The notes under the pieces were generated by a model. It was not told where the DNA came from and made no database searches. It saw only the letters and a program-made list of their open reading frames with translations. Positions 1-64,000 of a stretch of 64,000 bases of DNA are shown one piece after another. The DNA comes from an uncultured Chloroflexia bacterium. GTDB taxonomy: Bacteria; Chloroflexota; Limnocylindria; QHBO01. The position numbers and the translations under genes were made by a program. Location of the stretch: NCBI GenBank assembly GCA_963812115.1, contig CAWEUD010000041.1, positions 95,735 to 159,734 on the forward strand, written 5' to 3'. Positions within the stretch are counted from its first letter, which is position 1. Each line of letters opens with the position of its first letter.

Positions 1-19
1 CCGGGGCAAGGAGGCAACC

Positions 20-433
20 GTGGCAGGAAGCAGCATCGACCTGGTGCAGCGCTTCATCGACGAGGTATTCGTGGCGCGTCGGGCAGACGCCGTGAAGGAG
101 TTGGTGACGCCGGACTTCGTGTCCCATCCGCTCCCCGGCGCCGGTCCTGAGGTCATGGAGGCGGCGATCGGCCGCGTGGCCGGGGCGCTGACCGATGCGA
201 GCTTCGAGATCCAGGACACGATCGCGGAGGATGATCGCGTCGCCGTGCGGCTCGTTTCGTCCGCCGTGCATTCGGGGACGTTCATGGGCATTCCGCCCAC
301 CGGACGCCGCTACACCATCGAGGAGATCCACATCTTCCGCCTCGTCGACGGGCGCGTGGCAGAACACTGGCACCAGATGGATTCGCTCGGGATGCTGCAG
401 CAGCTGGGCGTTTCGCCGGGTGGCGGCGGGTGA
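20..433 (+). CDS. SnoaL-like ester cyclase (NTF2 fold)
   Basis: 137 aa; 'H.GTFMGIPPTGRR...IHIFRLVDGRVAEHW' signature; RBS AAGGAGG upstream. Confidence 0.9.
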   Translation: MAGSSIDLVQRFIDEVFVARRADAVKELVTPDFVSHPLPGAGPEVMEAAIGRVAGALTDASFEIQDTIAEDDRVAVRLVSSAVHSGTFMGIPPTGRRYTIEEIHIFRLVDGRVAEHWHQMDSLGMLQQLGVSPGGGG

Positions 434-467
434 GGACAACTGCCGCGGTGCGATAATCGGTCCCGTC

Positions 468-1994
468 ATGACCTTGACCAAGAAGGACGAGACCCGCCCG
501 GGGGCCGGCGCGTGGGGGCTCGCTGCACGGGGCAACCTCCCATGGGAGTACGCACCAGCCCCCGAAGCGACCGATCACATCCGGATCCGACCGGAGTACG
601 GCCTCTTCATCGGCAACGAGTTCGCGCCATCGCGTCCGCGAGCCTGGTTCGACGTGATCAACCCCGCCACCGAGGAAACGCTGGCGAAGGTCGCCCGGGC
701 GTCGAAGGCCGATGTCAACCGTGCCGTGACCACTGCCCGGGACGCCTACGACTCGACCTGGTCGCGCCTTCCCGGCAGCGAGCGCGCCAAGTACCTCTAC
801 CGCATCGCGCGCATCATCCAGGAGCGCTCCCGCGAGTTCGCGGTGGTGGAGACGCTCAACTCGGGCAAGCCCATCAAGGAATCGCGCGACGTCGACGTGC
901 CGCTCGCTGCGGCGCACTTCTTCTACTACGCGGGCTGGGCCGACAAGCTGGACTACGCCTTCGCGCACCGCGAGCCGCGCTCGCTGGGCGTGGCCGCCCA
1001 GATCATCCCGTGGAACTTCCCGCTGCTGATGCTGGCCTGGAAGATCGCACCGGCGCTGGCGGCCGGCAACACGGTCGTCCTGAAGCCCGCATCCACCACG
1101 CCCCTGACCGCCTACCTCTTCGCCGATGTCGTGCAGCAGGCAGAGCTCCCGCCGGGCGTGGTCAACATCATCACCGGGCCGGGCGAGATCGGGATGGAGC
1201 TGGTGAAGCACCCCGACGTCAACAAGGTGGCTTTCACCGGCTCGACCGCAGTCGGCAAGATGATCGCTCGCGCGGTCGCCGGGTCGCACAAGAAGCTGAC
1301 CCTGGAGCTGGGCGGCAAGGCGGCCAACATCGTCTTCGACGACGCGCCGCTCGACCAGGCCATCGAGGGCATCATCAACGGCATCTACTTCAACCAGGGC
1401 GAGGTCTGCTGCGCCGGTTCGCGGCTCTTCGTCCAGGAGAGCGTCTACGAACCGCTCCTCGACAAGCTGAAGGACCGCCTGGGCACCATGCGCGTTGGTG
1501 ATCCGCTCGACAAGAACACCGACGTCGGTGCCATCAACTCGGCCGCGCAGCTGGCGAAGATCACGGAGCTCGTCCAGTCCGGCGTCGATGAAGGGGCCGA
1601 CATCTTCCAGCCGGATTGCCAGCTCCCGGATCGCGGCTTCTTCTTCCGGCCCACCCTCTTCACCGGCGTGAGCCAGTCGCACCGAATCGCCCAGGAAGAG
1701 ATCTTCGGGCCGGTCCTGTCGGTCCTGACCTTCCGGACACCCGAGGAGGCGATCGAGAAGGCGAACAACACGCCGTACGGCCTCTCCGCCGGCGTCTGGA
1801 CCGAGAAGGGCAGCCGCATCTTCAAGATGGTGAGCGCCATGCGCGCCGGCGTGGTCTGGGCCAACACTTTCAACCGCTTCGATCCGACCTCGCCCTTCGG
1901 CGGCTACAAGGAGTCGGGGTACGGTCGCGAGGGCGGCCTGCATGGCCTCGCCGCCTACCTGGACCTGTCAGCGAACGGTACACCGGGCCGATGA
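468..1994 (+). CDS. Aldehyde dehydrogenase family protein (full length)
   Basis: PWNFP, FTGST, LELGGK, catalytic region NQGEVCCAG, EEIFGP, PFGGYKESGYGREG; start taken at ATG 468. Confidence 0.93.
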   Translation: MTLTKKDETRPGAGAWGLAARGNLPWEYAPAPEATDHIRIRPEYGLFIGNEFAPSRPRAWFDVINPATEETLAKVARASKADVNRAVTTARDAYDSTWSRLPGSERAKYLYRIARIIQERSREFAVVETLNSGKPIKESRDVDVPLAAAHFFYYAGWADKLDYAFAHREPRSLGVAAQIIPWNFPLLMLAWKIAPALAAGNTVVLKPASTTPLTAYLFADVVQQAELPPGVVNIITGPGEIGMELVKHPDVNKVAFTGSTAVGKMIARAVAGSHKKLTLELGGKAANIVFDDAPLDQAIEGIINGIYFNQGEVCCAGSRLFVQESVYEPLLDKLKDRLGTMRVGDPLDKNTDVGAINSAAQLAKITELVQSGVDEGADIFQPDCQLPDRGFFFRPTLFTGVSQSHRIAQEEIFGPVLSVLTFRTPEEAIEKANNTPYGLSAGVWTEKGSRIFKMVSAMRAGVVWANTFNRFDPTSPFGGYKESGYGREGGLHGLAAYLDLSANGTPGR

Positions 1995-2034
1995 GCGCCT
2001 GGGAGCGCGCCGAGACGGCGCTTGGTGCCGCCTG

Positions 2035-3024
2035 ATGGCCAGTCCTCGCCGGACCACGACGCGCACGCGGGCCACGCAACGGGCATCGGTCCTCGACGAG
2101 CCCGCGCGTCAACCGCTGGCGGCCGCCACCGGGGGCGGATCCGCCGCGGAGCGCATCGGCGTCCGGAAGACCTACAAGCTCTACATCGGCGGCCAGTTCC
2201 CGCGTACCGAGTCGGGCCGCGCGTACGAGATCCACGACGCGAAGGGCCGGCTCCTGGCGAACGCCTGCCGCGGGACGCGCAAGGACATCCGCGAGGCGGT
2301 GCGTGCCGCCCGCAAGGCGTTCCCAGGCTGGGCCGCGAAGACGGCCTACAACCGCAGCCAGATCTTGTACCGCATCGCGGAGCTGATGGAGGGGCGGCGC
2401 GAACAGTTCGTGGCCGAGGTCATGACCGCGGAGGGCGTCGGGCGCCGTCGGGCGACGCGCCTCGTCGACGCGGCAATCGACCGATGGGTCTGGTACGCCG
2501 GCTGGGCCGACAAGTTCTCGCAGATGCTGGGAACCGTGAACCAGGTCGCCGGGTCCTACTTCAACTTCAGCGTCCCCGAGCCGACCGGCGTGGTGGGAGT
2601 CATCGCGTCGGAGGAGAGCAGCCTGCTGGGCCTGGTCAGCCGCCTCGCGCCGGTGATCCTGTCGGGGAACTGCGCGGTCGTCATCGCATCGGAGTCGCGC
2701 CCGCTGCCGGCCGTCACGCTGACCGAGGTCCTCGCCACCTCTGACGTGCCGGGCGGCGTCGTGAACCTCATCACCGGTCTGCGTGGGGAGCTCGTCTCGC
2801 ACCTGGCCAGCCACATGGATGTCAACGCGCTCGACGCCTACGGGCTGGATCCGGATCAGGCGCAGGCCATCGAGGAGAACGCCACGGAGAACGTGAAGCG
2901 CTTCGTGCGGCCGCCGGCCGGTGGCGATGGGGCGGTTGACTGGCTCAGCCCGCGCGCCCAATCGCCGTACCTCGTCGGCGAGTTCGTCGAGACCAAGACG
3001 GTCTGGCATCCCATCGGCTCCTGA
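2035..3024 (+). CDS. Short aldehyde dehydrogenase family protein (NAD-binding part only)
   Basis: KTYKLYIGG..PRTESGR N-terminus, WYAGWADK, EPTGVV, ends ETKTVWHPIG; lacks catalytic domain. Confidence 0.85.
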   Translation: MASPRRTTTRTRATQRASVLDEPARQPLAAATGGGSAAERIGVRKTYKLYIGGQFPRTESGRAYEIHDAKGRLLANACRGTRKDIREAVRAARKAFPGWAAKTAYNRSQILYRIAELMEGRREQFVAEVMTAEGVGRRRATRLVDAAIDRWVWYAGWADKFSQMLGTVNQVAGSYFNFSVPEPTGVVGVIASEESSLLGLVSRLAPVILSGNCAVVIASESRPLPAVTLTEVLATSDVPGGVVNLITGLRGELVSHLASHMDVNALDAYGLDPDQAQAIEENATENVKRFVRPPAGGDGAVDWLSPRAQSPYLVGEFVETKTVWHPIGS

Positions 3025-3027
3025 GGC

Positions 3028-4335
3028 TTAGCCGAAGAACGAAACCACCGTGCTGGCCAGCAGGACCAGCGTGAGCAGGATGACCAGACCGGTCATCGTC
3101 CACGCCACGACGTTCAGCCAACGTGGGTTGGTATGGCGACCCATGATCCGCGGGTTGTTCGCCAGCCGCAGCATGAAGACCAGGATCACCGGCAGCAGGA
3201 TGCCATTCAGCAGCTGGCTGGCCAGGATGAGTCCGATGAGCGGCAGGCCCGGGATGAGGACGACCACCGCGCCGATGACGATGAGCGCGCTGAAGAGGCC
3301 CATGAAGACCGGCGCCTCCGAGAAACGCCGGCTGACGCCCGATTCCCAGCCGAAGGATTCGCAGACGGCATAGCTCGTCGTCAGCGGCATCACCGTGGCG
3401 GCCAGGACCGACGCGCCGAAGAGACCGAAGGCGAAGAGCACCCCGGCTGCGTCGCCAGCAAGGGGACGCAGGGCGACGGCCGCATCCTCCGCGCTTTCGA
3501 TCCGGACCCCGGTGCCGAAGATCGTGGTGGCGGTGGCGATGATGATGAAGAGGGCGATGACGTTGGTCCACAGCGCGCCCAGCACCGCATCGGCCTGCTC
3601 GAAGCGGAGCTCCTCGGGCCCGAGCCCCTTGTCGGCCACCGATGACTGCAGGTAGAAGAACATGTAGGGCGTGATGGTCGTGCCCACGGCGGTGACCATC
3701 AGCACCAGGAAGCTCGGCTCCAGCGAGACCGATGGCACGACCACGCTGCGCAGCACGCCGCCCCAGTCGGGCCCGACGACGAACGCGCTGACGACGTAGG
3801 CGATGAAGACCACGGCCACCGACAGGAAGACCCGCTCCACGACCCGGTAGCTGGCGAAGACGACGAGGGCCCAGATGGCCGCCGCGACGACCGGAACCGT
3901 CACGAAGCGAGGGATCCCGAACAGCTCGAGTGCCGCGCCGGCACCGGCGAACTCGGCGACGACGTTCATCCCGTTGGCAGCGAGGACGACCAGCATGGCG
4001 ACGGCCGTCCAGCGGATCCCGAAGTCGTCCCGGATGAGATCGCCCAGCCCCTGCCCGGAGACGGCTCCCATGCGTGCCGCCATCTCCAGCACGATGGCCA
4101 GCATCAGCGTCGTGAGCGGGAGGATCCAGAGCAACCGGAGGCCCGTCTCGGCTCCCAGGACGCTGTAGGTTGCGATGCCGCCGGCATCGTTGCCGGCCAG
4201 GCCGGCAATGAGCCCCGGGCCCAGGACCGCCAGGAACGCCAGCAGGCCGGTCCGGTGGACGCGGAAGTTGGGGAGCCGATCGCGCAGGCTGCGCTGCATT
4301 CGACGTAGCGGCAGCCGCACGCCCGGTCGCGCCAC
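3028..4335 (-). CDS. Nramp/SLC11 divalent cation transporter (NRMT-like)
   Basis: GPGLIAGLAGNDAGGIATYS in TM1, EMAARMG, GTTITPY in TM6, about 11 TM segments. Confidence 0.9.
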   Translation of the reverse strand: MARPGVRLPLRRMQRSLRDRLPNFRVHRTGLLAFLAVLGPGLIAGLAGNDAGGIATYSVLGAETGLRLLWILPLTTLMLAIVLEMAARMGAVSGQGLGDLIRDDFGIRWTAVAMLVVLAANGMNVVAEFAGAGAALELFGIPRFVTVPVVAAAIWALVVFASYRVVERVFLSVAVVFIAYVVSAFVVGPDWGGVLRSVVVPSVSLEPSFLVLMVTAVGTTITPYMFFYLQSSVADKGLGPEELRFEQADAVLGALWTNVIALFIIIATATTIFGTGVRIESAEDAAVALRPLAGDAAGVLFAFGLFGASVLAATVMPLTTSYAVCESFGWESGVSRRFSEAPVFMGLFSALIVIGAVVVLIPGLPLIGLILASQLLNGILLPVILVFMLRLANNPRIMGRHTNPRWLNVVAWTMTGLVILLTLVLLASTVVSFFG

Positions 4336-4338
4336 GCC

Positions 4339-5616
4339 TCAGCGCTCCTCGGCCGGTTCGAACACCTCCGGCAGCCGCTTGCGCCAGCCTTCACCCAGCG
4401 CGCGCTCCAGCGCATCGTCCACGGTCACGATGCCCCGCAGGCGTCCTGCGTCGTCGACGACCGGCAGCGCGAGCAGGTTGTAGCGCGCGATGGCGAGACC
4501 GACCTCACCCGCGTCCGTCTCTAGCGTCACGCTGATGGGGTCGGGCCGGAGAAAGTCGCGTACCGGTGTCGCGGGGTCCGCGACGATCAGGCCGCGAAGG
4601 GTGATCGTCCCCACCAGCAGACCGTCGGCATCGGTGACGTAGAGGTAGTAGACCTGGTCGGCCGAGGGCGCCAGCGTGCGGAGCATCTCGATCACCTCGC
4701 CGGCGGTCTGGTCGGCGGTCAGGGTGATGAAATCGGTCGTCATGAGGCCGCCCGCCGTCTCTTCGCCGTAGGCGAGCAGCTGCCGGACCTCGGAGGCCTC
4801 CTCCGGCTCCATCAGGGCGAGCAGCTCCTCCTGCCGCTCCGTTGACAGGTCCGCGACCAGGTCCGCCGCCTCGTCGGGGCCCATCTCCTCCAGGATGTCG
4901 GCGGCGCGCTCCGGCGGCAGGGCCTCCAGGACGTCGACCTGGTCGTCGGCGCCGAGCTCCTCCAGGACATCGGCTGCACGCTCGTCGTCGAGGGCGGCAA
5001 GAATGCCGGCGCGGTCGCGCGGGGCGAGCTGTTCGACGATGTGCGCGACATCGGCCGGGTGCAGGGTCGAGAGCGCCTGGTGGGGGACCCGAAGCTTCAG
5101 CGACGAGACGCTCGACTCGACCGGATCCACGTCCTCCCACTCGATGTAGTTCTCCGTCTCGACCCCGATGGCCCGCGCCAGCCGCTCGCCTGGCCCCGCC
5201 AGTCCCAGCCGACGCAGGATGCCCGCCAGGCCCACGTCGACGGCCACCAATCGGAGGCGGCCGCGGACGGGCGCCAGCTGGATGTCGTTGACCCGCACGA
5301 TCTTGCGGCCCTCGACGTCCACGATCTGCTTGTCCTGCAGGTCGAGCCAGAGCCGGATCTCGTTCGGCCGTTGCTGGTAGGCGGTGATGTCGATGCTCGA
5401 GGTGCGCAGGCGCGCGCCCGAGGCGTCCACCTCCTCGACGTCGGACCAGGGCAGGAAGATGTCGCGGCCGCCGGCGACGCGCAGCACCAGTCCGGTGACG
5501 GGCGGGTAGCGCTCGCCGAGCGCGACGATCAGGTCACGAACCTTGCCGAAGGGCTCGCCGTTGCGGTCACGTGCCGTTCGGCCGACCAGCCGGCTAAGGA
5601 AGAGCATCTCCACCAC
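4339..5616 (-). CDS. MgtE intracellular domain / CBS domain protein (PRC + MgtE_N + 2 CBS, no TM domain)
   Basis: LHPADVA, acidic MgtE_N repeats, TAGGLMTT, LLALPVVD..GRLRGIVTVDD; no hydrophobic C-terminal domain. Confidence 0.88.
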   Translation of the reverse strand: MVEMLFLSRLVGRTARDRNGEPFGKVRDLIVALGERYPPVTGLVLRVAGGRDIFLPWSDVEEVDASGARLRTSSIDITAYQQRPNEIRLWLDLQDKQIVDVEGRKIVRVNDIQLAPVRGRLRLVAVDVGLAGILRRLGLAGPGERLARAIGVETENYIEWEDVDPVESSVSSLKLRVPHQALSTLHPADVAHIVEQLAPRDRAGILAALDDERAADVLEELGADDQVDVLEALPPERAADILEEMGPDEAADLVADLSTERQEELLALMEPEEASEVRQLLAYGEETAGGLMTTDFITLTADQTAGEVIEMLRTLAPSADQVYYLYVTDADGLLVGTITLRGLIVADPATPVRDFLRPDPISVTLETDAGEVGLAIARYNLLALPVVDDAGRLRGIVTVDDALERALGEGWRKRLPEVFEPAEER

Positions 5617-5688
5617 CTCGCGTTCGGCGCGCGTCCGGCCGAACGGGAACCCAGGGGATGGCGTGCGACGGTCGGACCGCCGGTGATT

Positions 5689-6345
5689 CTAGACCGATGC
5701 CCCCGATGCCGGAACCCCATCTCCCGTCGCCCCCTCCCGAGAGCGGGCCCGATGGCGGGCCGCCTTCGCCCGGTTGCCGCAGGTGCGCATGTCGCACCAG
5801 CGCCGACGGCCGGTGGGGGAGTGATCGACGAAGAGGTAGCGGCAGCCGGGATTGGCGCACACGCGGAGGCGCTCGGCTCGGCCCGCGGCCAGGAACTCCG
5901 CGAAGGATTCGGCAATGGCGGCGCGGGCCTGGTCCAGCCGGTCGCCAACCTGCGCGACCGCGTAGCTCGTTCTGCCCGGTGCGTGTCGGAGCTGGTGGTA
6001 GTGCAGGCCGTGCCTGAGGATGTGGTTGAGCTCACCGAGGTGCGCCGGGCTGGGCGCGCCCAGCTCGTCGATGTCCACCGCAACGGCACGCAGGACGTCC
6101 CGCAGGCGGCGGAATCGTTGCAGCCGCCGCGCCGCCTCCTGCGGCTGGCGTCGCAGCCGGCCGGCCTCCGCCGCGCGGCCGCGGGCGCTGATCAGCTGGG
6201 CGTCGCGAAGCCACCCGACGAGGGCGTCGACATTGGGGAGATGCTCAACGGCCTCGTCGCGGCTGAACTCCAGGGTATTCGCGAAGCGGACGAAGAGCTC
6301 GTCCACCTGCTCGGGCACGTCGACTGCACCATGCTTGTGGATCAT
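5689..6345 (-). CDS. CGNR zinc-finger (ABATE domain) protein, putative transcription regulator
   Basis: FANT N-terminal motif; C-x4-C..FVDHS...RRWCDMRTCGNRAKAARHR. Confidence 0.92.
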   Translation of the reverse strand: MIHKHGAVDVPEQVDELFVRFANTLEFSRDEAVEHLPNVDALVGWLRDAQLISARGRAAEAGRLRRQPQEAARRLQRFRRLRDVLRAVAVDIDELGAPSPAHLGELNHILRHGLHYHQLRHAPGRTSYAVAQVGDRLDQARAAIAESFAEFLAAGRAERLRVCANPGCRYLFVDHSPTGRRRWCDMRTCGNRAKAARHRARSREGATGDGVPASGASV

Positions 6346-6349
6346 GACG

Positions 6350-6430
6350 TAACCAGTATAACTCGCTTGACAAGTTACTCAAGCGTCAGTAGAATGATGC
6401 CATAACCGATATAATCCCAGATAGCAGTTA
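6350..6430. promoter_or_regulatory. Divergent promoter region: TTGACA-N17-TAGAAT (+) with two TAAC-N20-GTTA inverted repeats
   Basis: TTGACA 6367-6372, TAGAAT 6390-6395; boxes 6350-6377 and 6403-6430; minus-strand TATACT 6355-6360 ahead of the CGNR ATG. Confidence 0.75.
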
Positions 6431-6445
6431 TCCCGGAGTGCAGCC

Positions 6446-6532
6446 ATGATCCAACTGATCCTTCTCCTCGCGGCCGTGGTCGTCTTCGACCTCGCTGCCG
6501 TACGGTTCGGCGCAGACAGCCGGTCGTCTTGA
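6446..6532 (+). CDS. Small single-TM peptide (28 aa, MIQLILLLAAVVVFDLAAVRFGADSRSS)
   Basis: GGAG RBS at 6435-6438, hydrophobic helix, follows a near-consensus promoter. Confidence 0.65.
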   Translation: MIQLILLLAAVVVFDLAAVRFGADSRSS

Positions 6533-6585
6533 GGATCACGCGTACTTCGCGGCTCGCGCGAGCCGTGGTGACCAGGAGGTAAGCC

Positions 6586-6750
6586 ATGAGTCGAGGTGCC
6601 ACGTACCTCGGTCTGCTGGCAGCGCTGCGCCAGGATGAACTCCTGGGTGAATCGATGCGACGGCGCCGTGCGACGACCGTGATTCGTCACCGCCGCAACC
6701 GTTCGATTTCCGACCGCCTGCGACAGGTGATGCGCATTCCACGCAGCTGA
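6586..6750 (+). CDS. Small basic hypothetical protein (54 aa, MSRGATYLGLLAALRQDELLGESMRRRR...)
   Basis: Strong RBS AGGAGGT 6574-6580; followed by terminator-like hairpin. Confidence 0.7.
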   Translation: MSRGATYLGLLAALRQDELLGESMRRRRATTVIRHRRNRSISDRLRQVMRIPRS

Positions 6751-6767
6751 GGCCAACGACCAACCGC

Positions 6768-6798
6768 GACGGCCCGCTCCGAAAGGGCGGGCCGTCTT
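6768..6798 (+). terminator. GC-rich hairpin with GAAA loop
   Basis: GACGGCCCGCTCC-GAAA-GGGCGGGCCGTC-TT after the small ORFs. Confidence 0.65.
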
Positions 6799-6820
6799 GC
6801 TGCCCGTAGAATTGCGGGCA

Positions 6821-8572
6821 ATGCCCAGACCCCGCACCGTCACGCGATCGTCCGACGTTGGGATCAGCAACGGCGAGCTGGCCGGTGTCTTCCGTGAGAT
6901 TGGCGACATGCTCGAGATCATGGGCGAGGTGGTCTACAAGTCGGTCGCCTACCGACGCGTGGCCGATGCCATCGAGCGCTATCCCGATGACGTGGCCGCC
7001 CTCTACCGTGCCGGGGCGCCGCCGAAGCTGCCCGGCGCGGGCCCGGCGCTCGGCGCGAAGCTCGCCGAGCTGGCCGAGACCGGTGCCCTCGGCTACCACG
7101 AACGGCTGCGAGCGCAGGTACCGGAAGGCCTCCTGGGGATGCTGCGCATTCCCGGCGTCGGTCCCCGGACGGTGAAGCTCCTTTATGCGGAGCTGGGCAT
7201 CGACTCGGTGGCCGCATTGCGCGCCGCCGCCGAAGACGGACGCCTGCGCGACGTGAAGGGGCTCTCGCGGCGCACGGAGGAGAACGTCCTGGCCGGGATC
7301 GCTCGGTTGGAGCGGGTGGGAACCCGCCTATTACTGCACGACGCCGACGCGTTGATCGCCGGCCTCCTGGAGGAGCTCGGTGACGTTCCGGGCGTGACCC
7401 GGCTCGAGCCGGCAGGTTCCCTCCGGCGGCGCCGAGCGACGATCGGCGATCTCGACCTGCTGGCCGCCACCACGCGGCCGGACGCGCTCGTCAAGCGGCT
7501 CGACGGGCTGCCGCAGGTCGAGCGGGTCCTGTCGGCCGGGACGGACAAGTCGTCGATCGTGCTTCGCGCCGGCCCGCGCGTCGATCTCATGATCTGCGCA
7601 CCTGAGGCGTGGGGCACGCATTTCGTCCACTTCACCGGCAGCAAGGAGCACAACGTCGCCCTGCGCGGCATCGCCCTCGATGCGGGCCTCTCGCTCTCGG
7701 AGAAGGGGTTCAAGGTGGTCGAGACCGGCGAGCTGCTCCGGGAGGCGGACGAGGCGGGCGTCTACGCGCGGCTGGACATGCCCTGGATTCCGGCAGAGCT
7801 GCGCGAGGATAGCGGGGAGATCCAGGCCGCGAGGGAGGGACGCCTCCCACAGCTCGTCACCGACGACGAGATCCGGGGCGACACGCACGTCCACTCCGAC
7901 TGGACCGATGGTGTGGATACGATCGAGGCGATGGCGCGGGCGTCGCGCGACCGCGGGTTGGAATGGATCGTCCTCACCGACCACTCGCCGTCGCTCGGCA
8001 TCACCCGGGGACTCACCCCCGACCGGGTTGATGAGCAGCGCCACGAGCTCGCGCGCTTGAATGCCGAGCTCGCACCATTCAGGATCATGCACGGGACGGA
8101 GATGGAGATCCGCGCCGATGGCAGCCTCGACTACCCCGACGCGCTGCTGGCCGGCTTCGACCTGGTGGTCGCCTCTGTCCACACCGCCCGTAGCCAGTCG
8201 AGCGAGGCGCTCACGCGGCGGACCGTGGCGGCCATCGAGAATCCGCACGTCGACGTGATCGCTCATCCCACCGGACGCATCGTGAACCGGCGGGATCCCG
8301 TTTCGCTCGACTGGCCGCGGGTCTTCGCAGCGGCCAGGGAGCACGGGACCGCGCTCGAGATCAACGGCAGCCCGCGCCTCGACCTCGATGATGCGCTGGC
8401 GCGCGCCGCGCGCGAAGCCGGTGCACGGCTGACCGTCGCCAGCGATGCTCACCGCACCGAGGAGCTGGACCAGCTGCGCTACGCCGTCTCGACGGCTCGA
8501 CGGGCATGGGTGACTTCCGCCGACCTGCTGGGAACGGCATCTGCCGACGAGTTGCTGGAGCGCCTCAGATGA
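6821..8572 (+). CDS. polX: DNA polymerase X / PHP 3'-5' exonuclease
   Basis: HhH motifs, AGSLRR, GDLDLL, RVDL, HFTGSKEHN; PHP motifs HVHSDWTDG, TDHS, AHP, SDAH. Confidence 0.95.
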   Translation: MPRPRTVTRSSDVGISNGELAGVFREIGDMLEIMGEVVYKSVAYRRVADAIERYPDDVAALYRAGAPPKLPGAGPALGAKLAELAETGALGYHERLRAQVPEGLLGMLRIPGVGPRTVKLLYAELGIDSVAALRAAAEDGRLRDVKGLSRRTEENVLAGIARLERVGTRLLLHDADALIAGLLEELGDVPGVTRLEPAGSLRRRRATIGDLDLLAATTRPDALVKRLDGLPQVERVLSAGTDKSSIVLRAGPRVDLMICAPEAWGTHFVHFTGSKEHNVALRGIALDAGLSLSEKGFKVVETGELLREADEAGVYARLDMPWIPAELREDSGEIQAAREGRLPQLVTDDEIRGDTHVHSDWTDGVDTIEAMARASRDRGLEWIVLTDHSPSLGITRGLTPDRVDEQRHELARLNAELAPFRIMHGTEMEIRADGSLDYPDALLAGFDLVVASVHTARSQSSEALTRRTVAAIENPHVDVIAHPTGRIVNRRDPVSLDWPRVFAAAREHGTALEINGSPRLDLDDALARAAREAGARLTVASDAHRTEELDQLRYAVSTARRAWVTSADLLGTASADELLERLR

Positions 8573-9345
8573 CCATCCGCCGGGTGACGGGACACTGGTC
8601 GTGGCGCCTCTCGGCGCGCGTCGAGCGACCGGAGGTCGTGCTGCTGGCCGTCGCGCTCGCCGGCCTCGCCGGGTACGGCTGGTACGCCTCGGCCTTCGGG
8701 CTCGCCGTGGTGGTCGGCGTGCAGCTGGCGCTGGGTGGGCTGGGGACCGTCTGGATCATCGGGCCGGCCACGGCGCGGCTCGGGTTCGCTCGCTACGGGA
8801 CCACGGCGCTGGCCGCCGTCGCCATGACGCTCTTCGGGCGTGCGGTGGTGGGCGACGTCGGCCTCTACCTGCTACCCGTCGCGCTGGCGGTAGTTTGGGC
8901 CACCCTGCGCCTGGAGCTCGAGCTGCAGGCCACGCTGCGCGGCCGCCTCGCGCTGGAGCTGCTCATGGTCGCCGTCGTGTTCGCGGCGGCCGAGGGCTCG
9001 ATTGCACTCGTCCCCCGCCAGTCGTGGAGTGACGGCCTCGCGCTGCTGGTGCTGGTTTCCGTCGTACCGGCCATCCGGATGGGCGAGGCAAGCGGTCGCT
9101 ACGGTGTACGCGCGGTGGGTGAGGGCCTGCTCCACCTCCTGGCTGTCGCCCAGGTGGCGGCAGCCGTCCATATCCTGGCCGTGCCCGCGCTGGTGGGCGC
9201 GGCGCTGGTGGCCCTCACGTTTCACGCCTGGTCGGGAGCCGCGGAGGCACTGGAGGGCGGAGCATCGGCCCGGACGGTCGCGCTCGAGTTTGGAGCACTT
9301 GCGATCCTCGGCCTAGTGGTGGCACTGCTCCTGCAGGGCGGGTGA
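8569..9345 (+). CDS. Multi-pass membrane protein, unknown function
   Basis: ATGA overlap with polX stop; about 8-9 hydrophobic segments. Confidence 0.75.
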   Translation: MTIRRVTGHWSWRLSARVERPEVVLLAVALAGLAGYGWYASAFGLAVVVGVQLALGGLGTVWIIGPATARLGFARYGTTALAAVAMTLFGRAVVGDVGLYLLPVALAVVWATLRLELELQATLRGRLALELLMVAVVFAAAEGSIALVPRQSWSDGLALLVLVSVVPAIRMGEASGRYGVRAVGEGLLHLLAVAQVAAAVHILAVPALVGAALVALTFHAWSGAAEALEGGASARTVALEFGALAILGLVVALLLQGG

Positions 9346-9478
9346 GGCTCACCGCCGGTCGCGTTGACACCCCTATCCGGCGGTGCTACAACAAGGCGCT
9401 TTCGGCGACCCGGCCGGTTGCCGCAGGCCATCTGCCCAGAAGAGAGATCCGCTTCACGCGGGGAGACGTAGCCCAAAC

Positions 9479-10309
9479 ATGACCCTTGGGGATACCGAAA
9501 CCATCAGCCGCCAGCGCCGACAGCTGGCCGATGCCGCCATCAGCAGCGCCACGCGCGGGGACTGGGAGTCAGCCGTCGAGGCGAACCGTCAGCTCCTGGA
9601 GAGCGGCCCGGACACCGATGCCTACAACCGCCTGGGCAAGGCCCTCGCGGAGCTCGGGCGCAATGCGGAGGCATTGGAGGCGTACCAGAGCGCACTCGCT
9701 CGCGACGCGACCAACCGCATCGCCGAGCGTAACGTTGCCAGGCTGCAGGTCATCATCGGCGGCCGGGCAAAGCGGTCGAACGGCAACGGCAAGTCCGAGA
9801 AGGCCTCCGCCGCATCGTTCATCGAGGAGATGGGCAAGACGGGCCATGCCCGCCTCGTGAACCTCGCGCCACCGCGCCGGCTGGCGCCGCTCTCGCCCGG
9901 TGACGCCGTCGATCTCGTGCTCGACGGGGAGCAGCTGCTCGCGCGCTACGGCGACATCGACGTGGGCCACGTCGAGCCACGCATCGGGAACCGGCTCGCC
10001 AAACTCATCGGCGGCGGCAATCGCTACGACGCGGCGATCACCATGATGGATCGGGACGACGTTCGCATCATCGTGCGTGAGGTCTTCTCCCACCCGAACA
10101 ACTTCGACAAGGTTTCCTTCCCGGGGAGCGTGGGCGCTCGGCCGGGTGACGTTCGACCGTACCTGAAGGGTAGTCCGCTCCGCTACGATGACGAGGAGGA
10201 GAGCGAAGAGCTCGACGAGGAGCAGGAAGAGGTCGAGGAGCTCGACACCAGCCTGCCGGAATACTCGGACGAGCCCGAGCTCGAAGAGGAGCTGATCGAG
10301 GAAGCGTAG
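9479..10309 (+). CDS. TPR-repeat protein with HIRAN-like domain and acidic tail
   Basis: TPR (DAYNRLGKALAELG...YQSAL..D.TNRIA); LSPGDAVDL...VGHVEPRIGNRLAKLI..GNRY; Glu/Asp-rich C-terminus; TTGACA at 9364. Confidence 0.78.
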   Translation: MTLGDTETISRQRRQLADAAISSATRGDWESAVEANRQLLESGPDTDAYNRLGKALAELGRNAEALEAYQSALARDATNRIAERNVARLQVIIGGRAKRSNGNGKSEKASAASFIEEMGKTGHARLVNLAPPRRLAPLSPGDAVDLVLDGEQLLARYGDIDVGHVEPRIGNRLAKLIGGGNRYDAAITMMDRDDVRIIVREVFSHPNNFDKVSFPGSVGARPGDVRPYLKGSPLRYDDEEESEELDEEQEEVEELDTSLPEYSDEPELEEELIEEA

Positions 10310-10317
10310 GAGGCGCT

Positions 10318-13128
10318 ATGGGCGACTCCGGCCGGAAACGGCTCGACCACGTCGTCCTTCCGCGCCGCCTCCCCGGCCTGGCGCTGTTGGAGCGCTACTT
10401 CCCTTCCCCGGCCGACAACCAGCTCGACGCGGAGCTGCTCGCCTTCTCACGCCCGGGGGACACCGTGCTCGATCCGTGGGCGGGTATCGGCTGGACGGCC
10501 CGTCGCGCGGTGGCCCACGGCATGCGTGCCGTCGCTGCTGATCCGAGCCCGTTCGCCCAGCTCGCCGCCCAGGCGTTCCTGCTGGCACCCGATGCCGGAG
10601 CCATCGACGCCGCCTTCAGCGGGTTGTCGACGTCCCGACGTGTCGACGTCCCGCTGCGCCAGCACATCGAGGAGCTGTACGCCACTCGCTGCCCGAACTG
10701 CCGCCACCCGGTCGTCGGAGAGCAGTTCATCTGGCCGCGCGATGCCGGCGCGCCCTCCCGCAAGATCTACCGCTGCGCCAGCTGCGACCTCTCCGTCGGC
10801 GGCGGCGAGGATCGCGTGGCCGCCGTCGACGAGATCGACCTCGCAAAGCTCGGGATCGAGCGGCCGCCGGTCGACGAGGCCGAGGAGGCCATCACCGACG
10901 CCGATGCCGATGACGAGCTGCCGCCCGCGCCCGTCGGCCTCACCGGAGAGCCGCCGCCTGAACCCGATGCCGGCGCCCTGGGCGAGGGGGGAGAGCCGCC
11001 CGCGCCGCCGGCGTTGAGCGTCGACCCGCCCACGGGTCCGCGCGGCGACCGACCGCACTTCGCCTCGACCGTGCACCCAGATCCCATCCAGCCCAACACC
11101 GCCGTGGATGCCAGGCGGGCCGTTCACTACCAGCAGCTCCGCGAGCGATTCCCGGTGCTCGACGGGCGTGGCGAGCTGGTGGACGAGATCCTCGAGCTCT
11201 ACACCCCCAGGAACCTGTACGCCCTGCAGGCCATCGCCGCCAAGATCGAGGCGGACGTGCGCGACCCTGCCATGCTCGCCGTGTTCCGCCTCGCGCTGGC
11301 CGCGTGCCTGCTGCCGGCAAGTCGCCTGAATGGCTATCCCGGCCGGGTTGCCTCGCTGCGCATCAGCGGCGGACGGGTCCGCCAGCCCGCCTCGCGCTTC
11401 CAGCGCGAGGTCAACGTCTGGCGCCTCTTCGAGGCCGCCGTGCGCGACGTGCGAACCGCGGTGGCTGCCCTCGGCAGGGATCGCCGGCCGGTGCGCTTCG
11501 CGGCGAGCCTCGAGGAGCTTGGCGGGGTCTCTGCAGCGAACGTCCTGTGGATCCGCTGCCGCCCGGCCGTCGTCGGACAGTATCTGCCGCCCGACGGGGT
11601 CGACATGGTGCTCGGTTCGGTCTCCGATCCCGCGAACGTGGATGAGCTGAGCTTCGAGTACCTCGCGACGGCCTGGCTCATCGGACGGGAGGCCGCAGAG
11701 ACGCTGCGACTGGAACCGATCTTCGGGGGCGGCCCGGCGCGGAGCGACGGGACCGAGGCCACCGCCCTGCGCCACGCATTCGCGTCGGCGGCGGGTGCGC
11801 TCAAGCCCGACGGATGGTTCAGCGTGATCGTCGAAGGCGACGATCCGGACCGGGTGCTGGCTCTGGCGCTCGCGGGTGCCGCGGCCGGCCTGCGGCTGGC
11901 CGACGTCATCCACCGCGAGTCCCGGCGTGCCGGGGACGGCGTGACGCTCCACCTGCGCAAGCCATCGGCCGAGGATCACCTGCGCGAGGCGATGCAACCG
12001 CAACCCCTGCGCCTCGGCGCCGAGGAGGGTCACCTCACCTACCCCGAGCTTGCCGACGCGATCGACCGCGCGGCGGGCAACCTGCTGCGAGCGCGCGGCG
12101 AGCCGGCTGGCCTCATGCGGATGGCGGCGGCCGTGCTGCTGGAGCTCGAGCGCAGCGGCCTCCTCGTCCGCCTGGCGCAGTCGCGCAGCGGTGCGGAGGC
12201 CGGCGGTGACCGACCCGGCCACGAGCTCGACGAGCGCCTGGAGCGAGGCCCTGCGGCCCTGCTCAGCATGCTGCTGCGCGAGGAGCTCGGACGCGACGAT
12301 CATCCGACGCTGGTTCGGCTCGGCGATCCTGAACGGCGGATGTGGTGGCTGCGCCAGCCGGAGCTGGCCGAATCTCCGCTCGCCGATCGGGTCGAGTGGG
12401 CGACCTACTCGATCCTCTCCACCGCCGGACGGCTCGACGAATCTGGCTTCCTGGAGCGGATCTACGCCCTCTTCCCGGGGCTGGAGGCGCCCGACGAGGA
12501 GCTGGTCCGGGCGTGCCTGGCGGCGTACGCCGCGGTCGGCGAGAAGGGCCAGCTGCGCACCGACGAGGAGCTTGGCGTGCGGCTGCACGACCACGCGCGC
12601 ATCATCGGCATGCTGGTCGACTACGCCCATCGGCTGGGGCTGCGGGCCTGGGTGAGCCGCCGCGAGCACGATCGGCCCTACGCCGGGACGACGCTCTACG
12701 AGCGGCTCCACGAGGACGAGCGACGGGCTTACCTGCCGCTCGTGGTGCGTGCCCCGTCGGACGTGCTGGGGGCGGTGGATGCCCTCTGGTACCGCCGCGG
12801 CCGGATGGCCTTCCTGTTCGAGGTGGAGTGGACGGCACAGATGGGCGAGGCGGTCCTGCGACGCGGCCGCGGGATCGAGCCGACCGATCAGCAGGCCCGC
12901 TTCCTGGTGATCCCGGCGGAGCGAGCCGAGCTGATCGGCCTCAAACTGGAGCGGTCGCCCTGGCTGCGGAGCGAGATCGAGCGCCAGAACTGGCACTTCC
13001 TGAAGTGGCAGCACTTCGAGGCGCTCTTCCGACGGGAGGGGGCTGGCCTCGAGCGGCTGGAGCCGATCCTTGGGCTGACCCCGCTCGTCGAGCGCGGCGG
13101 CCAGCAGCTGACGATGTTCGGCGAGTAA
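10318..13128 (+). CDS. DNA methyltransferase-like protein with Zn ribbon and C-terminal PD-(D/E)xK-like domain
   Basis: Motif I-like VLDPWAGIG, CxxC...CxxC, C-terminal VDALW...FEVEWT; AGGAGG RBS. Confidence 0.75.
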   Translation: MGDSGRKRLDHVVLPRRLPGLALLERYFPSPADNQLDAELLAFSRPGDTVLDPWAGIGWTARRAVAHGMRAVAADPSPFAQLAAQAFLLAPDAGAIDAAFSGLSTSRRVDVPLRQHIEELYATRCPNCRHPVVGEQFIWPRDAGAPSRKIYRCASCDLSVGGGEDRVAAVDEIDLAKLGIERPPVDEAEEAITDADADDELPPAPVGLTGEPPPEPDAGALGEGGEPPAPPALSVDPPTGPRGDRPHFASTVHPDPIQPNTAVDARRAVHYQQLRERFPVLDGRGELVDEILELYTPRNLYALQAIAAKIEADVRDPAMLAVFRLALAACLLPASRLNGYPGRVASLRISGGRVRQPASRFQREVNVWRLFEAAVRDVRTAVAALGRDRRPVRFAASLEELGGVSAANVLWIRCRPAVVGQYLPPDGVDMVLGSVSDPANVDELSFEYLATAWLIGREAAETLRLEPIFGGGPARSDGTEATALRHAFASAAGALKPDGWFSVIVEGDDPDRVLALALAGAAAGLRLADVIHRESRRAGDGVTLHLRKPSAEDHLREAMQPQPLRLGAEEGHLTYPELADAIDRAAGNLLRARGEPAGLMRMAAAVLLELERSGLLVRLAQSRSGAEAGGDRPGHELDERLERGPAALLSMLLREELGRDDHPTLVRLGDPERRMWWLRQPELAESPLADRVEWATYSILSTAGRLDESGFLERIYALFPGLEAPDEELVRACLAAYAAVGEKGQLRTDEELGVRLHDHARIIGMLVDYAHRLGLRAWVSRREHDRPYAGTTLYERLHEDERRAYLPLVVRAPSDVLGAVDALWYRRGRMAFLFEVEWTAQMGEAVLRRGRGIEPTDQQARFLVIPAERAELIGLKLERSPWLRSEIERQNWHFLKWQHFEALFRREGAGLERLEPILGLTPLVERGGQQLTMFGE

Positions 13129-13197
13129 TCGCTCGGCTGCTATCCGGTCGAACGCTCAGCCTCCACGCCACCTTGACCCGCCCGCTATTCTTCTCGC

Positions 13198-13232
13198 CGG
13201 GAGTGCCGTGGTTCCCCCCTGCGGCACTCCCG
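13198..13232. terminator. Hairpin between convergent genes (probable bidirectional terminator)
   Basis: CGGGAGTGCCG...CGGCACTCCCG. Confidence 0.65.
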
Positions 13233-13234
13233 CT

Positions 13235-13585
13235 TCATTCCCCAGAGCGTTTCCGCGGGGCTTTGCGGCCGACGGCGCGCCGCACCACCGACATCACCTC
13301 GTCCACGTACGGCTGGCCCTGGCCGGACTCGATGGCATGCGTCAGGCAGCCCGAGATGTGGTCCTCCAGGACGAGCATCGCGACCTGGTCGGCGGCCGCC
13401 GTCATGGCCTCGACCTGCTGCAGCACGTCCAGGCAGTAGGCTTCGCCCTCGACCAGCCGCTGCAGCCCCCGGGCCTGGCCCTCGATTCGCCTGAGCCGAT
13501 GCAGGAGCTCGGTGCGGTCCCTGGTGTAGGAGTGCCGGAAGTGCTCGCCAGCGTGCGCCGCGCGCTGCGTGGAGTCGCTCGTCAT
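13235..13585 (-). CDS. csoR: CsoR/RcnR family metal-sensing repressor
   Basis: RLRRIEGQ, YC..VLQQ, LEDHISGC (Cys-His-Cys set); start ATG 13585. Confidence 0.9.
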   Translation of the reverse strand: MTSDSTQRAAHAGEHFRHSYTRDRTELLHRLRRIEGQARGLQRLVEGEAYCLDVLQQVEAMTAAADQVAMLVLEDHISGCLTHAIESGQGQPYVDEVMSVVRRAVGRKAPRKRSGE

Positions 13586-13600
13586 ACTGTAGGGCAGTAT
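13584..13600. promoter_or_regulatory. CsoR-type operator palindrome
   Basis: ATACTG-TAGGG-CAGTAT overlapping the csoR start codon and -10. Confidence 0.6.
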
Positions 13601-13642
13601 GCGGGGGACGGAGGGAAGTGGCAACCACGCTAGGATGGCCGG

Positions 13643-14374
13643 ATGGTGATCGATCTGGAACGACACGAGCTGATCAGCCCGCTCGAGCGGGTGCTGGTCG
13701 TCTTCAGCCACCCCGATGACGCCGAGTTCGGTGCCGCGCCCACCATCGCCGCCCTCTCGGCCACCGGCGCGCGGATCGACTACGTCGTGACGACGGACGG
13801 CGGCAAGGGGACCGATGACGCCTCCGTCTCGCCCGAGGCGCTGGCCGCGACGAGGATCGCGGAGCAGCGGGCCGCTGCCGACGTGCTCGGGGTGAACGAG
13901 ATTGTCCACCTCGGCTACGCCGATGGGTACCTGACGCCATCGCTCGATCTGCGTCGCGACATCACCCGCCAGATCCGGCGGTTTCGGCCCGACCTGGTCA
14001 TCGCGCAGCATCCGCAGCGCCGGCTGGACGCCAGCCCCTTCATGAACCATCCCGACCACATCGCCACCGGAGAGGCGACGCTCGCCGCCGTCTACCCGGC
14101 GGCTCGCGACCGGCACAACTTCCCGGAGCTGGTCGACGAGGGATTGGAGCCATGGAAGGTACGACAGGTGCTGGTGACGGGTGCTGCGACGCCGAATTTC
14201 TGGATTGACGTCGCCGACACGTACGAGACCGGGCTGGCGGCGCTGCGCTGCCACGTCAGCCAGGTCGATGACTGGGGACCCGTCGAGGAGCGCCTCCGGG
14301 AGCGCGTGGCCACGGCCGGCGCGGCGGTTGGGCTGCCCATGGCCCAGGCCTTCCTCTCCATCCTGCTCACCTGA
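13643..14374 (+). CDS. PIG-L/LmbE family deacetylase
   Basis: HPDDAEFG, RIAEQ, HPDH, ALRCHVSQ. Confidence 0.92.
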   Translation: MVIDLERHELISPLERVLVVFSHPDDAEFGAAPTIAALSATGARIDYVVTTDGGKGTDDASVSPEALAATRIAEQRAAADVLGVNEIVHLGYADGYLTPSLDLRRDITRQIRRFRPDLVIAQHPQRRLDASPFMNHPDHIATGEATLAAVYPAARDRHNFPELVDEGLEPWKVRQVLVTGAATPNFWIDVADTYETGLAALRCHVSQVDDWGPVEERLRERVATAGAAVGLPMAQAFLSILLT

Positions 14375-16266
14375 TGCGCGGACGTGGTGGGCATTGGGGT
14401 GGGTCGGAGCCGGACCTGACGGCTCGCCCGGGCAGCGGACGCCGCACGGTGCGGCAGATCGCCGGCTTCTTCGCGCCCTACCGCACGCGGCTCGTGGTCA
14501 TCGCGGGCCTCATCGTGGTGACGGTCAGCGTCGGCGTGGTCAACCCCATCCTGCTCAAGCTGGTCATCGACAACCTGCTCGGTCCGCAGGACATCGGTCT
14601 GCTCTACCTGCAGGTCGCCCTGATGGTGGTGCTGCCGATCATCAGCTCCGGCATCGGCGTCGGCCAGTCGTACCTCTCGAACGTTGTCGGTCAGCGCGTG
14701 ATGGACGACCTGCGCCTCGCGCTCTATACCCACCTGCAGTGGATGCCGCTGCGCTTCTTCACCGAGACGCGGACCGGCGAGATCCAGAGCCGCATCGGGA
14801 ACGACGTCAACGGCGTGCAATCGGTGGTCACCGACACCGCTGCCTCTCTCCTCTCGAACTTCGCCACCGTGGCGACCACGGTCATCGCGATGCTCGTGCT
14901 CGACTGGCGGCTGACGATCCTGTCGCTCGGCATGCTGCCAGTCTTCGCCTACATCACCTTCCGCGTCGGCAAGGTCCGGCGCGAGGTGAGCGGCGCCACG
15001 CAGCGTTCCATGGCGGAGGTGAGCGCCATCACCGAGGAGACGCTCTCCGTCTCGGGCGTGCTGCTCTCCAAGACCTTCGGTCAGCAGCGCAACAGCGTCG
15101 AACGTTTCCGCAAGGAATCGCGACGCCTGGGCGACCTGCAGATCCGCCAGCAGATGATCGGGCGCTGGTTCTTCGCCATGATCGGCACCTTCTTCAGCAT
15201 CGCGCCGGCGTTCGTCTACCTGCTCGCCGGATCGCTGATCATCGGTGGCGACACGCACGTCAGCGTCGGCACCATCGTGGCGTTCACCACGCTGCAGAGC
15301 CGGCTCTTCTTCCCGCTGGGGCAGCTGCTGAACGTGCAGGTCGAGATCCAGGGCGCGTTGGCGCTGTTCGACCGCATCTTCGAGTACCTGGAGATGCCCC
15401 ACGAGATCACCGACGCGCCGGACGCCATCGTGCTGGCCACCTCCGCGATGCATGGCGACGTGCGCTTCGCGGACGTCGCCTTCCGCTACCCGCGCAGCCC
15501 CGCTGAAGCGGCGATCCGGGCAGAGGCGGAGCTCGCCCAGGCCACCGGGCGGGCGGTCTCGGCGGCGATCCGGCCGTTCGAGCTGGCCGACATCGACTTC
15601 GAAGCTCGCCCTGGCCAGCTCGTCGCCCTCGTCGGTCCGTCTGGCTCGGGCAAGACGACGACGACGTACCTCATCCCGCGCCTCTACGACGTGGAGTCGG
15701 GGACCGTCGAGATCGACGGGCACGACGTGCGCAGCATCTCCCTGGAGTCGCTGGGGCAGGTCATCGGCGTGGTCACCCAGGAGACCTACCTGTTCCATGC
15801 ATCGGTCCTCTCCAACCTCCGCTACGCGAAGCCGGAGGCAAGCATGGACGAGGTCGAGGAGGCGGCACGTGCGGCCGCCATTCACGACCGCATCATGCAG
15901 CTGCCCGAGGGCTACGACACCATCGTGGGAGAGCGTGGCTACAAGCTGTCGGGTGGCGAGAAGCAACGGGTGGCGATCGCGCGCGTGCTCCTCAAGGACC
16001 CGCGCATCCTCATCCTCGACGAAGCAACGTCGGCGCTGGACACGGTCAGCGAGCGGCTCATCCAGGCGGCGTTGAGCCGGCTGATGGAGGGGCGGACGAC
16101 GATCGCCATCGCCCACCGCCTGTCGACCATCCTCAAGGCGGACCAGATCCTGGTCTTCGAGCGGGGGCGGATCGTGGAACGCGGGACGCACGGGGAGCTG
16201 GTTGCGCACGAGGGCCTCTACGCCCGCCTCTACGCCGAGCAGTTCGCCGCCGAGCAGCCCGCGTAG
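14374..16266 (+). CDS. ABC exporter, fused permease/ATP-binding
   Basis: 6-TM domain plus GPSGSGKTT, LSGGEKQR, DEATSALD, AHRLST. Confidence 0.93.
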   Translation: MRGRGGHWGGSEPDLTARPGSGRRTVRQIAGFFAPYRTRLVVIAGLIVVTVSVGVVNPILLKLVIDNLLGPQDIGLLYLQVALMVVLPIISSGIGVGQSYLSNVVGQRVMDDLRLALYTHLQWMPLRFFTETRTGEIQSRIGNDVNGVQSVVTDTAASLLSNFATVATTVIAMLVLDWRLTILSLGMLPVFAYITFRVGKVRREVSGATQRSMAEVSAITEETLSVSGVLLSKTFGQQRNSVERFRKESRRLGDLQIRQQMIGRWFFAMIGTFFSIAPAFVYLLAGSLIIGGDTHVSVGTIVAFTTLQSRLFFPLGQLLNVQVEIQGALALFDRIFEYLEMPHEITDAPDAIVLATSAMHGDVRFADVAFRYPRSPAEAAIRAEAELAQATGRAVSAAIRPFELADIDFEARPGQLVALVGPSGSGKTTTTYLIPRLYDVESGTVEIDGHDVRSISLESLGQVIGVVTQETYLFHASVLSNLRYAKPEASMDEVEEAARAAAIHDRIMQLPEGYDTIVGERGYKLSGGEKQRVAIARVLLKDPRILILDEATSALDTVSERLIQAALSRLMEGRTTIAIAHRLSTILKADQILVFERGRIVERGTHGELVAHEGLYARLYAEQFAAEQPA

Positions 16267-16326
16267 CCCACGGCGCAGCCCACCGCCCAACTCGACCGTC
16301 CAGACCGGCCGTGCCACACTCGCGGC

Positions 16327-18372
16327 ATGCCCAACCGCCTCGCCGACCAGACCAGCCCGTACCTCCTGCAGCACGCCCACAATCCCGTGGACTGGTACCC
16401 GTGGGGACCGGAGGCGCTCGGGCGCGCACGCGCCGAGGACCGGCCGATCTTCCTCTCGATCGGCTATTCGGCATGCCACTGGTGCCACGTCATGGAGCGC
16501 GAGTCGTTCGAGAACACGCAGATCGCCGCACAGCTGAACCGCGACTTCATTGCGATCAAGGTCGACCGCGAGGAACGGCCCGACATCGATGACGTGTACA
16601 TGGCAGCGGTGCAGGCCATGACCGGCTCCGGTGGCTGGCCGATGAGCGTCTTCCTGACCCCGGAGCTGGCACCCATCTTCGCTGGCACCTACTTCCCGCC
16701 CGACGACCGGCACGGCATCCCGGGCTTCCCGCGGGTCCTCGATGCGGTTGCCGAGGCGTTCCGCGAGCGCCGCGGCGAGGTCGAGGCCCAGGGGCGGCAG
16801 ATCGTCGCGCACCTGCGCGCGCAGCTCGACGTGGAAGCCGGCGTCGGCGAGCCGGAACTGCGCCAGCTGCAGGGCGCGGCTGCGCGCCTGCTCGGCGCGT
16901 TCGACCCCAGCGACGGTGGCTTCGGGGGAGCGCCGAAGTTCCCCGCGCCCATGTCACTCGAGTTCCTCCTCCGCGGCTGGCGTCGCACGGGAGACACGGC
17001 GCTGCTCCGGGTGGTGACCGTCACCCTGGACCGGATGGCCGAGGGAGGCATCCAGGACCAGATCGGAGGCGGATTCGCGCGCTACGCGACGGATGCGCAC
17101 TGGCTGGTGCCGCACTTCGAGAAGATGCTCTACGACAACGCCCAGCTGGCGCACGCCTACCTGGAGGCGTACCGCGCCACGGGTGAGCAGCGGTACGCGA
17201 GCGTGGCCTCGCGGACCGTCGACTTCATGCTCTCCGAGCTGTCGACGCCGGACGGTGGCATGGCATCCGCCCTGGATGCGGACTCGGAGGGCGTCGAGGG
17301 GAGCTTCTACGTCTGGGATCACGGCGAGTTCATGGCGGCGCTCCAAGCGGCGGGCGTGGATGATGCCGACGCGGCCTTACTGGCCGCGTACTGGGGCGTT
17401 ACGGCCGGGGGCAACTGGGAGGGCCGGAACGTCCTCCACCGTCCCCGCGACGCCTCGGCCGCGCCCGACGAGCTGGTCGAGCGCGGCCGCCTCGCGCTGC
17501 TGGCCTCGCGCGCCCGGCGGCCGCGCCCGCCGCGCGACGACAAGCAGCTGGCATCCTGGAACGGCATGGCGCTCCGCGCCGTCGCGCTGGCCGCGCTGGT
17601 GCTTGACGATCCCCGCCACTTCGATGCCACGCGCCAGCTGGCGAGATTCATCCGCGATCGCCTGCTGCGGGACGACAACCGCCTGTGGCGAACGTCGCGC
17701 GACGGCACCTCGCACACTCCGGGCTTTGCGGAGGACTATGCGAACGTCGTCGACGGGCTGCTGGTCGCCTACGCGGCGCTGGGAGAGGAAGAGCTCCTGC
17801 TGCTGGCGGTCGCGATCATGGAGCGGGCCGTCGCCGACTTCTGGGACGAGGCGAGCGGCACCTTCTTCGACACGTCCGCCGAGCACGATGCCACGTACAC
17901 GCGGCCGCGTTCCCTCGTTGACAGCGCCACGCCGTCGGCCAACTCGGTTGCCGCCGACGTGCTGCTGCGCCTTGCGCTGCTCACCGGCGACGCCGATGCC
18001 GACCGGCGGGCGCGAAGCATCCTGCGCGCGGCAGTGCCCGCCGTCGAGCGGCAGCCATCGGCGTTCGGCCGGATGCTGTGCGCCGTCGACCGGTCACTGT
18101 CGGGGCCCATCGACGCCGTCGTGGCGGGCGCGTCGGCCGATCCCATCGCCCTCGGCCTGCGACGGGCCGTCGCCAGCGTCTACGCCCCGGACCTCGTGAT
18201 CGCGCCGCGAGAGCCGGGAGGGCGGCTCGAGGACTGGGAGCTGTTCAGGGGGAAGGCGTTGCTCGGCGGCAGCCCCACCGCCTTCGTCTGTCGCGGCTAC
18301 GCCTGCGAGGAGCCGACCAACGATCCCGAACGTGCCCGCCAGCAGGTGCGAGGGCTGTCGGACACCGGCTGA
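16327..18372 (+). CDS. YyaL/SSP411 thioredoxin-domain protein
   Basis: NRL...[34 protein letters not shown]. Confidence 0.93.
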
Positions 18373-18380
18373 GGCCTCGG

Positions 18381-18791
18381 TCAGCCGGGCAGGAAGCTCA
18401 TCCGCAGGTGCCGCCGCGCGTTGTCGGCGTTCGGGTCGAGCACGGCGATCGACTGCCAGGTGCCCAGGGCCAGCCGTCCGCGGAGGACCGGCACGCTCAG
18501 CGAGGGTGACGCGAAGAGCGGAACCACGTGATCTGCTCCGTGGCCAGCCGAGCCGTGGCTATGTCGCCAGCGATCGTCACGGGGCAGCAGGCGGTCGAGA
18601 GCATCGACCAGGTCGACATCCGAGCCGGCTCCGAGCTCCATGACGACCAGGCCGGCGGTGGCGTGGGGCAGGAAGAGGTGGAGCAGGCCGTCGCCGCCGT
18701 GCGCCACTTCGCGACAGTAGTCCGCGCATTCGGCGGTCACGTCGAGCAGGCCGCGCCTCGGGCTGCTGAGCTCGACCTCGCGCGAGTCCAT
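18381..18791 (-). CDS. yjbQ: YjbQ/UPF0047 family protein
   Basis: PHATAG, H.HG..GH..DH, LALGTWQS. Confidence 0.88.
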   Translation of the reverse strand: MDSREVELSSPRRGLLDVTAECADYCREVAHGGDGLLHLFLPHATAGLVVMELGAGSDVDLVDALDRLLPRDDRWRHSHGSAGHGADHVVPLFASPSLSVPVLRGRLALGTWQSIAVLDPNADNARRHLRMSFLPG

Positions 18792-18802
18792 TGGGCGATG
18801 CG

Positions 18803-19207
18803 TCAGTGCAGCGCGGGGACGACCATGGTTGCGCGCGTGCCGCATCGGTAGCAGGACTCGGCCGCAGCGCGGATGGTGCTCCCACAGTTCGCACAGCTCA
18901 GCGAGAGATCCGACTCACAGCGCGCGCAGAAGCGAGCGCCGGCCGGATACTGCAGACCGTCGACCGGGCAGTAGGGGACGCCACGCGGAACGTCGACCGC
19001 ACCGTCCGGCGCGCGGGGCAGCGGGACCGCGCCGCGGACGGTCGACTCGCTGGCGATGCCGACCTGTGAGACGCGCAGGTAGCCGACGATCAGCCACAGC
19101 AGGTAGAGCGCGGCGAGGCCGAGGAGGAGGTAGGGGACGAGGGTTGCGACGACCTGGACGACCGGGCCCGAGAGCCACTCGATCGCGTCGCGGATGGCTT
19201 GCAGCAT
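18803..19207 (-). CDS. Membrane-anchored double zinc-ribbon protein
   Basis: N-terminal TM helix; CPVD..FCARC..CANCG..CYRCG. Confidence 0.8.
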   Translation of the reverse strand: MLQAIRDAIEWLSGPVVQVVATLVPYLLLGLAALYLLWLIVGYLRVSQVGIASESTVRGAVPLPRAPDGAVDVPRGVPYCPVDGLQYPAGARFCARCESDLSLSCANCGSTIRAAAESCYRCGTRATMVVPALH

Positions 19208-19276
19208 GGGCTGCGATTCTAGCATCGGTCCGCAGCCGTTCGGCGAGATCGGCGCTGCTACACTCGGCACACACCC

Positions 19277-20365
19277 GTGCCCCAGAGGACGATGCCACGG
19301 CCCAAGCTGGATCCCCGCCTGCCACTGACCGAGCTCCACGTTCACCTTGGAGCCGCCGTCTCACCGGCCATCATGTGGGGCATCGCCCATTCCCAGGGCA
19401 TTCGCCTGCCCACCAAGGACTACTGGGCGTTCCGCGACCTGATCACCGTCGGCCGCCGCCGGCGCTCGTTCCAGGCTTACCTCGATCTCTTCCACTGGAC
19501 CGAGCTGATCCAGTCCAGCCCCATCGCGGTGGAGCGCAGCGTCTACGAGGTCATCGGCGGCGCCTACCGCAAGAACAACATCACCAGGCTCGAGCTTCGC
19601 TTCAATCCGATGAAGCGCAACCGCGGCGGTGAGCAGGACCTCGACCACATCATCGCCGCCGCCGTGCGCGGAATGGATCGCGCCGTCCTCGAGTACCCCC
19701 ACGTGCGGGCGGGCCTCATCCTCTGCCTCGACCGCTCCTTCAGCTACGAGCTCAACGAGATCATCGCCAGCAAGGCCATCGCCTGGCGCGATCGCGGCGT
19801 GGTGGCGGTCGACATCGCCGGCCCCGTGGAGCCGTCTTTCCGCTTCGCCGAGTACAGCGGCCTCTTCGCGGAGGTGCGGCGCTCCGGCCTCGGCGTGACG
19901 GTCCACGCAGGCGAGACCGGCGGTCCCGAAGAGGTCCGCGAAGCGGTGGAGGCCCTGCAGCCGACGCGCATCGGCCACGGCGTCAAGAGCGCGCAGGACC
20001 CGCGCGTCATGGACATGCTGCGGGAGCGGGGCGTGGTGCTGGAGGTCTGCGTCTCGTCGAACCTGAACACCCGCGTGGTGGGGAGCCTCGGCGAGATGCG
20101 CGAGATCATGCGCCGCCTCGTGGACCACCGCGTGCGCTTCGCCCTGTCGACCGATGGCCCGGAGATGCTGCGCGCCTATCTGCGCGACGAAGTCGCCACC
20201 GTGCTGCGCAACGACATCCTCTCCATGGAGGAGGTCCATCGCGCCCTGGCGGTCGCCGACGAGGCCTCGTTCGTGGACCGCGCGCCGCTCCCCGGCGGCG
20301 TGCGCCTTCCCGCCGAGCGTCCGCCCGAGGACCGCGCCGCGATCGCCCTCGAGGTCGAGGTCTAG
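19277..20365 (+). CDS. Adenosine deaminase-like amidohydrolase
   Basis: ELHVHL, VHAGE, RIGHG, EVCVSSN, STDGP. Confidence 0.9.
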   Translation: MPQRTMPRPKLDPRLPLTELHVHLGAAVSPAIMWGIAHSQGIRLPTKDYWAFRDLITVGRRRRSFQAYLDLFHWTELIQSSPIAVERSVYEVIGGAYRKNNITRLELRFNPMKRNRGGEQDLDHIIAAAVRGMDRAVLEYPHVRAGLILCLDRSFSYELNEIIASKAIAWRDRGVVAVDIAGPVEPSFRFAEYSGLFAEVRRSGLGVTVHAGETGGPEEVREAVEALQPTRIGHGVKSAQDPRVMDMLRERGVVLEVCVSSNLNTRVVGSLGEMREIMRRLVDHRVRFALSTDGPEMLRAYLRDEVATVLRNDILSMEEVHRALAVADEASFVDRAPLPGGVRLPAERPPEDRAAIALEVEV

Positions 20366-20383
20366 GCTGATAGACTGCCGGCC

Positions 20384-21247
20384 GTGTCATCGATCTGGCG
20401 ACCGGTTCGGGAGCGACAGCCGGTCCGCAGCTTGATGGTCGTCGTCGCCCACCCGGGCGATGAGGCCTTCGGGTTCGCGGGGGCCATCGCCCAGGCAGCC
20501 ACCACGGGTGCCTACGTCGTGCTGGTGTGTGCCACGCGCGGGCGGTTCGACGCACGCCTGGTCGAGAAGGCTCCGGCCCCCGGCGGCCGCAACCGCCACT
20601 ACAGTCGGCCGGTCGTCTGGCGCAACCTGGACACCGTGCGCGAGGACGAGATGCGGCGCTCGGTGACGCTCCTCGGCGTCCGCGTGCTGCGGATGCTCGA
20701 CTACGCGGAGGAAGACCTGGCGAACGTCGACTTCGACGAGCTCGTGTCGCGGATCGTGGAGCCGATCCGGATGCACCGACCGGAGGTCATCCTCACCTTT
20801 GGGCCCGATGGCGTGAGCGGTGATGCCGACCACGTCGTCGTCGGCCGCGCGGCTGCTGCGGCATTCGACCTGGCGGCCGAGCCGCTCGCCTACGAGGACG
20901 ACCTGGAGGAGGACCAGGTGGCGTGGCGCGCCGCCAAGCTCTACCACCTCGTGGTCCCGCCGCAGCAGGTCGCGGAGCTTGGAGGACGAGCCCCCGACGC
21001 CTACGGCTCGTCCGAGAACCCGACCCTCACCATCGAGCTGGGCGACCTGGCGCAGCTCAAGCTGGCGGCGATCCGCCGTCACGTCTCGCAGACCGGCTCG
21101 GCCGGGCCCTTCCAGGACTGGAGCCCCGAGATGCGCGATGCCTACCTGGCCACCGAACACTACCGCCTGGTGCGCTCCAACCTCGCGGTCGCAGCCGGTG
21201 GACCCGCGGCCGGCCACGAGTCCAGCCTCTGGGACGGACTCCCCTGA
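20384..21247 (+). CDS. PIG-L family deacetylase-like protein (degenerate motifs)
   Basis: AHPGDE, ATRG, TFGPDG.SGDADH, AIRRHVSQ. Confidence 0.82.
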   Translation: MSSIWRPVRERQPVRSLMVVVAHPGDEAFGFAGAIAQAATTGAYVVLVCATRGRFDARLVEKAPAPGGRNRHYSRPVVWRNLDTVREDEMRRSVTLLGVRVLRMLDYAEEDLANVDFDELVSRIVEPIRMHRPEVILTFGPDGVSGDADHVVVGRAAAAAFDLAAEPLAYEDDLEEDQVAWRAAKLYHLVVPPQQVAELGGRAPDAYGSSENPTLTIELGDLAQLKLAAIRRHVSQTGSAGPFQDWSPEMRDAYLATEHYRLVRSNLAVAAGGPAAGHESSLWDGLP

Positions 21248-21354
21248 ACCCTTCTCCCGCCGCTGGGTCAACATAGGCAGCATCGGCGGCAGCGCTGCTC
21301 TGGTAGGCTCGCCGGTGGAGACCGATTGCCACACGAAAGGAAGCCGAGCACGGC

Positions 21355-22437
21355 ATGTCCGACCAGCTCACGAACGACAACATCATGGCCGTCCTCGGCC
21401 AGGTCAAGGATCCGGAGATCGGCCGAGACCTCGTCAGCCTCGGCATGGTCAAGGGCATCGAGATCAACGGCACGGCCGTCGACCTCACCGTCGAGCTGAC
21501 CACGCCGGCTTGCCCACTCAAGGCCAAGATCGAATCCGATATCGTCACCGGGCTGGAGGGACTGGGCGCGTCCGCTGTACGCGTCGACTGGGCGAGCAAC
21601 GTCAAGCGCTCGTTCGGCGGCCCTGCCGCCGACCTCATCCCGGGCGTGAGGAACACCATCGCCGTGGCCTCGGGCAAGGGAGGGGTAGGCAAGACGACGG
21701 TCGCGGTCAACCTGGCCGTCAGCCTCGCTCGCGACGGTGCCCGTGTCGGCCTGCTCGACGCCGATATCACCGGCCCCAACGTCCCGCTCATGATGGGCAC
21801 CGGCGGCGCCCACGTGACGGGCAATGGCGGTCGCGTGAACCCGGTCAGCAGCCACGGCGTGCAGATGATGAGCATCCAGTACTTCCTCACCGGCGACGCG
21901 CCGGTGATCTGGCGCGGGCCGCTCATCCACTCCGCGATCCAGCAGTTCCTGCGCGACGTGGAGTGGGGAGAGCTCGACTACCTGGTGATCGACCTGCCCC
22001 CGGGGACCGGGGACGCGGCGCTCTCCATCAGCCAGCTCATCCCGCTCTCCGGCGCGGTCATCGTCACCACGCCGCAGGAGGTCAGCCTGCTCGACGCGCG
22101 GAAGGCCATCTCGATGTTCAACAAGGTCAACGTCCGCACCATCGGCGTGGTCGAGAACATGAGCAGCTTCATCTGTCCCGACTGCGGCCACGAGCACGAC
22201 ATCTTCGGCTCGGGCGGTGCCAACAGCATCGCGCGCGAGCTCGGCCTCGAGGTCCTGGGCCGCATCCCGCTGGAGCCCGGCGTGCGGGCGGGCGGCGATG
22301 CCGGGGTGCCGATCACGTCGGCGCAGCATCCCAACTCCGAGGATTCCGCAGCCGCGGGCGCGCTGCGCCAGGTCGCGCGAACGGTCGCCGGTCGTGTCAG
22401 CGTGATCGCCGCGCCGTTCGCCGCCGCCGCCGGCTGA
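21355..22437 (+). CDS. apbC: Mrp/NBP35 (ApbC) Fe-S cluster carrier ATPase
   Basis: DUF59 (DPEI, LTTPACP), ASGKGGVGKTT, DLPPGTGD, ENMS..CPDC. Confidence 0.94.
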   Translation: MSDQLTNDNIMAVLGQVKDPEIGRDLVSLGMVKGIEINGTAVDLTVELTTPACPLKAKIESDIVTGLEGLGASAVRVDWASNVKRSFGGPAADLIPGVRNTIAVASGKGGVGKTTVAVNLAVSLARDGARVGLLDADITGPNVPLMMGTGGAHVTGNGGRVNPVSSHGVQMMSIQYFLTGDAPVIWRGPLIHSAIQQFLRDVEWGELDYLVIDLPPGTGDAALSISQLIPLSGAVIVTTPQEVSLLDARKAISMFNKVNVRTIGVVENMSSFICPDCGHEHDIFGSGGANSIARELGLEVLGRIPLEPGVRAGGDAGVPITSAQHPNSEDSAAAGALRQVARTVAGRVSVIAAPFAAAAG

Positions 22438-22504
22438 GCGACGCCTCGAAGGTACTGTCGCCGGGGGGTGCCACCGACCGACCTGCGTGCCTAGAATCGG
22501 GTGG

Positions 22505-23281
22505 ATGCGGATCGCGCTGATTGCCGACCTCCACGCGAACCTGCCGGCCCTTCGCGCCGTGCTGGACGACACCGCCCGCATCGGCTGTGACGCCGTGTGG
22601 TGTGCGGGGGACCTCGTCGGTCGTGGGCCGCACCCCGACGAGGTGGTGGAGCTGATCCGCGAGCGGGAGATCCCCACCGTCCAGGGCAACTGGGACGAGG
22701 CCGTAGCGATGGGTCGCGCCGTCACCGGCTCGCTGTGGGCATCATCCGACGCGGAGCGGCTCGGGCAGCAGTCGCTGGCATGGACCACGGGACGCCTGTC
22801 GGAGGAGAACCTGGCCTGGCTCCGCCAGCTGCCGACCAACCTCCGGCTCCTCGTCGAGGGACGGAACGCCCAGCTCTTCCACGGCAGCCCGCTGAAGCCG
22901 AGCGAGTACCTGTGGGAGGAGCGGCCCTCGCGCCACTTCGCTCGCATCGCGACCGACGAAGGCGACGAGCTGTTCTGCTTCGGGCATTCGCACGAAACCT
23001 TCCACCGTGTGAGCGGGGAAGCCCACTTCGTGGCTGGCGGCTCGGTGGGCTGCGGCGGCGTGGGGGACGCGAACGCACGCTACGCGGTGATCTACGTCAC
23101 CGAGGCCGATCTGGTCGTCGGATTCCGCAGCATCGCCTACGAGCGGGCGGACGTGCTGCGCGACCTCGCGGCCGCCGGCCTCTCTGCCGACCTGCTTGGC
23201 TCACACCCGGTACCGCACCCGACCGGCGATGCGGCGCCGGTGCCTTCGGAGACCGAGGAGGACGTCGCTCAGACGGGGTAG
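22505..23281 (+). CDS. Calcineurin-like metallophosphoesterase
   Basis: DLHAN, GDLV, GNWD, HGSP, GHSH. Confidence 0.9.
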   Translation: MRIALIADLHANLPALRAVLDDTARIGCDAVWCAGDLVGRGPHPDEVVELIREREIPTVQGNWDEAVAMGRAVTGSLWASSDAERLGQQSLAWTTGRLSEENLAWLRQLPTNLRLLVEGRNAQLFHGSPLKPSEYLWEERPSRHFARIATDEGDELFCFGHSHETFHRVSGEAHFVAGGSVGCGGVGDANARYAVIYVTEADLVVGFRSIAYERADVLRDLAAAGLSADLLGSHPVPHPTGDAAPVPSETEEDVAQTG

Positions 23282-24201
23282 GAACCGATCGCCGCGATCA
23301 TCCGCTCCCAGAAGCGGTCCGCATCGAGGTCCGTGCCGACCTCCGCGTTCGCTGGGCGACCCGTCGTGCCGTAGACGTCGCAGACCGTCCGTCCGTAGGA
23401 AAGCTCCGATTCGGTGTCGATGGCCACGTTCATGCGGCTGGTCGGCATGATCGCGGGATCCAGCAGCCAGGCGATGGCGCACGGATCGTGCACCGCGGGC
23501 GCCGCAAAGCCAAAGACCCGCTCGTAGGTATCCGCGAAGTAACGCAGCAGGGTCGCCGACATGCGTGCGACCGGCGTACCGAGCGCGTCGATCCTCGACA
23601 GCACCTCCGGCGTCGCGAGCGCGCGGTGCGTGACCTCCAGAGGCACCATGGTGACGGGCCGGCCGGCGCCGAAGACCACCGCGGCCGCCTCCGGGTCGGC
23701 GTAGATGTTGAACTCGGCCGAGGGCGTCCAGTTGCCGAGGCCGATGGCGCCTCCCATCAGCACGATCTGCTCGACGCGGCTCGCGACCGACGTCCGCTGC
23801 AACGCGGTGGCCACGTTGGTCAGCGGCCCGGTGGCGACGATCGTCAGCGGTCCAACCTCGAGCTCCTCGAGGATCAGGTCCACCCCGTTTCGCGGGTCCG
23901 CATCCACGAGTGGCTCCGTCCACTCCGGCCCGTCGAGGCCGGAGCTCCCGTGGATGGATGCGGCCATGAGCTGCTCGCGCGCCATCGGCCGCTCGCAGCC
24001 GGCGGCGATCGGAACCTGGCGAATGCCGGCCACCGAGCACACGCGGCGGGCATTCAGCGTCACCTTGTCGACCGTCTGGTTGCCGGCCACGGTCGTGATC
24101 GCGACCAGGTCCAGCTCGGGGCTGGCCGCGGCCAGCAGGATGGCCATGGCGTCGTCGTGGCCGGGATCGCAGTCCAGGATCACGCGCCGACGATCGGCCA
24201 T
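23269..24201 (-). CDS. Inosine/uridine-preferring nucleoside hydrolase
   Basis: DCDPGHDDA, TGPLTN, AEFNIYADP, VHDP. Confidence 0.94.
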   Translation of the reverse strand: MADRRRVILDCDPGHDDAMAILLAAASPELDLVAITTVAGNQTVDKVTLNARRVCSVAGIRQVPIAAGCERPMAREQLMAASIHGSSGLDGPEWTEPLVDADPRNGVDLILEELEVGPLTIVATGPLTNVATALQRTSVASRVEQIVLMGGAIGLGNWTPSAEFNIYADPEAAAVVFGAGRPVTMVPLEVTHRALATPEVLSRIDALGTPVARMSATLLRYFADTYERVFGFAAPAVHDPCAIAWLLDPAIMPTSRMNVAIDTESELSYGRTVCDVYGTTGRPANAEVGTDLDADRFWERMIAAIGSYPV

Positions 24202-25484
24202 CACTCCTTGACGTAGGGCTTGCCGTCGGCAGCGGGCGCGCGCGCCCGGCCGACCACGCCGGCCACCACCACGATGGTGACGATGTAGGGCAGCATCAGC
24301 AGGAACTCGGACGGGATGGCCACCGAGAGGATCGACAGCCGTCCCTGGATGGCATCGGCGAATCCGAAGACCAGCCCGGCGAGGGCTCCCCCGATCGGGT
24401 TCCACCCACCGAAGATCATGGCCGCCAGGCCGATGAAGCCCTTCCCGGCGCTCATTCCGTCCTCGAAGCCGCCGGTGGAGCCGATGGTGAAGTACGCACC
24501 GCCGATGCCGGCCACGATGCCGCCCAGGAGGACGTTGACGTACCTGACCCGGTACACGTTGATGCCGACGGTATCGGCCGCCCGTGGGTGCTCGCCCACG
24601 GCTCGGACGCGCAGGCCCCAGCGCGTGTAGAACAGCCCGAAGTAGATGAGCGCAATCAGCGCGTAGAGGATGTACACGAACAGGTTGTGGCGGAACAGGA
24701 TCGGCCCCAGCACCGGGATGTCCGACAGGATGGGCACGTTCCAGGGCAGGAACTTCTCCGGCGTATTCAGCTCGGCCCGGTTCTCCTGGAGCCAGCGAAT
24801 GGCGAGGAACGCCGTGAGGCCGGTCACGAAGATGTTGATGAAGAAGCCCGCGATGATCTGGTCGACCCGGTAGCGAATCGCAAGGACGGCCAGCACGAGC
24901 GCCAGCACCGCGCCGGTCAGGATGGCGGCTGCCAGCCCGATCCAGACGCTGTCCGTCACGCTGGTCACCACCGCCGAGGTGAAGGCGCCGCCCAGCAGCA
25001 TGCCCTCGATGGCGATGTTGACGACGCCGGCGCGCTCGCAGAGGACGCCGGAGAGCGCCCCGAACACGATGGGCACCGCGCGGCTGACCGAGGACTGGAG
25101 GACACCGGTGAGGCTCATCGACTGCCCGGCCGCAACCCACACCAGGAAGGTGAATACGAAGAGGGCGGCCACGCCGCCGAGCACCAGCGCCCACCGCGTG
25201 CCGAAGCCCCGGGTAAGCTGCACGGCTGCCAGCGCCGCAACCACGGCGGCCAGCAGGTACGCCGTCGCCGCAGATGGGAGTACCAGGTCGGGGACGCTGA
25301 CGGTGACTGGCGGCAGGTCAAGGACGAGCCTGGACGTCGAATCGCCTGGCACCGGCAGGCCGAAGCTGAGCAGCATGACCGCCGCGACGGCCAGGTAGAT
25401 GACACCCAGGATGCGCTGCCGGGTTCGGGCCTTGCGCTCGCTGAGGTCCATCACGCGTGGCTCGGCGGCAGCAGCGGCGGTCAC
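24201..25484 (-). CDS. Nucleoside ABC transporter permease
   Basis: ERAGVVNIAIEG, RAVGEHP.AA, GKGFIGLAAMIFG; GTGA overlap start. Confidence 0.92.
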   Translation of the reverse strand: MTAAAAAEPRVMDLSERKARTRQRILGVIYLAVAAVMLLSFGLPVPGDSTSRLVLDLPPVTVSVPDLVLPSAATAYLLAAVVAALAAVQLTRGFGTRWALVLGGVAALFVFTFLVWVAAGQSMSLTGVLQSSVSRAVPIVFGALSGVLCERAGVVNIAIEGMLLGGAFTSAVVTSVTDSVWIGLAAAILTGAVLALVLAVLAIRYRVDQIIAGFFINIFVTGLTAFLAIRWLQENRAELNTPEKFLPWNVPILSDIPVLGPILFRHNLFVYILYALIALIYFGLFYTRWGLRVRAVGEHPRAADTVGINVYRVRYVNVLLGGIVAGIGGAYFTIGSTGGFEDGMSAGKGFIGLAAMIFGGWNPIGGALAGLVFGFADAIQGRLSILSVAIPSEFLLMLPYIVTIVVVAGVVGRARAPAADGKPYVKE

Positions 25485-26767
25485 GATCCCCACCCTTTCG
25501 CGAACACCTCGGTCCCAACGCTGCGCTCGGCACGGATGTGGTAGATGGCACGGACCAGCGCGGGCGCGGCGATGAAGACGATGACCAATGACTGAATGAC
25601 GGTGACGATGTCGATGGGCGTCCCGGTGGCCGCCTGCATCGGCGTCGAGCCGGCACGCAGTGCGCCGAAGAGGATCGCCGCGACCACCACGCCGAGCGGC
25701 CGGTTGGCGCCGATGAGCGCGACCGCGATGCCGGTGAAGCCGTAGCCGCCCGAGAAACCGGGGGTCAGCGAGTGTGACTGTCCGAGCATCACGGCGGCCC
25801 CGCCCAGCCCTGCCAGTCCGCCGGAGATCACCATTGACATCACGGTCGACCAGGCAATGCTGATGCCCGCATAGCGCGCCGCGGACGGGTTGAGGCCCAC
25901 GGCACGGAACTCGAACCCCTTCGTCGAGCGGAAGAGCAACCAGCTGACCGCGATGGCGACCACGATCCCGATCACGATGCCCCAGTGGACCCGCAGCCCG
26001 TCGACCAGGCCCACCAGGTAGGCGCTCGGGTCGACCGTCTTGGAGATCGGGTCACTGCGGCCCTCTCGCTGGACGAACGGCGTCTTCAGGGACCAGTTGA
26101 TGAGGTTGTAGGCGATGTAGTTCATCATGATGGTGACGATCACCTCGTGGGCGCCGGTCCGAGCCTTGAGCAGGCCCGGGACCAGGCCCCACAGGCCCCC
26201 GCCCACGAAGCCGCCCACCACCGCCAGCGGCAGGTGCACGAACCACGGGAGGCCGGTGAACGTGAAGCCAACGATGGCCGCCAGCGTCGCTCCAACCAGG
26301 AACTGACCCTCGCCGCCGATGTTGAAGAGGCCCACACGGAAGGCGAGGGCCACTGCCAGACCGGTGAAGATCAGCGGCGTGGCCGAGACGAGCGTCTCGG
26401 AGATCGGGTTGAGCGCCGGACGGATCTCGGCCCAGTCGAAGGTGAAGAGCGCCTTGACCGTCTGCACCGGATCGCCGATCGATCCGTTCATGAGCGCGGC
26501 GTAGGAGTTGTAGACCGAGGACCAGGATTCGGCCAGCCCATTCAACGGGTCGGAGAAGAGGAGCCCAACCAACCGTGCGTCGGTGACCACGATGATGATG
26601 GCCCCGATGGCCAGCGCGGAGAAGAGGGCGAGCGCCGGCATCAGCAGGCCGCGGAGGACGTGGCCCAGCCGCCCCCGGCTCTGCTCCTCGGCCGGGTCTG
26701 GAGCCTCGCCGCCGCTTTCGACCGCCTCCCCCGGCGTCAGCAGCTCGTCGGGGCGCTCGTCACTCAT
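25481..26767 (-). CDS. Nucleoside ABC transporter permease
   Basis: GLFNIGGEGQ, HEVIVTIMMNYI, GF.GIAVAL. Confidence 0.92.
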   Translation of the reverse strand: MSDERPDELLTPGEAVESGGEAPDPAEEQSRGRLGHVLRGLLMPALALFSALAIGAIIIVVTDARLVGLLFSDPLNGLAESWSSVYNSYAALMNGSIGDPVQTVKALFTFDWAEIRPALNPISETLVSATPLIFTGLAVALAFRVGLFNIGGEGQFLVGATLAAIVGFTFTGLPWFVHLPLAVVGGFVGGGLWGLVPGLLKARTGAHEVIVTIMMNYIAYNLINWSLKTPFVQREGRSDPISKTVDPSAYLVGLVDGLRVHWGIVIGIVVAIAVSWLLFRSTKGFEFRAVGLNPSAARYAGISIAWSTVMSMVISGGLAGLGGAAVMLGQSHSLTPGFSGGYGFTGIAVALIGANRPLGVVVAAILFGALRAGSTPMQAATGTPIDIVTVIQSLVIVFIAAPALVRAIYHIRAERSVGTEVFAKGWGS

Positions 26768-28343
26768 CAGTCGGTCCGTCCTCGTGCGCCGAAACGGCCG
26801 CCGCGGGCTCGGCGAGCGTGGCAGCCTCGGCCTCCGCGGGTTCGGCGCCGCCCATGAGCAATCCGAGTTTCTCGAACGTGCAGTCCTCCGGCGCCAGCGT
26901 GGCGACGATCCTGCCCTTGAACATCACCGCAATGCGATCGCCCAGGCTGATCACCTCCTCAAGCTCGGTGGAGACGATGAGCACCGCGGCGCCGCCATCG
27001 CGTTGCTCGACGATCCGCTTGTGGATGTACTCGATCGAGCCGACGTCCAGGCCTCGCGTCGGCTGCGCGGCGACCACCAGCTTGATGCCGTCGCGACTGA
27101 ACTCGCGTGCCGCAATCACCTTCTGTTGATTGCCGCCGGAGAGGTTGCCGACGTCGTTGAAGATGGACGGCGTCCGGATGTCGAAGGCCTTCACCTCCTC
27201 CTCGGCTGCGGAATTGATCGCCGAGCGGTTCAGGGACAGGCCCGAGGAGTAGGGCTCGTACCAGTAGCTGTTGAGGACCAGGTTGTCGGCGACCGTGAAG
27301 TCGGGCACCAGCCCCTCCTCCAGCCGATCCTCCGGCACATGCGCGACCCCCGCGCGGTACACGGCGCGCGGATCGCTTCGGATCTCCTCTCCGCCGATCC
27401 GGATCGCCCCGGCATCGATGGTGCGCAGGCCGGTGATCGCCTCGACCAGCTCGCTCTGGCCGTTGCCGTGCACGCCGGCGATGGCCACGATTTCCCCGGC
27501 GCGGACGGTGAGGTCCAGGTGGTTCACCGCAGCGTGCCCGCGCTCGTCGCGAACCACGAGATTGGAGATGTTCAGCACCTCGTCGCCGGGCTGGGCCTTG
27601 TCCTTCTCCACCACCAGCTGGACCGGGCGGCCGACCATCATGCGGGCCAGCTCCTCCTGGCTGGTTTCTGCCGGAGTGGTCGTCCCGACCACCTTGCCAC
27701 GGCGCAGGACGGTGATGCGGTCCGCGACCTCCACGACCTCCTGGAGCTTGTGGGTGATGAAGATGACGGCGGTCCCCTCCTTGGCCAGGGACCACATGAT
27801 CTCGAACAGCTCCTCCGTCTCCTGCGGCGTCAAGACCGCTGAGGGCTCGTCCAGGATCAGCACGTCCGACTGGCGGTAGAGGGTCTTGATGATCTCGACC
27901 CGCTGACGCACGCCGACCGGCAGGTCCTCGACCAGCGCGTCGGGTGGCACGTGCAGGCCGTGCTTCTCTGAGAGTTCGACGATCCGGGCACGCGCCGCCG
28001 CTTCGTCCAGCCGTCCCAGCGGCCCTCGCGTGGTTTCCACTCCCAGCATCACGTTCTCGGTCACGGTAAAGACCGGCACCAGCATGAAGTGCTGGTGGAC
28101 CATCCCGATGCCGGCGGCAATCGCGTCGCCGGGGTTACGGAACGCAACCTTCTGGTCGTCGACCAGGATCTCGCCCTCGTCGGGCTGGTACAGCCCGTAG
28201 AGGACGTTCATCAGCGTGGTCTTGCCCGCACCGTTCTCGCCCAGCAGCCCCAGGATCTCGCCGCGATCGACGTGCAGGTCGATCGCCTCGTTGGCGAGTA
28301 CGCCGGGGAAGCGCTTGGTGATCCCGCGTAGCTCGAGCTTCAC
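26760..28343 (-). CDS. Nucleoside ABC transporter ATP-binding protein (double NBD)
   Basis: GENGAGKTT, HQHFMLV, LSGGNQQK, QPTRGLDVG. Confidence 0.94.
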   Translation of the reverse strand: MKLELRGITKRFPGVLANEAIDLHVDRGEILGLLGENGAGKTTLMNVLYGLYQPDEGEILVDDQKVAFRNPGDAIAAGIGMVHQHFMLVPVFTVTENVMLGVETTRGPLGRLDEAAARARIVELSEKHGLHVPPDALVEDLPVGVRQRVEIIKTLYRQSDVLILDEPSAVLTPQETEELFEIMWSLAKEGTAVIFITHKLQEVVEVADRITVLRRGKVVGTTTPAETSQEELARMMVGRPVQLVVEKDKAQPGDEVLNISNLVVRDERGHAAVNHLDLTVRAGEIVAIAGVHGNGQSELVEAITGLRTIDAGAIRIGGEEIRSDPRAVYRAGVAHVPEDRLEEGLVPDFTVADNLVLNSYWYEPYSSGLSLNRSAINSAAEEEVKAFDIRTPSIFNDVGNLSGGNQQKVIAAREFSRDGIKLVVAAQPTRGLDVGSIEYIHKRIVEQRDGGAAVLIVSTELEEVISLGDRIAVMFKGRIVATLAPEDCTFEKLGLLMGGAEPAEAEAATLAEPAAAVSAHEDGPTDE

Positions 28344-28378
28344 GCTGAGGGTGACTCCGAGTTCAGCAGCCGGGTAAC

Positions 28379-28411
28379 GGACGGGCGGCGTCTGTGCGAC
28401 GCCGCCCGTCC
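28379..28411 (-). terminator. Intercistronic hairpin after BMP gene
   Basis: GGACGGGCGGCGTC-N5-GACGCCGCCCGTCC, perfect 14-bp stem. Confidence 0.7.
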
Positions 28412-28452
28412 AGCATAGCGAACCGCGTCAGCGGCCCGTCATTGATATCGGC

Positions 28453-29583
28453 CTAGTAGTAGTCGGAAGGCGAGATGTCTCCGCTGATGATCGCCTCGCT
28501 GAGGGCGTCGATCTCGTCCTTGGTCTCCTGAGAAATCTCGCCATCGTAATCATGGAACGGGGAGAGTCCCACGCCGCCGTTCTCGAGGGTGCTGACGAAG
28601 ACCGCCTGCGGGTCCTCGCCGTCGACGGCGCGCTGGACGGCGTCGAAGACCGAGTTATCGATGCGCTTCATGATGCTCACGAGCGTGAGGTTGCAGGTCG
28701 TCGGCGCGGTCTCGCACCAGTCTGCATCAACGCCCAGGCCCACCGCATCGGTACCCAGCTCCTCGATGGCGGCAAACGTGCCGCCGCCGATCGGTCCGCC
28801 CACCGGCAGGATCACGTCGGCACCCTCCTGGAGCATGCCGACCGTGATGTTCTTCGCATCGTCGGTGCTCTCGAAGTTGCCGGTGAACGTGCCGCTCTGG
28901 GCATCGTTCGGGTCGCGGCCGCCGAGCATCCGGACGCTGCCGCCCTTCTGCTCGTTCCAGTAGTTCATCCCGGCGATGAAGCCGTCCATGAAGTCGGTCA
29001 CGCCCGGGCCGATGTTGATGCCGCCGAAGGTGCCCATGATGCCGGTCTTCGACCAGGAGGCCGAAGCGTAGCCGGCCAGCATGGCCGCCTCAGCGGTGCT
29101 GTAGACCAGGCCCTCGACGTTCGGGATGGCCGGGTCATAGGCGAAGTCGACGATGGCGAAGCGGATATCGGGGTTGGCCTCGGCCGCCGTCTGGGTCGCC
29201 TCACCGAGCAGGAAGCCGACGGTGATGATCATGTCGGCGCCGTCGCTGATGCACTGGTTGATGTTGCGGTCGTAATCTTCCTGTGCATCGGACTGGAGGT
29301 GCTCCTCCGTGATGCCCAGCTCATCGGCCGCGCGCTGCAGGCCATCGAGACCGCTCTGGTTGAAGCTGGCGTCGTCAAAGCCGCCGGTGTCGCTGACCAT
29401 GCAGACCATGTAGTCGACCGCTTCGGCCGATGGGGCCATGCTCTCCGCCTCGGACGGGGCCATGCTCTCCGCCGACGGAGCCATGCTCTCGGCCGATGGC
29501 GACGGGCTTGCCCCGCCGCAGGCGGCCAGAATGAGCGCGAACACGACCATCAGGGTCGCGATGACGCCCGGAAACTTGCGCAT
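28453..29583 (-). CDS. BMP family nucleoside-binding lipoprotein
   Basis: Lipobox LAAC, D.GG.DD.SFNQ, GVDAD, K..DNSV; GGAGGAG RBS. Confidence 0.93.
   Translation of the reverse strand: MRKFPGVIATLMVVFALILAACGGASPSPSAESMAPSAESMAPSEAESMAPSAEAVDYMVCMVSDTGGFDDASFNQSGLDGLQRAADELGITEEHLQSDAQEDYDRNINQCISDGADMIITVGFLLGEATQTAAEANPDIRFAIVDFAYDPAIPNVEGLVYSTAEAAMLAGYASASWSKTGIMGTFGGINIGPGVTDFMDGFIAGMNYWNEQKGGSVRMLGGRDPNDAQSGTFTGNFESTDDAKNITVGMLQEGADVILPVGGPIGGGTFAAIEELGTDAVGLGVDADWCETAPTTCNLTLVSIMKRIDNSVFDAVQRAVDGEDPQAVFVSTLENGGVGLSPFHDYDGEISQETKDEIDALSEAIISGDISPSDYY
29424..29498 (-). repeat. Short in-frame tandem repeat (about 3 x AESMAPS) in lipoprotein linker
   Basis: GCCATGCTCTC unit repeated three times at 21-24 bp spacing. 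Confidence 0.8.
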
Positions 29584-29784
29584 TTTTCTCCTCCACACCA
29601 TGGGTGCGCGTGGCCGCGTGGACATGCGGCCAAGCATTGCGCTCGGGTCACGCACCCGGCGCAGAATTCGCCGCATCATACTGCCGAATCAAGGGCGCAC
29701 TCAAGGTCATTCGGCCCCGTCGCGGGAGGTCGTTCGGCACCGACCGCACGCTGGTCGTTCCCGCCCCTATCATCCGCGACAGTC

Positions 29785-30639
29785 ATGAGTGGCATGCGAA
29801 CCCGCGACGCGCGGCTGGTCATCTTCGACCTCGACGGCGTCATCTACCGCGGCGGAGAGGCAATTCCCGGCGCCCCGGCGCTGGTCAACGCCGTGCGAGC
29901 CAGCGGCCGCATTACCAGCTTCGCGACCAACAACTCGATGGCCACCCGCGCCGACTACGTGCATCGCCTGGCCGCGCATGGCATCACCGCATCGGTCGAC
30001 GAGATCGTGACCTCCAGCTCGGCGACGGTGGAGCACCTGCGGCACCACCTGCCGGAGGTTCGGAGCGTCCTTGCGGTTGGCGCCGATGGGCTCCTCGCCG
30101 AGCTGCGCGGCGGGGGCCTGCAGGCGACGGCGGCAGCCGACGGTGCTCCCGAGGACTGGAACGGAGAGCCGCTGGCCGAACGGTACGACGCGGTGGTGGC
30201 CGGGCTCGACCAGGCGATCGACTACCGCCGGCTGGGCATCGCCGGCATCGCCATCCGCAGCGGGGCGCGCTTCATCGCCACCAACGCCGACGTGCGGTAC
30301 CCGACCCCGGCCGGCTTCGTGCCGGGCGCGGGGGCCATCGTGGTCGCGCTGCAGGCCACGTCGGGCGTCGATCCGGTGGTGATCGGCAAGCCGCAACCGG
30401 CCATGTTCCAGGCGATCCTGGATCGCGTCCGCGTGCCTCCGCGGGAGGGGCTGGTGGTCGGCGACAATCCAGATGCCGATGTCGTCGCTGCCCGACGCGC
30501 GGGGATCCCTTCGGTCCTCGTCCTGACGGGCGTGGCCGACAGCGCCATGGCCGGCTCTCTCGAAGGCGAGCGACGGCCCGACCACGTGGTCGATGGACCA
30601 GAGGGCGTCGCGGCGCTGCTGGGGGTCTCCCTCAGCTGA
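29785..30639 (+). CDS. HAD-IIA (NagD-like) hydrolase
   Basis: DLDGV, TNN, IGKP, VGDNPDADV. Confidence 0.92.
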   Translation: MSGMRTRDARLVIFDLDGVIYRGGEAIPGAPALVNAVRASGRITSFATNNSMATRADYVHRLAAHGITASVDEIVTSSSATVEHLRHHLPEVRSVLAVGADGLLAELRGGGLQATAAADGAPEDWNGEPLAERYDAVVAGLDQAIDYRRLGIAGIAIRSGARFIATNADVRYPTPAGFVPGAGAIVVALQATSGVDPVVIGKPQPAMFQAILDRVRVPPREGLVVGDNPDADVVAARRAGIPSVLVLTGVADSAMAGSLEGERRPDHVVDGPEGVAALLGVSLS

Positions 30640-31660
30640 TGCTGCTGCCGGCCCAGTCCGTCCAGGCGCGCTCGGCGTCGGCGAGGAGCGGACGCACGAT
30701 GGTCGGTCCCGAGAAGGCGCGACGGAACCCGTTGACGGCGATCTCGGCCAGCTCGCCACGAGTCAGGTCCATCTCCGCGGCGACGCGCGCGTACTCCTCG
30801 CTGAGCCGAGTCCCCGAGACCGTGAGCTCGTCGGTGGAGAGGGTCACGCTCACGCCGGCGCGGTGCAGCCTTGCCAGTGGATGCTCCGCGATGGAGCCGA
30901 CGATCGCGGCCTGGACGTTGGAGGTGGGGCACATGTCGAGCGTCACGTCCTCGTCGCGGACGCGCGCAACGAGCTTCGGATCCTCGATCACGGTCACGCC
31001 GTGCGCGATGCGCTGCACGCCGAAGGCGAGCACCTCGGTGATCCGCTCCGGCCCGGCCACTTCGCCTGCGTGGGCCGTGAGCGCGAGGCCCCCCTCGCGC
31101 GCCGCCACGAAGGCGGCGGCGTGGGGAGGTGCGGGATACTCGGCCTCGGGGCCCGCCAGGTCGAACGCGACGATCGGCGCGCCCATGGCGGCTGCCGTAC
31201 GGGCAAGCAGCACGTTCGCAGCCGGCGGATGGGAGCGCATGGCGGTCACGATCAGGCCGACGTGCGGGCCGGGGGCATCGAGCACGCCCTCTGCGACGGC
31301 CTCGATCACCTCCGCCACGGAGAGGCCGCCCTCCAGGTGCAGTCGTGGGGCCCATCGGATCTCCGCGTACCGGATCCCATCGGCGGCCAGGTCCTCCACC
31401 AGCTCGCGGCCTGCCCGTCGGAGCGCGTCGCGCGTCTGGAGCAGGGAGATCGGCAGGTCGAAATGGGCGAGGAGCGCCGCCTGGCTGCCGCAGCGCGGCG
31501 GTGCAACCATCCGCGCCCGCGCCTCATCGAGCGTGAGCGGCTGGCCGGTCGCAGCCGCGAGCTCGACGGCGGTTGTCAGGCGCATCGACCCGTCCAGGTG
31601 CTGGTGCAGCTCGGCCTTGGGGAGCTGCCGGAATGCGCCTGGATCTTGGCGAGGTTGCAC
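30632..31660 (-). CDS. add: Adenosine deaminase
   Basis: LPKAELHQHLDGS, YAEIRWAP, AHAGE, RIAHG, CPTSN, STDE. Confidence 0.88.
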   Translation of the reverse strand: MQPRQDPGAFRQLPKAELHQHLDGSMRLTTAVELAAATGQPLTLDEARARMVAPPRCGSQAALLAHFDLPISLLQTRDALRRAGRELVEDLAADGIRYAEIRWAPRLHLEGGLSVAEVIEAVAEGVLDAPGPHVGLIVTAMRSHPPAANVLLARTAAAMGAPIVAFDLAGPEAEYPAPPHAAAFVAAREGGLALTAHAGEVAGPERITEVLAFGVQRIAHGVTVIEDPKLVARVRDEDVTLDMCPTSNVQAAIVGSIAEHPLARLHRAGVSVTLSTDELTVSGTRLSEEYARVAAEMDLTRGELAEIAVNGFRRAFSGPTIVRPLLADAERAWTDWAGSSIS

Positions 31661-31666
31661 GCCCGC

Positions 31667-32572
31667 ATGATAGGTGGGCTGTCTGGCCGCCGCCGCCCGC
31701 CGAAGGGCCGAATGCTCGGGCTCGCCGCCGCCCTCGCGCTGGGCGTGCTGCTCAGCGCGAGGCCTGCCGTCGCGAGCCCCGGCGTCGATCCCACCCAGGC
31801 CGCGCGCGAAGCGCACCTGCGGGCGGTGGCCGCCGACGCGGACGCCGCCTGGTCCGAGCTGGAGCGGCAGCTGGACAGTGCCCGCGACGCCGCGCGGCAG
31901 GGAGCAGCGCTCGTCGTCGAGGGGGATGCTGCCCCGCAGGAGGCGCTCGGCCTTGCGGCCGATCGGATCGAGCAGGCCGAGCCGATTGCGGCGCGTGCCA
32001 CATCCGCGGCCCGGCGCCTGCGCGGTACGCTCGCGTCGGTGCGTCCCGGCCGGGAGACGGCGATTCCGCAGCTGCCCACGGCCGGAGACCTGGCCGGCAT
32101 CGCGCGGCAGCTCCGCTCGGCGGGTGACGCAGCCGGTCCGTTCCTGGAGCGTCGACACGCCGCCGAGGCGACGCTCCAGGAGCTGCGACGCGCGCTCGCG
32201 GCGCTCGAGGGCAACGACCTGGACGCGGCGAGCCAGGCGCTTGATTCGGCTGCTGCGTCGCGCGATGTGCTCGCCGAGTGGCCGGAACCACCGGCCACGC
32301 TTGGTCTCTGGCTGGAGACGACCGGCACGATGATCGGCGCCGCCGGCGAGATCGTCGAGGCGGCGCGCGCCGGGGACGCTGCGGCCGCACAGCGAGCGGC
32401 GGACGCGTACGCCGCCGCGGCGGGTGATGCGCACCGGGCCGACGTCTCGCTGGGGCTCTCGCTGTCCGAGACCGGCGCTGGCCTGACCGGCACCCCGCTG
32501 CGACGCCTCGCGGACGCGCTGGCCGTCATCGAGGGGGCCCGCGCGGAGGCGGGGTCGCTGCAGCAGCGGTAA
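31667..32572 (+). CDS. Ala-rich secreted/membrane-anchored hypothetical protein
   Basis: Signal-like N-terminus (alternative start 31712), helical Ala-rich body; fills the gap between add and pepA. Confidence 0.65.
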   Translation: MIGGLSGRRRPPKGRMLGLAAALALGVLLSARPAVASPGVDPTQAAREAHLRAVAADADAAWSELERQLDSARDAARQGAALVVEGDAAPQEALGLAADRIEQAEPIAARATSAARRLRGTLASVRPGRETAIPQLPTAGDLAGIARQLRSAGDAAGPFLERRHAAEATLQELRRALAALEGNDLDAASQALDSAAASRDVLAEWPEPPATLGLWLETTGTMIGAAGEIVEAARAGDAAAAQRAADAYAAAAGDAHRADVSLGLSLSETGAGLTGTPLRRLADALAVIEGARAEAGSLQQR

Positions 32573-32654
32573 CCGAGCGTCGGTCTATACTCGTTTGACC
32601 GGGTACACCTTCCTATGGCCCGGCTGCCCGTTACCACCACCCAAGGAGGGGTGC

Positions 32655-34139
32655 ATGCGCTTTCGCGCTGAATCGGCCGATCCAGCCGCCGTTCAGGCCG
32701 ATGTCCTGGCGATTCCCATCTACAAGGAAGACCGTGAGATCAGCGGTGACCTCGCCAAGCTCGACGCCGCGACCGGGGGGCGTATCAGCCACGCCATCGA
32801 TTGGGGCGAGTTCAACATCGTCGAGCACTACACCGCGCTGATCGACGCGGGCCCGATCGCGGCCGAAAAGATCCTGCTGGTGAATGGCATCCGCCGCGGC
32901 CGCGGACCGTGGCGTGCACGACGCATCGCCTCCATCGCGACCCGCAGGCTGCAGGGCCGCGGCGTCGAGCGCATGGCCCTCTGGCTGCGTGATGGGGAGG
33001 ACGACTTCGGCTTCAGCGCCGCGGTCGTGGGAGCGATGCAGGGGACCTATCGGCCCCACGCCTTCTACGGCCGGGTGCGGGACACCGAGGCGATGCTGCG
33101 AAGCGTGCCGGAGGTCGTGTTCATCGGCGAGCATCCGCCGGCCACTGACGTGATCGAGCGGGCGGCGAGCGTCGCGGAGGGGGTCGAGTTCGGACGGAGC
33201 CTCGCCAACCGGGCGTCCAACGACCTCTACCCCGAGAAGATGGCCGAGATCGCCCGGGAGTTCACCGCCGAGGGGTGCACCGTCGAGGTGCTGGGCGTGC
33301 CCGAGATGGAGGCGCTCGGCATGGGAGCCCTGCTCGGCGTGGGGCAGGGAGCGACGCATGAGCCGCGGCTGGTCGCTGTCAAGCTGCCCGGCTGGGAGAA
33401 AGCAGCGCCCGAGCGGCGGCTCGCGATCGTGGGCAAGGGGGTCTGCTTCGACTCCGGTGGGATCAGCATCAAGGCGGCCGCCAGCATGGAAGAGATGAAG
33501 CACGACAAGTCGGGCGCGGCGGCCGTCATCGCGGCCATCCGGACGCTCGCGCGGATCGCGCCCGACGCGCCGATCATGGCCGTGGCGCCAATGGTCGAGA
33601 ACATGCCCGGCGGGAACGCCCAGCGGCCCGGCGACGTGGTCAAGGCGATGAACGGGAAGACGATCGAGATCACCAACACCGATGCCGAGGGCCGCCTGAT
33701 CCTGGCCGATGCCCTGCACTGGGCCGAGACCCAGGGGGCGACCCATCTCGTCGACGTGGCCACCCTCACCGGTGCAGCGTCGGTCGCGCTCGGCAACCTG
33801 ATCAGCGGCTACTTCGCACGGCCACGGGATTGGGGTGCCGAGGTACAGCGAGCGGCGGACGAGTCCGGCGAATGGTTCTGGGAGCTCCCCCTGGCGACCG
33901 AGTACCGGCCCGCCTACGACTCGGCGCACGCGGACATGGTCAACTCGGGTAGTCGCGACGGGTCACTCATCAAGAGCGCCGTCTTCCTGTCGGAGTTCGC
34001 GACGGTGCCCTGGGTCCACGTGGATATCGCCGGAACGGCCTACCTCACCGCCGATAAGGCGGTCGGCCCGAAGGGAGCGCTCGGGACGGCAGTCTCGACC
34101 CTGGTGCAGCTGGCGCTCGACTACAGCGCGGCGGGCTGA
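32655..34139 (+). CDS. pepA: Leucyl aminopeptidase (M17)
   Basis: GKGVCFDSGG, MKHDKSG, NTDAEGRL, ATLTGA, HVDIAGT; AAGGAGG RBS. Confidence 0.93.
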   Translation: MRFRAESADPAAVQADVLAIPIYKEDREISGDLAKLDAATGGRISHAIDWGEFNIVEHYTALIDAGPIAAEKILLVNGIRRGRGPWRARRIASIATRRLQGRGVERMALWLRDGEDDFGFSAAVVGAMQGTYRPHAFYGRVRDTEAMLRSVPEVVFIGEHPPATDVIERAASVAEGVEFGRSLANRASNDLYPEKMAEIAREFTAEGCTVEVLGVPEMEALGMGALLGVGQGATHEPRLVAVKLPGWEKAAPERRLAIVGKGVCFDSGGISIKAAASMEEMKHDKSGAAAVIAAIRTLARIAPDAPIMAVAPMVENMPGGNAQRPGDVVKAMNGKTIEITNTDAEGRLILADALHWAETQGATHLVDVATLTGAASVALGNLISGYFARPRDWGAEVQRAADESGEWFWELPLATEYRPAYDSAHADMVNSGSRDGSLIKSAVFLSEFATVPWVHVDIAGTAYLTADKAVGPKGALGTAVSTLVQLALDYSAAG

Positions 34140-34160
34140 GCGCTCCGGCAGCGCGGTCAT

Positions 34161-34191
34161 GACGGGACCCCGCCATCAGCGGGGTCCCGTC
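34161..34191. terminator. Hairpin between convergent genes
   Basis: GACGGGACCCCGC-N5-GCGGGGTCCCGTC. Confidence 0.72.
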
Positions 34192-34211
34192 GTACTCGTC
34201 GCGGTCCGAGG

Positions 34212-34403
34212 TCAGTCCTCGTCCTTGTCGGTCATGTCGCGAACGGATTCCTTCGCGCTGCCGATGCCCTGCTGGGCCTTTCCCTCGATCTGCTCGGCCT
34301 CGCCTTCGGCCTCGGTGCTCTCGTCGTTGGTGAGATCACCCCACGCCTCCTTGACGGACCCCATCCCCTCCTTGGCCTTGCCCTTCATCTCGTCGCTGTC
34401 CAT
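34212..34403 (-). CDS. csbD: CsbD family stress protein
   Basis: KGKAKE..G.VKEAWGDLT.D....EG..EQ..GK.Q; GAGGTGA RBS. Confidence 0.9.
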   Translation of the reverse strand: MDSDEMKGKAKEGMGSVKEAWGDLTNDESTEAEGEAEQIEGKAQQGIGSAKESVRDMTDKDED

Positions 34404-34539
34404 GATCCTCACCTCGTGCTTGCTTGGTTGACGGCGGCGCAGGCGCCGGCCACTTGACCCGGATCGCACGTCTCGTGCCAGTCGAGCGCGGCCTGGCCGG
34501 GTAGCATGCCGCCGTGCCAAGCGCGATGAGACCCCGGGC

Positions 34540-35229
34540 GTGAGCGTGCTGGCGGTGATCGCCGGCATCGCCTTCGCCGTGCTGGGCGCGGCGGCGGAGC
34601 GGCTGGCATCGTTCTGGCCGGCCGACGAGGCGTTACGTCGTCGCCCGGGACTCCGGACCTTCCTGCTGGCGCTCTTCGCCGGCGCCGCAGGCTGGGCAGT
34701 TGCCGCCAGGTCGGAGCTGCCGTGGTGGGCGACGGCCGCCTACCTCGCGCTGCTCGTCCCCCTCGTCCTGCTGGCCGCCACGGACCTCGAGCAACGCCGC
34801 CTCCCGCACCTGCTGCTCGACCCGCTGATCGTGGGCGCCGCCGTCTTCGTGCCGTTCAACCCGGCTGTCGATCCGCTCTCGGCCCTCGTCGGCGCCGCCA
34901 TCGCCGTCGCGTTCCTGGGCTTGCTGGGCGTGATCGTCCGTGCCGGCGTCGCGACGGGGGACCTCTACCTCGTGGCGCCGCTGGGGCTGATGCTCGGCTG
35001 GGAGGGCGTCTTCGTGGCCATCTTCCTGGCAGCGCTGCTGTCGGCGGCGACCAGTCTGGTGCTGCTCGCCAGCCGGCGAGTCGGCCTCAAGAGCTACATC
35101 CCGTTCGGCCCGTTCCTCGTCGCCGGCGCGGTGATCACCCTGGTGCGCGACGAGCGGATCCTTGGCGCAAGCGCGAGCCTCGGGGGCGCCGTGGTCGGAT
35201 CCGCGCTCAGGGTCCTGTTGGGCGGGTAG
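34540..35229 (+). CDS. Prepilin peptidase (A24)
   Basis: TDLEQRRLP, GD motif, IPFGPFL. Confidence 0.87.
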   Translation: MSVLAVIAGIAFAVLGAAAERLASFWPADEALRRRPGLRTFLLALFAGAAGWAVAARSELPWWATAAYLALLVPLVLLAATDLEQRRLPHLLLDPLIVGAAVFVPFNPAVDPLSALVGAAIAVAFLGLLGVIVRAGVATGDLYLVAPLGLMLGWEGVFVAIFLAALLSAATSLVLLASRRVGLKSYIPFGPFLVAGAVITLVRDERILGASASLGGAVVGSALRVLLGG

Positions 35230-35379
35230 CCCATTCGGCACGCTGCAGGAGGTTGACCGTTTCCGGTATCCTTCCGGAGCCTCCCCGGGAGTGCAGTTGC
35301 CGCCTTTCGGTGGACGGGGACGACGCTCGCTGGCCGTCGAGTCTCCGACCGGAGCGGGCAGGCGCGCAAAGCGGAGCTC

Positions 35380-36678
35380 ATGTCGATCGTCATACGCCGT
35401 CTCGCGTTCATCCTCGCGCTCCTGGTCCTGGTCATGGCCACGGCCCCGGGCAGCGTGCGCCAGCCGGTACGCGCCGACGATCCGAACGTCAACGACGCCA
35501 TCGCCCAGCAGGCGCGCATGGAGGCGGAGCTGTCACGCCAGCGCAGCCAGCTCGACCAGCTCAGGCGGCAGCAGGCAGATCTGACGACCAGCCTGTCGGA
35601 GCTCGAGGAGCAGCTCGGATCGGTCGGCCTCAAGCTCGACGAGGCGCTCCAGAAGCTCAACCTGGTCACCCGCAACCTCGATCGTTCCCGCGCCGACCTC
35701 GAGCGCTATCGGCTTCAGATCAAGAACTTCGAGGCCGATATCGACCGGCTCGCCATCGACATTCGCCAGACCGGGCAGGACCTGTCGGCGCGTGAGAGCC
35801 TGCTCGAGGACCACCTCAAGGCTGCCTACGAGCAGTCGCAGACCTCGATCCTGGAGATCCTCCTCTCGACCGACTCCTTCACCAAGGCCTCGAACCAGCT
35901 GACCTCCATGCTGACGCTCTCCGAGGAAGATCGGCAGCTCGCCGATGAGATCCGCGGCGTCCGGGATCGGCTCCAGATCCGCCGCCAGATGCTCCGCGAC
36001 GGCCGCGCCTCGCTCGCCGACCTGCGCAATGCCGAGGCGCAGCGAGCCGATGACCTGGCCAAGCAGCAGGAGCAGGTAGACGCGGCGCGCAAGGAGCTCG
36101 AGGAGTACCAGAAGCAGCTCGAGGAGCTGCAGGCCGAGCAGCAGCTCGAGCTGGCGGCGGCCGAGTCGAAGGCGCTGGAGACCGCCGACGTCATCGCCCA
36201 GCAGGAGCGCGACCTGGAGGCTCAGCAGGCCCTGGTCGATCAGCTCAAGGACCAGGCGGACGAGCTGGACATCGCCTACCGGGGCCGGTTCGACTGGCCC
36301 GAACGCGGCCAGTTCTTCGTCACCCAGGAGTACGGCCACACCTCGTTCAGCTCCTTCCACACGGGCATCGACATGGCCTACCGGACGCCGCACTGCGGCG
36401 GACCCATCTACGCCGCGGCTGACGGCGTGGTGCTGGCCGATGGGCGCCCGAACCTGAAGTACGGCGATACGGCCATCGGCGTGGTGATCGGCCACAGCCA
36501 GCGCCTCCAGACGTGGTACTGGCACATGTCGCGCGAGGTGGTCAGCGTCGGAGACACGGTGCTCACCGGGCAGATCATCGGCTACGAAGGAGCCACCGGC
36601 ATCGCCACCGGCTGCCACCTGCACTTCCAGGTCATGTTCGACGGCTCGCCCGCCAGCCCCAGGAACTACCTGCCGTAG
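35380..36678 (+). CDS. Coiled-coil + M23 peptidoglycan endopeptidase
   Basis: Signal peptide, long coiled coil, HTGID, YWHM, TGCHLHF. Confidence 0.92.
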   Translation: MSIVIRRLAFILALLVLVMATAPGSVRQPVRADDPNVNDAIAQQARMEAELSRQRSQLDQLRRQQADLTTSLSELEEQLGSVGLKLDEALQKLNLVTRNLDRSRADLERYRLQIKNFEADIDRLAIDIRQTGQDLSARESLLEDHLKAAYEQSQTSILEILLSTDSFTKASNQLTSMLTLSEEDRQLADEIRGVRDRLQIRRQMLRDGRASLADLRNAEAQRADDLAKQQEQVDAARKELEEYQKQLEELQAEQQLELAAAESKALETADVIAQQERDLEAQQALVDQLKDQADELDIAYRGRFDWPERGQFFVTQEYGHTSFSSFHTGIDMAYRTPHCGGPIYAAADGVVLADGRPNLKYGDTAIGVVIGHSQRLQTWYWHMSREVVSVGDTVLTGQIIGYEGATGIATGCHLHFQVMFDGSPASPRNYLP

Positions 36679-36751
36679 CAGCCTTGCCCGTCGCGGCGCT
36701 GCGCCGTGCGCGATTCGACCCCGCGACCCGGTTGGGGTACCGTAGCGCCTG

Positions 36752-39559
36752 ATGCATCCGGCCATGCAGCGGCGGCGCCATCGGTTGATGGTGCGCCGCA
36801 CGACCCGCCGTGGCGCGCCCCGGCGCGGACTGGCTACCGCCTTCCTCGTCATGACGGGCCTCTTCGTGCTGTTCGTCGGCGGCGCCGTGGCGGGCACCGC
36901 GGGCGGTCTCCTGGCCGCCTACAACTACTTCGAGAGCGGCCTGCCGGACCCGCGGCTGCTGGACGACATCGCACTGCCTGCCTCGACCTACGTCTACGAC
37001 AGGACCGGGAAGACGCTCCTCGCGCGCTTCGAGTGCCAGAACCGCGAGCAGGTCACGTTCGGCGAGCTGCCGAGCGACGTCGTGAACGCCACGGTGGCGG
37101 CGGAGGATCGCACCTTCTGGAGCAACGACGGGGTCGACTACCAGGCCGTTGCCGCTGCGGTGGTGCAGAACCTGGAAGCCGGCCAGATCGTGCGCGGGGC
37201 GAGCACCATCACCGCCCAGGTGATCAAGTACGCCGGATCGATCAAGCAGGCCGGGGAGCAGGCGGCCAGTCCCAGCGCGACGGGTCCGGTCGCGACCAAT
37301 GAGCTGGATCCCATCGCAACCGACGCCCCCGAGCAGGACGTCTGCCAGCCGCCCGAGCTCACGTTCCTGGAGGGACGTGGCTACGAGGACAAGATCCGCG
37401 AGTTCATCCTGGCCCGCGAGATGACGGCCGCCTACCCCGGCCGCGGCGGCAAGGAGAAGATCCTCGAGACGTACCTCAACCTCATCTTCTACGGGAACGG
37501 CTCCTACGGGATCAAGGCGGCGGCGGCGAACTACTTCGGCATCTCGGACCTGGATACGCTCACCATCGCGCAGTCGGCCTTCCTGGCGGGCCTGCCGCAG
37601 CTGCCATCGGCCTACGACCCCTACTACCAGGACCAGGGCCCGGAGCGGGCCATCGCGCGCCGAAACACCGTCCTCGGCTTCATGCTGCGTGATGGCTACA
37701 TCACCCAGCGCGAGTACGACCAGGCGCGCCTGACGACGTGGCAGGAGATGGGGCCGAACCGCATCACGTCGGTGCTGCTGGAGCCGCAATTCAGCTTCCG
37801 CGTGCGACGCGAGGCGGAGCGGATCCTGGAGGGGTTGGGCGTGCCAAACCCGGAGCAGGCGGTGCGCACGGGTGGGTACCGCATCACCACCACGCTCGAC
37901 TACAACCTGCAGCAGGCGGCGAAGGAGCAGGTGGTTGTCAACGTCGACAAGCTGAAGGACTTCAACGTCAACAACGGGGCGCTCGTCTCGATCGACTCCG
38001 GCACGGGCGAGATCATCGCGTACGTCGGGAGCGTGGACTACTACAACCGCGAGGACCCGCGCGTGCAGGGCCAGTTCGACGTGGCCGGCCTCGGCCTGCG
38101 CCAGCCGGGCTCCGCGTACAAGCCGATCACCTACTCCTCCGCCTTCGTGGCGCGCGAGGCGACGCCGGCGACCTTCTTCGTGGACGCCGTGACCCAGTTC
38201 GGCACCGATCGTCCGACCAGCTACATGCCGACCAACGCCGACATCCACGACCACGGCCCGCTGCTGGCCACCGACGCGCTGCGCTACTCGCTCAACGTCC
38301 CGTCGGTGATGATGCAGTACCTCGTCGGCCCGGCCGTCACGGCGCAGTTCTCCGAGGCGATGGGGATCGCCAGCGCGGACTACATCAACAACCTCGATCC
38401 CGGGCTCACCCTGACGCTCGGATCGGTCCCGGTGAACCTCACCAACATGACCGGCGCCTACGGCGTCTTCGCGGCGCAGGGCACGCTGCATCCGCCCACC
38501 GCCATCCGCGAGATCCGCGACCGCAACAACCGCGTCGTCTACACACGCGAGGACGACGGGCCGCAGACGGGCCACCCCATGACGCCGTCCGAGGCGTACC
38601 TGACGCACTGGATCCTGGAGGGGAACACGAACCCGCGGACGAACGTCGTCTGGGGATCGCGCGCCGAGCTGACCGATGCCAACGGCACCCGCCGCCACGC
38701 GGGCTTCAAGACCGGGACCACGAACGACTTCCGCGACGTCTCCGGGTTCGGCTACGTTCCCGGCTCCCTGGTCACCGGGGTGTGGATGGGCAACAACAAC
38801 CAGGAGCCGATGTCGAACCAGTTCAGCCGCGGCCTGTTCAGCGCCGATGGGCCGCTCTACCTCTGGCACGACTTCATGCAGATCGCGCTGAACCAGCCGT
38901 GGGACTGGAACAACCAGCAGCCCGTTCCGCAAACCGACTTCGCGCAGCCGAGCGGCGTCGTCACTGCCAGCGTCTGCCGCTTCAGCGGCATGGCCGCGAC
39001 CGGCGCCTGTGGCCAGACGTGGACGATGCCATTCCTGGAGGGGACCGTCCCGCCGCCCGACAACGTCCACTCCGGGGGCTGCTTCGACATCGAGCGCGAG
39101 GTGGCCCAGGACGACCGACGACCCGACGAGTGGATCAGGTCGGCGAAGGACTTCGCCGACCGCCTCGTCAACGGTGAGACCGGGGCCATCGGCGATCCGA
39201 CAGAGCTCAAGGCGAATCCCAAGTACCGGCTCGCGATTCGCCCGGTCAACGGCAACAGCGGCTACGGGCAGCCGATCTGCGGTGACCTGAAGGCGACGCC
39301 CAAGCCGAAGCCGACGCCCAAGGCGACGCCGACACAGAGCGGCGGCGGTGGGCCGAAGCCGACGAAGCCGCCACCCACCCCTGCGGGGAGCAAGTGCCCC
39401 GGGAACGGCTGCCCGACGACGAACGCCGCGCCAGCCGCAGTCTCGCCGTCCGCCTCGCAGGAGCCGCCGCAGGTGATGGTCGCGCTGCTCGGCGTATCGA
39501 CGCTCGTCTCGGCCGTGCCGATGGTCGGCCGGCTGCGGAGGCGTCTGAAGCGGCGCTGA
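36752..39559 (+). CDS. Class A penicillin-binding protein (transglycosylase-transpeptidase)
   Basis: EDRTF, GASTITAQ, YLN; RQPGSAYKP (SxxK), SLN, KTGT. Confidence 0.93.
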   Translation: MHPAMQRRRHRLMVRRTTRRGAPRRGLATAFLVMTGLFVLFVGGAVAGTAGGLLAAYNYFESGLPDPRLLDDIALPASTYVYDRTGKTLLARFECQNREQVTFGELPSDVVNATVAAEDRTFWSNDGVDYQAVAAAVVQNLEAGQIVRGASTITAQVIKYAGSIKQAGEQAASPSATGPVATNELDPIATDAPEQDVCQPPELTFLEGRGYEDKIREFILAREMTAAYPGRGGKEKILETYLNLIFYGNGSYGIKAAAANYFGISDLDTLTIAQSAFLAGLPQLPSAYDPYYQDQGPERAIARRNTVLGFMLRDGYITQREYDQARLTTWQEMGPNRITSVLLEPQFSFRVRREAERILEGLGVPNPEQAVRTGGYRITTTLDYNLQQAAKEQVVVNVDKLKDFNVNNGALVSIDSGTGEIIAYVGSVDYYNREDPRVQGQFDVAGLGLRQPGSAYKPITYSSAFVAREATPATFFVDAVTQFGTDRPTSYMPTNADIHDHGPLLATDALRYSLNVPSVMMQYLVGPAVTAQFSEAMGIASADYINNLDPGLTLTLGSVPVNLTNMTGAYGVFAAQGTLHPPTAIREIRDRNNRVVYTREDDGPQTGHPMTPSEAYLTHWILEGNTNPRTNVVWGSRAELTDANGTRRHAGFKTGTTNDFRDVSGFGYVPGSLVTGVWMGNNNQEPMSNQFSRGLFSADGPLYLWHDFMQIALNQPWDWNNQQPVPQTDFAQPSGVVTASVCRFSGMAATGACGQTWTMPFLEGTVPPPDNVHSGGCFDIEREVAQDDRRPDEWIRSAKDFADRLVNGETGAIGDPTELKANPKYRLAIRPVNGNSGYGQPICGDLKATPKPKPTPKATPTQSGGGGPKPTKPPPTPAGSKCPGNGCPTTNAAPAAVSPSASQEPPQVMVALLGVSTLVSAVPMVGRLRRRLKRR

Positions 39560-39590
39560 TCTGCGCAGCGCACGTGCGACAATTCGAGGC

Positions 39591-40850
39591 GTGTCAACCT
39601 CGGTGCTGACCCTGATCCTCGCCGGAGGCGAGGGCGAGCGGCTTTCGATCCTCTCGCAGGTACGGGCGAAGCCGGGCGTCCCGTTCGGCGGCAAGTACCG
39701 GATCATCGACTTCGCGCTCTCGAACACGGTGAACTCCGGCCTGACCGACGTCGCGGTGCTGACCCAGTACGCGCCGAGATCGCTGATGGACCACATTGGC
39801 CTCGGCCGGCCCTGGGACCTCGACCGCACGCATGGTGGCGTGACGCTGCTGCAGCCGTTCATCGGGCGGGGTCGTGCCCACGACTGGTACCGCGGCACCG
39901 CCGACGCCGTGCTCCAGAACCTGGACTACATCGTGGATCGCGACCCGGACCTCGTCCTGGTGCTGGCTGGCGACCACATCTACAAGATGGACTACCGGCC
40001 GTTCATTGACCTCCATCGGTCCAGCCAGGCGGAGGTGACGTGCGCGGTCCGCACGGTGCCCCTGGAAGAGGCGCATCGGTTCGGCATCCTGGACGTCGAC
40101 GCCGAGGGGCGCGTGACCGACTTCATCGAGAAGCCACCCAAACCGATCAGCAACCTGGTCAGCATGGGCGTCTACGTCTTCTCATGGCAGGTGCTGCGCG
40201 ACGTGCTCTCGCACGACCGGGTCGACTTCGGGCGCGACGTGCTGCCCTGGATGGTCAATGCGCGGCGAGGGGTCTACGCCTACGAGTTCAAGGGCTACTG
40301 GCAGGACGTGGGCACCGTGGAGAGCTACTGGCGCACGAGCCTCGACCTCCTTTCCGACGACCCGGGCATCGACCTCAACGACCTGCGCTGGCTGATCTAT
40401 ACCAAGAGCGAGGAGCGACCGCCCGCAATGGTGGGACCGGCGGCGCAGGTCGATCGCAGCATGATCAGCCACGGCTGCGTCATCGATGGGCGGGTCGAGC
40501 ACAGCATCCTGTCGCCCGGCGTCCGGGTGGCGGCGGGTGCCCACGTGCGGGACTCGATCGTCATGTTCGACAGCGTCATCGGGCCGGGGGCTACCGTCGA
40601 CCGCGCCATTCTCGACAAGGAGTGCCGCGTCGGGGCGGGCGCCGTGGTGGGGGAGGGCGACGACCTGCGACCCAACCGTGCCGAACCGGAGCGGCTGTAC
40701 GCCGGCATTACGCTGCTCGGCAAGCGCGCCGAGGTTCCGGGCGGCGTGCACATCGGCCGCAACTGCCGCATCGACCCGGGCGTCGGGGCCGCGGCCTTCG
40801 GTCGCCGTCGCCTGATCCGCTCCGGCGAGACGGTGTCGACCGCTGGCTGA
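39591..40850 (+). CDS. glgC: Glucose-1-phosphate adenylyltransferase
   Basis: LAGGEG.RL, AKP.VPFGGKYRIIDF, GTADAV, GDHIYKMDY, EKP, WQDVGT. Confidence 0.94.
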   Translation: MSTSVLTLILAGGEGERLSILSQVRAKPGVPFGGKYRIIDFALSNTVNSGLTDVAVLTQYAPRSLMDHIGLGRPWDLDRTHGGVTLLQPFIGRGRAHDWYRGTADAVLQNLDYIVDRDPDLVLVLAGDHIYKMDYRPFIDLHRSSQAEVTCAVRTVPLEEAHRFGILDVDAEGRVTDFIEKPPKPISNLVSMGVYVFSWQVLRDVLSHDRVDFGRDVLPWMVNARRGVYAYEFKGYWQDVGTVESYWRTSLDLLSDDPGIDLNDLRWLIYTKSEERPPAMVGPAAQVDRSMISHGCVIDGRVEHSILSPGVRVAAGAHVRDSIVMFDSVIGPGATVDRAILDKECRVGAGAVVGEGDDLRPNRAEPERLYAGITLLGKRAEVPGGVHIGRNCRIDPGVGAAAFGRRRLIRSGETVSTAG

Positions 40851-40857
40851 TCGGGCA

Positions 40858-41439
40858 ATGGCGCCGTCCAGCGAGTCGCCGCCGCTCGACGCCTGGCTGA
40901 CGGAGCTGGGACTCGAGGTGGTGGGCGCCGGCGGTGCGGGCGGGGACCCGGCGTTCAGCCGGGACGTCATCATCGATGGTGAGCGCCGCTTCGACATGCG
41001 GGTGACGGTCGCCTGGGTTGCCGGCATGGGCCTCTCGCTATGGGCCTACTATGGGCCCGAGGCCATGGAGATCCCGAAGCGCGTGTTCGGCCGGATGCTC
41101 CGGGCCAGTTTCGACTACCCGATGGTGAAGTTCGCCATGACCGATGACGACCGTCCCATGCTCATGACCGAGCTCCCGCCGAGGGCTGCCACGCGCGACG
41201 AGCTCGGCCGTGGACTGGCGCGCCTCGCAATCGTGGCCGATCGCCTGCTGGACGAGACCGCGGCGGCGGTCGCCGACCACGCCCGACTGCCCGACTGGTC
41301 GGGGCGACTCTCCCGCAATCCGCAGCTGCTGGCGACCTATCGAGCCGACGTCGAGGCCGGCCTCCCGGCCTGGGAGCCGCCGCCGCCGCGACACCCGAGA
41401 CGGGGCCTGCTCGCTCGCCTGCTGGGGACCGGCCGATGA
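40858..41439 (+). CDS. YbjN-like hypothetical protein
   Basis: Alpha/beta pattern, LRASFDYPMVKFAM resembles YbjN/T3SS chaperone fold. Confidence 0.6.
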   Translation: MAPSSESPPLDAWLTELGLEVVGAGGAGGDPAFSRDVIIDGERRFDMRVTVAWVAGMGLSLWAYYGPEAMEIPKRVFGRMLRASFDYPMVKFAMTDDDRPMLMTELPPRAATRDELGRGLARLAIVADRLLDETAAAVADHARLPDWSGRLSRNPQLLATYRADVEAGLPAWEPPPPRHPRRGLLARLLGTGR

Positions 41440-43418
41440 GCGCCACCGTGGGCGGGGGCCGCGCCCGCGCCGCTGCGGCCGTCGCCCTGCTGCTGCTCGC
41501 CGGGCTGCTGCCGGGCCTGGCGCAACGCGCGAGCGCGGCGGAGTACGGCATGGAGACGTCGGCCAGCTACGCCGTGGCGCCGGAGAAGCGGCTCGTCAGC
41601 GTGAGCGTTGAGGTCACGTTCGAGAACACGACTCCCGATCCTGCCGGGCAGTTCAGCCTGTTCGAGCTCGTCGACCTGGCACTCCAGCCCGGTGCGAGCG
41701 CCATCGCCGCGACCGACGGGGAGGGCGGCCTGCGTGTCGACACGGCCCACAGGGATGGGTTCCTGCTGGCATCGGTCCACCTGAGGGAGGGCGTGCGCTA
41801 CCAGGAGCAGGCCACGTTCACCGTTGCGTACGAGCTGACCGACGGCGCGACCGCAGACCTGCGGATCCGTCCATCGCTCATCGCGTTCCCCGTGTGGAGC
41901 TTCGGAACCGGCGGCTCGGTCGAGGTGACGCTGCCGGATCGCTACGACGTCACGGTGGACGGCGACGACCTGGAGGCGCAGCGGGCCGGCGGCTCCGTGG
42001 TCCTGACCAGCGGTGCCATCGACCAGCCGCAGGCGTGGCTGGCTCACCTGCTGGCCGTGGGGCCGTCGAGCTACCGGACCCTCTCCCGGGCTGTCCCGCT
42101 CGGCAGCGCAACGGTGGACCTGCAGGTCCGGGCCTGGGCCGATGACGAGGCGTGGGGCACGACCACCCTGGATCTGTTGGCGAACGCGCTGCCGCTGCTG
42201 GAGGAGCGCATCGGCCTGGCCTATCCGCAGATCGGACCGCTGGTCGTCGTGGAATCGGTTGGCGGCGCGGGCGAGGGCGCCGGCGATGGGGCCGACGAGG
42301 GGACGCAGCTGCAGGCAGGCTACGACCAGCCGTCGTTCACGCTGGTGCACCAGGCAGCCCATGCCTGGTACTCGGACCAGCTGGCGTCCGACCGATGGAT
42401 TCGCGAGGGCTTCGCCTCCCTGGCCGCGGCCGGGCTCAGCGACGAGCTCGGCATCGAGCCGGCGTACGACCCCGCCGCGCGCCGCGCGGAGCTGGATGGC
42501 GCCGCCTTTCCCCTCGTGAGCTGGGGCGCCGGCGAGAGCACGCCCGACCAGGATGCTTGGGCATACGCCGCCTCCTGGGAGGTCGCCACGCAGATCGTCG
42601 ATCTCGTCGGGCCCGAGGCGGTGCAGCTGGCCTGGCGGCGGATCGCGAGCGACGTCGGTCCGTACCAGCCGCTGTCCGACCAGCCGCCCGAGTCGGAACA
42701 CCCGGCAACGCCGGCAACGCCGGCCGACTCGCGCAGCCTGCTCGACCAGCTCGAGGCGGTCAGCGACGCGGATGTGGCGGCGCTCTTCGCCCGCTCGGTG
42801 CTCGACCCCGGCGCGTCCGCCCTGCTCCCGGCCAGGGCCGAGGCGCGGACGGGGTTGAGGGACCTGCTGGATGCCGCCGATGGCTGGGGAGTCCCCGAGC
42901 CGGTGCAGGTCGATATGACCGCCTGGCGGTTCGACTCCGCCCTGGAGCGCATCGCAGGTGCGAGGTCGTGGCTCCAGGACCGCGATGCGCTGCTGGCAGC
43001 CGCCGCGGACGCCGGTCTGACCGTCCCGCAGCGCCTCCGGGACCGCTACCGCACGGCGGGCGGCGGGCCCGATGCCCGCGAGGAGCTGGAGGCCGAACGC
43101 GCGGTGGTCGATCGCTACCAGGACGTGCTCGCGCGATCGAACCGGGAGCGGGGTCTCCTCGAGCGCGTGGGCCTGCTGGGCGGCCCGCGTCCGTCTGCGC
43201 TGCTGAGCGATGCCAACCGGCTCTTCGCCGAGGGCGAGCTGCGGGGAGCTGCCGAAGCGGTGGCCGCCGCGCAGCTGCGCCTGGAGCACGCTGCGACCGA
43301 TGGCATCGTCCGCAGCGTCGCGGTGCTGCTCGTTGCCCTGGTGCTCCTCTACGTTGCCTTCCGCCTGGTACGGCGCAGGCGCGCACGCCCGGCCAGCGAC
43401 TACACTGCAGCGCCATGA
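41436..43418 (+). CDS. Secreted, C-terminally anchored M1/gluzincin-like protein (HQAAH variant)
   Basis: Signal peptide, LVHQAAHAWY...WIREGFA, C-terminal TM followed by RRRR. Confidence 0.75.
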   Translation: MSATVGGGRARAAAAVALLLLAGLLPGLAQRASAAEYGMETSASYAVAPEKRLVSVSVEVTFENTTPDPAGQFSLFELVDLALQPGASAIAATDGEGGLRVDTAHRDGFLLASVHLREGVRYQEQATFTVAYELTDGATADLRIRPSLIAFPVWSFGTGGSVEVTLPDRYDVTVDGDDLEAQRAGGSVVLTSGAIDQPQAWLAHLLAVGPSSYRTLSRAVPLGSATVDLQVRAWADDEAWGTTTLDLLANALPLLEERIGLAYPQIGPLVVVESVGGAGEGAGDGADEGTQLQAGYDQPSFTLVHQAAHAWYSDQLASDRWIREGFASLAAAGLSDELGIEPAYDPAARRAELDGAAFPLVSWGAGESTPDQDAWAYAASWEVATQIVDLVGPEAVQLAWRRIASDVGPYQPLSDQPPESEHPATPATPADSRSLLDQLEAVSDADVAALFARSVLDPGASALLPARAEARTGLRDLLDAADGWGVPEPVQVDMTAWRFDSALERIAGARSWLQDRDALLAAAADAGLTVPQRLRDRYRTAGGGPDAREELEAERAVVDRYQDVLARSNRERGLLERVGLLGGPRPSALLSDANRLFAEGELRGAAEAVAAAQLRLEHAATDGIVRSVAVLLVALVLLYVAFRLVRRRRARPASDYTAAP

Positions 43419-44452
43419 CGCAGTCAGCCGCCGAGCGGCCCCGCTTCCAGCCCGCGCAGGAGGTCCTCTCGGGGGAGACGGCCGACGTGTACTTCGAGCG
43501 GGCACGCGCCATCCTGGCGGCGGAGAAGCTGGATCCGGTGGTCACCATGGAGATCTTCCCGCGCGAGGACGCCATCCTCTGCGGCGCGGAGGAGGCGCTG
43601 GCGTACCTCCGCGAGGTCCTGGGCAACGGGAAACGGCTCGAGCCGGAGCCGGTGGTCGAATCGCTGCACGACGGCGATCCCATCTCGCGCAAGGAGGTGG
43701 TGATGCGTATCACCGCCCGCTACTCGGCCTTCGGCCTGTACGAGACCGCCATCCTGGGCATCCTGGCACAGTGCACCGGCTGGGCGACCGCCGCGCGCCG
43801 CATCGTCGACGTGGCGAGCCCCATTCCGGTGATCGGATTCGGGGCGCGGCACGTGCATCCCACCGTGGCCGACCAGATGGACTACGCGAGCGTCATCGGC
43901 GGCTGCATCGGCGCATCAACCCCGGCCGGCGCGCGGCTTGCCGGGCTTGCCCCGACCGGCACCATGCCGCACGCCCTGATCCTCATCTTCGGCGACACCG
44001 TTCGCGCCCTCGAGGCGTTCGACCGCCACATCGACCCTGACGTCCCGCGCATCGCGCTGGTCGACACCTTCAAGGACGAGGCCGAGGAGTCGCTGCGGGT
44101 CGCCAACGCGTTGGGCGAGCGCCTGTGGGGCGTCCGGCTCGACACCCCGTCGGAGCGGGGGCGCGTGACGCCCGACCTCGTCAAGGAGGTGCGTGCCAGG
44201 CTCGATCAGGCCGGCCACGGACACGTGAAGATCGTCGTCTCCGGCGGGCTCGACGCCGAGCGCATCACCTTCTTCAAGGAGGCGGGTGCGCCGGTCGACT
44301 CGTTCGCGGTGGGATCGGCGATCAGCGACGCCAGCCCGGTCGACTTCACGGGCGACCTGAAGGAGATCGACGGCAAGCCGATCGCCAAGCGGGGGCGGAT
44401 CCCCGGGCGCACCGACAATCCTCGACTGCGGCGGATCGACCTGCACGGCTGA
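43415..44452 (+). CDS. pncB: Nicotinate phosphoribosyltransferase
   Basis: TADVYF, FGARH, GTMPH, LVDTF, VRLDTP, SGG, AKRG. Confidence 0.92.
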   Translation: MTQSAAERPRFQPAQEVLSGETADVYFERARAILAAEKLDPVVTMEIFPREDAILCGAEEALAYLREVLGNGKRLEPEPVVESLHDGDPISRKEVVMRITARYSAFGLYETAILGILAQCTGWATAARRIVDVASPIPVIGFGARHVHPTVADQMDYASVIGGCIGASTPAGARLAGLAPTGTMPHALILIFGDTVRALEAFDRHIDPDVPRIALVDTFKDEAEESLRVANALGERLWGVRLDTPSERGRVTPDLVKEVRARLDQAGHGHVKIVVSGGLDAERITFFKEAGAPVDSFAVGSAISDASPVDFTGDLKEIDGKPIAKRGRIPGRTDNPRLRRIDLHG

Positions 44453-44454
44453 CC

Positions 44455-44853
44455 ATGACCGACGTCGAGCGCGACGAGCAGAGAACCGGCGACGAGCGCG
44501 AGAGCGCCTACGAGCTGTTCCGGCGCGGCTCGCAGCTCCTCGCCGACCACCATCCGGGCGCCGCGGCGGTCCTGCTGGAGCGATGCCTGGCCCTGGAGCC
44601 GGGCAAGGCCTCCATCCTGGAGGCGCTGGGGCGGGCCCACTTCAACCAGGGCGACCCGCTTCGCGCGGCGGAGCGATTCCAGGAGATCGTGGACGGCAAC
44701 CCGTTGGCCGACTACGCCCACTTTGGCCTTGGGCTCTCGCGCGCCCGCCTCGGCGACCGACGGGCGGCGTCGCGGCACCTCCGAATGGCCGTCTTCCTCC
44801 AGCCCGAGAACGACGACTACCGCCGGGCGCTCGAGCGGCTGGAGGCCGCCTAG
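44455..44853 (+). CDS. Tetratricopeptide repeat protein
   Basis: Three TPR-like units (LEPGKASILEALGRAHF, YAHFGLG, PENDDY). Confidence 0.85.
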   Translation: MTDVERDEQRTGDERESAYELFRRGSQLLADHHPGAAAVLLERCLALEPGKASILEALGRAHFNQGDPLRAAERFQEIVDGNPLADYAHFGLGLSRARLGDRRAASRHLRMAVFLQPENDDYRRALERLEAA

Positions 44854-44859
44854 GCCGTC

Positions 44860-45948
44860 TCAGGCCGCAGGCTCCTCCGCGGCCAGTCGCTTGCGCAGGA
44901 GCGCCAGCACCGCCGCCTCCTCGGGGTCCAGCTCGGCAAGCGACTCGGCCAGCTCTTCATCGGCCGCCTCCCGCACCTCCCGCGCGACGTCGCCTTCGAG
45001 GTACGCGTCGATCACCATCGGGTGGACATAGCTCCTGCGGGAGACGGCCGGGGTGTTGCCCAGCCGCTCTGCCACCGTCTCGACCGCCCGCACCACGTTC
45101 TTCTTGGCCTGCGCCTGCGAGTCGAACTCGGTCAGCTCACGCAGGGCCCAGGCGGCTAGGACCGTGCCGGCCCACGTCCGGAAGTCCTTGGCGCTGAAGT
45201 CCTGCCCGGTGATCTCGCGCAGGTAGTCGTTGACGTCCGCGGAATCGACCGTGTGCGGCTCGCCCTCCTCGTCGAGGTACGTGAACAGGGCCTGGCCGGG
45301 CAGGTCCTGGCAGCGCGTCACGATCCGCGCCAGCCTGCGGTCGGAGAGCTGCACGTCGCTCATCTTGCCGCCCTTGCCCCGAAAGCGGAATCGAATGCGA
45401 CTGCCGCCGACGGTCGCGTGCCGGTTGCGCAGGGTGGTGAGGCCGAAGGAGTTGTTCTCCCGCGCGTACTCCTCGTTGCCCACGCGCGCCCTGGTCTTCT
45501 CCAGCAGCCGGACCACGGCTGCCAGCACGCGTTCGCGCGGGAGGCCGGGAAGGTCCAGGTCGCGCTGCACGCGTTGGCGGATCTTCGGCAGCGCCTCGCC
45601 GAAGGCGATCATGCGGTCGTACTTGGCTTCGTCGCGCACCTCGCGCCAGCGGGGGTGGTAGCGGTACTGCTTCCTCCCGCGCTTGTCGCGCCCCGTGGCC
45701 TGGATGTGGCCGCGCTGCGAGGGGCAGATCCAGACGTCGGTCCAGGCGGGCGGGATGGCCAGGCCCCTGATCCACTCGCGCCGGCGCCGGTCGGTGATGC
45801 GGTTGCCGTCTGGACCGATGTAGCTGAAGCCGGTTCCTGCCCGCTTGCGGCGGATGCCTGGCTGCGCGTCGGTGACGTAACGGAGCCCGGCCTCGCTTGC
45901 GGACTCGGCCGGATCGGCGAGGGGTTGGACGTGGTGGTCGGATGCCAT
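44860..45948 (-). CDS. DNA topoisomerase IB (bacterial/poxvirus-like)
   Basis: IPPAW, GRKQYRYH, RVGNEEY, KDFRTW, LGNTPAVSRRSYVHP (catalytic Tyr). Confidence 0.94.
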   Translation of the reverse strand: MASDHHVQPLADPAESASEAGLRYVTDAQPGIRRKRAGTGFSYIGPDGNRITDRRRREWIRGLAIPPAWTDVWICPSQRGHIQATGRDKRGRKQYRYHPRWREVRDEAKYDRMIAFGEALPKIRQRVQRDLDLPGLPRERVLAAVVRLLEKTRARVGNEEYARENNSFGLTTLRNRHATVGGSRIRFRFRGKGGKMSDVQLSDRRLARIVTRCQDLPGQALFTYLDEEGEPHTVDSADVNDYLREITGQDFSAKDFRTWAGTVLAAWALRELTEFDSQAQAKKNVVRAVETVAERLGNTPAVSRRSYVHPMVIDAYLEGDVAREVREAADEELAESLAELDPEEAAVLALLRKRLAAEEPAA

Positions 45949-45978
45949 CGGCCGCTCCAGTCGCAAGCGGCATGCCGG

Positions 45979-46509
45979 TCAGCCCGCGAGGCGGCGGGCC
46001 AGCCAGAGAATGCCGGCCACGGACTTCGCGTCGCGGATCGCGCCCGTGTCGATCGCCCGCAGCGCTGCCTCGAGCGTCGGCCAGGAGAGCTCCAGCTCCT
46101 CGTCCGGCGGCGCCTCCACCTGGGCCGCGCGGAGCCTGGTCGCCAGGAAGAGGGTCAGCAGCTCGGTGCAGAATCCCGGCGCCGTGTAGAAGGCGGGGCC
46201 CTCCTCCCACTCGTCGGCGGCCAGGCCGCACTCCTCGCCGAGCTCGCGCCGGGCCGTGGTGGCCGGCGCCTCGTCCGGGTCCAGCGTGCCGGCCGGGATC
46301 TCCAGCAGCTCGCCGCCGGTCGGGTGGCGCCACTGCCGCACCATCGCCACGCGCTCGCCGTCCCACGCGAGGATGCCCACGGCCCCGGGATGCTCGACCA
46401 CTTCACGCGTCGTTTGGTGGCCGTTGCCCAGGCGCACCCGGTCGACGCGCACCGAGATCAGGCGGCCACTCCATGGCCGCTCGCTGGAGAGTGCCTGCTC
46501 CTCGCTCAT
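45979..46509 (-). CDS. NUDIX hydrolase (ADP-ribose pyrophosphatase-like)
   Basis: EVVEHPGAV, EIPAG, Nudix box ARRELGEECG, DAKS. Confidence 0.9.
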   Translation of the reverse strand: MSEEQALSSERPWSGRLISVRVDRVRLGNGHQTTREVVEHPGAVGILAWDGERVAMVRQWRHPTGGELLEIPAGTLDPDEAPATTARRELGEECGLAADEWEEGPAFYTAPGFCTELLTLFLATRLRAAQVEAPPDEELELSWPTLEAALRAIDTGAIRDAKSVAGILWLARRLAG

Positions 46510-46590
46510 GCGGACGATGGTACGCGCGGATTCGAGGGGCGGCGCGCTTCGGCGCGGAAGCGCGACTCGGTCTAGCATCTGCATCGGTCC

Positions 46591-47754
46591 ATGAGCGAAG
46601 CCATCCGCAACATCTTCCGGCGCCCGCTGCGCACCGGCCTCACCATCCTCGGCATCGTCATCGGCGTCTTCGCGCTCACCGTGATGGGTGCGCTGGCCGA
46701 GAAGCTGAACGTGCTCGTCGCCGGTGGGGACGACTACTTCCGCACGCGCATCTTCGTCTTCGACGAGGGGGCGGCCTCGGGATTCCAGGCCAGTGCGCGG
46801 CCGATCACGCGTGACATCGTGGAGCAGATCGACGCGCTGACCGGCGTGGAGCGGGCGACGCCGGTCCTGCAGACCCTGCTCGACCCCGACCAGATCGGCG
46901 GGTTCGACATCCCGGAGCTGCTGACCGGGATCGAGCCGGAGACCTGGTACGACCCCAGCGTCGACCTGCGCGTGGACGCCGGGCGGCTGCTCGAGGCGAA
47001 CGAACGGGGGGTGACGGTCATCGGTGCCGACCTGGCCGAGCGCTACGACCTGCGGGTGGGCGACGACTTCGACATCCGCGACCGGACCTTCGAGGTGGTG
47101 GGGGTGCTGGAGCGCACGCTCACCTTCCCGGACAAGATCGCGTACGTGCCGCTACGCGACGCCCAGGAGATCTACGTCGAGAACGTTCCACAGGGCTTCG
47201 ACTACCGGACCGATGAGCTGGCGACCCAGATCGAGGTCTTTCCCGACGACATCTCCCAGGCCGATGCCGTGGCAGCCGAGATCGAGGACGCGATCGACGG
47301 CGTGCGGACGGTGACGCCGGAGCAGGTGGCCGACCAGATCGGTCAGGCCAGCGTGGTGTTCAACCTGATCATCGTGGGTGCTTCCGTGATCGCGGTGATC
47401 GTGGGCGGCCTGTCGGTCATCAACACCATGGTCATGACCGTCAGCGAGCGGGTGCGCGAGATCGGCATCAAGAAGGCGGTCGGCGCGCGCACGCGGACGA
47501 TCCTGGCCGAGTTCATCGTGGAGGCCACGCTGCTGGGGGCCATCGGCGGCCTCATCGGCCTGAGCGCCGGCGCGTTGCTGGTCGTCGTCCTGAACGCGCA
47601 GACCGCGGGAAGCGGCACGACCGTCTTCCTCATCACCCCCATGCTCCTGCTGCGCTCATTCGTCTTCGCCACCGTCCTTGGGGCGCTGGCCGGCATCTAC
47701 CCCGCACTTCGCGCCGCACGCCTCGACCCGGTCCAGGCGTTGAGGAGCACGTGA
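46591..47754 (+). CDS. MacB/FtsX-like ABC permease
   Basis: RTGLTILGI, ERVREIGIKKAVGA, YPA.RAARLDPVQAL. Confidence 0.92.
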   Translation: MSEAIRNIFRRPLRTGLTILGIVIGVFALTVMGALAEKLNVLVAGGDDYFRTRIFVFDEGAASGFQASARPITRDIVEQIDALTGVERATPVLQTLLDPDQIGGFDIPELLTGIEPETWYDPSVDLRVDAGRLLEANERGVTVIGADLAERYDLRVGDDFDIRDRTFEVVGVLERTLTFPDKIAYVPLRDAQEIYVENVPQGFDYRTDELATQIEVFPDDISQADAVAAEIEDAIDGVRTVTPEQVADQIGQASVVFNLIIVGASVIAVIVGGLSVINTMVMTVSERVREIGIKKAVGARTRTILAEFIVEATLLGAIGGLIGLSAGALLVVVLNAQTAGSGTTVFLITPMLLLRSFVFATVLGALAGIYPALRAARLDPVQALRST

Positions 47755-48584
47755 CCGTGGCCGTGGTCGCTCGGTCCCCGATCCTTCGCGCGCGCGACCT
47801 GGTGAAGGTCTACCGTCGTGGCGCCAGCGAGGTCCGGGCCGTTGCCGGCATCAGCCTGGACGTGGCGCCCGGCGAGTTCATGGCGATCATGGGGCGGTCG
47901 GGGAGCGGCAAGACGACCCTGCTCGACCTGCTCGGCTGCCTGCTGCGCCCGACCGCCGGCGAGCTGGAGATCGACGGGCGCAGCGTGATCGGTGCGTCGG
48001 ACGGGGAGCTGGCCGGCGTGCGGCAGTCGCGCATCGGCTTCGTCTTCCAGGAGTTCAACCTGATCCCCACGCTCAATGCGGTCGAGAACGTCATGCTGCC
48101 GCTCCGCTACGGCCCACGGCGGACGGACGCCCGCGCGCGGGCGGAGTCGCTGCTCGCGTTGGTGGGGCTGGGCGACCGGATGCGCCACCGACCCAGCGAG
48201 CTCTCGGGTGGCGAGCAGCAGCGGGTCGCCATCGCACGGGCCCTCGTCAACGACCCCGCCGTGGTGCTCGCCGACGAGCCGACCGGCGAGCTCGACAGCG
48301 TGACCTCGACGGCGCTGCTCGGGATGCTCCGCAAGCTGAACGCGGATCGCGGCATCACCTTCGTGATCGTCACGCACGACCCCGGAGTGGCCGGCACCAC
48401 CAACCGCGTCGTCCGGCTGCGGGACGGCCAGGTCGTGGCCGACGTCCGCTGGGGCGAGCGTGGCTGGCACAAGGCGCTGAGCGGCGGTTCGGGTGACGGA
48501 CGGCAGCCCGTGGGCGAGCGCGGAGCGCTGGCATGGCTGGGGGACCTGCTGAACTGGCTGCGCCCCGATGCGTTCGAGCGGTAG
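47751..48584 (+). CDS. ABC ATP-binding protein (LolD/MacB-like)
   Basis: GRSGSGKTT, LSGGEQQR, ADEPTG. Confidence 0.93.
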   Translation: MTVAVVARSPILRARDLVKVYRRGASEVRAVAGISLDVAPGEFMAIMGRSGSGKTTLLDLLGCLLRPTAGELEIDGRSVIGASDGELAGVRQSRIGFVFQEFNLIPTLNAVENVMLPLRYGPRRTDARARAESLLALVGLGDRMRHRPSELSGGEQQRVAIARALVNDPAVVLADEPTGELDSVTSTALLGMLRKLNADRGITFVIVTHDPGVAGTTNRVVRLRDGQVVADVRWGERGWHKALSGGSGDGRQPVGERGALAWLGDLLNWLRPDAFER

Positions 48585-48605
48585 GATCGGTACCGGGGAG
48601 GCTGC

Positions 48606-49580
48606 ATGATTCTCGTCGAGGGGCTGCGTCGGGACTTCGGGCGGGTGACCGCCGTGCATGACCTGTCCTTCAACGTGGCCGATGGCGAGATCTTCGGCCT
48701 CCTGGGCCCCAACGGCGCAGGCAAGACCACGACGGTCCGCATGCTGGCCGGCCTGATCCGGCCCACCGCCGGGGAGGCGACCGTCAACGGCCACGTCATC
48801 GGCGAAGGATCGCAGCGCATCCGTGCGATGACGGGGATCCTGACCGAGTCGCCCGGCCTCCACGAGAAGCTGACGGCGCGGCAGAACCTCGAGTACTACG
48901 GCCGCCTCTACGGGGTGCATGGCCGCCGTCTGCACGAGGCGGTCGGGCGCTACCTGGAGGTCGTCGGCATGGCCGATCACGCGAACCGGCGCGTCGGGAA
49001 CTTCAGCAAGGGCATGCGCCAGAAGATCGCAATCGCCCGCGCCCTGCTGCACGAGCCGGAGGTGATCTACCTCGACGAGCCGACCAGCGGCCTGGATCCA
49101 TCGGCGGCCAAGACCGTTCGGGACTTCGTGGCCACGCTGCGCGAGCTGGGCCGCTCCATCGTGGTCTGCACCCACAACCTGGACGAGGCGGAGCGCCTCT
49201 GCGACCGGATCGGCATCATGCAGGGGACGCTGCTCCAGGTCGACACGCCGGCGGCGATGCGCCGGCACGGCCGAAACCCCACCGTGCGGGTGGAGCTCAA
49301 CGGCGCACGCGGCCCGGAGTCGTTCATGGAGGTGCTCGCCCGTCTGCCCTACGTCCTGGGCGCCCAGCCACGCGAGGACCGCTCCCTGCTGGTGGAGGTC
49401 AACGACCCGCACGGCGAGACGCCGGACCTGGTCGCGGCGCTGGTGACCGCCGGTGCCCGCATCACCGGCGTGCGGGAGGAATCGGCGACGCTGGAGGAGG
49501 TCTACCTGCGCCTCGTGGGCGAAGTGGGCGAGCGGGATGGGGCGCCCGCGGCATCGGCCCGGGATGAGGCGCCGCGATGA
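48606..49580 (+). CDS. ABC-2 type ATP-binding protein
   Basis: GPNGAGKTT, FSKGMRQK, DEPTSGLD. Confidence 0.93.
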   Translation: MILVEGLRRDFGRVTAVHDLSFNVADGEIFGLLGPNGAGKTTTVRMLAGLIRPTAGEATVNGHVIGEGSQRIRAMTGILTESPGLHEKLTARQNLEYYGRLYGVHGRRLHEAVGRYLEVVGMADHANRRVGNFSKGMRQKIAIARALLHEPEVIYLDEPTSGLDPSAAKTVRDFVATLRELGRSIVVCTHNLDEAERLCDRIGIMQGTLLQVDTPAAMRRHGRNPTVRVELNGARGPESFMEVLARLPYVLGAQPREDRSLLVEVNDPHGETPDLVAALVTAGARITGVREESATLEEVYLRLVGEVGERDGAPAASARDEAPR

Positions 49581-50368
49581 GGATCGGCTACGTCCGGGCC
49601 GTCTTCGGCAAGGAGTGGCGTGACCTGCTCAGCAACCGCCTGCTGCTGGGAGCGGTGGCGCTGCCCGCCATCATCTTCGCCGCCATTCCCACCGGGCTGG
49701 TGGCGGTCATCCAGGCCAACGACCTGGACGCCACCCAGCTGGGCCAGATCCGGCAGTACCTCGACGACTTCCCGAACATCCCGGCCAAGCTCGCGGCCCA
49801 GGGCTTCATCGTGACCAACTTCATGGCCTACTTCCTGTTGATCCCTGCCATGGTCCCGATGGCCATCGCCACCCAGTCGGTGATCGGCGAGAAGGTGGCG
49901 CGCTCGCTCGAGCCGCAGCTGGCGACGCCCATGGAGGTGAGCGAGCTGCTGATGGGAAAGACGCTGGCTGCCGCGCTCCCCGCCCTGGTGGCGACCTGGA
50001 CCGTCTACGCCGCCTACGGCCTGGTGAACGGCGCCGTCGCCGATCCGCGTCTGACGCGCTTCGTCTTCAGCGACGTGTGGATCACCGCCATGCTGACCCT
50101 GGTGCCGCTCATCTGCCTCTTCAGCGTGCTGCTCGGGATCGTCGTCAGCAGCCGCGTCAACGACCCGCGGACGGCGCAGCAGATCGGCGGCTTCGTGGTC
50201 ATCCCCATCATCGCCCTCGCCGTCGCCCAGTTCTTCGGGGGCCAGGCGACCTTCAGCCTGCAGCAGGTCTTCATCGGCGACCTGATCGTGGCGGGGCTGG
50301 TTGGCGCCACGCTGGCCATCGGCTCGTGGGCATTCGACCGGGAGTCGATCCTGAGCCGGCTGGCGTGA
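49577..50368 (+). CDS. ABC-2 type permease
   Basis: KEWRD, GEK..RSLEP.LATP, 6 TM. Confidence 0.88.
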   Translation: MRIGYVRAVFGKEWRDLLSNRLLLGAVALPAIIFAAIPTGLVAVIQANDLDATQLGQIRQYLDDFPNIPAKLAAQGFIVTNFMAYFLLIPAMVPMAIATQSVIGEKVARSLEPQLATPMEVSELLMGKTLAAALPALVATWTVYAAYGLVNGAVADPRLTRFVFSDVWITAMLTLVPLICLFSVLLGIVVSSRVNDPRTAQQIGGFVVIPIIALAVAQFFGGQATFSLQQVFIGDLIVAGLVGATLAIGSWAFDRESILSRLA

Positions 50369-51615
50369 CCGAGGCCGATGCGCACGGCCGCATGGACCTC
50401 CGCGATCGCGTCCGGGGACTCTACGAGCTGAACCGCCAGCGGGGCCAGGCCGAGTGGTGCGGCGTGGAGTACGACTTCGTCTGCCCGTCGCACGGGCTCT
50501 ACCCCTTCCAGTGGTTCTGGGACTCGTGCTTCCACGCCATCGTGCTGAGCCACCTGGATCTCGAGCGGGCGGAATCCGAGATCACCACGCTCCTAGCCAA
50601 CCAGCAGCCGGACGGCTTCATCGCCCACGTCACGTTCTGGCAGCGGGAGCTGGACGACGTGGCGTCCTACCAGGTCGCCTGGCGTTCGCCGTGGCTCTCG
50701 GACAGCATGCAGCCGCCGGTCCTGGCGGAGGCGGTCGAGGCGGTGGCAGGACGCGGTCGGGGTTCCGCCTTCCTGCGCGAGGTGCTGCCGGCGGTGCGCC
50801 GCTACTACGACTGGTGCGATCGGGTGCGGGATCCCGACCGCGATGGCCTGGTCGCCGTCCTGGAGCCGCACGAGACGGGGATGGACCAGACGCCGAGCTT
50901 CGATGCCTACCTGGGCGTGACCGAGCTCACGCCGGCGGGGTTCGAGGCGGCATGGCGTCGGGCGGTTCCGTCCGGCGCGACGGAGTCGCGCGACCGCTTC
51001 GTGGTCGAGGACGTGGCGGTGAATGCGCTCTACGCGGAGAACCAGCGCGTCCTTGCCTCGCTGCATGCCCAGCTGGGCGAGGAGACCGCGGCGGCCGAGA
51101 TGCGGGAGCGCGCCGACCGGACCGCGCGGGCCCTCTTCACCCGCTGCTGGTCGCACGCCGATGCCGACTTCCACGGCCTGGCCGGACGCGACGAGGCGCA
51201 GCTCCCTGGATCGACCGTGGGCGGACTGCTGCCGGTGCTCCTGGCCGACGCACCCGACGAGGTCGTCGCGCGGATCGCGCAGCGCCTCGACGATCCGGAC
51301 GACTTCGGCGGCGCGTTCCCGGTCCCATCGGTGAGCAGGGCGCATCCCGCCTACAGCCCGGCACCGGCCTTCGGCAAGCTCCTGTGGCGCGGCCCGACCT
51401 GGATCAACACCAACTGGTACCTCGCGCGCGCGATGCGGCGCCACCAGCGGGTGGCGGTGGCGGAGCGAATCGAGCAGGCAAGCCTCGAGCTGGTCCGCCG
51501 CACCGGGTTCCGCGAGCACTACAACCCGGACACGGGCGAAGGCTACGGGGCCGAGGACTTCAGCTGGTCGGCCCTGGTGCTCGACATGCTGGAGGCGGGC
51601 GACGGCCGCGCCTGA
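50365..51615 (+). CDS. GH63/trehalase-like glycoside hydrolase (mannosyl/glucosylglycerate hydrolase-like)
   Basis: YPFQWFWDSCF, QPPV, ETGMD, WRGPTW, GFREHYNP, FSWS. Confidence 0.87.
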   Translation: MTEADAHGRMDLRDRVRGLYELNRQRGQAEWCGVEYDFVCPSHGLYPFQWFWDSCFHAIVLSHLDLERAESEITTLLANQQPDGFIAHVTFWQRELDDVASYQVAWRSPWLSDSMQPPVLAEAVEAVAGRGRGSAFLREVLPAVRRYYDWCDRVRDPDRDGLVAVLEPHETGMDQTPSFDAYLGVTELTPAGFEAAWRRAVPSGATESRDRFVVEDVAVNALYAENQRVLASLHAQLGEETAAAEMRERADRTARALFTRCWSHADADFHGLAGRDEAQLPGSTVGGLLPVLLADAPDEVVARIAQRLDDPDDFGGAFPVPSVSRAHPAYSPAPAFGKLLWRGPTWINTNWYLARAMRRHQRVAVAERIEQASLELVRRTGFREHYNPDTGEGYGAEDFSWSALVLDMLEAGDGRA

Positions 51616-51633
51616 CCGAGGACCGTCGGACGT

Positions 51634-51891
51634 TCAACCGGTTCGGCCACCTCCGTAGCCGGCGTCGAGCGGGTTGCGCTCGTCCTCGCGGACCTCGCCT
51701 TCCACCTCCGCGGCAGAATCGCCGGTCTTCTCCTCGGTCACCTCGCGTTCGTAGGGGGTGGGGCCGGTCTCCCCGGCCGTCTCTTCGGTCATGCCGACGA
51801 AGCCGCCGCGGTCAGTTCGATCACGCTCTTCCTCGATCTCGCTGACGCGTTCCTCGTGCTCGGTCTGCCGCGTGGGATCCTGCTGGCTCAT
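51634..51891 (-). CDS. Small acidic hydrophilic hypothetical protein (85 aa)
   Basis: GGAGGTG RBS before MSQQDPTRQ; Glu/Gly/Thr-rich. Confidence 0.65.
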   Translation of the reverse strand: MSQQDPTRQTEHEERVSEIEEERDRTDRGGFVGMTEETAGETGPTPYEREVTEEKTGDSAAEVEGEVREDERNPLDAGYGGGRTG

Positions 51892-51962
51892 GAAAACACC
51901 TCCCGGGTGCGTGGGATGGACCCAACGCCTGGGAGGTGCAGGTTTGCTGCCACTCGGGCCCC

Positions 51963-52862
51963 TCAGCCCTTGACCGAACCTCCCAGGATGCCGCGCACGA
52001 AGTAGCGCTGCAGGCTGAAGAAGACGACCAGCGGCAACGCCATGCTGATGAACGCAGCCGCGGTGAGCAGGTGGTACCCCTGCCCCAGCGAGTTCACGAG
52101 GTTGGCGATCGTCACCGTCATGGGCGCCACATCCGCGGTGCCGCCGACCAGGATCAGGGCCACCAGCAGGTCGTTCCACACGAACAGGAACTGGAAGATG
52201 ACCAGTGACGCGATGGCCGGTACGGAGAGGGGGAGGACCAGCCGGAAGAAGGCAGTGGTGGGACTGGCCCCATCCAGGTAGGCCGACTCGAACATCTCCC
52301 GCGGTAACCCGCCGAAGAAGTTGCGGAGCAGGAAGATGGCGAACGGCAAGCCGAAGCCGGTGTGCGCCAGCCAGACGGCTGCGAACGAGCCGGTCAGGCC
52401 GAGCTGGGTGGTGAAGCTGAGGACCGGGATCAGCGCCGACTGGAGTGGGATGACCAGCAGGCCGACCACCAGGATGAAGAGCAGGTTGCGACCCGGGAAG
52501 TTCATCCAGGCGAAGGCGTAGGCGGCATAGGCGGCCACCAGGATCGGGATCACCGTGGCCGGAATCGTGATGAACAGGCTGTTGAGGAAGCTGATCCCCA
52601 TGTTGTTCTTGCCGAGGACGTCCTGGTAGTTCTGCAGCGTGAACTCGAAGGGGAGGCTGAACGCGTTCCACCACCCATTCGTGAGCACGTCGTTGGACGG
52701 GCGGAAGGAACTGACCAGGAGGGCCACGGTCGGAAGGAGCCACACGATGCTGATGAGAATCAGGATGGTATGTACCCCGGCCCGGCCGAACCAGCTCGGG
52801 CCACGGCCGGCCAGGTCGCCGCCCCCGGCGCCGGCGCCGGCCTTTGTCTCGAGGGCGGTCAT
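51963..52862 (-). CDS. Carbohydrate ABC permease (AglG-like)
   Basis: EAA loop ESAYLDGAS, FLFVWNDL, LQRYFVRG. Confidence 0.92.
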   Translation of the reverse strand: MTALETKAGAGAGGGDLAGRGPSWFGRAGVHTILILISIVWLLPTVALLVSSFRPSNDVLTNGWWNAFSLPFEFTLQNYQDVLGKNNMGISFLNSLFITIPATVIPILVAAYAAYAFAWMNFPGRNLLFILVVGLLVIPLQSALIPVLSFTTQLGLTGSFAAVWLAHTGFGLPFAIFLLRNFFGGLPREMFESAYLDGASPTTAFFRLVLPLSVPAIASLVIFQFLFVWNDLLVALILVGGTADVAPMTVTIANLVNSLGQGYHLLTAAAFISMALPLVVFFSLQRYFVRGILGGSVKG

Positions 52863-53821
52863 CGCATGGCCTCCTGTACCTGGAATCGCCGGATGTTGAT
52901 GAGCATCACCGGGATGATCGTGAGCAGCAGGATGATGGCGACCGCGGCCGCCGTCCCGGCATCGTGGTTGGTGAAGCGCGCGTGGTAGAAGAGGGTCCCG
53001 ATGACCTCCGTGCCGTACTGCCCGTTGGTCATGACGTACACGATGTCGAACGTCTTCAGCGCGGTGATGACGATGGTGGTCGCCACCACGGAGATCGTCG
53101 GAGCGAGCAGCGGGAGGATGATTCGGAAGAAGACCTGGAACTCGTTGGCGCCGTCCATCCGCGCCGCCTCGAGGAGCTCGGAGGAAATGCCCTTCAGGCC
53201 TGCCGAGAGGATGACCGTCGCGAAGCCGACGTACATCCAGATGCCCACGATGATCAGCATGAAGGTGTTGCGTGGCCAGACGGTCAGCCATGACTGCGGC
53301 TGCAGGCCGACGAGATCAACCGCCGCGTTCACCGTGCCGCGAGCCGGGTTGAAGTCGTACATGAAATTCCAGATGACGCCCGCGGCCACGAAACTGACGG
53401 CCAGCGGCAGGAAGACAAAGGCCTTGACCACCGTCTCGTAGCGAACTCGGTCGGAGATGACGGCGATGAGCAGGGCCATCAGCACCGCGACGCCCGCGAA
53501 GAACACGATCCACAGGACGGTGTTCAGGATGGTCTGCCAGAACGACCCATTCCCCACCAGCTCGGCGTAGTTGTCAAACCCCACGAACTGGCTGGAGTTG
53601 GCGTTTTGCAGGCTCAAGAAGAAGGTCGAGACGGTGGGGTAGATCAGGTACGCGATAAGGAACGCGAAGGCTGGCGCCAGCCACAGCCACGGCCGGTAGG
53701 TGGGCCTGCGGCGTTCCGGCAGCAAGGTCAACAGGCGCTCGGTCAACAGGGCGTAGCCTGCGGTGACCGCGGGCACGCCGATGACCACCACGATGGCCAT
53801 GCCCAACGTCCCGAAATTCAC
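52859..53821 (-). CDS. Carbohydrate ABC permease (AglF-like)
   Basis: FVGFDNY, ELLEAARMDGANE, FDIVYVMT.G. Confidence 0.92.
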   Translation of the reverse strand: MNFGTLGMAIVVVIGVPAVTAGYALLTERLLTLLPERRRPTYRPWLWLAPAFAFLIAYLIYPTVSTFFLSLQNANSSQFVGFDNYAELVGNGSFWQTILNTVLWIVFFAGVAVLMALLIAVISDRVRYETVVKAFVFLPLAVSFVAAGVIWNFMYDFNPARGTVNAAVDLVGLQPQSWLTVWPRNTFMLIIVGIWMYVGFATVILSAGLKGISSELLEAARMDGANEFQVFFRIILPLLAPTISVVATTIVITALKTFDIVYVMTNGQYGTEVIGTLFYHARFTNHDAGTAAAVAIILLLTIIPVMLINIRRFQVQEAMR

Positions 53822-53868
53822 TGGTCCTCCTCCTGCTGTTCCCCGGGCGCCTCAGTGGTTGAGAAGTG

Positions 53869-53900
53869 GGACGCAGGCCGGCCGGAGCCGGCCTGCGTCC
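53869..53900 (-). terminator. Intercistronic hairpin after sugar SBP gene
   Basis: GGACGCAGGCCGGC-CGGA-GCCGGCCTGCGTCC. Confidence 0.7.
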
Positions 53901-53916
53901 GTCAGGTCACGCGGCC

Positions 53917-55266
53917 CTATGAGCCGGCATTCGCGGCCCACTTGCCGAAGGCCTCGAATGCGTTCTTGATCTCGTCCGAGGTCCAGTCCTGCTGGCCCTG
54001 CCACCAGGCGTCGTAGACGTCGGGACCAGACTGGCGAAGGACGAAGTCCTCGATCCAGTCCGTCCCTGGCCAACCCTCGGAGCCAGCGCCGCTGTTGAGG
54101 CCGATGCCCCACGGTGACGTGCCGTCATCGTGGATCTTCTCGACCAGCGCGTTGAGGCCGTCCCAATCGCTCGGCACCTCGTAGCCGGCGTCACTGAACG
54201 CCTTCGGGTTGTACCAGATGAAGCCCTTGGCGGACGCCTTGATGAAGATGCCCACCAGGTGCCCGTCCACGCTGCCGTCGGCGATCCAGCCCTCGTTGTA
54301 CTGGCTCAGCGTCTCCTGGTCGAGCACGTTCTCGAGGGAGTAGAGATCGCCGCTTTGGGCGAAGGTCACCATCGCGCCGGGGCCGGGCAGGCCGGCCACG
54401 TCCGGCGGGTTGCCGCCCTCGATGCGGGTCGTCAGCGTGGCGTTGATGTCACGCGTGGACTCGTACTGGACCTCGACGCCGGTGCGGTCGACCCACGGCT
54501 GGATCATCTGCATGAAGGCGTCCTGCTCCGCATCGGCCCAGACCGCCAGGATGTTGACCGATCCACCCAGGTTGGCGTCATCCGCCGGAGGCGCGCTGGC
54601 CATCGGCGGATTTGCCGTGGCGGCCTCGCCGTACGCCGTCTGGCGCACCGATTCGGCCTCCTCCAGGATGCTGTCAAGGTTCCCCGGGTCCTGGACGTAG
54701 TCGAGGATCGCCTTGCGGAAGGCGGCCTCCATCTCGGCCGGCATCTTGTCCGAAGCATCGAAGCGAACGGTATCCGCGTCGATCATCGTCTGGGCCAAAC
54801 GTCGGGAGGTGTCATCCGGGTATACGTCCAGGGGGACCGCCGAGTTGGCGGTCAGCGCGCCGCCGATGCCGGGCCAGATGGCCTGGGCCTCGGCACTGAC
54901 GAGATAGCGCATGAGCGATGCGGCCTGCGGCGTGTCGGTGAACATGCCGAACAGGTCGCCAGCGGTCTCGACCGCGGAGAAGTTAATGGCCGGCATGGGG
55001 AAGAAGTCGTACGTCTCGCCCGCCACCGCCACATCGGGGAAGTTGTCCTCGAAGAAGCCGGTGATGAAGCTGGCCTGGTGGTGCAGGAAGCAGCCAGGCG
55101 GATCGGCAAAGAGGCAGTCGCCACCATTGCCGAAGTTGGTGTTCAGTGCATTGTCCGGCCCACCGGCAACGTAGGACGTGCCCCCGTTGTCACTGCTGCT
55201 GGAGCAGGCCGCCAGGATGAGGGCGGCCACGGCCAGCGTGGCCAGGAATCGCAGGCTTCGGGTCAT
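53917..55266 (-). CDS. Alpha-glucoside-type (AglE-like) ABC substrate-binding lipoprotein, apparently circularly permuted
   Basis: Lipobox LAAC; family motifs GNPPD, WYNP, GWPGTDW.ED, QASFI, RFDASD.MP all present but halves in swapped order; GGAGGAG RBS. Confidence 0.88.
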   Translation of the reverse strand: MTRSLRFLATLAVAALILAACSSSSDNGGTSYVAGGPDNALNTNFGNGGDCLFADPPGCFLHHQASFITGFFEDNFPDVAVAGETYDFFPMPAINFSAVETAGDLFGMFTDTPQAASLMRYLVSAEAQAIWPGIGGALTANSAVPLDVYPDDTSRRLAQTMIDADTVRFDASDKMPAEMEAAFRKAILDYVQDPGNLDSILEEAESVRQTAYGEAATANPPMASAPPADDANLGGSVNILAVWADAEQDAFMQMIQPWVDRTGVEVQYESTRDINATLTTRIEGGNPPDVAGLPGPGAMVTFAQSGDLYSLENVLDQETLSQYNEGWIADGSVDGHLVGIFIKASAKGFIWYNPKAFSDAGYEVPSDWDGLNALVEKIHDDGTSPWGIGLNSGAGSEGWPGTDWIEDFVLRQSGPDVYDAWWQGQQDWTSDEIKNAFEAFGKWAANAGS

Positions 55267-55411
55267 CGATGCTCCTCCAAGACAAGTCTGGCGACCGTCA
55301 CGCGGAACCCGCGCGTCATGTCGCTTCCCTGCATTCGCGGCCGTACTCGGGCGCCCGCGTGCCGGCTCTGTTTCGTTTTCCAACCTCCGTGTCTGTCGAG
55401 GTGCCAGTTGG

Positions 55412-56500
55412 CTAGGCAACCAGCGACTTCTCCGTCTCCGGGTCGAAGACGTGCAGCTTCTCGAGCGGAACTCCCAGCTCGATCTGGTCGCCCGCCCGGA
55501 CCTTTCGCTCGGACGGGATGAGGGCCACGATCTCGTTGCCCTCTGCCTGGGCGTGGATCAGCTCGTCGTTGCCCAGGTACTCCACCACGTCCACGCGCGC
55601 CGGGATGCGTACCGTTTCGCGCTGCCCGTCGACAACGTCGAGATGCTCCGGCCGGAAACCGATGAGCAGGTCGCTGCCCTTGGGCCGCTCGCGTGCCGCT
55701 TTTGCGGCTGCACCGGAGAGCGCCAGCTTGGCGCTCCCGAGCATGAGGTCATCACCCTCTGTGCGGGTGGTGGCGAAGTTCATTGCCGGCGAGCCGATGA
55801 AGCCCGCCACGAAGACGTTGTCTGGATGGTCGTACAGCTCCTGCGGGGTGCCGACCTGCTGCAGGATGCCGTCGCGCATGACCGCGATCCGATCGCCCAT
55901 GGTCATCGCCTCGACCTGGTCGTGGGTGACGTAGACGGTCGTCGTCCCCAGGCGCTGGTGGAGCCGCGCGATCTCGGCGCGCGTCTGCACGCGCAGCTTG
56001 GCATCCAGGTTCGAGAGCGGCTCGTCCATGAGGAACACGGCTGGCTCTCGTACGATGGCGCGTCCCAGGGCCACGCGCTGCCTCTGGCCGCCGGAGAGGG
56101 CCTTCGGCTTGCGGTCGAGGAAGCGATCGAGCCCGAGGATGCCTGCGCCCTCCTTGACCCGCCGATCGATCTCGTCCTTTGGCGTCTTGCGCAGCTTCAG
56201 GCCGAACGCGAGGTTGTCGTACACCGACATGTGCGGATACAGCGCGTAGCTCTGGAAGACCATGGCGATGTCGCGATCCTTGGGAGCCACGTCGTTCACG
56301 ACCCGGTCGCCGATGAGGAGCTTGCCATCGCTGATCGTCTCGAGCCCGGCCACGCAGCGCAGCGCGGTCGTCTTGCCGCAGCCGGAGGGCCCGACCAGGA
56401 CGAGGAACTCCCCGTCCGCGACCTCCAGGTTGAGGTCGTTCACGGCGACCACGTCGGCGCTGTAGCGCTTGAACACGTGGTCAAAGGTCACGGTTGCCAT
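55412..56500 (-). CDS. Sugar ABC ATP-binding protein (MalK/MsmX family)
   Basis: GPSGCGKTT, VFQSYALYPHM, LSGGQRQR, DEPLSNLDAKLR, TOBE domain. Confidence 0.95.
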   Translation of the reverse strand: MATVTFDHVFKRYSADVVAVNDLNLEVADGEFLVLVGPSGCGKTTALRCVAGLETISDGKLLIGDRVVNDVAPKDRDIAMVFQSYALYPHMSVYDNLAFGLKLRKTPKDEIDRRVKEGAGILGLDRFLDRKPKALSGGQRQRVALGRAIVREPAVFLMDEPLSNLDAKLRVQTRAEIARLHQRLGTTTVYVTHDQVEAMTMGDRIAVMRDGILQQVGTPQELYDHPDNVFVAGFIGSPAMNFATTRTEGDDLMLGSAKLALSGAAAKAARERPKGSDLLIGFRPEHLDVVDGQRETVRIPARVDVVEYLGNDELIHAQAEGNEIVALIPSERKVRAGDQIELGVPLEKLHVFDPETEKSLVA

Positions 56501-56618
56501 GCAGCATCGTCCTCCAGGAGGGGTGCTTCCCGGCTCGGATGGGCGGAGCACCGCGAGGCTGTCATCATAGACCACGTCGCAAGTCGGTAACCCTCAACGT
56601 CAACAAAAGGTGGAGCGC

Positions 56619-57224
56619 ATGCCACCCCATCGGCCGATCCTGGATCGAATCCCGGGGATGGCGCGTCGGGAACCGCTGCCGTCGCTCTACGATCGGCATC
56701 CGAGGGCCGGCACGGCCCAGCGACGCCCTCGCGGGCTGGTGATCGTGCCGATCGATGAGATCGTGGGGACGATCCGCCATCCATCCCAGAACACCGATGA
56801 CTTCCTGCCGCTGCCCTACCTCCGTGGCAAGAACTGGAGCCAGCGCTGGCGGCGGATCCAGCAGGGCGTGCAGGACCTCGCGGTCATGCCGGCCATCGAC
56901 CTCGTCAAGGTCGGCGACGAGTACTACGTGGCCGACGGCCACAACCGGGTTGCCGCCGCTCGTGCCGTTGGCGCGGTCGCGATCGACGCCGACGTGACGG
57001 AGCTGGTCATGGCGGGGGAGCGGTCCGGGCCGGAGGATCGGCAGACGCACGAGGGCGTTGCCTCGGCGCTCGTCGGCTCCGACGAGGTGCGCCAGGCGGC
57101 GGCGGGACGCCAGTCGCGGACCGCCGAGCATCGCTCGAACGTGGACGAGCTGCGGCGCGAGGACCTGACCATCGGGGGCGAGTTCGCCGATGCCGAGACC
57201 GGGCAGGCGAGCGATGAGCGGTGA
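56619..57224 (+). CDS. ParB/Srx-like N-terminal domain protein
   Basis: IVG...DF.PL...RW..I...PAIDL.KVGDEYYVADGHNRV; no HTH evident. Confidence 0.78.
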   Translation: MPPHRPILDRIPGMARREPLPSLYDRHPRAGTAQRRPRGLVIVPIDEIVGTIRHPSQNTDDFLPLPYLRGKNWSQRWRRIQQGVQDLAVMPAIDLVKVGDEYYVADGHNRVAAARAVGAVAIDADVTELVMAGERSGPEDRQTHEGVASALVGSDEVRQAAAGRQSRTAEHRSNVDELRREDLTIGGEFADAETGQASDER

Positions 57225-57925
57225 CCGACTTCCTGACCCTGCCCTGGCCAGACGCCGATGCCTTCCGGGGTCGAGGCGGCCGGCCGATCCGCCTGCTGGC
57301 GGTCTCTGACGAGGCCGACCAGAGCCTGGTCTCGGAAGCGACGCGCGAGGTCCTGGCGCCGGTCGACGTCGTCATCGGCTGTGGCGACCTTGAGCCCTCG
57401 AACCTGGGCTTCCTGGCCGATGCCTTCGCCGCGCCGCTCCTCTACGTGCGGGGCAACCACGACGTCGGGCGCGGGTGGCAGGCGGAGCGGCACCTGCTGC
57501 CGGACCCGCTGCAGGACGGGCGCGTGCACCGGGAAGATGGCCTGCGGTTCCTTCCTTTCTCCGGGTCGCCCAACTACGCGCCGCACGGGCGCCCCGGCGT
57601 CGAGCAGCAGGTGTCCGGAGCCGGGATGTTGTGGCGGGTGGCGTGGGCCTGGCCGAGGGCGGCGTTCCAGCGCCCGTTGGTGGTGATGACGCATGCGGCT
57701 CCCCGGGGCCTCAACGACGCACCGGATTCCGCGCACCGCGGCTTCACCTCGTTCCGCTGGCTGATGGACCGGTTGCGGCCGCCGCTCTGGCTGCACGGCC
57801 ACACCGCCCTGGTGCGCCGCGGGATCGACGGCAGGACGGTGCGGCACCAGGACACGCTGCTCGTGAACGTGACGGGCGCGATGCTGATCGAGCTCACCCC
57901 ACCGGCGCCGCCTGCTACCGTCTGA
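57221..57925 (+). CDS. Icc-like metallophosphoesterase
   Basis: VSD, CGDL, GNHD, THAAP, HGH; GTGA overlap with upstream gene. Confidence 0.88.
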   Translation: MTDFLTLPWPDADAFRGRGGRPIRLLAVSDEADQSLVSEATREVLAPVDVVIGCGDLEPSNLGFLADAFAAPLLYVRGNHDVGRGWQAERHLLPDPLQDGRVHREDGLRFLPFSGSPNYAPHGRPGVEQQVSGAGMLWRVAWAWPRAAFQRPLVVMTHAAPRGLNDAPDSAHRGFTSFRWLMDRLRPPLWLHGHTALVRRGIDGRTVRHQDTLLVNVTGAMLIELTPPAPPATV

Positions 57926-57929
57926 GCCG

Positions 57930-58409
57930 ATGCCCGTTCCGGTCGTGCGCTACGTCCTGGTGGCCCTTGCCGGCCTCGCCGTGCTGCTGCTCGTCATGCT
58001 CCTGGTCCGCCCGTTCATCTTCACCTTCTCGAGCGCGCGCGATGACGCCAACTACCCACTGGTGTCGGCGTCCGAGATCGACAACGGCCCGCAGCGCATC
58101 GAGATCGTGCTCAACGATTCCCACGACCTGCCGGGGGAGCAGGTGGAGGACGACCGGGTGGGCCTGACGGTGGTGGTGGCCGCGGTTCCCGGGCGAGAGG
58201 GGTACTCGGTCGTCGACGCCTGGAGCCCGGCCAACGACTGCCCGCTGTCGCTCGCGGCGGATCGGCTGGTCGATTGCGCGGGCGTGACCTGGACCTACCA
58301 GGGCTTCCCGATCGACGCATCGGTCCCGCCCTTGCAGGTATTTCCTACCGAGGTGCGGCAGGGGGCCATCGTGGTGGACTTCACGGCGCCAACCACGCCA
58401 ACCAGCTGA
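57930..58409 (+). CDS. Membrane-anchored Rieske-like hypothetical protein
   Basis: N-terminal TM; SPANDCP..LVDCAGVTW..G...PPL..FP pattern. Confidence 0.6.
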   Translation: MPVPVVRYVLVALAGLAVLLLVMLLVRPFIFTFSSARDDANYPLVSASEIDNGPQRIEIVLNDSHDLPGEQVEDDRVGLTVVVAAVPGREGYSVVDAWSPANDCPLSLAADRLVDCAGVTWTYQGFPIDASVPPLQVFPTEVRQGAIVVDFTAPTTPTS

Positions 58410-58427
58410 AGGAGGAGACAGACCGAC

Positions 58428-58697
58428 ATGCCCGAGGGACTCAATTGGCTGACCTGGATCATCATCGGCCTGCTGGCGGGAGCCATCGCCGGCTGGTTCG
58501 TGCCGGGTCGCGAGCGCTTCGGCTGCCTGGGCACGACGCTGATCGGCGTCCTCGGGGGGCTGCTGGGGGGCTGGCTCTGGGTGAACGTGCTCGACCAGGA
58601 CCCGGCGACCGGCTTCCTGGGCGCGCTCCTGATCGCGGTGCTGGGATCGGCCCTGGTGCTGATCGTCATCCGTGCGGTCAGCGGGAACCGGGACTGA
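58428..58697 (+). CDS. GlsB/YeaQ/YmgE family stress membrane protein
   Basis: WIIIGLLAGAIA..VPG...GVLGGLLGG; AGGAGGAG RBS. Confidence 0.9.
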   Translation: MPEGLNWLTWIIIGLLAGAIAGWFVPGRERFGCLGTTLIGVLGGLLGGWLWVNVLDQDPATGFLGALLIAVLGSALVLIVIRAVSGNRD

Positions 58698-58698
58698 C

Positions 58699-59571
58699 CT
58701 AGTTCGGGCGGCCCCCGCCCGGGCCGCCTTCATCGTCGTCCGGGCCCCGATCGCGCAGGAAGCGCTCGATGTCGGCGATCAGCTCGTCGCCCTCGGGCAG
58801 CTTCGCCTCGTCCGCCATGCGCTCCAGGCGTTCGACGTACTCGCGGGTGCGCTCCTCGCCGGCGACCGCGGCGTCCAGCAGGGCGCGCGTCTCGAGCGCC
58901 TTGACCGCGAGGTCGCCGAGGGGCGGGTCCACGTCCAGGTAGCGCCCCACGTGCTTGATGAGCTCGATCGCGCCGTTCGGGAATGCGCCGCTGGCGTAGT
59001 GCGGCACCTGGGCGAAGAAGCCGATGGCGGGGATGGCGCTGCGCGCGACGGCTAGCTCCAGCACGGAGAGCAGCGCCGCCGGCACGCGCAGGTGGCCGGC
59101 CGGACCGCGATTGACATCCTTTGGCAGCAGGCCGTCGATCGACGCCGTGCCCAGCACCGGCACCGGCCTGGTGTGCGCCACCGTGGCCGGGATGGCGCCC
59201 AGGCTGACCCAGCTGGTGACCTTCAGCTGGCCGGCCAGCTCCACGATCTCCGCGGTGAGCTGGTGCCAGCGAAAATCGGGCTCGGGGCCGGTCAGAACCA
59301 GGAGGTCCCGTTCGCCGAGGCGCGTGGCGGTCAGCTCCAGTTCCGACCAGTCGAGATCGATTGGCCGTCCATCCACGATGTCGAGCGCCGGCCGTCGAGC
59401 GCGGTAGTCGAACAGCGCGTCGCTGTCGAAGGTGGCGATGACACGGCCGCCCTCGGCCAGCTGCTCGGCGGCCATGGTGCCGGCGCGTCCGCCGTCGACC
59501 CAGCCGTCGAAGGCCGCCACGATGACGGGTGCGTCAAGCGTCGGGGTCTCGGTGAGCTGGATGAGGGCCAT
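58699..59571 (-). CDS. PAC2 family (proteasome assembly chaperone-like) protein
   Basis: AFDGWVDGG, DYRARRP, GPEPDFRW, AHTRP, QVPHY. Confidence 0.9.
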   Translation of the reverse strand: MALIQLTETPTLDAPVIVAAFDGWVDGGRAGTMAAEQLAEGGRVIATFDSDALFDYRARRPALDIVDGRPIDLDWSELELTATRLGERDLLVLTGPEPDFRWHQLTAEIVELAGQLKVTSWVSLGAIPATVAHTRPVPVLGTASIDGLLPKDVNRGPAGHLRVPAALLSVLELAVARSAIPAIGFFAQVPHYASGAFPNGAIELIKHVGRYLDVDPPLGDLAVKALETRALLDAAVAGEERTREYVERLERMADEAKLPEGDELIADIERFLRDRGPDDDEGGPGGGRPN

Positions 59572-59885
59572 GCCAAGAGTCTACGCGTTGACCGACGCCG
59601 GGAGGGATCGGCCCCCCTGGGTTCTCCTGGCATGCGCGGGTGGCGTCTGCTGAATCCTTCGCCCCTTCACCCGCGCGGCGGGTCTACCGGGGAGGCCCTG
59701 CCCGTTCTGCCCGCCCCGGCGCATGAATGGGGGAAGCCCCGACCTCCGAATCCCCGCGCCACCCGCGTCCACGGGTGCTGCGGGGAGGTCGTGGTCGTTG
59801 TACCCCGTCCGGACGCATATGGCAGCGCCGAGCCCGATGCCCTCACACCGGGCTGCACCTGTCCCGGCGGCGTCGCGAGTCGGCT

Positions 59886-59914
59886 TTGACGCTCGCTGGA
59901 GGGCGTGGGAGAAT
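59886..59914 (+). promoter_or_regulatory. Sigma70-like promoter of tRNA-His
   Basis: TTGACG-N17-GAGAAT. Confidence 0.55.
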
Positions 59915-59948
59915 CCGTCGGCCCGCGCTGTGACCACGCGCGGTTCGT

Positions 59949-60026
59949 GGTGGCCTTAGCTCAATTTGGCAGAGCATCGGATTGTGGCTCCGAAGGTTGT
60001 GGGTTCGAGCCCCATAGGCCACCCCA
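59949..60026 (+). tRNA. tRNA-His (GTG)
   Basis: G-1 plus acceptor stem GTGGCCT/AGGCCAC, C discriminator, encoded CCA; anticodon arm TCGGA-TTGTGGC-TCCGA; T-loop GTTCGAG. Confidence 0.96.
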
Positions 60027-60548
60027 GTTTCACGCTCATGTCTGGATGAAGTTGTCCTGCCCCTGCCTTTCTGGCCACGTCTCCTGCCGCGCCGTATGCG
60101 AACAAGTTTGCGGGCATAGCGCGCAGGAAAGAGTGATCAAGAAGCGCTTCTGCAACATTGACGCACACGGGCGGCTGTCCGCCGCGACCGTCGTGGTCCT
60201 CTCTCCCTCTCTCTCTCTGTGGATTTGTTAGAGTTGCGTCCCCCCGACGGTGCGCCGGCGGCGGACGCCTTCTCCGCGAGGGCGATGCCCCGTGAACGGA
60301 AACGGCCGTCCGTCGCCGTGCTCGTGCTTTCGGTTCTGCCAGCCCCAAATCGGGGTGATGCCGCACAAGGGGGGATGTCGAGTTTTCCTGGCGCGGACCT
60401 ATCAGTCGTCCGCCGATGGGCGACACCGATCCACCTTCGACGGCGTTGACGATGAAGATCCGGTGACCGCCACGCGCGAGGTCTGCGATCGCAAGGTAGC
60501 CGCGAGCACTGGCGAAAGGAGCGACGAGCGACGACGCGAGATGGCGTT

Positions 60549-61397
60549 CTAGCTGCGGTCCATAGGTGGCGTCAAGACCTCCTCGGACAGGGCTGACCCT
60601 CCTGTCCCGTCCTGGGCCATTGCCATCCGAGCGCGCCAGTCCCGCTCCAAGACTTCGCGAGCGTGCATTAGACCCTGCACCAATTGGTCGAGGCGTCGGT
60701 CGAATGAGGAGGCGTCGGTCGATACGCTGATGGCCGCCGGCTCGCCGCCTGAGCCCCAATCCACGGCCACCGCCATCGCGCAGCGACCAAGCGCCGCCTG
60801 CTCACGGTCGAGGGCATAGCCCGCCTGGCGAACCCGCTCCAGCTCCGTCACGAGGTCGTCAACGCGGTCGACCGAACGTTCTGTCATCTTTGGCAGCGGT
60901 TCGTGGATCCGGGTCCGCACCTCTGATTCGGAGAGCCGCGCCAAGAGCGCCTTGCCGATCGCGACGCAGTTGGCGGGGACCCGACCGCCGACGCGCGAAA
61001 TGGTCACATAGGCGGATGCGCCGGGGAACTTCATGACGTAGAGCACATCGGCGTCACGCAGCACCCCAAGGTTGACCGTGTCTCCAGTCTCTATCGCCAG
61101 CTGTGCGAGCGTCTGACGCACCAGATCGGTGTAGCTCGTGTGCGTCAGATAGGCCGCGCCCAACTCGAATGCCTCGATCCCCAGGCGGTAGCGGCCTGAG
61201 GCGTCCCGCACGACGAGCTCGTGCGACTCCAGCTCGCGGAGGACGCGGAAAATCAGCGACTTCGATCTCGTCATGCTGCGCTCGAGTTCCGCGAGGCTCT
61301 GCGTGCCGTCGCCGCGCCTCAGGGCCGTCAGAACTTCTGCGGCGCAGGCCGCCGCGGGAGCCGCGTATGCCGCCCTGCGGTCAACCAATTGATGCAT
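60549..61397 (-). CDS. IclR family transcriptional regulator
   Basis: N-terminal HTH, GDTVNLG, GRVPANCVAIGKALLA, GYALDREQ. Confidence 0.92.
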   Translation of the reverse strand: MHQLVDRRAAYAAPAAACAAEVLTALRRGDGTQSLAELERSMTRSKSLIFRVLRELESHELVVRDASGRYRLGIEAFELGAAYLTHTSYTDLVRQTLAQLAIETGDTVNLGVLRDADVLYVMKFPGASAYVTISRVGGRVPANCVAIGKALLARLSESEVRTRIHEPLPKMTERSVDRVDDLVTELERVRQAGYALDREQAALGRCAMAVAVDWGSGGEPAAISVSTDASSFDRRLDQLVQGLMHAREVLERDWRARMAMAQDGTGGSALSEEVLTPPMDRS

Positions 61398-61411
61398 CCC
61401 TCCGACTGTAT

Positions 61412-61467
61412 GCCCCAAATGGGGCTTGCGTTGGCATGAGATGATACAACACTGAAACGACGGTTCA
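61412..61467. promoter_or_regulatory. Candidate IclR operator palindromes in divergent promoter
   Basis: GCCCCA-AA-TGGGGC (61412-61425) and TGAA-N7-TTCA (61453-61467). Confidence 0.4.
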
Positions 61468-61491
61468 CCAGCGAAACAGTGGAGGAGTTAG

Positions 61492-62580
61492 ATGCGGTTA
61501 AGAAGCACACGGACCGCGGCGATGCTTGCCGGAATTGCGGTGGTTGCGTCCGCATGCTCGTCGGGTGCAAGCCCAAGCACGGCACCCAGCGAGGGAGCGC
61601 CTTCGGCTGCCGCAAGCGCGGCGAGCGAGGAGCCCATGGCGTCCGCGTCCGAGGCCGCCACGTCGGCCTGCCAGGACTTCACCACGGACCAGACGGTCAC
61701 CATCGGATTCGCTTCGGTGACTCAGCCGGCGTACGCGCCATCGCTGATCGCCATCGACACCTCCGACAATATCCCGATGGAGGCGACCTTCTTCCAGCAG
61801 TCAGAACTCGCCATGCAAGCCTTGCTGCAAAGTGAAGTAGACGTGCTGGCGATCGGCGTAAATGGTCCGATGATCACCATCTCCGGTGGCGCCGACCTGC
61901 AGATCTTCGGGGTCACCATTGGCAACGACTGGACACTGGTGGCAACCCAGGACATCCAGGAGCCGGCCGATCTGGAGGGCAAGACCATTGCCATCCACTC
62001 GGAGACATCCACGGGGACTCCGCTGGTGCGCGGCACACTGGACGACGCTGGTGTCGATGCCGAGTTCGTCATCATCCCGGGCTCGCCAAATCGCGCTCAG
62101 GCGATGACGCAGGATCAGGTTGATGCGACGCCGCTCTTCCTGTCCGACGCCATCCGCCTCGAGCGGAGCGATCCAGAGCGGTTCCACGTCCTGCTCGACT
62201 ACGGCGACGTCCCGTTTGCCTCACAGTCTCTGGTGGCGGGGACCGAATGGCTGGACTCGAATCCCGAGCTGGCGCAGTGCCTGCTCGAGCACTTCATCGA
62301 GACCGCCCGACAGATGTCCGACGACCCGAGTGGGACGACCGATGAGCTGGTCAGCATGTTCCCGGACGAGGACGCCGATTACCTTGACGCGCTCGTCACC
62401 GAGTACGTCGATCGTGGCCTGTGGGTCACTGACGGTGGTCAGGCATTGCTCTCCAACTTCGGCGAAGCCGTGCAGACCAACATCGATCTCGGCACCCTGG
62501 ACGCCGATGCGCCCTCTGAGGCGGATGCGTACACGGATACGAGTGCGCTGGAGGCTGCTCTCCAGGATCTGGGCGGCTGA
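61492..62580 (+). CDS. ABC substrate-binding lipoprotein (SsuA/NMT1/THI5-like)
   Basis: Lipobox ASAC, DLEGKTIAI, AM..DQVDA. Confidence 0.85.
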   Translation: MRLRSTRTAAMLAGIAVVASACSSGASPSTAPSEGAPSAAASAASEEPMASASEAATSACQDFTTDQTVTIGFASVTQPAYAPSLIAIDTSDNIPMEATFFQQSELAMQALLQSEVDVLAIGVNGPMITISGGADLQIFGVTIGNDWTLVATQDIQEPADLEGKTIAIHSETSTGTPLVRGTLDDAGVDAEFVIIPGSPNRAQAMTQDQVDATPLFLSDAIRLERSDPERFHVLLDYGDVPFASQSLVAGTEWLDSNPELAQCLLEHFIETARQMSDDPSGTTDELVSMFPDEDADYLDALVTEYVDRGLWVTDGGQALLSNFGEAVQTNIDLGTLDADAPSEADAYTDTSALEAALQDLGG

Positions 62581-62598
62581 CCTCCGCTGGCCGCCTCG

Positions 62599-62628
62599 CG
62601 TGGGCGGGGATCGGTATCCCCGCCCACG
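62599..62628 (+). terminator. Intercistronic hairpin after SBP gene
   Basis: CGTGGGCGGGGAT-CGGT-ATCCCCGCCCACG. Confidence 0.65.
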
Positions 62629-62675
62629 GATCGCATCGTCGATAACCACCTAGCGACGCGGGGAGCTGTGCACGC

Positions 62676-63128
62676 ATGACCAGCGGATCGTTCGAGCGCC
62701 ACATCGAGACCACGCGCCCGGCCGACGCATGCTGGGCGATCCTCACCGACGTGGATCGGATGGCGCAGTGGGTCGGCATCGTCGGGCAAGTCAAGACCCT
62801 CAGCCCGCTCGAAGCCTACGAGGCCACGCTAGAGGATCGCCTTGGGCCGTTTCGGCTCCGGGCGGACCTCGACGTCCGAGTGACCGAATCTGAGCCACCG
62901 CACCGGATCCGCTTCGTCGCCACCGGCGAGGATCGGCATGTCGGCTCCCGCCTATCGGTCACGGCCGGGATGCACGTCGAGTCGGACGCGGAGAAGACGG
63001 TCGTTCGCATCGACGGCACCTACTCGGTCGAGGGGCGGGTTGCGACCCTTGGCGCGCCAATGATTCGACGCAAAGCGGATGCGATCCTGGAGGAGTTCAC
63101 GTCCAGCGCACAGCGAGAGCTGACGTGA
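62676..63128 (+). CDS. coxG: CoxG/SRPBCC family protein
   Basis: W..LTD..., LGPF, V.GRVA.LG..MI.RKA. Confidence 0.85.
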   Translation: MTSGSFERHIETTRPADACWAILTDVDRMAQWVGIVGQVKTLSPLEAYEATLEDRLGPFRLRADLDVRVTESEPPHRIRFVATGEDRHVGSRLSVTAGMHVESDAEKTVVRIDGTYSVEGRVATLGAPMIRRKADAILEEFTSSAQRELT

Positions 63129-63919
63129 TTCATCCATTCAAGCACGAGCGCGCCGCCAGCCTCGAGCATGCCTTGGCTGCCCTGGCTGACGGTGCAACGG
63201 TCTATGCCGGAGGAACCGAACTGCTGGCGGCCATGAAGGTTGGCCTGCTGGCCCCGGACCACATCGTGGACTTGAAGGGCCTTGCGGAACTGCGAGGGAT
63301 CCGAGCTGACGGCGCGAGCTGGGTCATCGGATCGGCGACGCCACACGCCGAGGTGGCAGCCGCCCATGAGTTGCAGGCGCGTCTGCCCATGCTCGCCAAG
63401 GTCGCCGCAGGCATCGGCAATCCGCGTGTGCGATGGCAGGGCACCGTCGGCGGCAACCTGTGCTTCGCCGAGCCTCGCTCGGATCTCATCCCGGCCTTGC
63501 TTGCTTATGGCGCAACCCTGCGCTTACGCAACCGAAAGGGCACGCGCGAGATGTCCATGGAACAGTTCATCAGCGGTCCGTTCACAACAGAACGCGCCGA
63601 GGACGAACTGCTGACCGAGGTCCAGATCGGTGGCGAGGATATCGTCTACCAGGCATACGAGCGGGTCCGCCTGATGGAGCGGCCGACGGTCGGCGTCGCG
63701 CTTGTCGGACGCCGATCTGGCTGGCGACTGGCGGTCGGCGCGGCAGGCTATCTGCCGGTGTGGCGAGATGCGGCCTCTCACGCCGACATCGATGTAGCCG
63801 AGATCACAAACTCGGTTGAGCCGATCGAGGATTCAGCGGGGAGCGCCGACTACAAGCGCCACCTGGTCCGCGTGCTGGTCGACCGGCTGCTCGCATCCGC
63901 ACAGGGCGAACTGTCATGA
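63125..63919 (+). CDS. Molybdenum hydroxylase FAD-binding (CoxM-like) subunit
   Basis: AGGTELL, VDLK.L.EL, IGNPRVR.QGTVGGNL, DYKRHL. Confidence 0.9.
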   Translation: MIHPFKHERAASLEHALAALADGATVYAGGTELLAAMKVGLLAPDHIVDLKGLAELRGIRADGASWVIGSATPHAEVAAAHELQARLPMLAKVAAGIGNPRVRWQGTVGGNLCFAEPRSDLIPALLAYGATLRLRNRKGTREMSMEQFISGPFTTERAEDELLTEVQIGGEDIVYQAYERVRLMERPTVGVALVGRRSGWRLAVGAAGYLPVWRDAASHADIDVAEITNSVEPIEDSAGSADYKRHLVRVLVDRLLASAQGELS

Positions 63920-64000
63920 CCGACGGTTACGAGACGCGGCTGGTGGAGGTCTCCCTCAACGGTCGGACCGCTTCGGCGGAGGTTCCCCTTCCCACCATGC
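63916..64000 (+). CDS. Probable 2Fe-2S (CoxS-like) subunit, truncated by window end
   Basis: ATGA overlap with coxM-like stop; ...VSLNG...AEVP start typical of CoxS; only 28 codons visible. Confidence 0.5.
   Translation, partial: MTDGYETRLVEVSLNGRTASAEVPLPTM

Follow-up and report, generated by a model that had tools for sequence, protein, structure and literature searches.

The known clients of sliding clamps are polymerases, ligases, MutL, NucS, glycosylases and regulators. Those of the beta clamp, including Pol IV/DinB, MutL, Hda and others, carry QL[SD]LF-type motifs either internally or at the C-terminus. In NucS/EndoMS, a PD-(D/E)xK-type nuclease is followed by a C-terminal clamp peptide (a PIP box in the archaeal proteins, a beta-clamp motif in the bacterial ones), and NucS is found in lineages without MutS and MutL. 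Dnmt1, the eukaryotic maintenance methylase, binds PCNA. In the literature searched we came across no clamp client resembling a methylase or a restriction enzyme, and no description of a protein of the type presented here. This protein, P0001, is encoded within a 64,000-nt stretch of an uncultured Chloroflexia genome that was analysed as a whole (the window). We consider it, with a probability of roughly 0.6, to have arisen by domestication from a single-chain enzyme that combined a methylase with a restriction nuclease, and to be brought to DNA by the sliding clamp.

Like NucS/EndoMS, P0001 has a nuclease-like domain ahead of a C-terminal clamp-type peptide, and it occurs in a class, the Limnocylindria, in which neither MutS_I (0/32 genomes) nor MutL (0/61 genomes) was found. 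It differs from NucS in having a 560-residue methylase-like putative reader and two winged helices, whereas NucS has a small N-terminal domain. It also lacks a NucS_C match, and its family coexists with MutS_I in some other Chloroflexota families (e.g., f5, f9, f14, f18 and f21). A search of its own genome, P0001 included, gave no match to NucS_C (PF01939) at E <= 0.001, and no full-length NucS was found in the class. With Type IIG/IIC and R.NmeDI-type enzymes, P0001 shares the presence, in one polypeptide, of a methylase fold together with a nuclease (predicted in P0001) of the restriction type. Unlike these enzymes, it has lost motif IV, runs from methylase to nuclease and ends in a clamp-type tail; moreover, it is a vertically inherited core gene, whereas R-M genes are patchy and mobile.

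The features of the locus are collected in Table 1. The open reading frame starts with ATG and encodes 936 amino acids, the AGGAGG ahead of it shares nucleotides with the stop codon of the TPR gene that precedes it, and the G+C content of the locus equals that of its surroundings. The sequence features named in a preliminary description of this DNA were each located by script at the coordinates given there, and they stand above chance because they are conserved. The 120 orthologs listed are 68-87% identical to P0001, nearly all with a query coverage of 93-100%. Among the matches in genomes of the class, no in-frame stop was seen except for one TGA (in genome G315).

Table 1. Coordinates (window positions) of features at the P0001 locus
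Feature	Position	Strand	Remarks
PolX-type DNA polymerase with PHP domain, two genes upstream of P0001	6797..8572	+	
TPR protein with acidic C-terminal tail, directly upstream of P0001	9476..10309	+	Pfam TPR matches
Shine-Dalgarno-like AGGAGG	10308..10313	+	4 nt ahead of the P0001 ATG; read directly
Whole ORF P0001	10318..13128	+	Methylase-like module, two winged helices, nuclease-like domain, predicted clamp-binding tail
N-terminal part of class I methyltransferase fold, residues 1-110	10318..10647	+	Motif I and acidic motif II AADPSP
CxxC...CxxC zinc ribbon inserted in methylase fold (C125, C128, C153, C156)	10690..10785	+	
Low-complexity Pro/Glu/Asp/Ala-rich insertion, residues ~180-262	10855..11103	+	Clade-specific
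Helical insertion with conserved YTPRNLYAL motif, residues ~263-360	11104..11397	+	
C-terminal part of methyltransferase fold, residues 361-560	11398..11997	+	E-x-N-x-W motif and degenerate motif IV loop
Two winged-helix domains, residues ~574-684 and 685-750	12037..12567	+	Structure model
Restriction-endonuclease-like (PD-(D/E)xK-type) domain	12568..13032	+	Putative active site D821, E835, E837
Conserved linker (…LEPILGLTPLVERGGQ)	13033..13104	+	G919 nearly invariant; column conservation 0.86
QLTMF, predicted beta-clamp-binding pentapeptide	13105..13119	+	Residues 930-934, two residues before the C-terminus

In the structure model (pLDDT 85), the N-terminal half of P0001 forms a class I methyltransferase fold that is complete and belongs to the zinc-ribbon N6/N4 DNA methylase kind. 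Foldseek returned 64 methyltransferase matches for this half at E <= 1e-3, and VIA-align superposed it on Trm11 (6zxv_A; Z 19.9, rmsd 3.1, 177 aligned) and TrmN (3tma_A; Z 19.7, rmsd 2.2, 171 aligned). Profile matches of the N-terminal part were to the RsrI, MboIIA, CcrM and PvuII methylases, with residues 36-100 aligning to RsrI methylase at E 3.3e-4. The match to PF01555 (N6_N4_Mtase) spans residues 40-72 only and scores 15.7 bits, under the gathering cut-off of 26.7 bits, as is likewise the case for four orthologs. Aligned by hhalign with the active DUF1156/N6_N4_Mtase protein of locus L107 (probability 99.6%, E 9e-25, 375 columns), P0001 shows the order of elements typical of DUF1156 (COG1743-like) methylases, i.e., motif I, CxxC zinc ribbon, helical insert with (F/Y)xxR(N/Q)L, E-x-N-V-W and motif IV. 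The L107 protein differs in that its motif I contains GGG and its motif IV reads DPPY where P0001 has SDPAN; it also has a DUF1156 N-terminus and neither nuclease nor clamp tail.

Motif I (VLDPWAGIG, residues 50-58, nt 10465-10491) is followed, after its DPWAGIG loop (residues 52-58), by the acidic motif II AADPSP (residues 73-78). The form [VI]LDPW[AS]G[TI]G is kept in at least 115 of the 120 orthologs, as is motif II, and both motifs align to RsrI. The preliminary description, which spoke of a SAM-binding motif I-like sequence, needs one correction here, as motif I is well kept in the clade. The SAM-binding half looks to be under constraint in these alignments, with motif IV alone degenerate. 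Downstream of the E-x-N-x-W motif (REVNVW, residues 363-368), the position of motif IV is occupied by DMVLGSVSDPAN (residues 429-440, nt 11602-11637), reading GSVSDPAN, and a scan of the whole protein found [DNS]PP[YFWH] nowhere; all of its xPPx strings are RPPV, LPPA, EPPP, EPPA, DPPT and LPPD. Across the 120 orthologs the motif IV 14-mer occurs in 86 distinct variants, none with DPPY, and the canonical DPPY is found in only 2/36 diverse relatives. The DPPY of remote active relatives aligns to this same hypervariable column, in agreement with the motif IV loss proposed earlier. Judged from the alignments, the catalytic loop of the methylase is lost and evolving free of constraint in this clade. 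Since the SAM loop is conserved, an unconventional methyl transfer by P0001 is conceivable.

The insertions in the methylase fold differ in their conservation. The four cysteines of the zinc ribbon (CPNC, residues 125-128, and CASC, residues 153-156) are invariant in two sets of diverse relatives (36/36 and 44/44), and the ribbon, with strands at residues 122-169 in the model, aligns to the zinc-ribbon region of the DUF1156 methylase. The Pro/Glu/Asp/Ala-rich insertion has pLDDT <50 at residues 204-253, is missing from most relatives and shows the lowest column conservation in P0001 among orthologs (0.65). For the helical insertion this value is 0.90; R298 is invariant, and R277, L294 and T296 nearly so, among diverse relatives. 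This insertion aligns to the equivalent region of the active zinc-ribbon methylase and is probably a DNA-recognition (TRD-like) module.

The C-terminal half was modelled with a pLDDT of 92. Winged-helix matches (Z 7-8.8) cover model residues 10-120 and 119-186, and PD-(D/E)xK matches cover model residues 186-363 with Z values of 6.4-7.7, a middling range in which even the best (Z 7-8) is typical of models without a clear match. The latter include the R.BspD6I small subunit (2p14_A; Z 7.7, rmsd 4.0, 136 aligned), AF1548 (1y88_A; Z 7.3), Hna (9yhn_A), N.BspD6I (2ewf_A) and AF2093 (2ph7_B) (Z 6.8 each), and LlaBIII (4xqk_A; Z 6.5). Foldseek gave no match for the C-terminal half at E <= 1e-3. Within these limits the model gives the C-terminal domain a restriction-endonuclease-like fold, as had been suspected from its VDALW (residues 820-824) and FEVEWT (residues 834-839) motifs, and the domain is predicted to be a nuclease that keeps a D...E-x-E acidic triad. 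In the model, D821 (codon nt 12778-12780) lies at the start of one strand and E835 and E837 (within nt 12820-12828) lie where the following strand ends. P0001 has a Glu (E837) in place of the (D/E)xK Lys, giving E-x-E, a variant of PD-(D/E)xK known from BamHI. AxDA[IL]WY, F[ED]VEWTA and PAER are conserved across the 120 orthologs and R869 is invariant; in 36 diverse relatives, D821 with [ED]835-x-E837 is kept in 19, partly kept in 4 and lost in 13. The precomputed annotation places PF27126 (NmeDI_C) on 41/120 listed orthologs and on 19-32% of the members of the Atlas clusters nearest P0001, the entry for P0001 itself being "-".

The preliminary description had likened the terminal QLTMF to sliding-clamp-binding peptides, and it does behave as such a motif. 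Q[LIMV]x[LMIVF][FLMWY] occurs at the C-terminus of all 120 close orthologs and of 70/83 of the 50%-identity representatives covering the C-terminal domain, mostly 0-2 residues off the end; two f18 copies adjoining a helicase do not match the pattern. As in beta-clamp clients, the Q-L-x-[LM]-F pentapeptide of P0001 sits in a terminal segment predicted to be disordered, which shows no packing against its own domain in the model (mean pLDDT 64 at model residues 361-370 and 45 at 371-372). Three of 1858 crude ORFs in the genome carry the motif at the C-terminus, against a mean of 0.61 and a maximum of 3 in 200 shuffles. The only other credible one is a family-4 uracil-DNA glycosylase (UDG) ending in ...DQLTLFQEST, and the DinB homologue of the same genome has an internal QQLTLFD. 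The genome encodes a DnaN (L001:1501-2622).

A group of distant relatives, that of P0222, has a different tail. Among 120 P0222 relatives, 119 keep DPPY and 87 end in a PCNA-type PIP box (Qxx[LIMV]xx[FYW]), compared with a mean of 0.64 and a maximum of 4 expected from shuffles. PF27126 is precomputed on nearly all of them. Five proteins are labelled archaeal and all five fall in this group, 4/5 with a PIP box; 11 more members end in QIKLF, among them the sole bacterial-labelled one, and here it must be considered that only six remote relatives carry organism labels and that labels of metagenome bins can be wrong. With methylase and nuclease motifs intact, the P0222 group looks like a working R-M-type enzyme. 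It also pairs a PIP box with a DNA methylase that is intact, a methylase tethered to the replication clamp like Dnmt1, suggesting that prokaryotes have a maintenance methylation coupled to the clamp in the manner of Dnmt1-PCNA, even though the methylase class is unrelated and, in P0001, the methylase is degenerate and fused to a nuclease-like domain. The family-wide tail, the PIP-box swap and the QLTLF motifs of DinB and UDG together make the predicted clamp tethering of P0001 well supported on comparative grounds.

Members of the P0001 family were found in 59/61 genomes of class Limnocylindria (Chloroflexota), in one place per genome except for G318 (two separate frames), and in 18/19 genomes of family f9. 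The gene is a single-copy core gene of the class and is vertically inherited. The TPR gene lies directly upstream of the P0001 orthologs in 16/16 f1 loci (L010-L025) and 8/8 f2 loci (L026-L033), with 45-74% identity. PolX is found upstream in both of these families, and the order PolX, small protein, TPR protein, P0001 ORF recurs in f2 (L099, L100 and L104). In f18 (2/2 loci), the P0001-family gene heads a tight same-strand cluster, followed by a DEAD/MZB (MrfA-type) helicase, an RNase_H_2 (MrfB-like) protein and a metallo-beta-lactamase-fold protein. Beyond two lineages, the neighbouring genes have no relation to DNA metabolism, and no defence genes were found near P0001 or at the syntenic loci examined. 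In its own genome (79.5% complete), no other methylase of the N6_N4, C5, N6_Mtase or D12/Dam type was found.

The most likely role of P0001 is replication-coupled DNA surveillance or repair rather than restriction-modification. A repair role is suggested by the gene context (PolX and the MrfA/MrfB-like operon) together with the lack of another detected DNA methylase. In the proposed mechanism, QLTMF would dock into the beta clamp (DnaN), and P0001 would thereby come to sit on repair intermediates or on DNA that has just been replicated. Reading of the DNA would fall to the dead methylase module together with its zinc ribbon, helical insert and winged helices; the module may flip a base, with SAM as a possible cofactor, and the nuclease would then nick or cut the DNA. 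For the more specific idea of a modification reader, raised in the preliminary description, we found no specific support. Because its methylase part has lost the catalytic loop and its tail seems built to grip the sliding clamp, P0001 probably surveys newly copied DNA instead of serving in antiviral defence.

Defence nevertheless has to be weighed, since P0001 could be a single-chain, clamp-directed nuclease of the restriction type for which the host clamp serves as a guide to phage or plasmid DNA in replication, with self DNA protected by some means other than methylation by P0001. Its descent from fusions of a methylase with a nuclease domain of the NmeDI_C family points in this direction, R.NmeDI, the namesake of PF27126, being a type II enzyme (PMC2095814). 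So do the motifs of the P0222 group, intact in both domains and including the archaeal-labelled proteins, and the PADLOC result, which gave Type II methylase models only, over the motif I region (best E 1.5e-6). No PADLOC model fits the C-terminal half, however, and a gene that is single-copy and near-universal in the class and in f9, sits in conserved synteny away from defence genes and comes from a 79.5%-complete genome in which no methylase able to protect self DNA was found makes a defence enzyme unlikely. That P0001 is an ordinary orphan or decaying R-M gene has next to no chance of being right. The N6_N4_Mtase match is weak, motif IV is lost and no partner gene is nearby, as would be expected of such a gene, but it is contradicted by the nearly full-length listed orthologs, by the single stop codon among matches in nearly all genomes of the class and by the strong column constraint on motif I, zinc ribbon, helical insert, nuclease core and tail. 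The preliminary description had already doubted an R-M enzyme, and the single-copy core status and the lack of any other recognisable methylase in the 79.5%-complete genome agree with it.

It is also possible, but improbable in our assessment, that P0001 is a non-catalytic clamp-associated DNA-binding factor, e.g., a replisome regulator or adaptor, whose methylase-like and nuclease-like domains are only scaffolds for binding DNA or protein. The ~750-aa forms of families f9 and f33 (L112-L116) have lost both the D...E-x-E triad and motif IV and retain a C-terminal QMxxF/QLxLL, and most of the 13/36 diverse relatives without E-x-E still end in QIPLF or QLPLF, thus suggesting that catalysis may be dispensable for the function conserved throughout the family. 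In line with this, the residues invariant family-wide are mostly non-catalytic (zinc ribbon, R298, E364, W368, E595 and E693). Against it, the acidic triad and its neighbours are strongly kept across the 120 orthologs along with the SAM loop, which argues for ligand binding and catalysis in P0001 itself. A reading of QLTMF as a peptide for oligomerisation or intramolecular docking, instead of clamp binding, draws on the shortness of the motif and on a genome-wide count that falls within the shuffle range. We regard it as very unlikely, because self-docking leaves unexplained the switch to a PIP box in the P0222 group, with Q[LIM]x[LM][FL] retained in bacterial relatives, and because near-identical peptides occur in DinB and UDG and the tail is predicted to be disordered and unpacked. 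A bolder extension of the repair role, which we hold to be doubtful, is that the P0001 family is the nuclease of an unrecognised clamp-directed, replication-coupled repair pathway providing the main post-replicative error correction in Limnocylindria. The dead base-flipping methylase module would then recognise mismatches or lesions, upon which the nuclease fused to it would cut the nascent strand in an orientation set by the clamp. The family would have its origin in the exaptation of an R-M enzyme, tethered to PCNA or to the beta clamp, that DPANN-type archaea still have in active form. Such a pathway would be a third solution beside MutS/MutL and NucS.

Should the preferred reading of a domesticated, clamp-directed descendant hold, a methylase-nuclease fusion derived from a restriction enzyme would be a new class of clamp client, its clamp peptide would match the domain of life of the host (PIP box in archaeal-labelled proteins, QLxLF in bacteria), and P0001 would clearly exemplify how an R-M-type enzyme turns into a core chromosomal gene. 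Since the known mismatch-repair families were not found in the sampled Limnocylindria genomes, P0001 is a testable candidate for replication fidelity in these bacteria, which abound in soil and fresh water. The lineages, being at different stages of decay, would offer a natural series for probing the function of a clamp-bound scaffold. By sequence, this series appears to lead from active methylase and nuclease, through dead methylase with nuclease, to forms in which both are dead and the tail is kept.

The ORF encodes 936 aa, and the gene before it ends within the AGGAGG that precedes its ATG, the stop codon and this motif overlapping. All the motifs that the preliminary description had named were located by script, with the coordinates it gave; they are collected in the table below together with the structural domains and neighboring genes. 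A search of the whole 936-aa protein for [DNS]PP[YFWH] found none. The G+C content of the locus (0.70-0.73) is the same as that of its surroundings.

Features of the ORF, of its modeled C-terminal half and of its neighborhood in the window
Feature	Residues	Window (nt)	Strand	Basis or remark
ORF, 936 aa	1-936	10318..13128	+	
AGGAGG		10308-10313	+	
VLDPWAGIG (motif I, SAM-binding loop)	50-58	10465-10491	+	script
CPNC, CASC	125 and 153			script
DMVLGSVSDPAN at the motif IV (catalytic loop) position	429-440	11602-11637	+	script
VDALW + FEVEWT	820-839			script
QLTMF	930-934	13105-13119	+	script
Winged helix 1	model residues 10-120			VIA-align Z up to 8.1
Winged helix 2	model residues 119-186			VIA-align Z up to 8.8
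PD-(D/E)xK nuclease-like domain	model residues 186-363			VIA-align Z 6.4-7.7
ABATE + zf-CGNR protein		5689-6345	-	
PolX polymerase with PHP domain		6797-8572	+	two genes upstream of the ORF
279-aa hydrophobic protein		8506-9345	+	after PolX; without Pfam family
TPR protein		9476-10309	+	unannotated middle domain; strongly acidic tail ...EESEELDEEQEEVEELD...
CsoR-type metal-sensitive repressor		13238-13540	-	
PIG-L/LmbE-type deacetylase		13643-14374	+	

Pfam gave N6_N4_Mtase only, at a sub-threshold score (residues 40-72, 15.7 bits vs. a 26.7-bit cut-off), and NCBIfam had no family for the protein. PADLOC matches were to Type II methylase models only, confined to the short motif I stretch (residues about 40-72), and no PADLOC model matched the C-terminal half. 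Sequence search of the PDB matched RsrI methylase to residues 36-100 (E 3.3e-4), and when PDB sequences were searched with a profile of the family alignment, only beta-class methylases matched, at motif I, and the nuclease half had no match. A word-indexed search returned 511 relatives, the best 120 of which are nearly all full-length with 68-87% identity; the named ones among these 120 orthologs are labeled Candidatus Limnocylindria or Chloroflexota, and 41 of the 120 bear PF27126 in precomputed Pfam annotation, a family that the protein atlas gives as NmeDI_C. R.NmeDI is a characterized type II endonuclease (PMC2095814). Exhaustive representative search yielded 1248 clusters with E <= 1e-3, of which 187 reach E <= 1e-30, and the best 80 matches of a locus search with a 12-row alignment were all close relatives, mostly labeled Limnocylindria or Chloroflexota. 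Our literature search found no description of a clamp-motif methylase-nuclease family; the known kinds nearest to the protein are clamp-tethered repair nucleases and methylase-nuclease fusions.

The strongest result of the analysis is the comparison of terminal peptides. The pattern Q[LIMV]x[LMIVF][FLMWY] is present near the C-terminus in 120/120 of the best orthologs and in 70 of the 83 50%-identity representatives that span the C-terminal domain, mostly 0-2 residues from the protein end, and several of the 13 representatives without it bear near variants (e.g., QLAFRW and QLPLI). With P0222, a remote relative with intact DPPY, as the query, [DNS]PP[YFW] was found in 119 of its best 120 relatives, nearly all of which bear N6_N4_Mtase and NmeDI_C. 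Instead of QLxLF, the last 12 residues of 87 of these 120 contain Qxx[LIMV]xx[FYW] (e.g., KQNSLNLYL, KQLNLINF and QKNIYEFE), which is the PCNA-interacting PIP box; after shuffling of the last 80 residues, this pattern occurred in a mean of 0.64 and a maximum of 4 of 120. QIKLF was found in 11/120, including the one with a bacterial label, and 22/120 had neither a PIP nor a QIKLF-type motif. Organism labels are carried by 6 of the 120 (Aenigmarchaeota, Euryarchaeota, Woesearchaeota (two), Halobacteriota and one bacterial, Zixibacteria), and four of the five archaeal-labeled proteins have the strict PIP pattern, the fifth having QTTLHEHL. Among the 120 Limnocylindria orthologs, the PIP pattern occurs in none and a strict beta-type motif in 114. 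As far as the labels show, which are six in number, belong to non-independent relatives and, on metagenome bins, may be mistaken, the terminal peptide tracks the host's clamp type. A peptide that follows the clamp type in this way points to clamp binding, and the switch would be hard to explain otherwise. The C-terminal clamp-like motif noted earlier is thereby well supported as a predicted clamp tether. Complex prediction of DnaN with the last 60 residues, run without controls, gave scores of 0.28 and 0.06 (mark: 0.32), which neither support nor oppose binding.

The organism's own assembly (G000; 2.16 Mb, 79.5% complete, 1858 crude ORF calls) contains DnaN (L001:1501-2622). Q[LIM]x[LM][FL] occurs in the last 10 residues of three of the 1858 crude ORFs, a count that is not significant against shuffles (mean 0.61, maximum 3). 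The three are the protein itself, a family-4 uracil-DNA glycosylase and a 162-aa ORF of low third-position G+C, which may not be a gene. The glycosylase (G000:C30:82083-82769, or L119:1084-1770; 229 aa, PF03167 E 1.4e-37) has a CxxC at its N-terminus and ends in DQLTLFQEST on a C-terminal extension; it likely binds the beta clamp. A DinB/Pol IV homologue (G000:C4 around 10441-10881, minus strand, in L120; 407-aa frame) has QQLTLFD in its C-terminal region, with ~60 further residues beyond it. Since both DinB and the glycosylase bear QLTLF, QLT[LM]F is the form of the motif in this organism's recognized clamp clients.

An AlphaFold model of residues 1-570 (mean pLDDT 85, with residues 204-253 disordered) was matched by VIA-align to Trm11 (6zxv_A, Z 19.9, rmsd 3.1, 177 aligned) and TrmN (3tma_A, Z 19.7, rmsd 2.2, 171 aligned), and Foldseek returned 64 matches at E <= 1e-3 to class I methyltransferases. 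Because the Trm11 and TrmN matches span model residues 8-552, the methyltransferase fold is complete, although split by an insertion of ~300 residues, which harbors the Zn ribbon, a helical module that is conserved and a low-complexity stretch specific to the clade. By profile-profile comparison, the closest active kin of the methylase module is a DUF1156 + N6_N4_Mtase protein (99.6% probability, E 9e-25, 375 columns) with an identical order of elements, where DPFMGGG / ENNVW / TDPPYFDN correspond to DPWAGIG / REVNVW / GSVSDPAN in the ORF. The active-looking gene for this protein, with DPPY intact (L107:9722-11800, - strand), adjoins a family member in one genome of f5, a Chloroflexota family outside the class; the sister f5 locus (L108) has a matching neighborhood without the DUF1156 methylase gene, which therefore looks like an insertion.

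Among 36 diverse full-length relatives (23-66% identity), the canonical (D/N/S)PP(Y/F/W) is found in only two (P0210 and P0222), the remainder having mostly xPPx without an aromatic residue and mostly also PFCRxxx where the glycine loop would be. The contrast is sharper among the 120 orthologs that form the protein's own clade: at least 115 of them have motif I as [VI]LDPW[AS]G[TI]G, and their motif II resembles AADPSP. By comparison, the 14-residue stretch at motif IV comes in 86 versions among the same 120 (e.g., GSPPPAGS, SSVADAPS and GSVSDVAS), within a domain that is otherwise constrained, at a column conservation of 0.84-0.90. A loop that drifts freely inside a constrained domain would not be doing catalysis. 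A dead methylase in this clade, its motif IV having no catalytic role, is well supported by these alignments, and conservation of the SAM loop points to retained ligand binding. The earlier description of the methylase as catalytically degenerate is borne out and can be refined to loss of motif IV with retention of the SAM loop in the protein's clade.

The model of residues 565-936 has a mean pLDDT of 92, dropping to 64 and then 45 in the last 12 residues. Foldseek gave no match to the PDB at E <= 1e-3 for this model; a wide VIA-align search split it into two winged helices and a nuclease-like domain. The latter was matched by the small subunit of R.BspD6I (2p14_A, Z 7.7, rmsd 4.0, 136 aligned), AF1548 (1y88_A, Z 7.3), Hna (9yhn_A), N.BspD6I (2ewf_A) and AF2093 (2ph7_B) (Z 6.8 for all three), LlaBIII (4xqk_A, Z 6.5) and a Can-type nuclease (6sce_A, Z 6.4). 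Because these Z values are middling, a PD-(D/E)xK fold is likely rather than proven. In the model, D821 lies at the start of one strand and E835 and E837 at the end of the next, positions that fit the fold, and Glu occupies the Lys position of (D/E)xK, a variant also present in BamHI. AxDA[IL]WY, F[ED]VEWTA and PAER are strongly conserved across the best 120 orthologs; of the 36 diverse relatives, 19 keep [ED]-x-E intact, 4 keep part of it and 13 have lost it. The proposal of a nuclease-like C-terminal domain is well supported.

For the distribution of the gene, 301 Chloroflexota genomes were searched with a profile of the 36 relatives. Long near-full-length matches were obtained in two families of the class Limnocylindria, f1 (15/15) and f2 (15/15). 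Outside the class, near-full-length matches make up most or all of the scoring genomes in f5 (2/2), f9 (18/19), f14 (2/2), f18 (2/2) and f21 (3/3) and also occur in f33 and f34; most other Chloroflexota families gave a weak match or none. Within the class, the gene is present at E <= 1e-30 in 59 of 61 genomes (f1 20/20, f69 18/19, f2 17/17, f3 2/3 and f70 1/1), at one place per genome except in G318, which has two separate frames. In the G315 copy, a TGA lies in frame inside the match (G315:C39:15176-16558). Such a distribution is that of a core gene passed on vertically and not that of a mobile restriction-modification system, and the earlier suggestion that the protein is not a restriction-modification enzyme is well supported by it. 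A search of the organism's own genome for N6_N4, C5, N6_Mtase and D12-type DNA methylases found no other; these are "not found" rather than "absent", because the genome is incomplete. Core-gene status together with the switch between PIP and beta-type motifs makes for a specific, testable case.

No match to MutS domain I, MutL or NucS_C was obtained in the organism's own genome, where MutS-related sequence is limited to one match, a 568-aa frame that has MutS domain V but not domain I (G000:C20:61778-62311, in L003) and may be MutS2-like or another paralogue. MutS_I was found in 254 of the 301 Chloroflexota genomes and in none of the 32 sampled from the class (0/15 f1, 0/15 f2 and 0/2 f3). Five of the genomes tallied carry an unpublished flag (G227, G145, G038, G272 and G173); since all lie outside the class, no claim on Limnocylindria rests on them. 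MutL was found in 0/61 class genomes. NucS_C matches in the class were not counted as NucS, as they are short, spanning ~40 of the 124 positions of the profile, and lie in small frames; G312 has the only one covering positions 5-107. The class thus seems to be without any known mismatch-repair system. Our literature search found no paper stating this absence; base-excision repair loss in Limnocylindraceae is a topic of PMC13212565. The gene family and MutS_I occur together in f5, f9, f14, f18 and f21, and therefore the family is not a simple MutS substitute; MutS/MutL replacement was rejected as a family-wide rule.

The catalytic signatures and the tail are retained to different extents across the family. 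Proteins of the P0222 group have intact methylase motifs, an intact nuclease motif FE[VI]E[NH] (112/120) and a PIP box. In f1 and f2, as well as in f5, f21 and f34, motif IV is dead and the acidic triad (as Q-V-E at the f21 locus) and a beta-clamp motif are present. The shorter forms of f9 and f33 (~750 aa) have lost both catalytic signatures and kept QMxxF or QLxLL. The f3 copy, from genomes of 1.1-1.2 Mb (L118:6903-9239, - strand), is much diverged (E about 1e-36) and no longer has the terminal motif, motif I or the nuclease triad. From these sequences, the clamp-linked scaffold is apparently the most persistent feature of the family. Because it outlasts the catalytic signatures, a role without catalysis is a serious alternative for the whole family, and less so for the clade of the protein studied here, where the triad is intact. 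For this protein, a repair function is plausible. The preliminary observation is confirmed; the idea of a modification reader that came with it finds no support in the evidence.

The TPR protein lies directly 5' of the gene in 16/16 f1 and 8/8 f2 loci (45-74% identity) and is possibly a partner or regulator of the ORF. PolX is also two genes upstream in the f2 loci L099, L100 and L104, and the order PolX - small protein - TPR - ORF is repeated in f2. The CsoR-type, PIG-L/LmbE and ABATE + zf-CGNR neighbors are ordinary and have no evident connection with the ORF. In lineages other than f1, f2 and f18, the neighbors are unrelated to DNA metabolism (glycosyltransferases, a penicillin-binding protein, an amylase and histidine-utilization genes). 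A partner gene conserved across the phylum was rejected, as seven distant loci share no neighbor within 1.5 kb. Pfam neighbors within three genes are mostly unrelated, the exceptions being TPR/PolX in the class and a helicase cluster in f18. In both f18 genomes, whose two homologues do not fit the usual tail pattern, the gene heads a tight same-strand cluster (L109:2726-9558 and L117:2640-9357, both - strand) with overlapping genes or gaps of <=11 nt. Next in the cluster comes a helicase with the domain set of MrfA (DEAD, MZB and WHD_HRQ1), after which lie an RNase_H_2 protein, taken as MrfB-like by comparison with the mitomycin repair factors of B. subtilis, and a protein of metallo-beta-lactamase fold. 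Gene context hints at DNA repair in two independent cases and goes no further.

Follow-up and report, generated by a model that had tools for sequence, protein, structure and literature searches.

The window, a 64,000-nucleotide stretch of genomic DNA from an uncultured member of the Limnocylindria (Chloroflexota), holds a minus-strand open reading frame at 53917–55419 that is opened by an upstream TTG. Translation from the ATG at 55266 yields a protein of 449 residues, designated P0001 (53917–55266, minus strand), whose start position is the same as in its homologs. Its N-terminus, MTRSLRFLATLAVAALILAAC, carries a lipoprotein signal with the lipobox LAAC at residues 18–21. The gene belongs to an operon that also encodes an ATPase and two permeases (Table 1). 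The sequence-only reading had described an otherwise normal importer operon, with which the Pfam matches to a MalK-like ATPase and two permeases agreed. The ATPase scored 492 bits against the UgpC subfamily model of NCBIfam (cutoff 432), and a spacer of 95 nt separates the binding-protein gene from the first permease gene. The product of the convergent GH63 gene scored 152.9 bits against the NCBIfam glucosylglycerate hydrolase model, which is below the cutoff of 550. It is related to glucosylglycerate/mannosylglycerate hydrolases, and is a possible hint to the substrate of the importer. Of the NCBIfam models, chitin_NgcE scored best for P0001 with 54 bits, a value well short of the 399.65 cutoff. 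The name AglE derives solely from the automatic JGI name given to the canonical relatives, "alpha-glucoside transport system substrate-binding protein".

Table 1. Features of the binding-protein operon and its convergent neighbor, in window coordinates.
Feature	Position	Strand	Residues and basis
MalK/UgpC-like ABC ATPase, upstream, same operon	55412..56575	-	Pfam ABC_tran, OB_MalK, TOBE_2
Lipoprotein signal peptide, lipobox LAAC	55204..55266	-	Residues 1–21; Cys21 lipidated; from translation
New short Gly/Ser-rich tether, from lipidated Cys to first conserved residue	55174..55203	-	Residues 22–31; low pLDDT
C-block (C-terminal part of canonical relatives)	54631..55173	-	Residues 32–212 = canonical 256–436
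Pro/Ala-rich linker, old C-terminus to old N-terminus	54568..54630	-	Residues 213–233
N-block (N-terminal part of canonical relatives)	53926..54567	-	Residues 234–447 = canonical about 41–254
Two-residue tail GS and stop codon, directly past the permutation breakpoint	53917..53925	-	Sequence
GC-rich inverted repeat (hairpin) in the spacer between binding-protein gene and permease 1	53869..53900	-	Read from sequence
ABC permease 1 (MalF/UgpA-like)	52859..53821	-	Pfam BPD_transp_1; NCBIfam below cutoffs
ABC permease 2 (MalG/UgpE-like)	51963..52862	-	Pfam BPD_transp_1; start codon checked; ATG overlaps permease 1 stop
MGH1-like GH63 glycoside hydrolase, convergent	50392..51615	+	Pfam MGH1-like_GH, 273.6 bits; start estimated

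Reversed order of the two blocks

P0061, a canonical relative of 438 residues, was used as the reference for comparison. BLASTP aligned residues 216–447 of P0001 with residues 23–254 of P0061 (65% identity, E 2e-108), and residues 32–212 with residues 256–436 (68% identity, E 3e-89), both E-values being far beyond chance. The sequence-only reading had proposed that the two halves were swapped while the signal peptide and lipobox were kept, so that two local matches in reversed order and no collinear full-length alignment should be obtained against canonical relatives. The comparison with P0061 bore this out, and the block boundaries of that reading were correct to 1–2 residues. The chain was also opened where it had been predicted, between the FG and YV.GG motifs. 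The canonical chain reads FGAWAADA/DYVAGGP at the junction; the permuted chain ends with FGKWAANAGS and a stop codon, and its conserved mature part opens with YVAGGP, which is the exact canonical junction point. The permutation of P0001 relative to its close relatives is confirmed as a real observation.

Pfam detected SBP_bac_1 (69.8 bits, cutoff 26), SBP_bac_8 (55.4 bits, cutoff 27), and SBP_bac_11 in P0001, with no cluster-B family among the matches. The SBP_bac_1 match covered residues 247–444 on profile positions 4–199 of 307. Residues 22–232 submitted alone matched no Pfam family even at E ≤ 10, so that homology of the C-block rests on the BLAST match to canonical relatives. The canonical P0061 itself carries PF13416 and PF01547. 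On the BLAST match, the second, C-terminal part of an SBP_bac_1-type domain is present at residues 32–212, with the local alignments running in reversed rather than collinear order. P0001 is a homolog of the SBP_bac_1 family, but a topological variant of it.

A lipobox-like motif, assigned by translation and a regular expression, was present in 59 of 60 permuted proteins (LDAC in the remaining P0014) and in 61 of 61 canonical relatives; C21 was invariant in the 60-sequence alignment. The tether following the lipobox comprised 7–22 residues (median 13) in the permuted versus 5–38 residues (median 19) in the canonical proteins. The predicted Pro/Ala-rich linker was found at 213–233 of P0001; the linker length was 21 residues in 54 of the 60 permuted proteins and 20 residues in the other 6, with A223, P227, D230, and L233 invariant and a pLDDT of 81–96 in the P0001 model. 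A tail of 0–10 residues (median 1) followed the last conserved block. The canonical Limnocylindria relatives (P0061; loci L014–L023) resemble P0001 in the lipoprotein signal, operon, and flanks, share 65–68% identity with it over both blocks, and exhibit the same secondary-structure elements. They differ from it in the unswapped blocks, the lack of the 21-residue internal linker, and the attachment of their variable tether to the N-block.

AF2 models were constructed for both forms, which gave a moderate pLDDT of 76.8 for P0001, where residues 14–57 fell below 50, and 85.2 for the canonical protein. The same set of secondary-structure elements was observed in the two models, shifted by −224 for the C-block and by +193 for the N-block. 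The fold appears to be kept because this order is an exact cyclic shift. As the P0001 model is only moderate, conservation of the whole fold rests on the 65–68% identity together with the secondary-structure order. The best solved relatives of P0001 are type II sugar binders, namely the cluster-D-like AcbH (3oo6), the T. thermophilus glucose-binding protein (2b3b), ppGBP (5xpj), and BxlE (3vxb), which have the canonical order at 19–25% sequence identity. The canonical model aligned with all four over its full length (Z 38–41, 372–378 residues; Z 41.3 and 375 residues for 3oo6_A), while the permuted N-block covered approximately their first 220–260 residues (Z 10–11). Sequential alignment of the permuted model by VIA-align placed only residues 233–449 on AcbH 3oo6_A 15–227 (Z 11.3, 209 residues), and its sugar-binder matches in a Foldseek search of the PDB were half-length only (TM 0.3–0.36). 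Long OppA-type alignments in the Foldseek output had an rmsd of 17–18 Å and were discarded as meaningless. The new chain opening of P0001 would lie in a long loop on the surface of the C-lobe, which would place the lipid anchor on this lobe instead of the N-lobe. This lobe assignment follows the domain boundaries of MalE.

Occurrence and phylogeny of the permuted form

Among 280 fetched relatives, the C–N order was found in 60, the N–C order in 200, and an N–C–N–C order in 5. The 60 permuted protein clusters came from JGI, ENA, NCBI, and Logan assemblies, and the permuted order was present in 10 species-representative genomes from several projects, some on contigs of 175–725 kb. Hence the order seen in P0001 recurs in its relatives, as the sequence-only reading had suggested to look for. 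The permuted sequences have diverged to 63–88% identity with the order kept. When the best 150 representatives of 1.84 billion proteins clustered at 50% were examined, only 1 matched P0001 in one collinear stretch.

A tree of the concatenated halves placed 60 of 60 permuted proteins in one clade (SH-aLRT 95), sister (SH-aLRT 99) to 19 canonical clusters. The permuted proteins are one clade nested among canonical ones. Trees of the single halves recovered the same permuted clade with the 19-cluster sister group, which had been defined on the concatenated tree (support 93 for the N half and 92 for the C half). This agreement indicates that both halves came from one ancestor gene. In a permease-only tree, the 11 loci that carry a permuted gene again grouped together (UFBoot 98/aLRT 94). 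Across these trees, support for the monophyly of the permuted form is good, not maximal (92–98).

Two BPD_transp_1 permeases and a MalK-type ATPase were retained at 10 of 10 permuted loci, the ATPase of L006 being partial at a contig end. Permuted and canonical loci share the gene order metallophosphoesterase, orf204, ATPase, binding protein, permease 1, permease 2, (GH63), and ABC-2. The same operon and flanks make the permuted gene the positional ortholog of the canonical one. None of 301 sampled genomes contained both forms at E ≤ 1e-40, and the source genome (79% complete) lacks a close canonical copy, as its next match has an E-value of 2.6e-6. Both forms occur within each of the genera g6 and g12, which would mean that the cassette is passed from one lineage to another or that the two genera are broad. 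Comparison of the window with locus L004 revealed a divergence island of 64–79% DNA identity inside flanks of 88–94%.

Known permuted binding proteins

Binding proteins of other clusters are already known to include natural permutations. TpMglB-2 (Tp0684) of Treponema pallidum is a circularly permuted glucose-binding lipoprotein of "Type Ic / Cluster Bc", encoded beside its own permease and ATPase genes (Brautigam et al. 2016, PMC4990184). It binds glucose and changes conformation, so a permuted binding protein is able to work, and its authors propose a link between the permutation and membrane tethering (PMC4990184). Like P0001, it is a natural permutation of a sugar-binding ABC lipoprotein next to transporter genes. 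The two differ in fold, TpMglB-2 being of Type I/cluster B with an MglB-like fold and P0001 an SBP_bac_1 (type II) protein. They also differ in extent: in TpMglB-2, about 70–100 N-lobe residues are displaced, a fourth hinge crossing is added, and the permuted part shares only 13% identity with canonical MglB (PMC4990184), whereas about 180 residues were moved in P0001, which has syntenic canonical orthologs at 65–68% identity. P0001 lies outside the "Type Ic / Cluster Bc" family, and is a case of such an event in another family. Permutation relations were also reported among the glycine-betaine-binding proteins OpuAC and ProX, molybdate-binding proteins, and CysB in the CPSARST paper (PMC2395249). 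Those are likewise natural permutations in the periplasmic binding-protein superfamily; they are ancient, structure-level relations with less than 24% identity between families, while the event in P0001 is recent and confined to one orthologous group. A literature search at the level of titles and abstract openings, with most subscription journals outside its coverage, found no natural circular permutation in SBP_bac_1/MalE-like sugar binders.

Origin and meaning of the rearrangement

Taken as a whole, the observations are very probably best explained by a functional, naturally permuted carbohydrate-importer lipoprotein of the MalE-like type II SBP_bac_1 group. The canonical gene of the operon would have been rearranged in place in one Limnocylindria ancestor, changing the layout from signal peptide, tether, N-block, and C-block to signal peptide, new short tether, C-block, 21-residue linker, N-block, and stop. 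The most likely first step would be a tandem duplication or fusion in frame, with the product signal-N-C-tether-N-C, followed by loss of the N-block of the first copy and the C-block of the second. The linker may then be a derivative of the old tether behind the lipobox. The protein would have retained its fold, with the lipid anchor now extending from the C-lobe and formerly from the N-lobe, and would hand sugar over to the permease pair and MalK-like ATPase of its own operon; the sugar may be an alpha-glucoside or a solute of the glycosyl-glycerate type.

Tandem double binding proteins, which the sequence-only reading had named as candidate intermediates, do exist in the wider family. P0123, P0124, and P0136 have the full N–C–N–C order in 853–896 residues, with diverged copies that are 74.8, 71.1, and 81.1% identical to each other, respectively. 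As in P0001, their first C-block is followed by a short tether-derived segment and then by the second N-block, and residues 31–446 of P0001 are collinear across the C1–N2 junction of P0123. These doubles support an origin by duplication and trimming. They lie off the P0001 lineage and are only 33–38% identical to it, so they show that the family uses this route, but they are not the direct ancestor. Two further doubles, P0134 and P0150, were set aside, as their copies are 100% identical and may be assembly artefacts. P0278 and P0149, considered as partly trimmed C–N–C intermediates, start mid-block with no signal peptide and are 5′-truncated fragments of doubles.

The permutation could also be real and have taken another route, for example a single rearrangement within the gene that transferred the 543-bp C-block to a position directly behind the lipobox, or fission into two genes and re-fusion in the opposite order. 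This appears unlikely, though it is the most serious of the alternatives. It is favored by the 95-nt spacer past the stop codon, in which no remnant of a second C-block was read, by the search for longer relatives, which found no double or partly trimmed intermediate near the permuted clade, and by the linker of P0001, whose alignment with the post-lipobox tether of P0061 is weak and of low complexity. Against it, the wider family contains doubles with the same C-to-tether-to-N junction, of which three have diverged copies; the 21-residue linker is close to the canonical tether median of 19; and a direct move would require three exact in-frame breaks to coincide. Duplication and trimming is the route that we favor.

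A rather doubtful extension concerns the reason for fixation. The permutation might have been fixed as adaptive, by relocating the anchor to the C-lobe, away from the N-lobe, shortening the tether, and altering the approach to the permeases, with the binding-protein and permease genes since co-evolving and moving among Limnocylindria lineages as a cassette exchanged by recombination. Such a cassette would explain the divergence island between the window and L004, the mutually exclusive and patchy forms within g6 and g12, and the single clade formed by the permeases encoded next to the permuted gene.

A chimera, in which the two blocks were fused from two different binding-protein genes, is very improbable. 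The authors of the TpMglB-2 study considered that its permuted part was acquired from another gene (PMC4990184). For P0001, each half alone gives the same permuted clade and the same sister group defined on the concatenated tree, and both halves are 65–68% identical to one canonical protein.

The notion that P0001 is a decaying or non-functional relic, the transporter using another binding protein, is likewise very improbable. It draws on the lower AF2 confidence of the permuted than of the canonical model. The reading frame was intact in all 12 copies checked, comprising 10 of 10 permuted loci and 2 genomes (G111 and G054). The dN/dS ratio was 0.21–0.39 overall in 10 of 10 comparisons (0.13–0.41 for the C half, 0.23–0.40 for the N half), values that are only approximate because dS is 0.5–0.8 in a GC-rich genome. 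The permuted gene is under purifying selection. Also against a relic, the linker length is fixed, the lipobox is conserved, the source genome offers no close canonical substitute, and the clade has had time to diverge to 63% identity. The rearranged protein still looks functional, and would bind a ligand and take part in transport. In G111 and G054 the permuted match had been flagged for "stops inside", which proved to be terminal stop codons, both frames being intact. RNA run X7 gave only pieces of 33–41 nt at 90–95% likeness with both ends loose, which are uninformative on expression.

Misassembly of a canonical gene, which would be conceivable for a window taken from a metagenome-assembled genome (44 contigs, 79% complete) with junction support from Logan contigs, is effectively refuted, as contigs of three samples (X1 records 2 and 3; X2 record 9) that differ by single-nucleotide changes bridge both junctions, in line with the junction-spanning check proposed by the sequence-only reading, clusters from four sources and 10 genomes share the order, and the divergence of the permuted sequences excludes one shared erroneous template.

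Most circular permutations come to light in comparisons of distant proteins, in which neither the route nor the consequences can be read any longer. Here, permuted and canonical forms at 65–68% identity in the same operon of related genomes, with doubles in the family, make this rare rearrangement a clean natural pair for direct comparison. This pair addresses how a two-lobed, hinge-bending receptor tolerates new termini and a 21-residue bridge, and how a permutation by duplication proceeds under the need to keep a signal peptide. For protein engineers, it offers a naturally validated split or permutation site in the MalE-like scaffold of biosensors. A practical point for annotation is that half of P0001 escapes Pfam, and methods relying on length or collinearity would misread the protein. 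The pair also bears on whether docking to an ABC importer depends on where the lipid tether is attached and on how long it is, a question raised earlier for TpMglB-2. If the permutation was fixed as adaptive within an exchanged cassette, this would be the first orthologous operon pair for a direct test of the tethering hypothesis put forward for TpMglB-2.

Swapped block order in independent genomes

A search of 5.8 billion proteins for homologs of P0001, the binding lipoprotein of the window, gave two sharply distinct groups of relatives. P0002–P0060 exhibited 63–88% identity at approximately 100% query coverage. From P0061 onward the HMMER scores were very high, yet the best local alignment covered only 47–54% of P0001. 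This is explained by two BLASTP blocks that lie in swapped order between P0001 and the canonical 438-aa relative P0061: residues 216–447 of P0001 match 23–254 of P0061 (65% identity, E 2e-108), and residues 32–212 match 256–436 (68% identity, E 3e-89). The swapped halves proposed in the sequence-only reading were thus upheld. The N-terminal and C-terminal parts of canonical relatives are termed here the N and C blocks, giving the canonical order N-C and the permuted order C-N. The canonical chain runs unbroken through FGAWAADA-DYVAGGP, while the permuted chain ends with FGKWAANAGS and a stop, and its mature part begins with a 10-residue Gly/Ser tether followed by YVAGGP. When 280 fetched proteins were sorted by BLAST with the two blocks, 200 were N-C and 60 C-N, followed by N-C-N-C (5), C-N-C (2), N-N-C (1) and single-block fragments (12). 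When 1.84 billion representatives clustered at 50% identity were searched, P0022 was alone among the best 150 matches in aligning collinearly over a single stretch, indicating that the permuted clade is narrow; of the others, canonical proteins aligned over two stretches and doubles over three.

Misassembly does not account for the swapped order. JGI, ENA, NCBI and Logan assemblies all contributed to the 60 permuted clusters, and when a single genome of each species was searched, 22 related loci emerged: 10 permuted (L004–L013), 10 canonical (L014–L023) and 2 distant. Several projects supplied the MAGs (Limnocylindria or "Chloroflexia") that host the permuted loci, and some of these loci lie on contigs of 175–725 kb. 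In one study, three samples yielded Logan contigs that also bridge both junctions and carry scattered single-base differences from the window. Because these samples may contain the source of the window, the main independent weight is carried by the ten diverged genomes.

Features of the permuted locus in the window, and Logan contigs of sequencing runs X1 and X2 that match it
Feature	Positions	Strand	Remark
orf204, conserved 204-aa ORF	56610–57224	+	Pfam family absent; divergent from the ATPase gene, then metallophosphoesterase
MalK/UgpC-like ATPase	55412–56575	-	Upstream of the binding protein
Binding protein P0001	53917–55266	-	449 aa; ATG start at 55266, as in all homologs; upstream TTG at 55419 a possible ORF start
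P0001 residues 389–398	~54073–54102		Low-confidence loop
GC-rich inverted repeat	53869–53900	-	13-bp stems, 6-nt loop; between binding-protein stop and permease 1
Permease 1	52859–53821	-	After the binding protein
Permease 2	51963–52862	-	After permease 1
MGH1-like GH63 hydrolase	~50392–51615	+	Convergent; related to glucosylglycerate hydrolase; NCBIfam 152.9 bits, cutoff 550
Segment of lowered identity to L004	~52361–55580
X1 record 2	53887–54720
X1 record 3	54691–55500
X2 record 9	54394–55154

Protein features and predicted fold

P0001 begins with a typical lipoprotein signal, MTRSLRFLATLAVAALILAAC, and a lipobox-like motif was found in 59 of the 60 permuted proteins (LDAC in the remaining one) and in 61/61 canonical ones. 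The Pfam profile SBP_bac_1 matched residues 247–444 only (profile positions 4–199 of 307; 69.8 bits), and the first 230 residues scanned alone gave no Pfam match at E ≤ 10. A PDB sequence search likewise aligned only residues ~240–445, with the first ~230–260 residues of sugar-binding proteins (BxlE, NagB2, ppGBP and AcbH). The name AglE stems only from automatic JGI labels of the canonical relatives, and none of the curated models checked for it backs it.

Each of the ten permuted loci retains an unbroken ORF; "stop inside" flags for G111 and G054, two genomes of a 301-genome sample of the class, proved to be terminal stops of intact ORFs. Pairwise dN/dS (Nei-Gojobori), computed for the window gene against ten orthologs, was 0.21–0.39 for the whole gene, 0.13–0.41 for the C block and 0.23–0.40 for the N block, with noisier values (0.18–1.16) for the 21 codons of the linker. 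Judging from these sequences, permuted P0001 is apparently functional. A single RNA run yielded no usable match to the gene. The inter-block linker is 21 aa long in 54 permuted proteins and 20 aa in the other 6, retains the invariant residues A223, P227, D230 and L233, and was modeled with a pLDDT of 81–96, whereas tether length at the N-terminus of canonical proteins ranges from 5 to 38 aa. In the permuted proteins the linker is now a structural element of constrained length.

AlphaFold2 models were obtained for P0001 from the 60-sequence permuted alignment (pLDDT 76.8, pTM 0.77; low confidence at residues 14–57 and 389–398) and for P0061 from 61 sequences (pLDDT 85.2, pTM 0.82). Their helices and strands pair one to one, with an offset from canonical to permuted numbering of −224 in the C block (E283–288 with E59–63, H418–437 with H194–211) and +193 in the N block (E43–48 with E236–241, H238–251 with H431–445). 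The sole unmatched element is a short helix, canonical 274–277, absent from the low-confidence N-terminal segment of P0001. As a control, the canonical model was matched to AcbH (3oo6_A) over its full length (Z 41.3, rmsd 2.5, 375 residues; model 40–437 on chain 15–404), whereas the sequential match of P0001 was confined to 233–449 on chain 15–227 (Z 11.3, rmsd 3.0, 209 residues), a half-length pattern repeated in all 50 matches listed. Such behaviour of the predicted models is what one expects from a circular permutant. The breakpoint lies at approximately AcbH residue 227/228, after helix canonical 238–251 and at the start of a ~30-residue loop in which the canonical model has its lowest internal confidence (pLDDT 56 at 261–270). 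In MalE, the N-lobe comprises the first ~110 residues and a later segment, with the C-lobe between them. By this topology the breakpoint loop presumably belongs to the C-lobe, and on that basis the lipid anchor would have been shifted from the N-lobe to the C-lobe. The median tether length is 13 aa in permuted and 19 aa in canonical proteins.

At residues 389–398 most permuted proteins carry GAGSEGWPGTDW, while the canonical proteins and the basal permuted P0059 and P0060 have the shorter AASGWPGTDW; this stretch is probably a small insertion gained after permutation.

Operon context and distribution

According to tblastn with the neighbours of the window, the order metallophosphoesterase, orf204, ATPase, binding protein, permease 1, permease 2, (GH63) and ABC-2 permease is common to permuted loci and to canonical ones such as L016, L017, L019 and L022, indicating that the permuted gene is the positional ortholog of the canonical gene. 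The pair of orf204 and metallophosphoesterase retains synteny with the operon in most permuted and several canonical loci. The MGH1-like hydrolase adjoins the operon in the window, L004 and three canonical loci (L015, L018 and L023); one may speculate that it hints at a substrate of the alpha-glucoside or glycosyl-glycerate type. The inverted repeat behind the binding-protein gene may work within the operon as an attenuator, or stabilise the RNA, and in this way raise the amount of binding protein relative to permease. DNA identity between the window and L004 is 88–94% in the flanks (ATPase, orf204, metallophosphoesterase, PAC2, GH63 and ABC-2) and falls to 64–79% from the binding-protein gene through permease 1 into the start of permease 2. 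The segment resembles a divergence island and suggests cassette replacement through recombination or fast local evolution.

A close canonical copy was not found in the genome from which the window comes (2.16 Mb, 79% complete), where the next match had E 2.6e-6. In the 301-genome sample, drawn evenly from the class, 121 genomes gave a binding-protein match of any kind, including four marked unpublished (G096, G112, G159 and G246), on which no statement about the permuted form is based. A collinear permuted match was detected in nine, all of family f1: G000, G201, G213 and G276 of genus g1, G111 and G141 of g12, and G054, G147 and G189 of g6. Other species of g6 (G180, G183, G243) and g12 (G168, G186, G234) gave the canonical two-piece match, and none of the genomes listed held both forms at E ≤ 1e-40.

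Origin, route and precedents

A maximum-likelihood tree of 132 proteins was constructed from separately aligned, concatenated blocks; it comprised 60 permuted proteins, 61 close canonical ones and, as outgroup, 11 distant canonical ones. All 60 permuted proteins formed one clade (SH-aLRT 95), whose sister was a group of 19 canonical clusters (support 99), both nested among other canonical proteins, so that one change of state suffices. Permuted monophyly was recovered with the same sister group from the N block alone (support 93) and the C block alone (92), a test not fully independent in that this group was defined on the concatenated tree. This indicates a common canonical ancestor for both halves rather than two source genes. 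A tree of the two permeases (22 rows), which contains no binding-protein sequence, also united the 11 permuted-gene loci (UFBoot 98, SH-aLRT 94). The sequence-only reading is supported in both observation and interpretation: P0001 is a genuine circular permutant of a sugar-binding lipoprotein, of single origin and inside a normal importer operon.

Searches for longer relatives and among the representatives revealed tandem doubles (N-C-N-C) in the wider family. The copies within P0123, P0124 and P0136 share 74.8, 71.1 and 81.1% identity, and are diverged clearly enough to be real genes; two further doubles with 100% identical copies may be artefacts. These three metagenome lipoproteins (853–896 aa) hold two complete AglE-like binding modules per chain. 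The C1-N2 junction of P0123 is spanned collinearly by residues 31–446 of P0001, the inter-copy segment of the doubles resembles a mature N-terminal tether, and the P0001 linker shows weak alignment to the tether that follows the lipobox of P0061. These likenesses fit permutation by duplication, in which two gene copies would have been fused in frame, the first N block then lost with the signal peptide retained, and the last C block lost too. The doubles share only 33–38% identity with P0001, a close intermediate was not found among the longer relatives and representatives, both C-N-C candidates were rejected as truncated fragments, and nothing but the GC-rich hairpin was seen in the 95-nt spacer behind the stop. 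The duplication route is therefore one that we infer, and we consider some other route rather unlikely. Other fusions in metagenomes include P0122 (997 aa), which joins the binding module to a Peripla_BP_4 (xylose-type) module, and P0131–P0133 (1290–1602 aa), which join it to a SARP-type transcription activator, P0132 also having protein kinase domains.

Engineered permutants of maltose-binding protein exist. Among the titles and abstract openings given by a full-text literature search, mostly outside subscription journals, no paper on a naturally permuted member of the MalE-like SBP_bac_1 group was found. The wider binding-protein superfamily already has natural precedents. In Treponema pallidum, the cluster-B glucose-binding lipoprotein TpMglB-2 has an N-lobe that is circularly permuted; the protein binds glucose and closes in doing so, and its authors put forward the name "Type Ic / Cluster Bc" and speculated on a link to tethering (PMC4990184). 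CPSARST related glycine-betaine binders, molybdate binders and CysB by permutation at <24% identity (PMC2395249). Unlike these cases, the permutation of P0001 is recent, plain in sequence and flanked by syntenic canonical orthologs, and it bears on both protein evolution and transporter mechanics.
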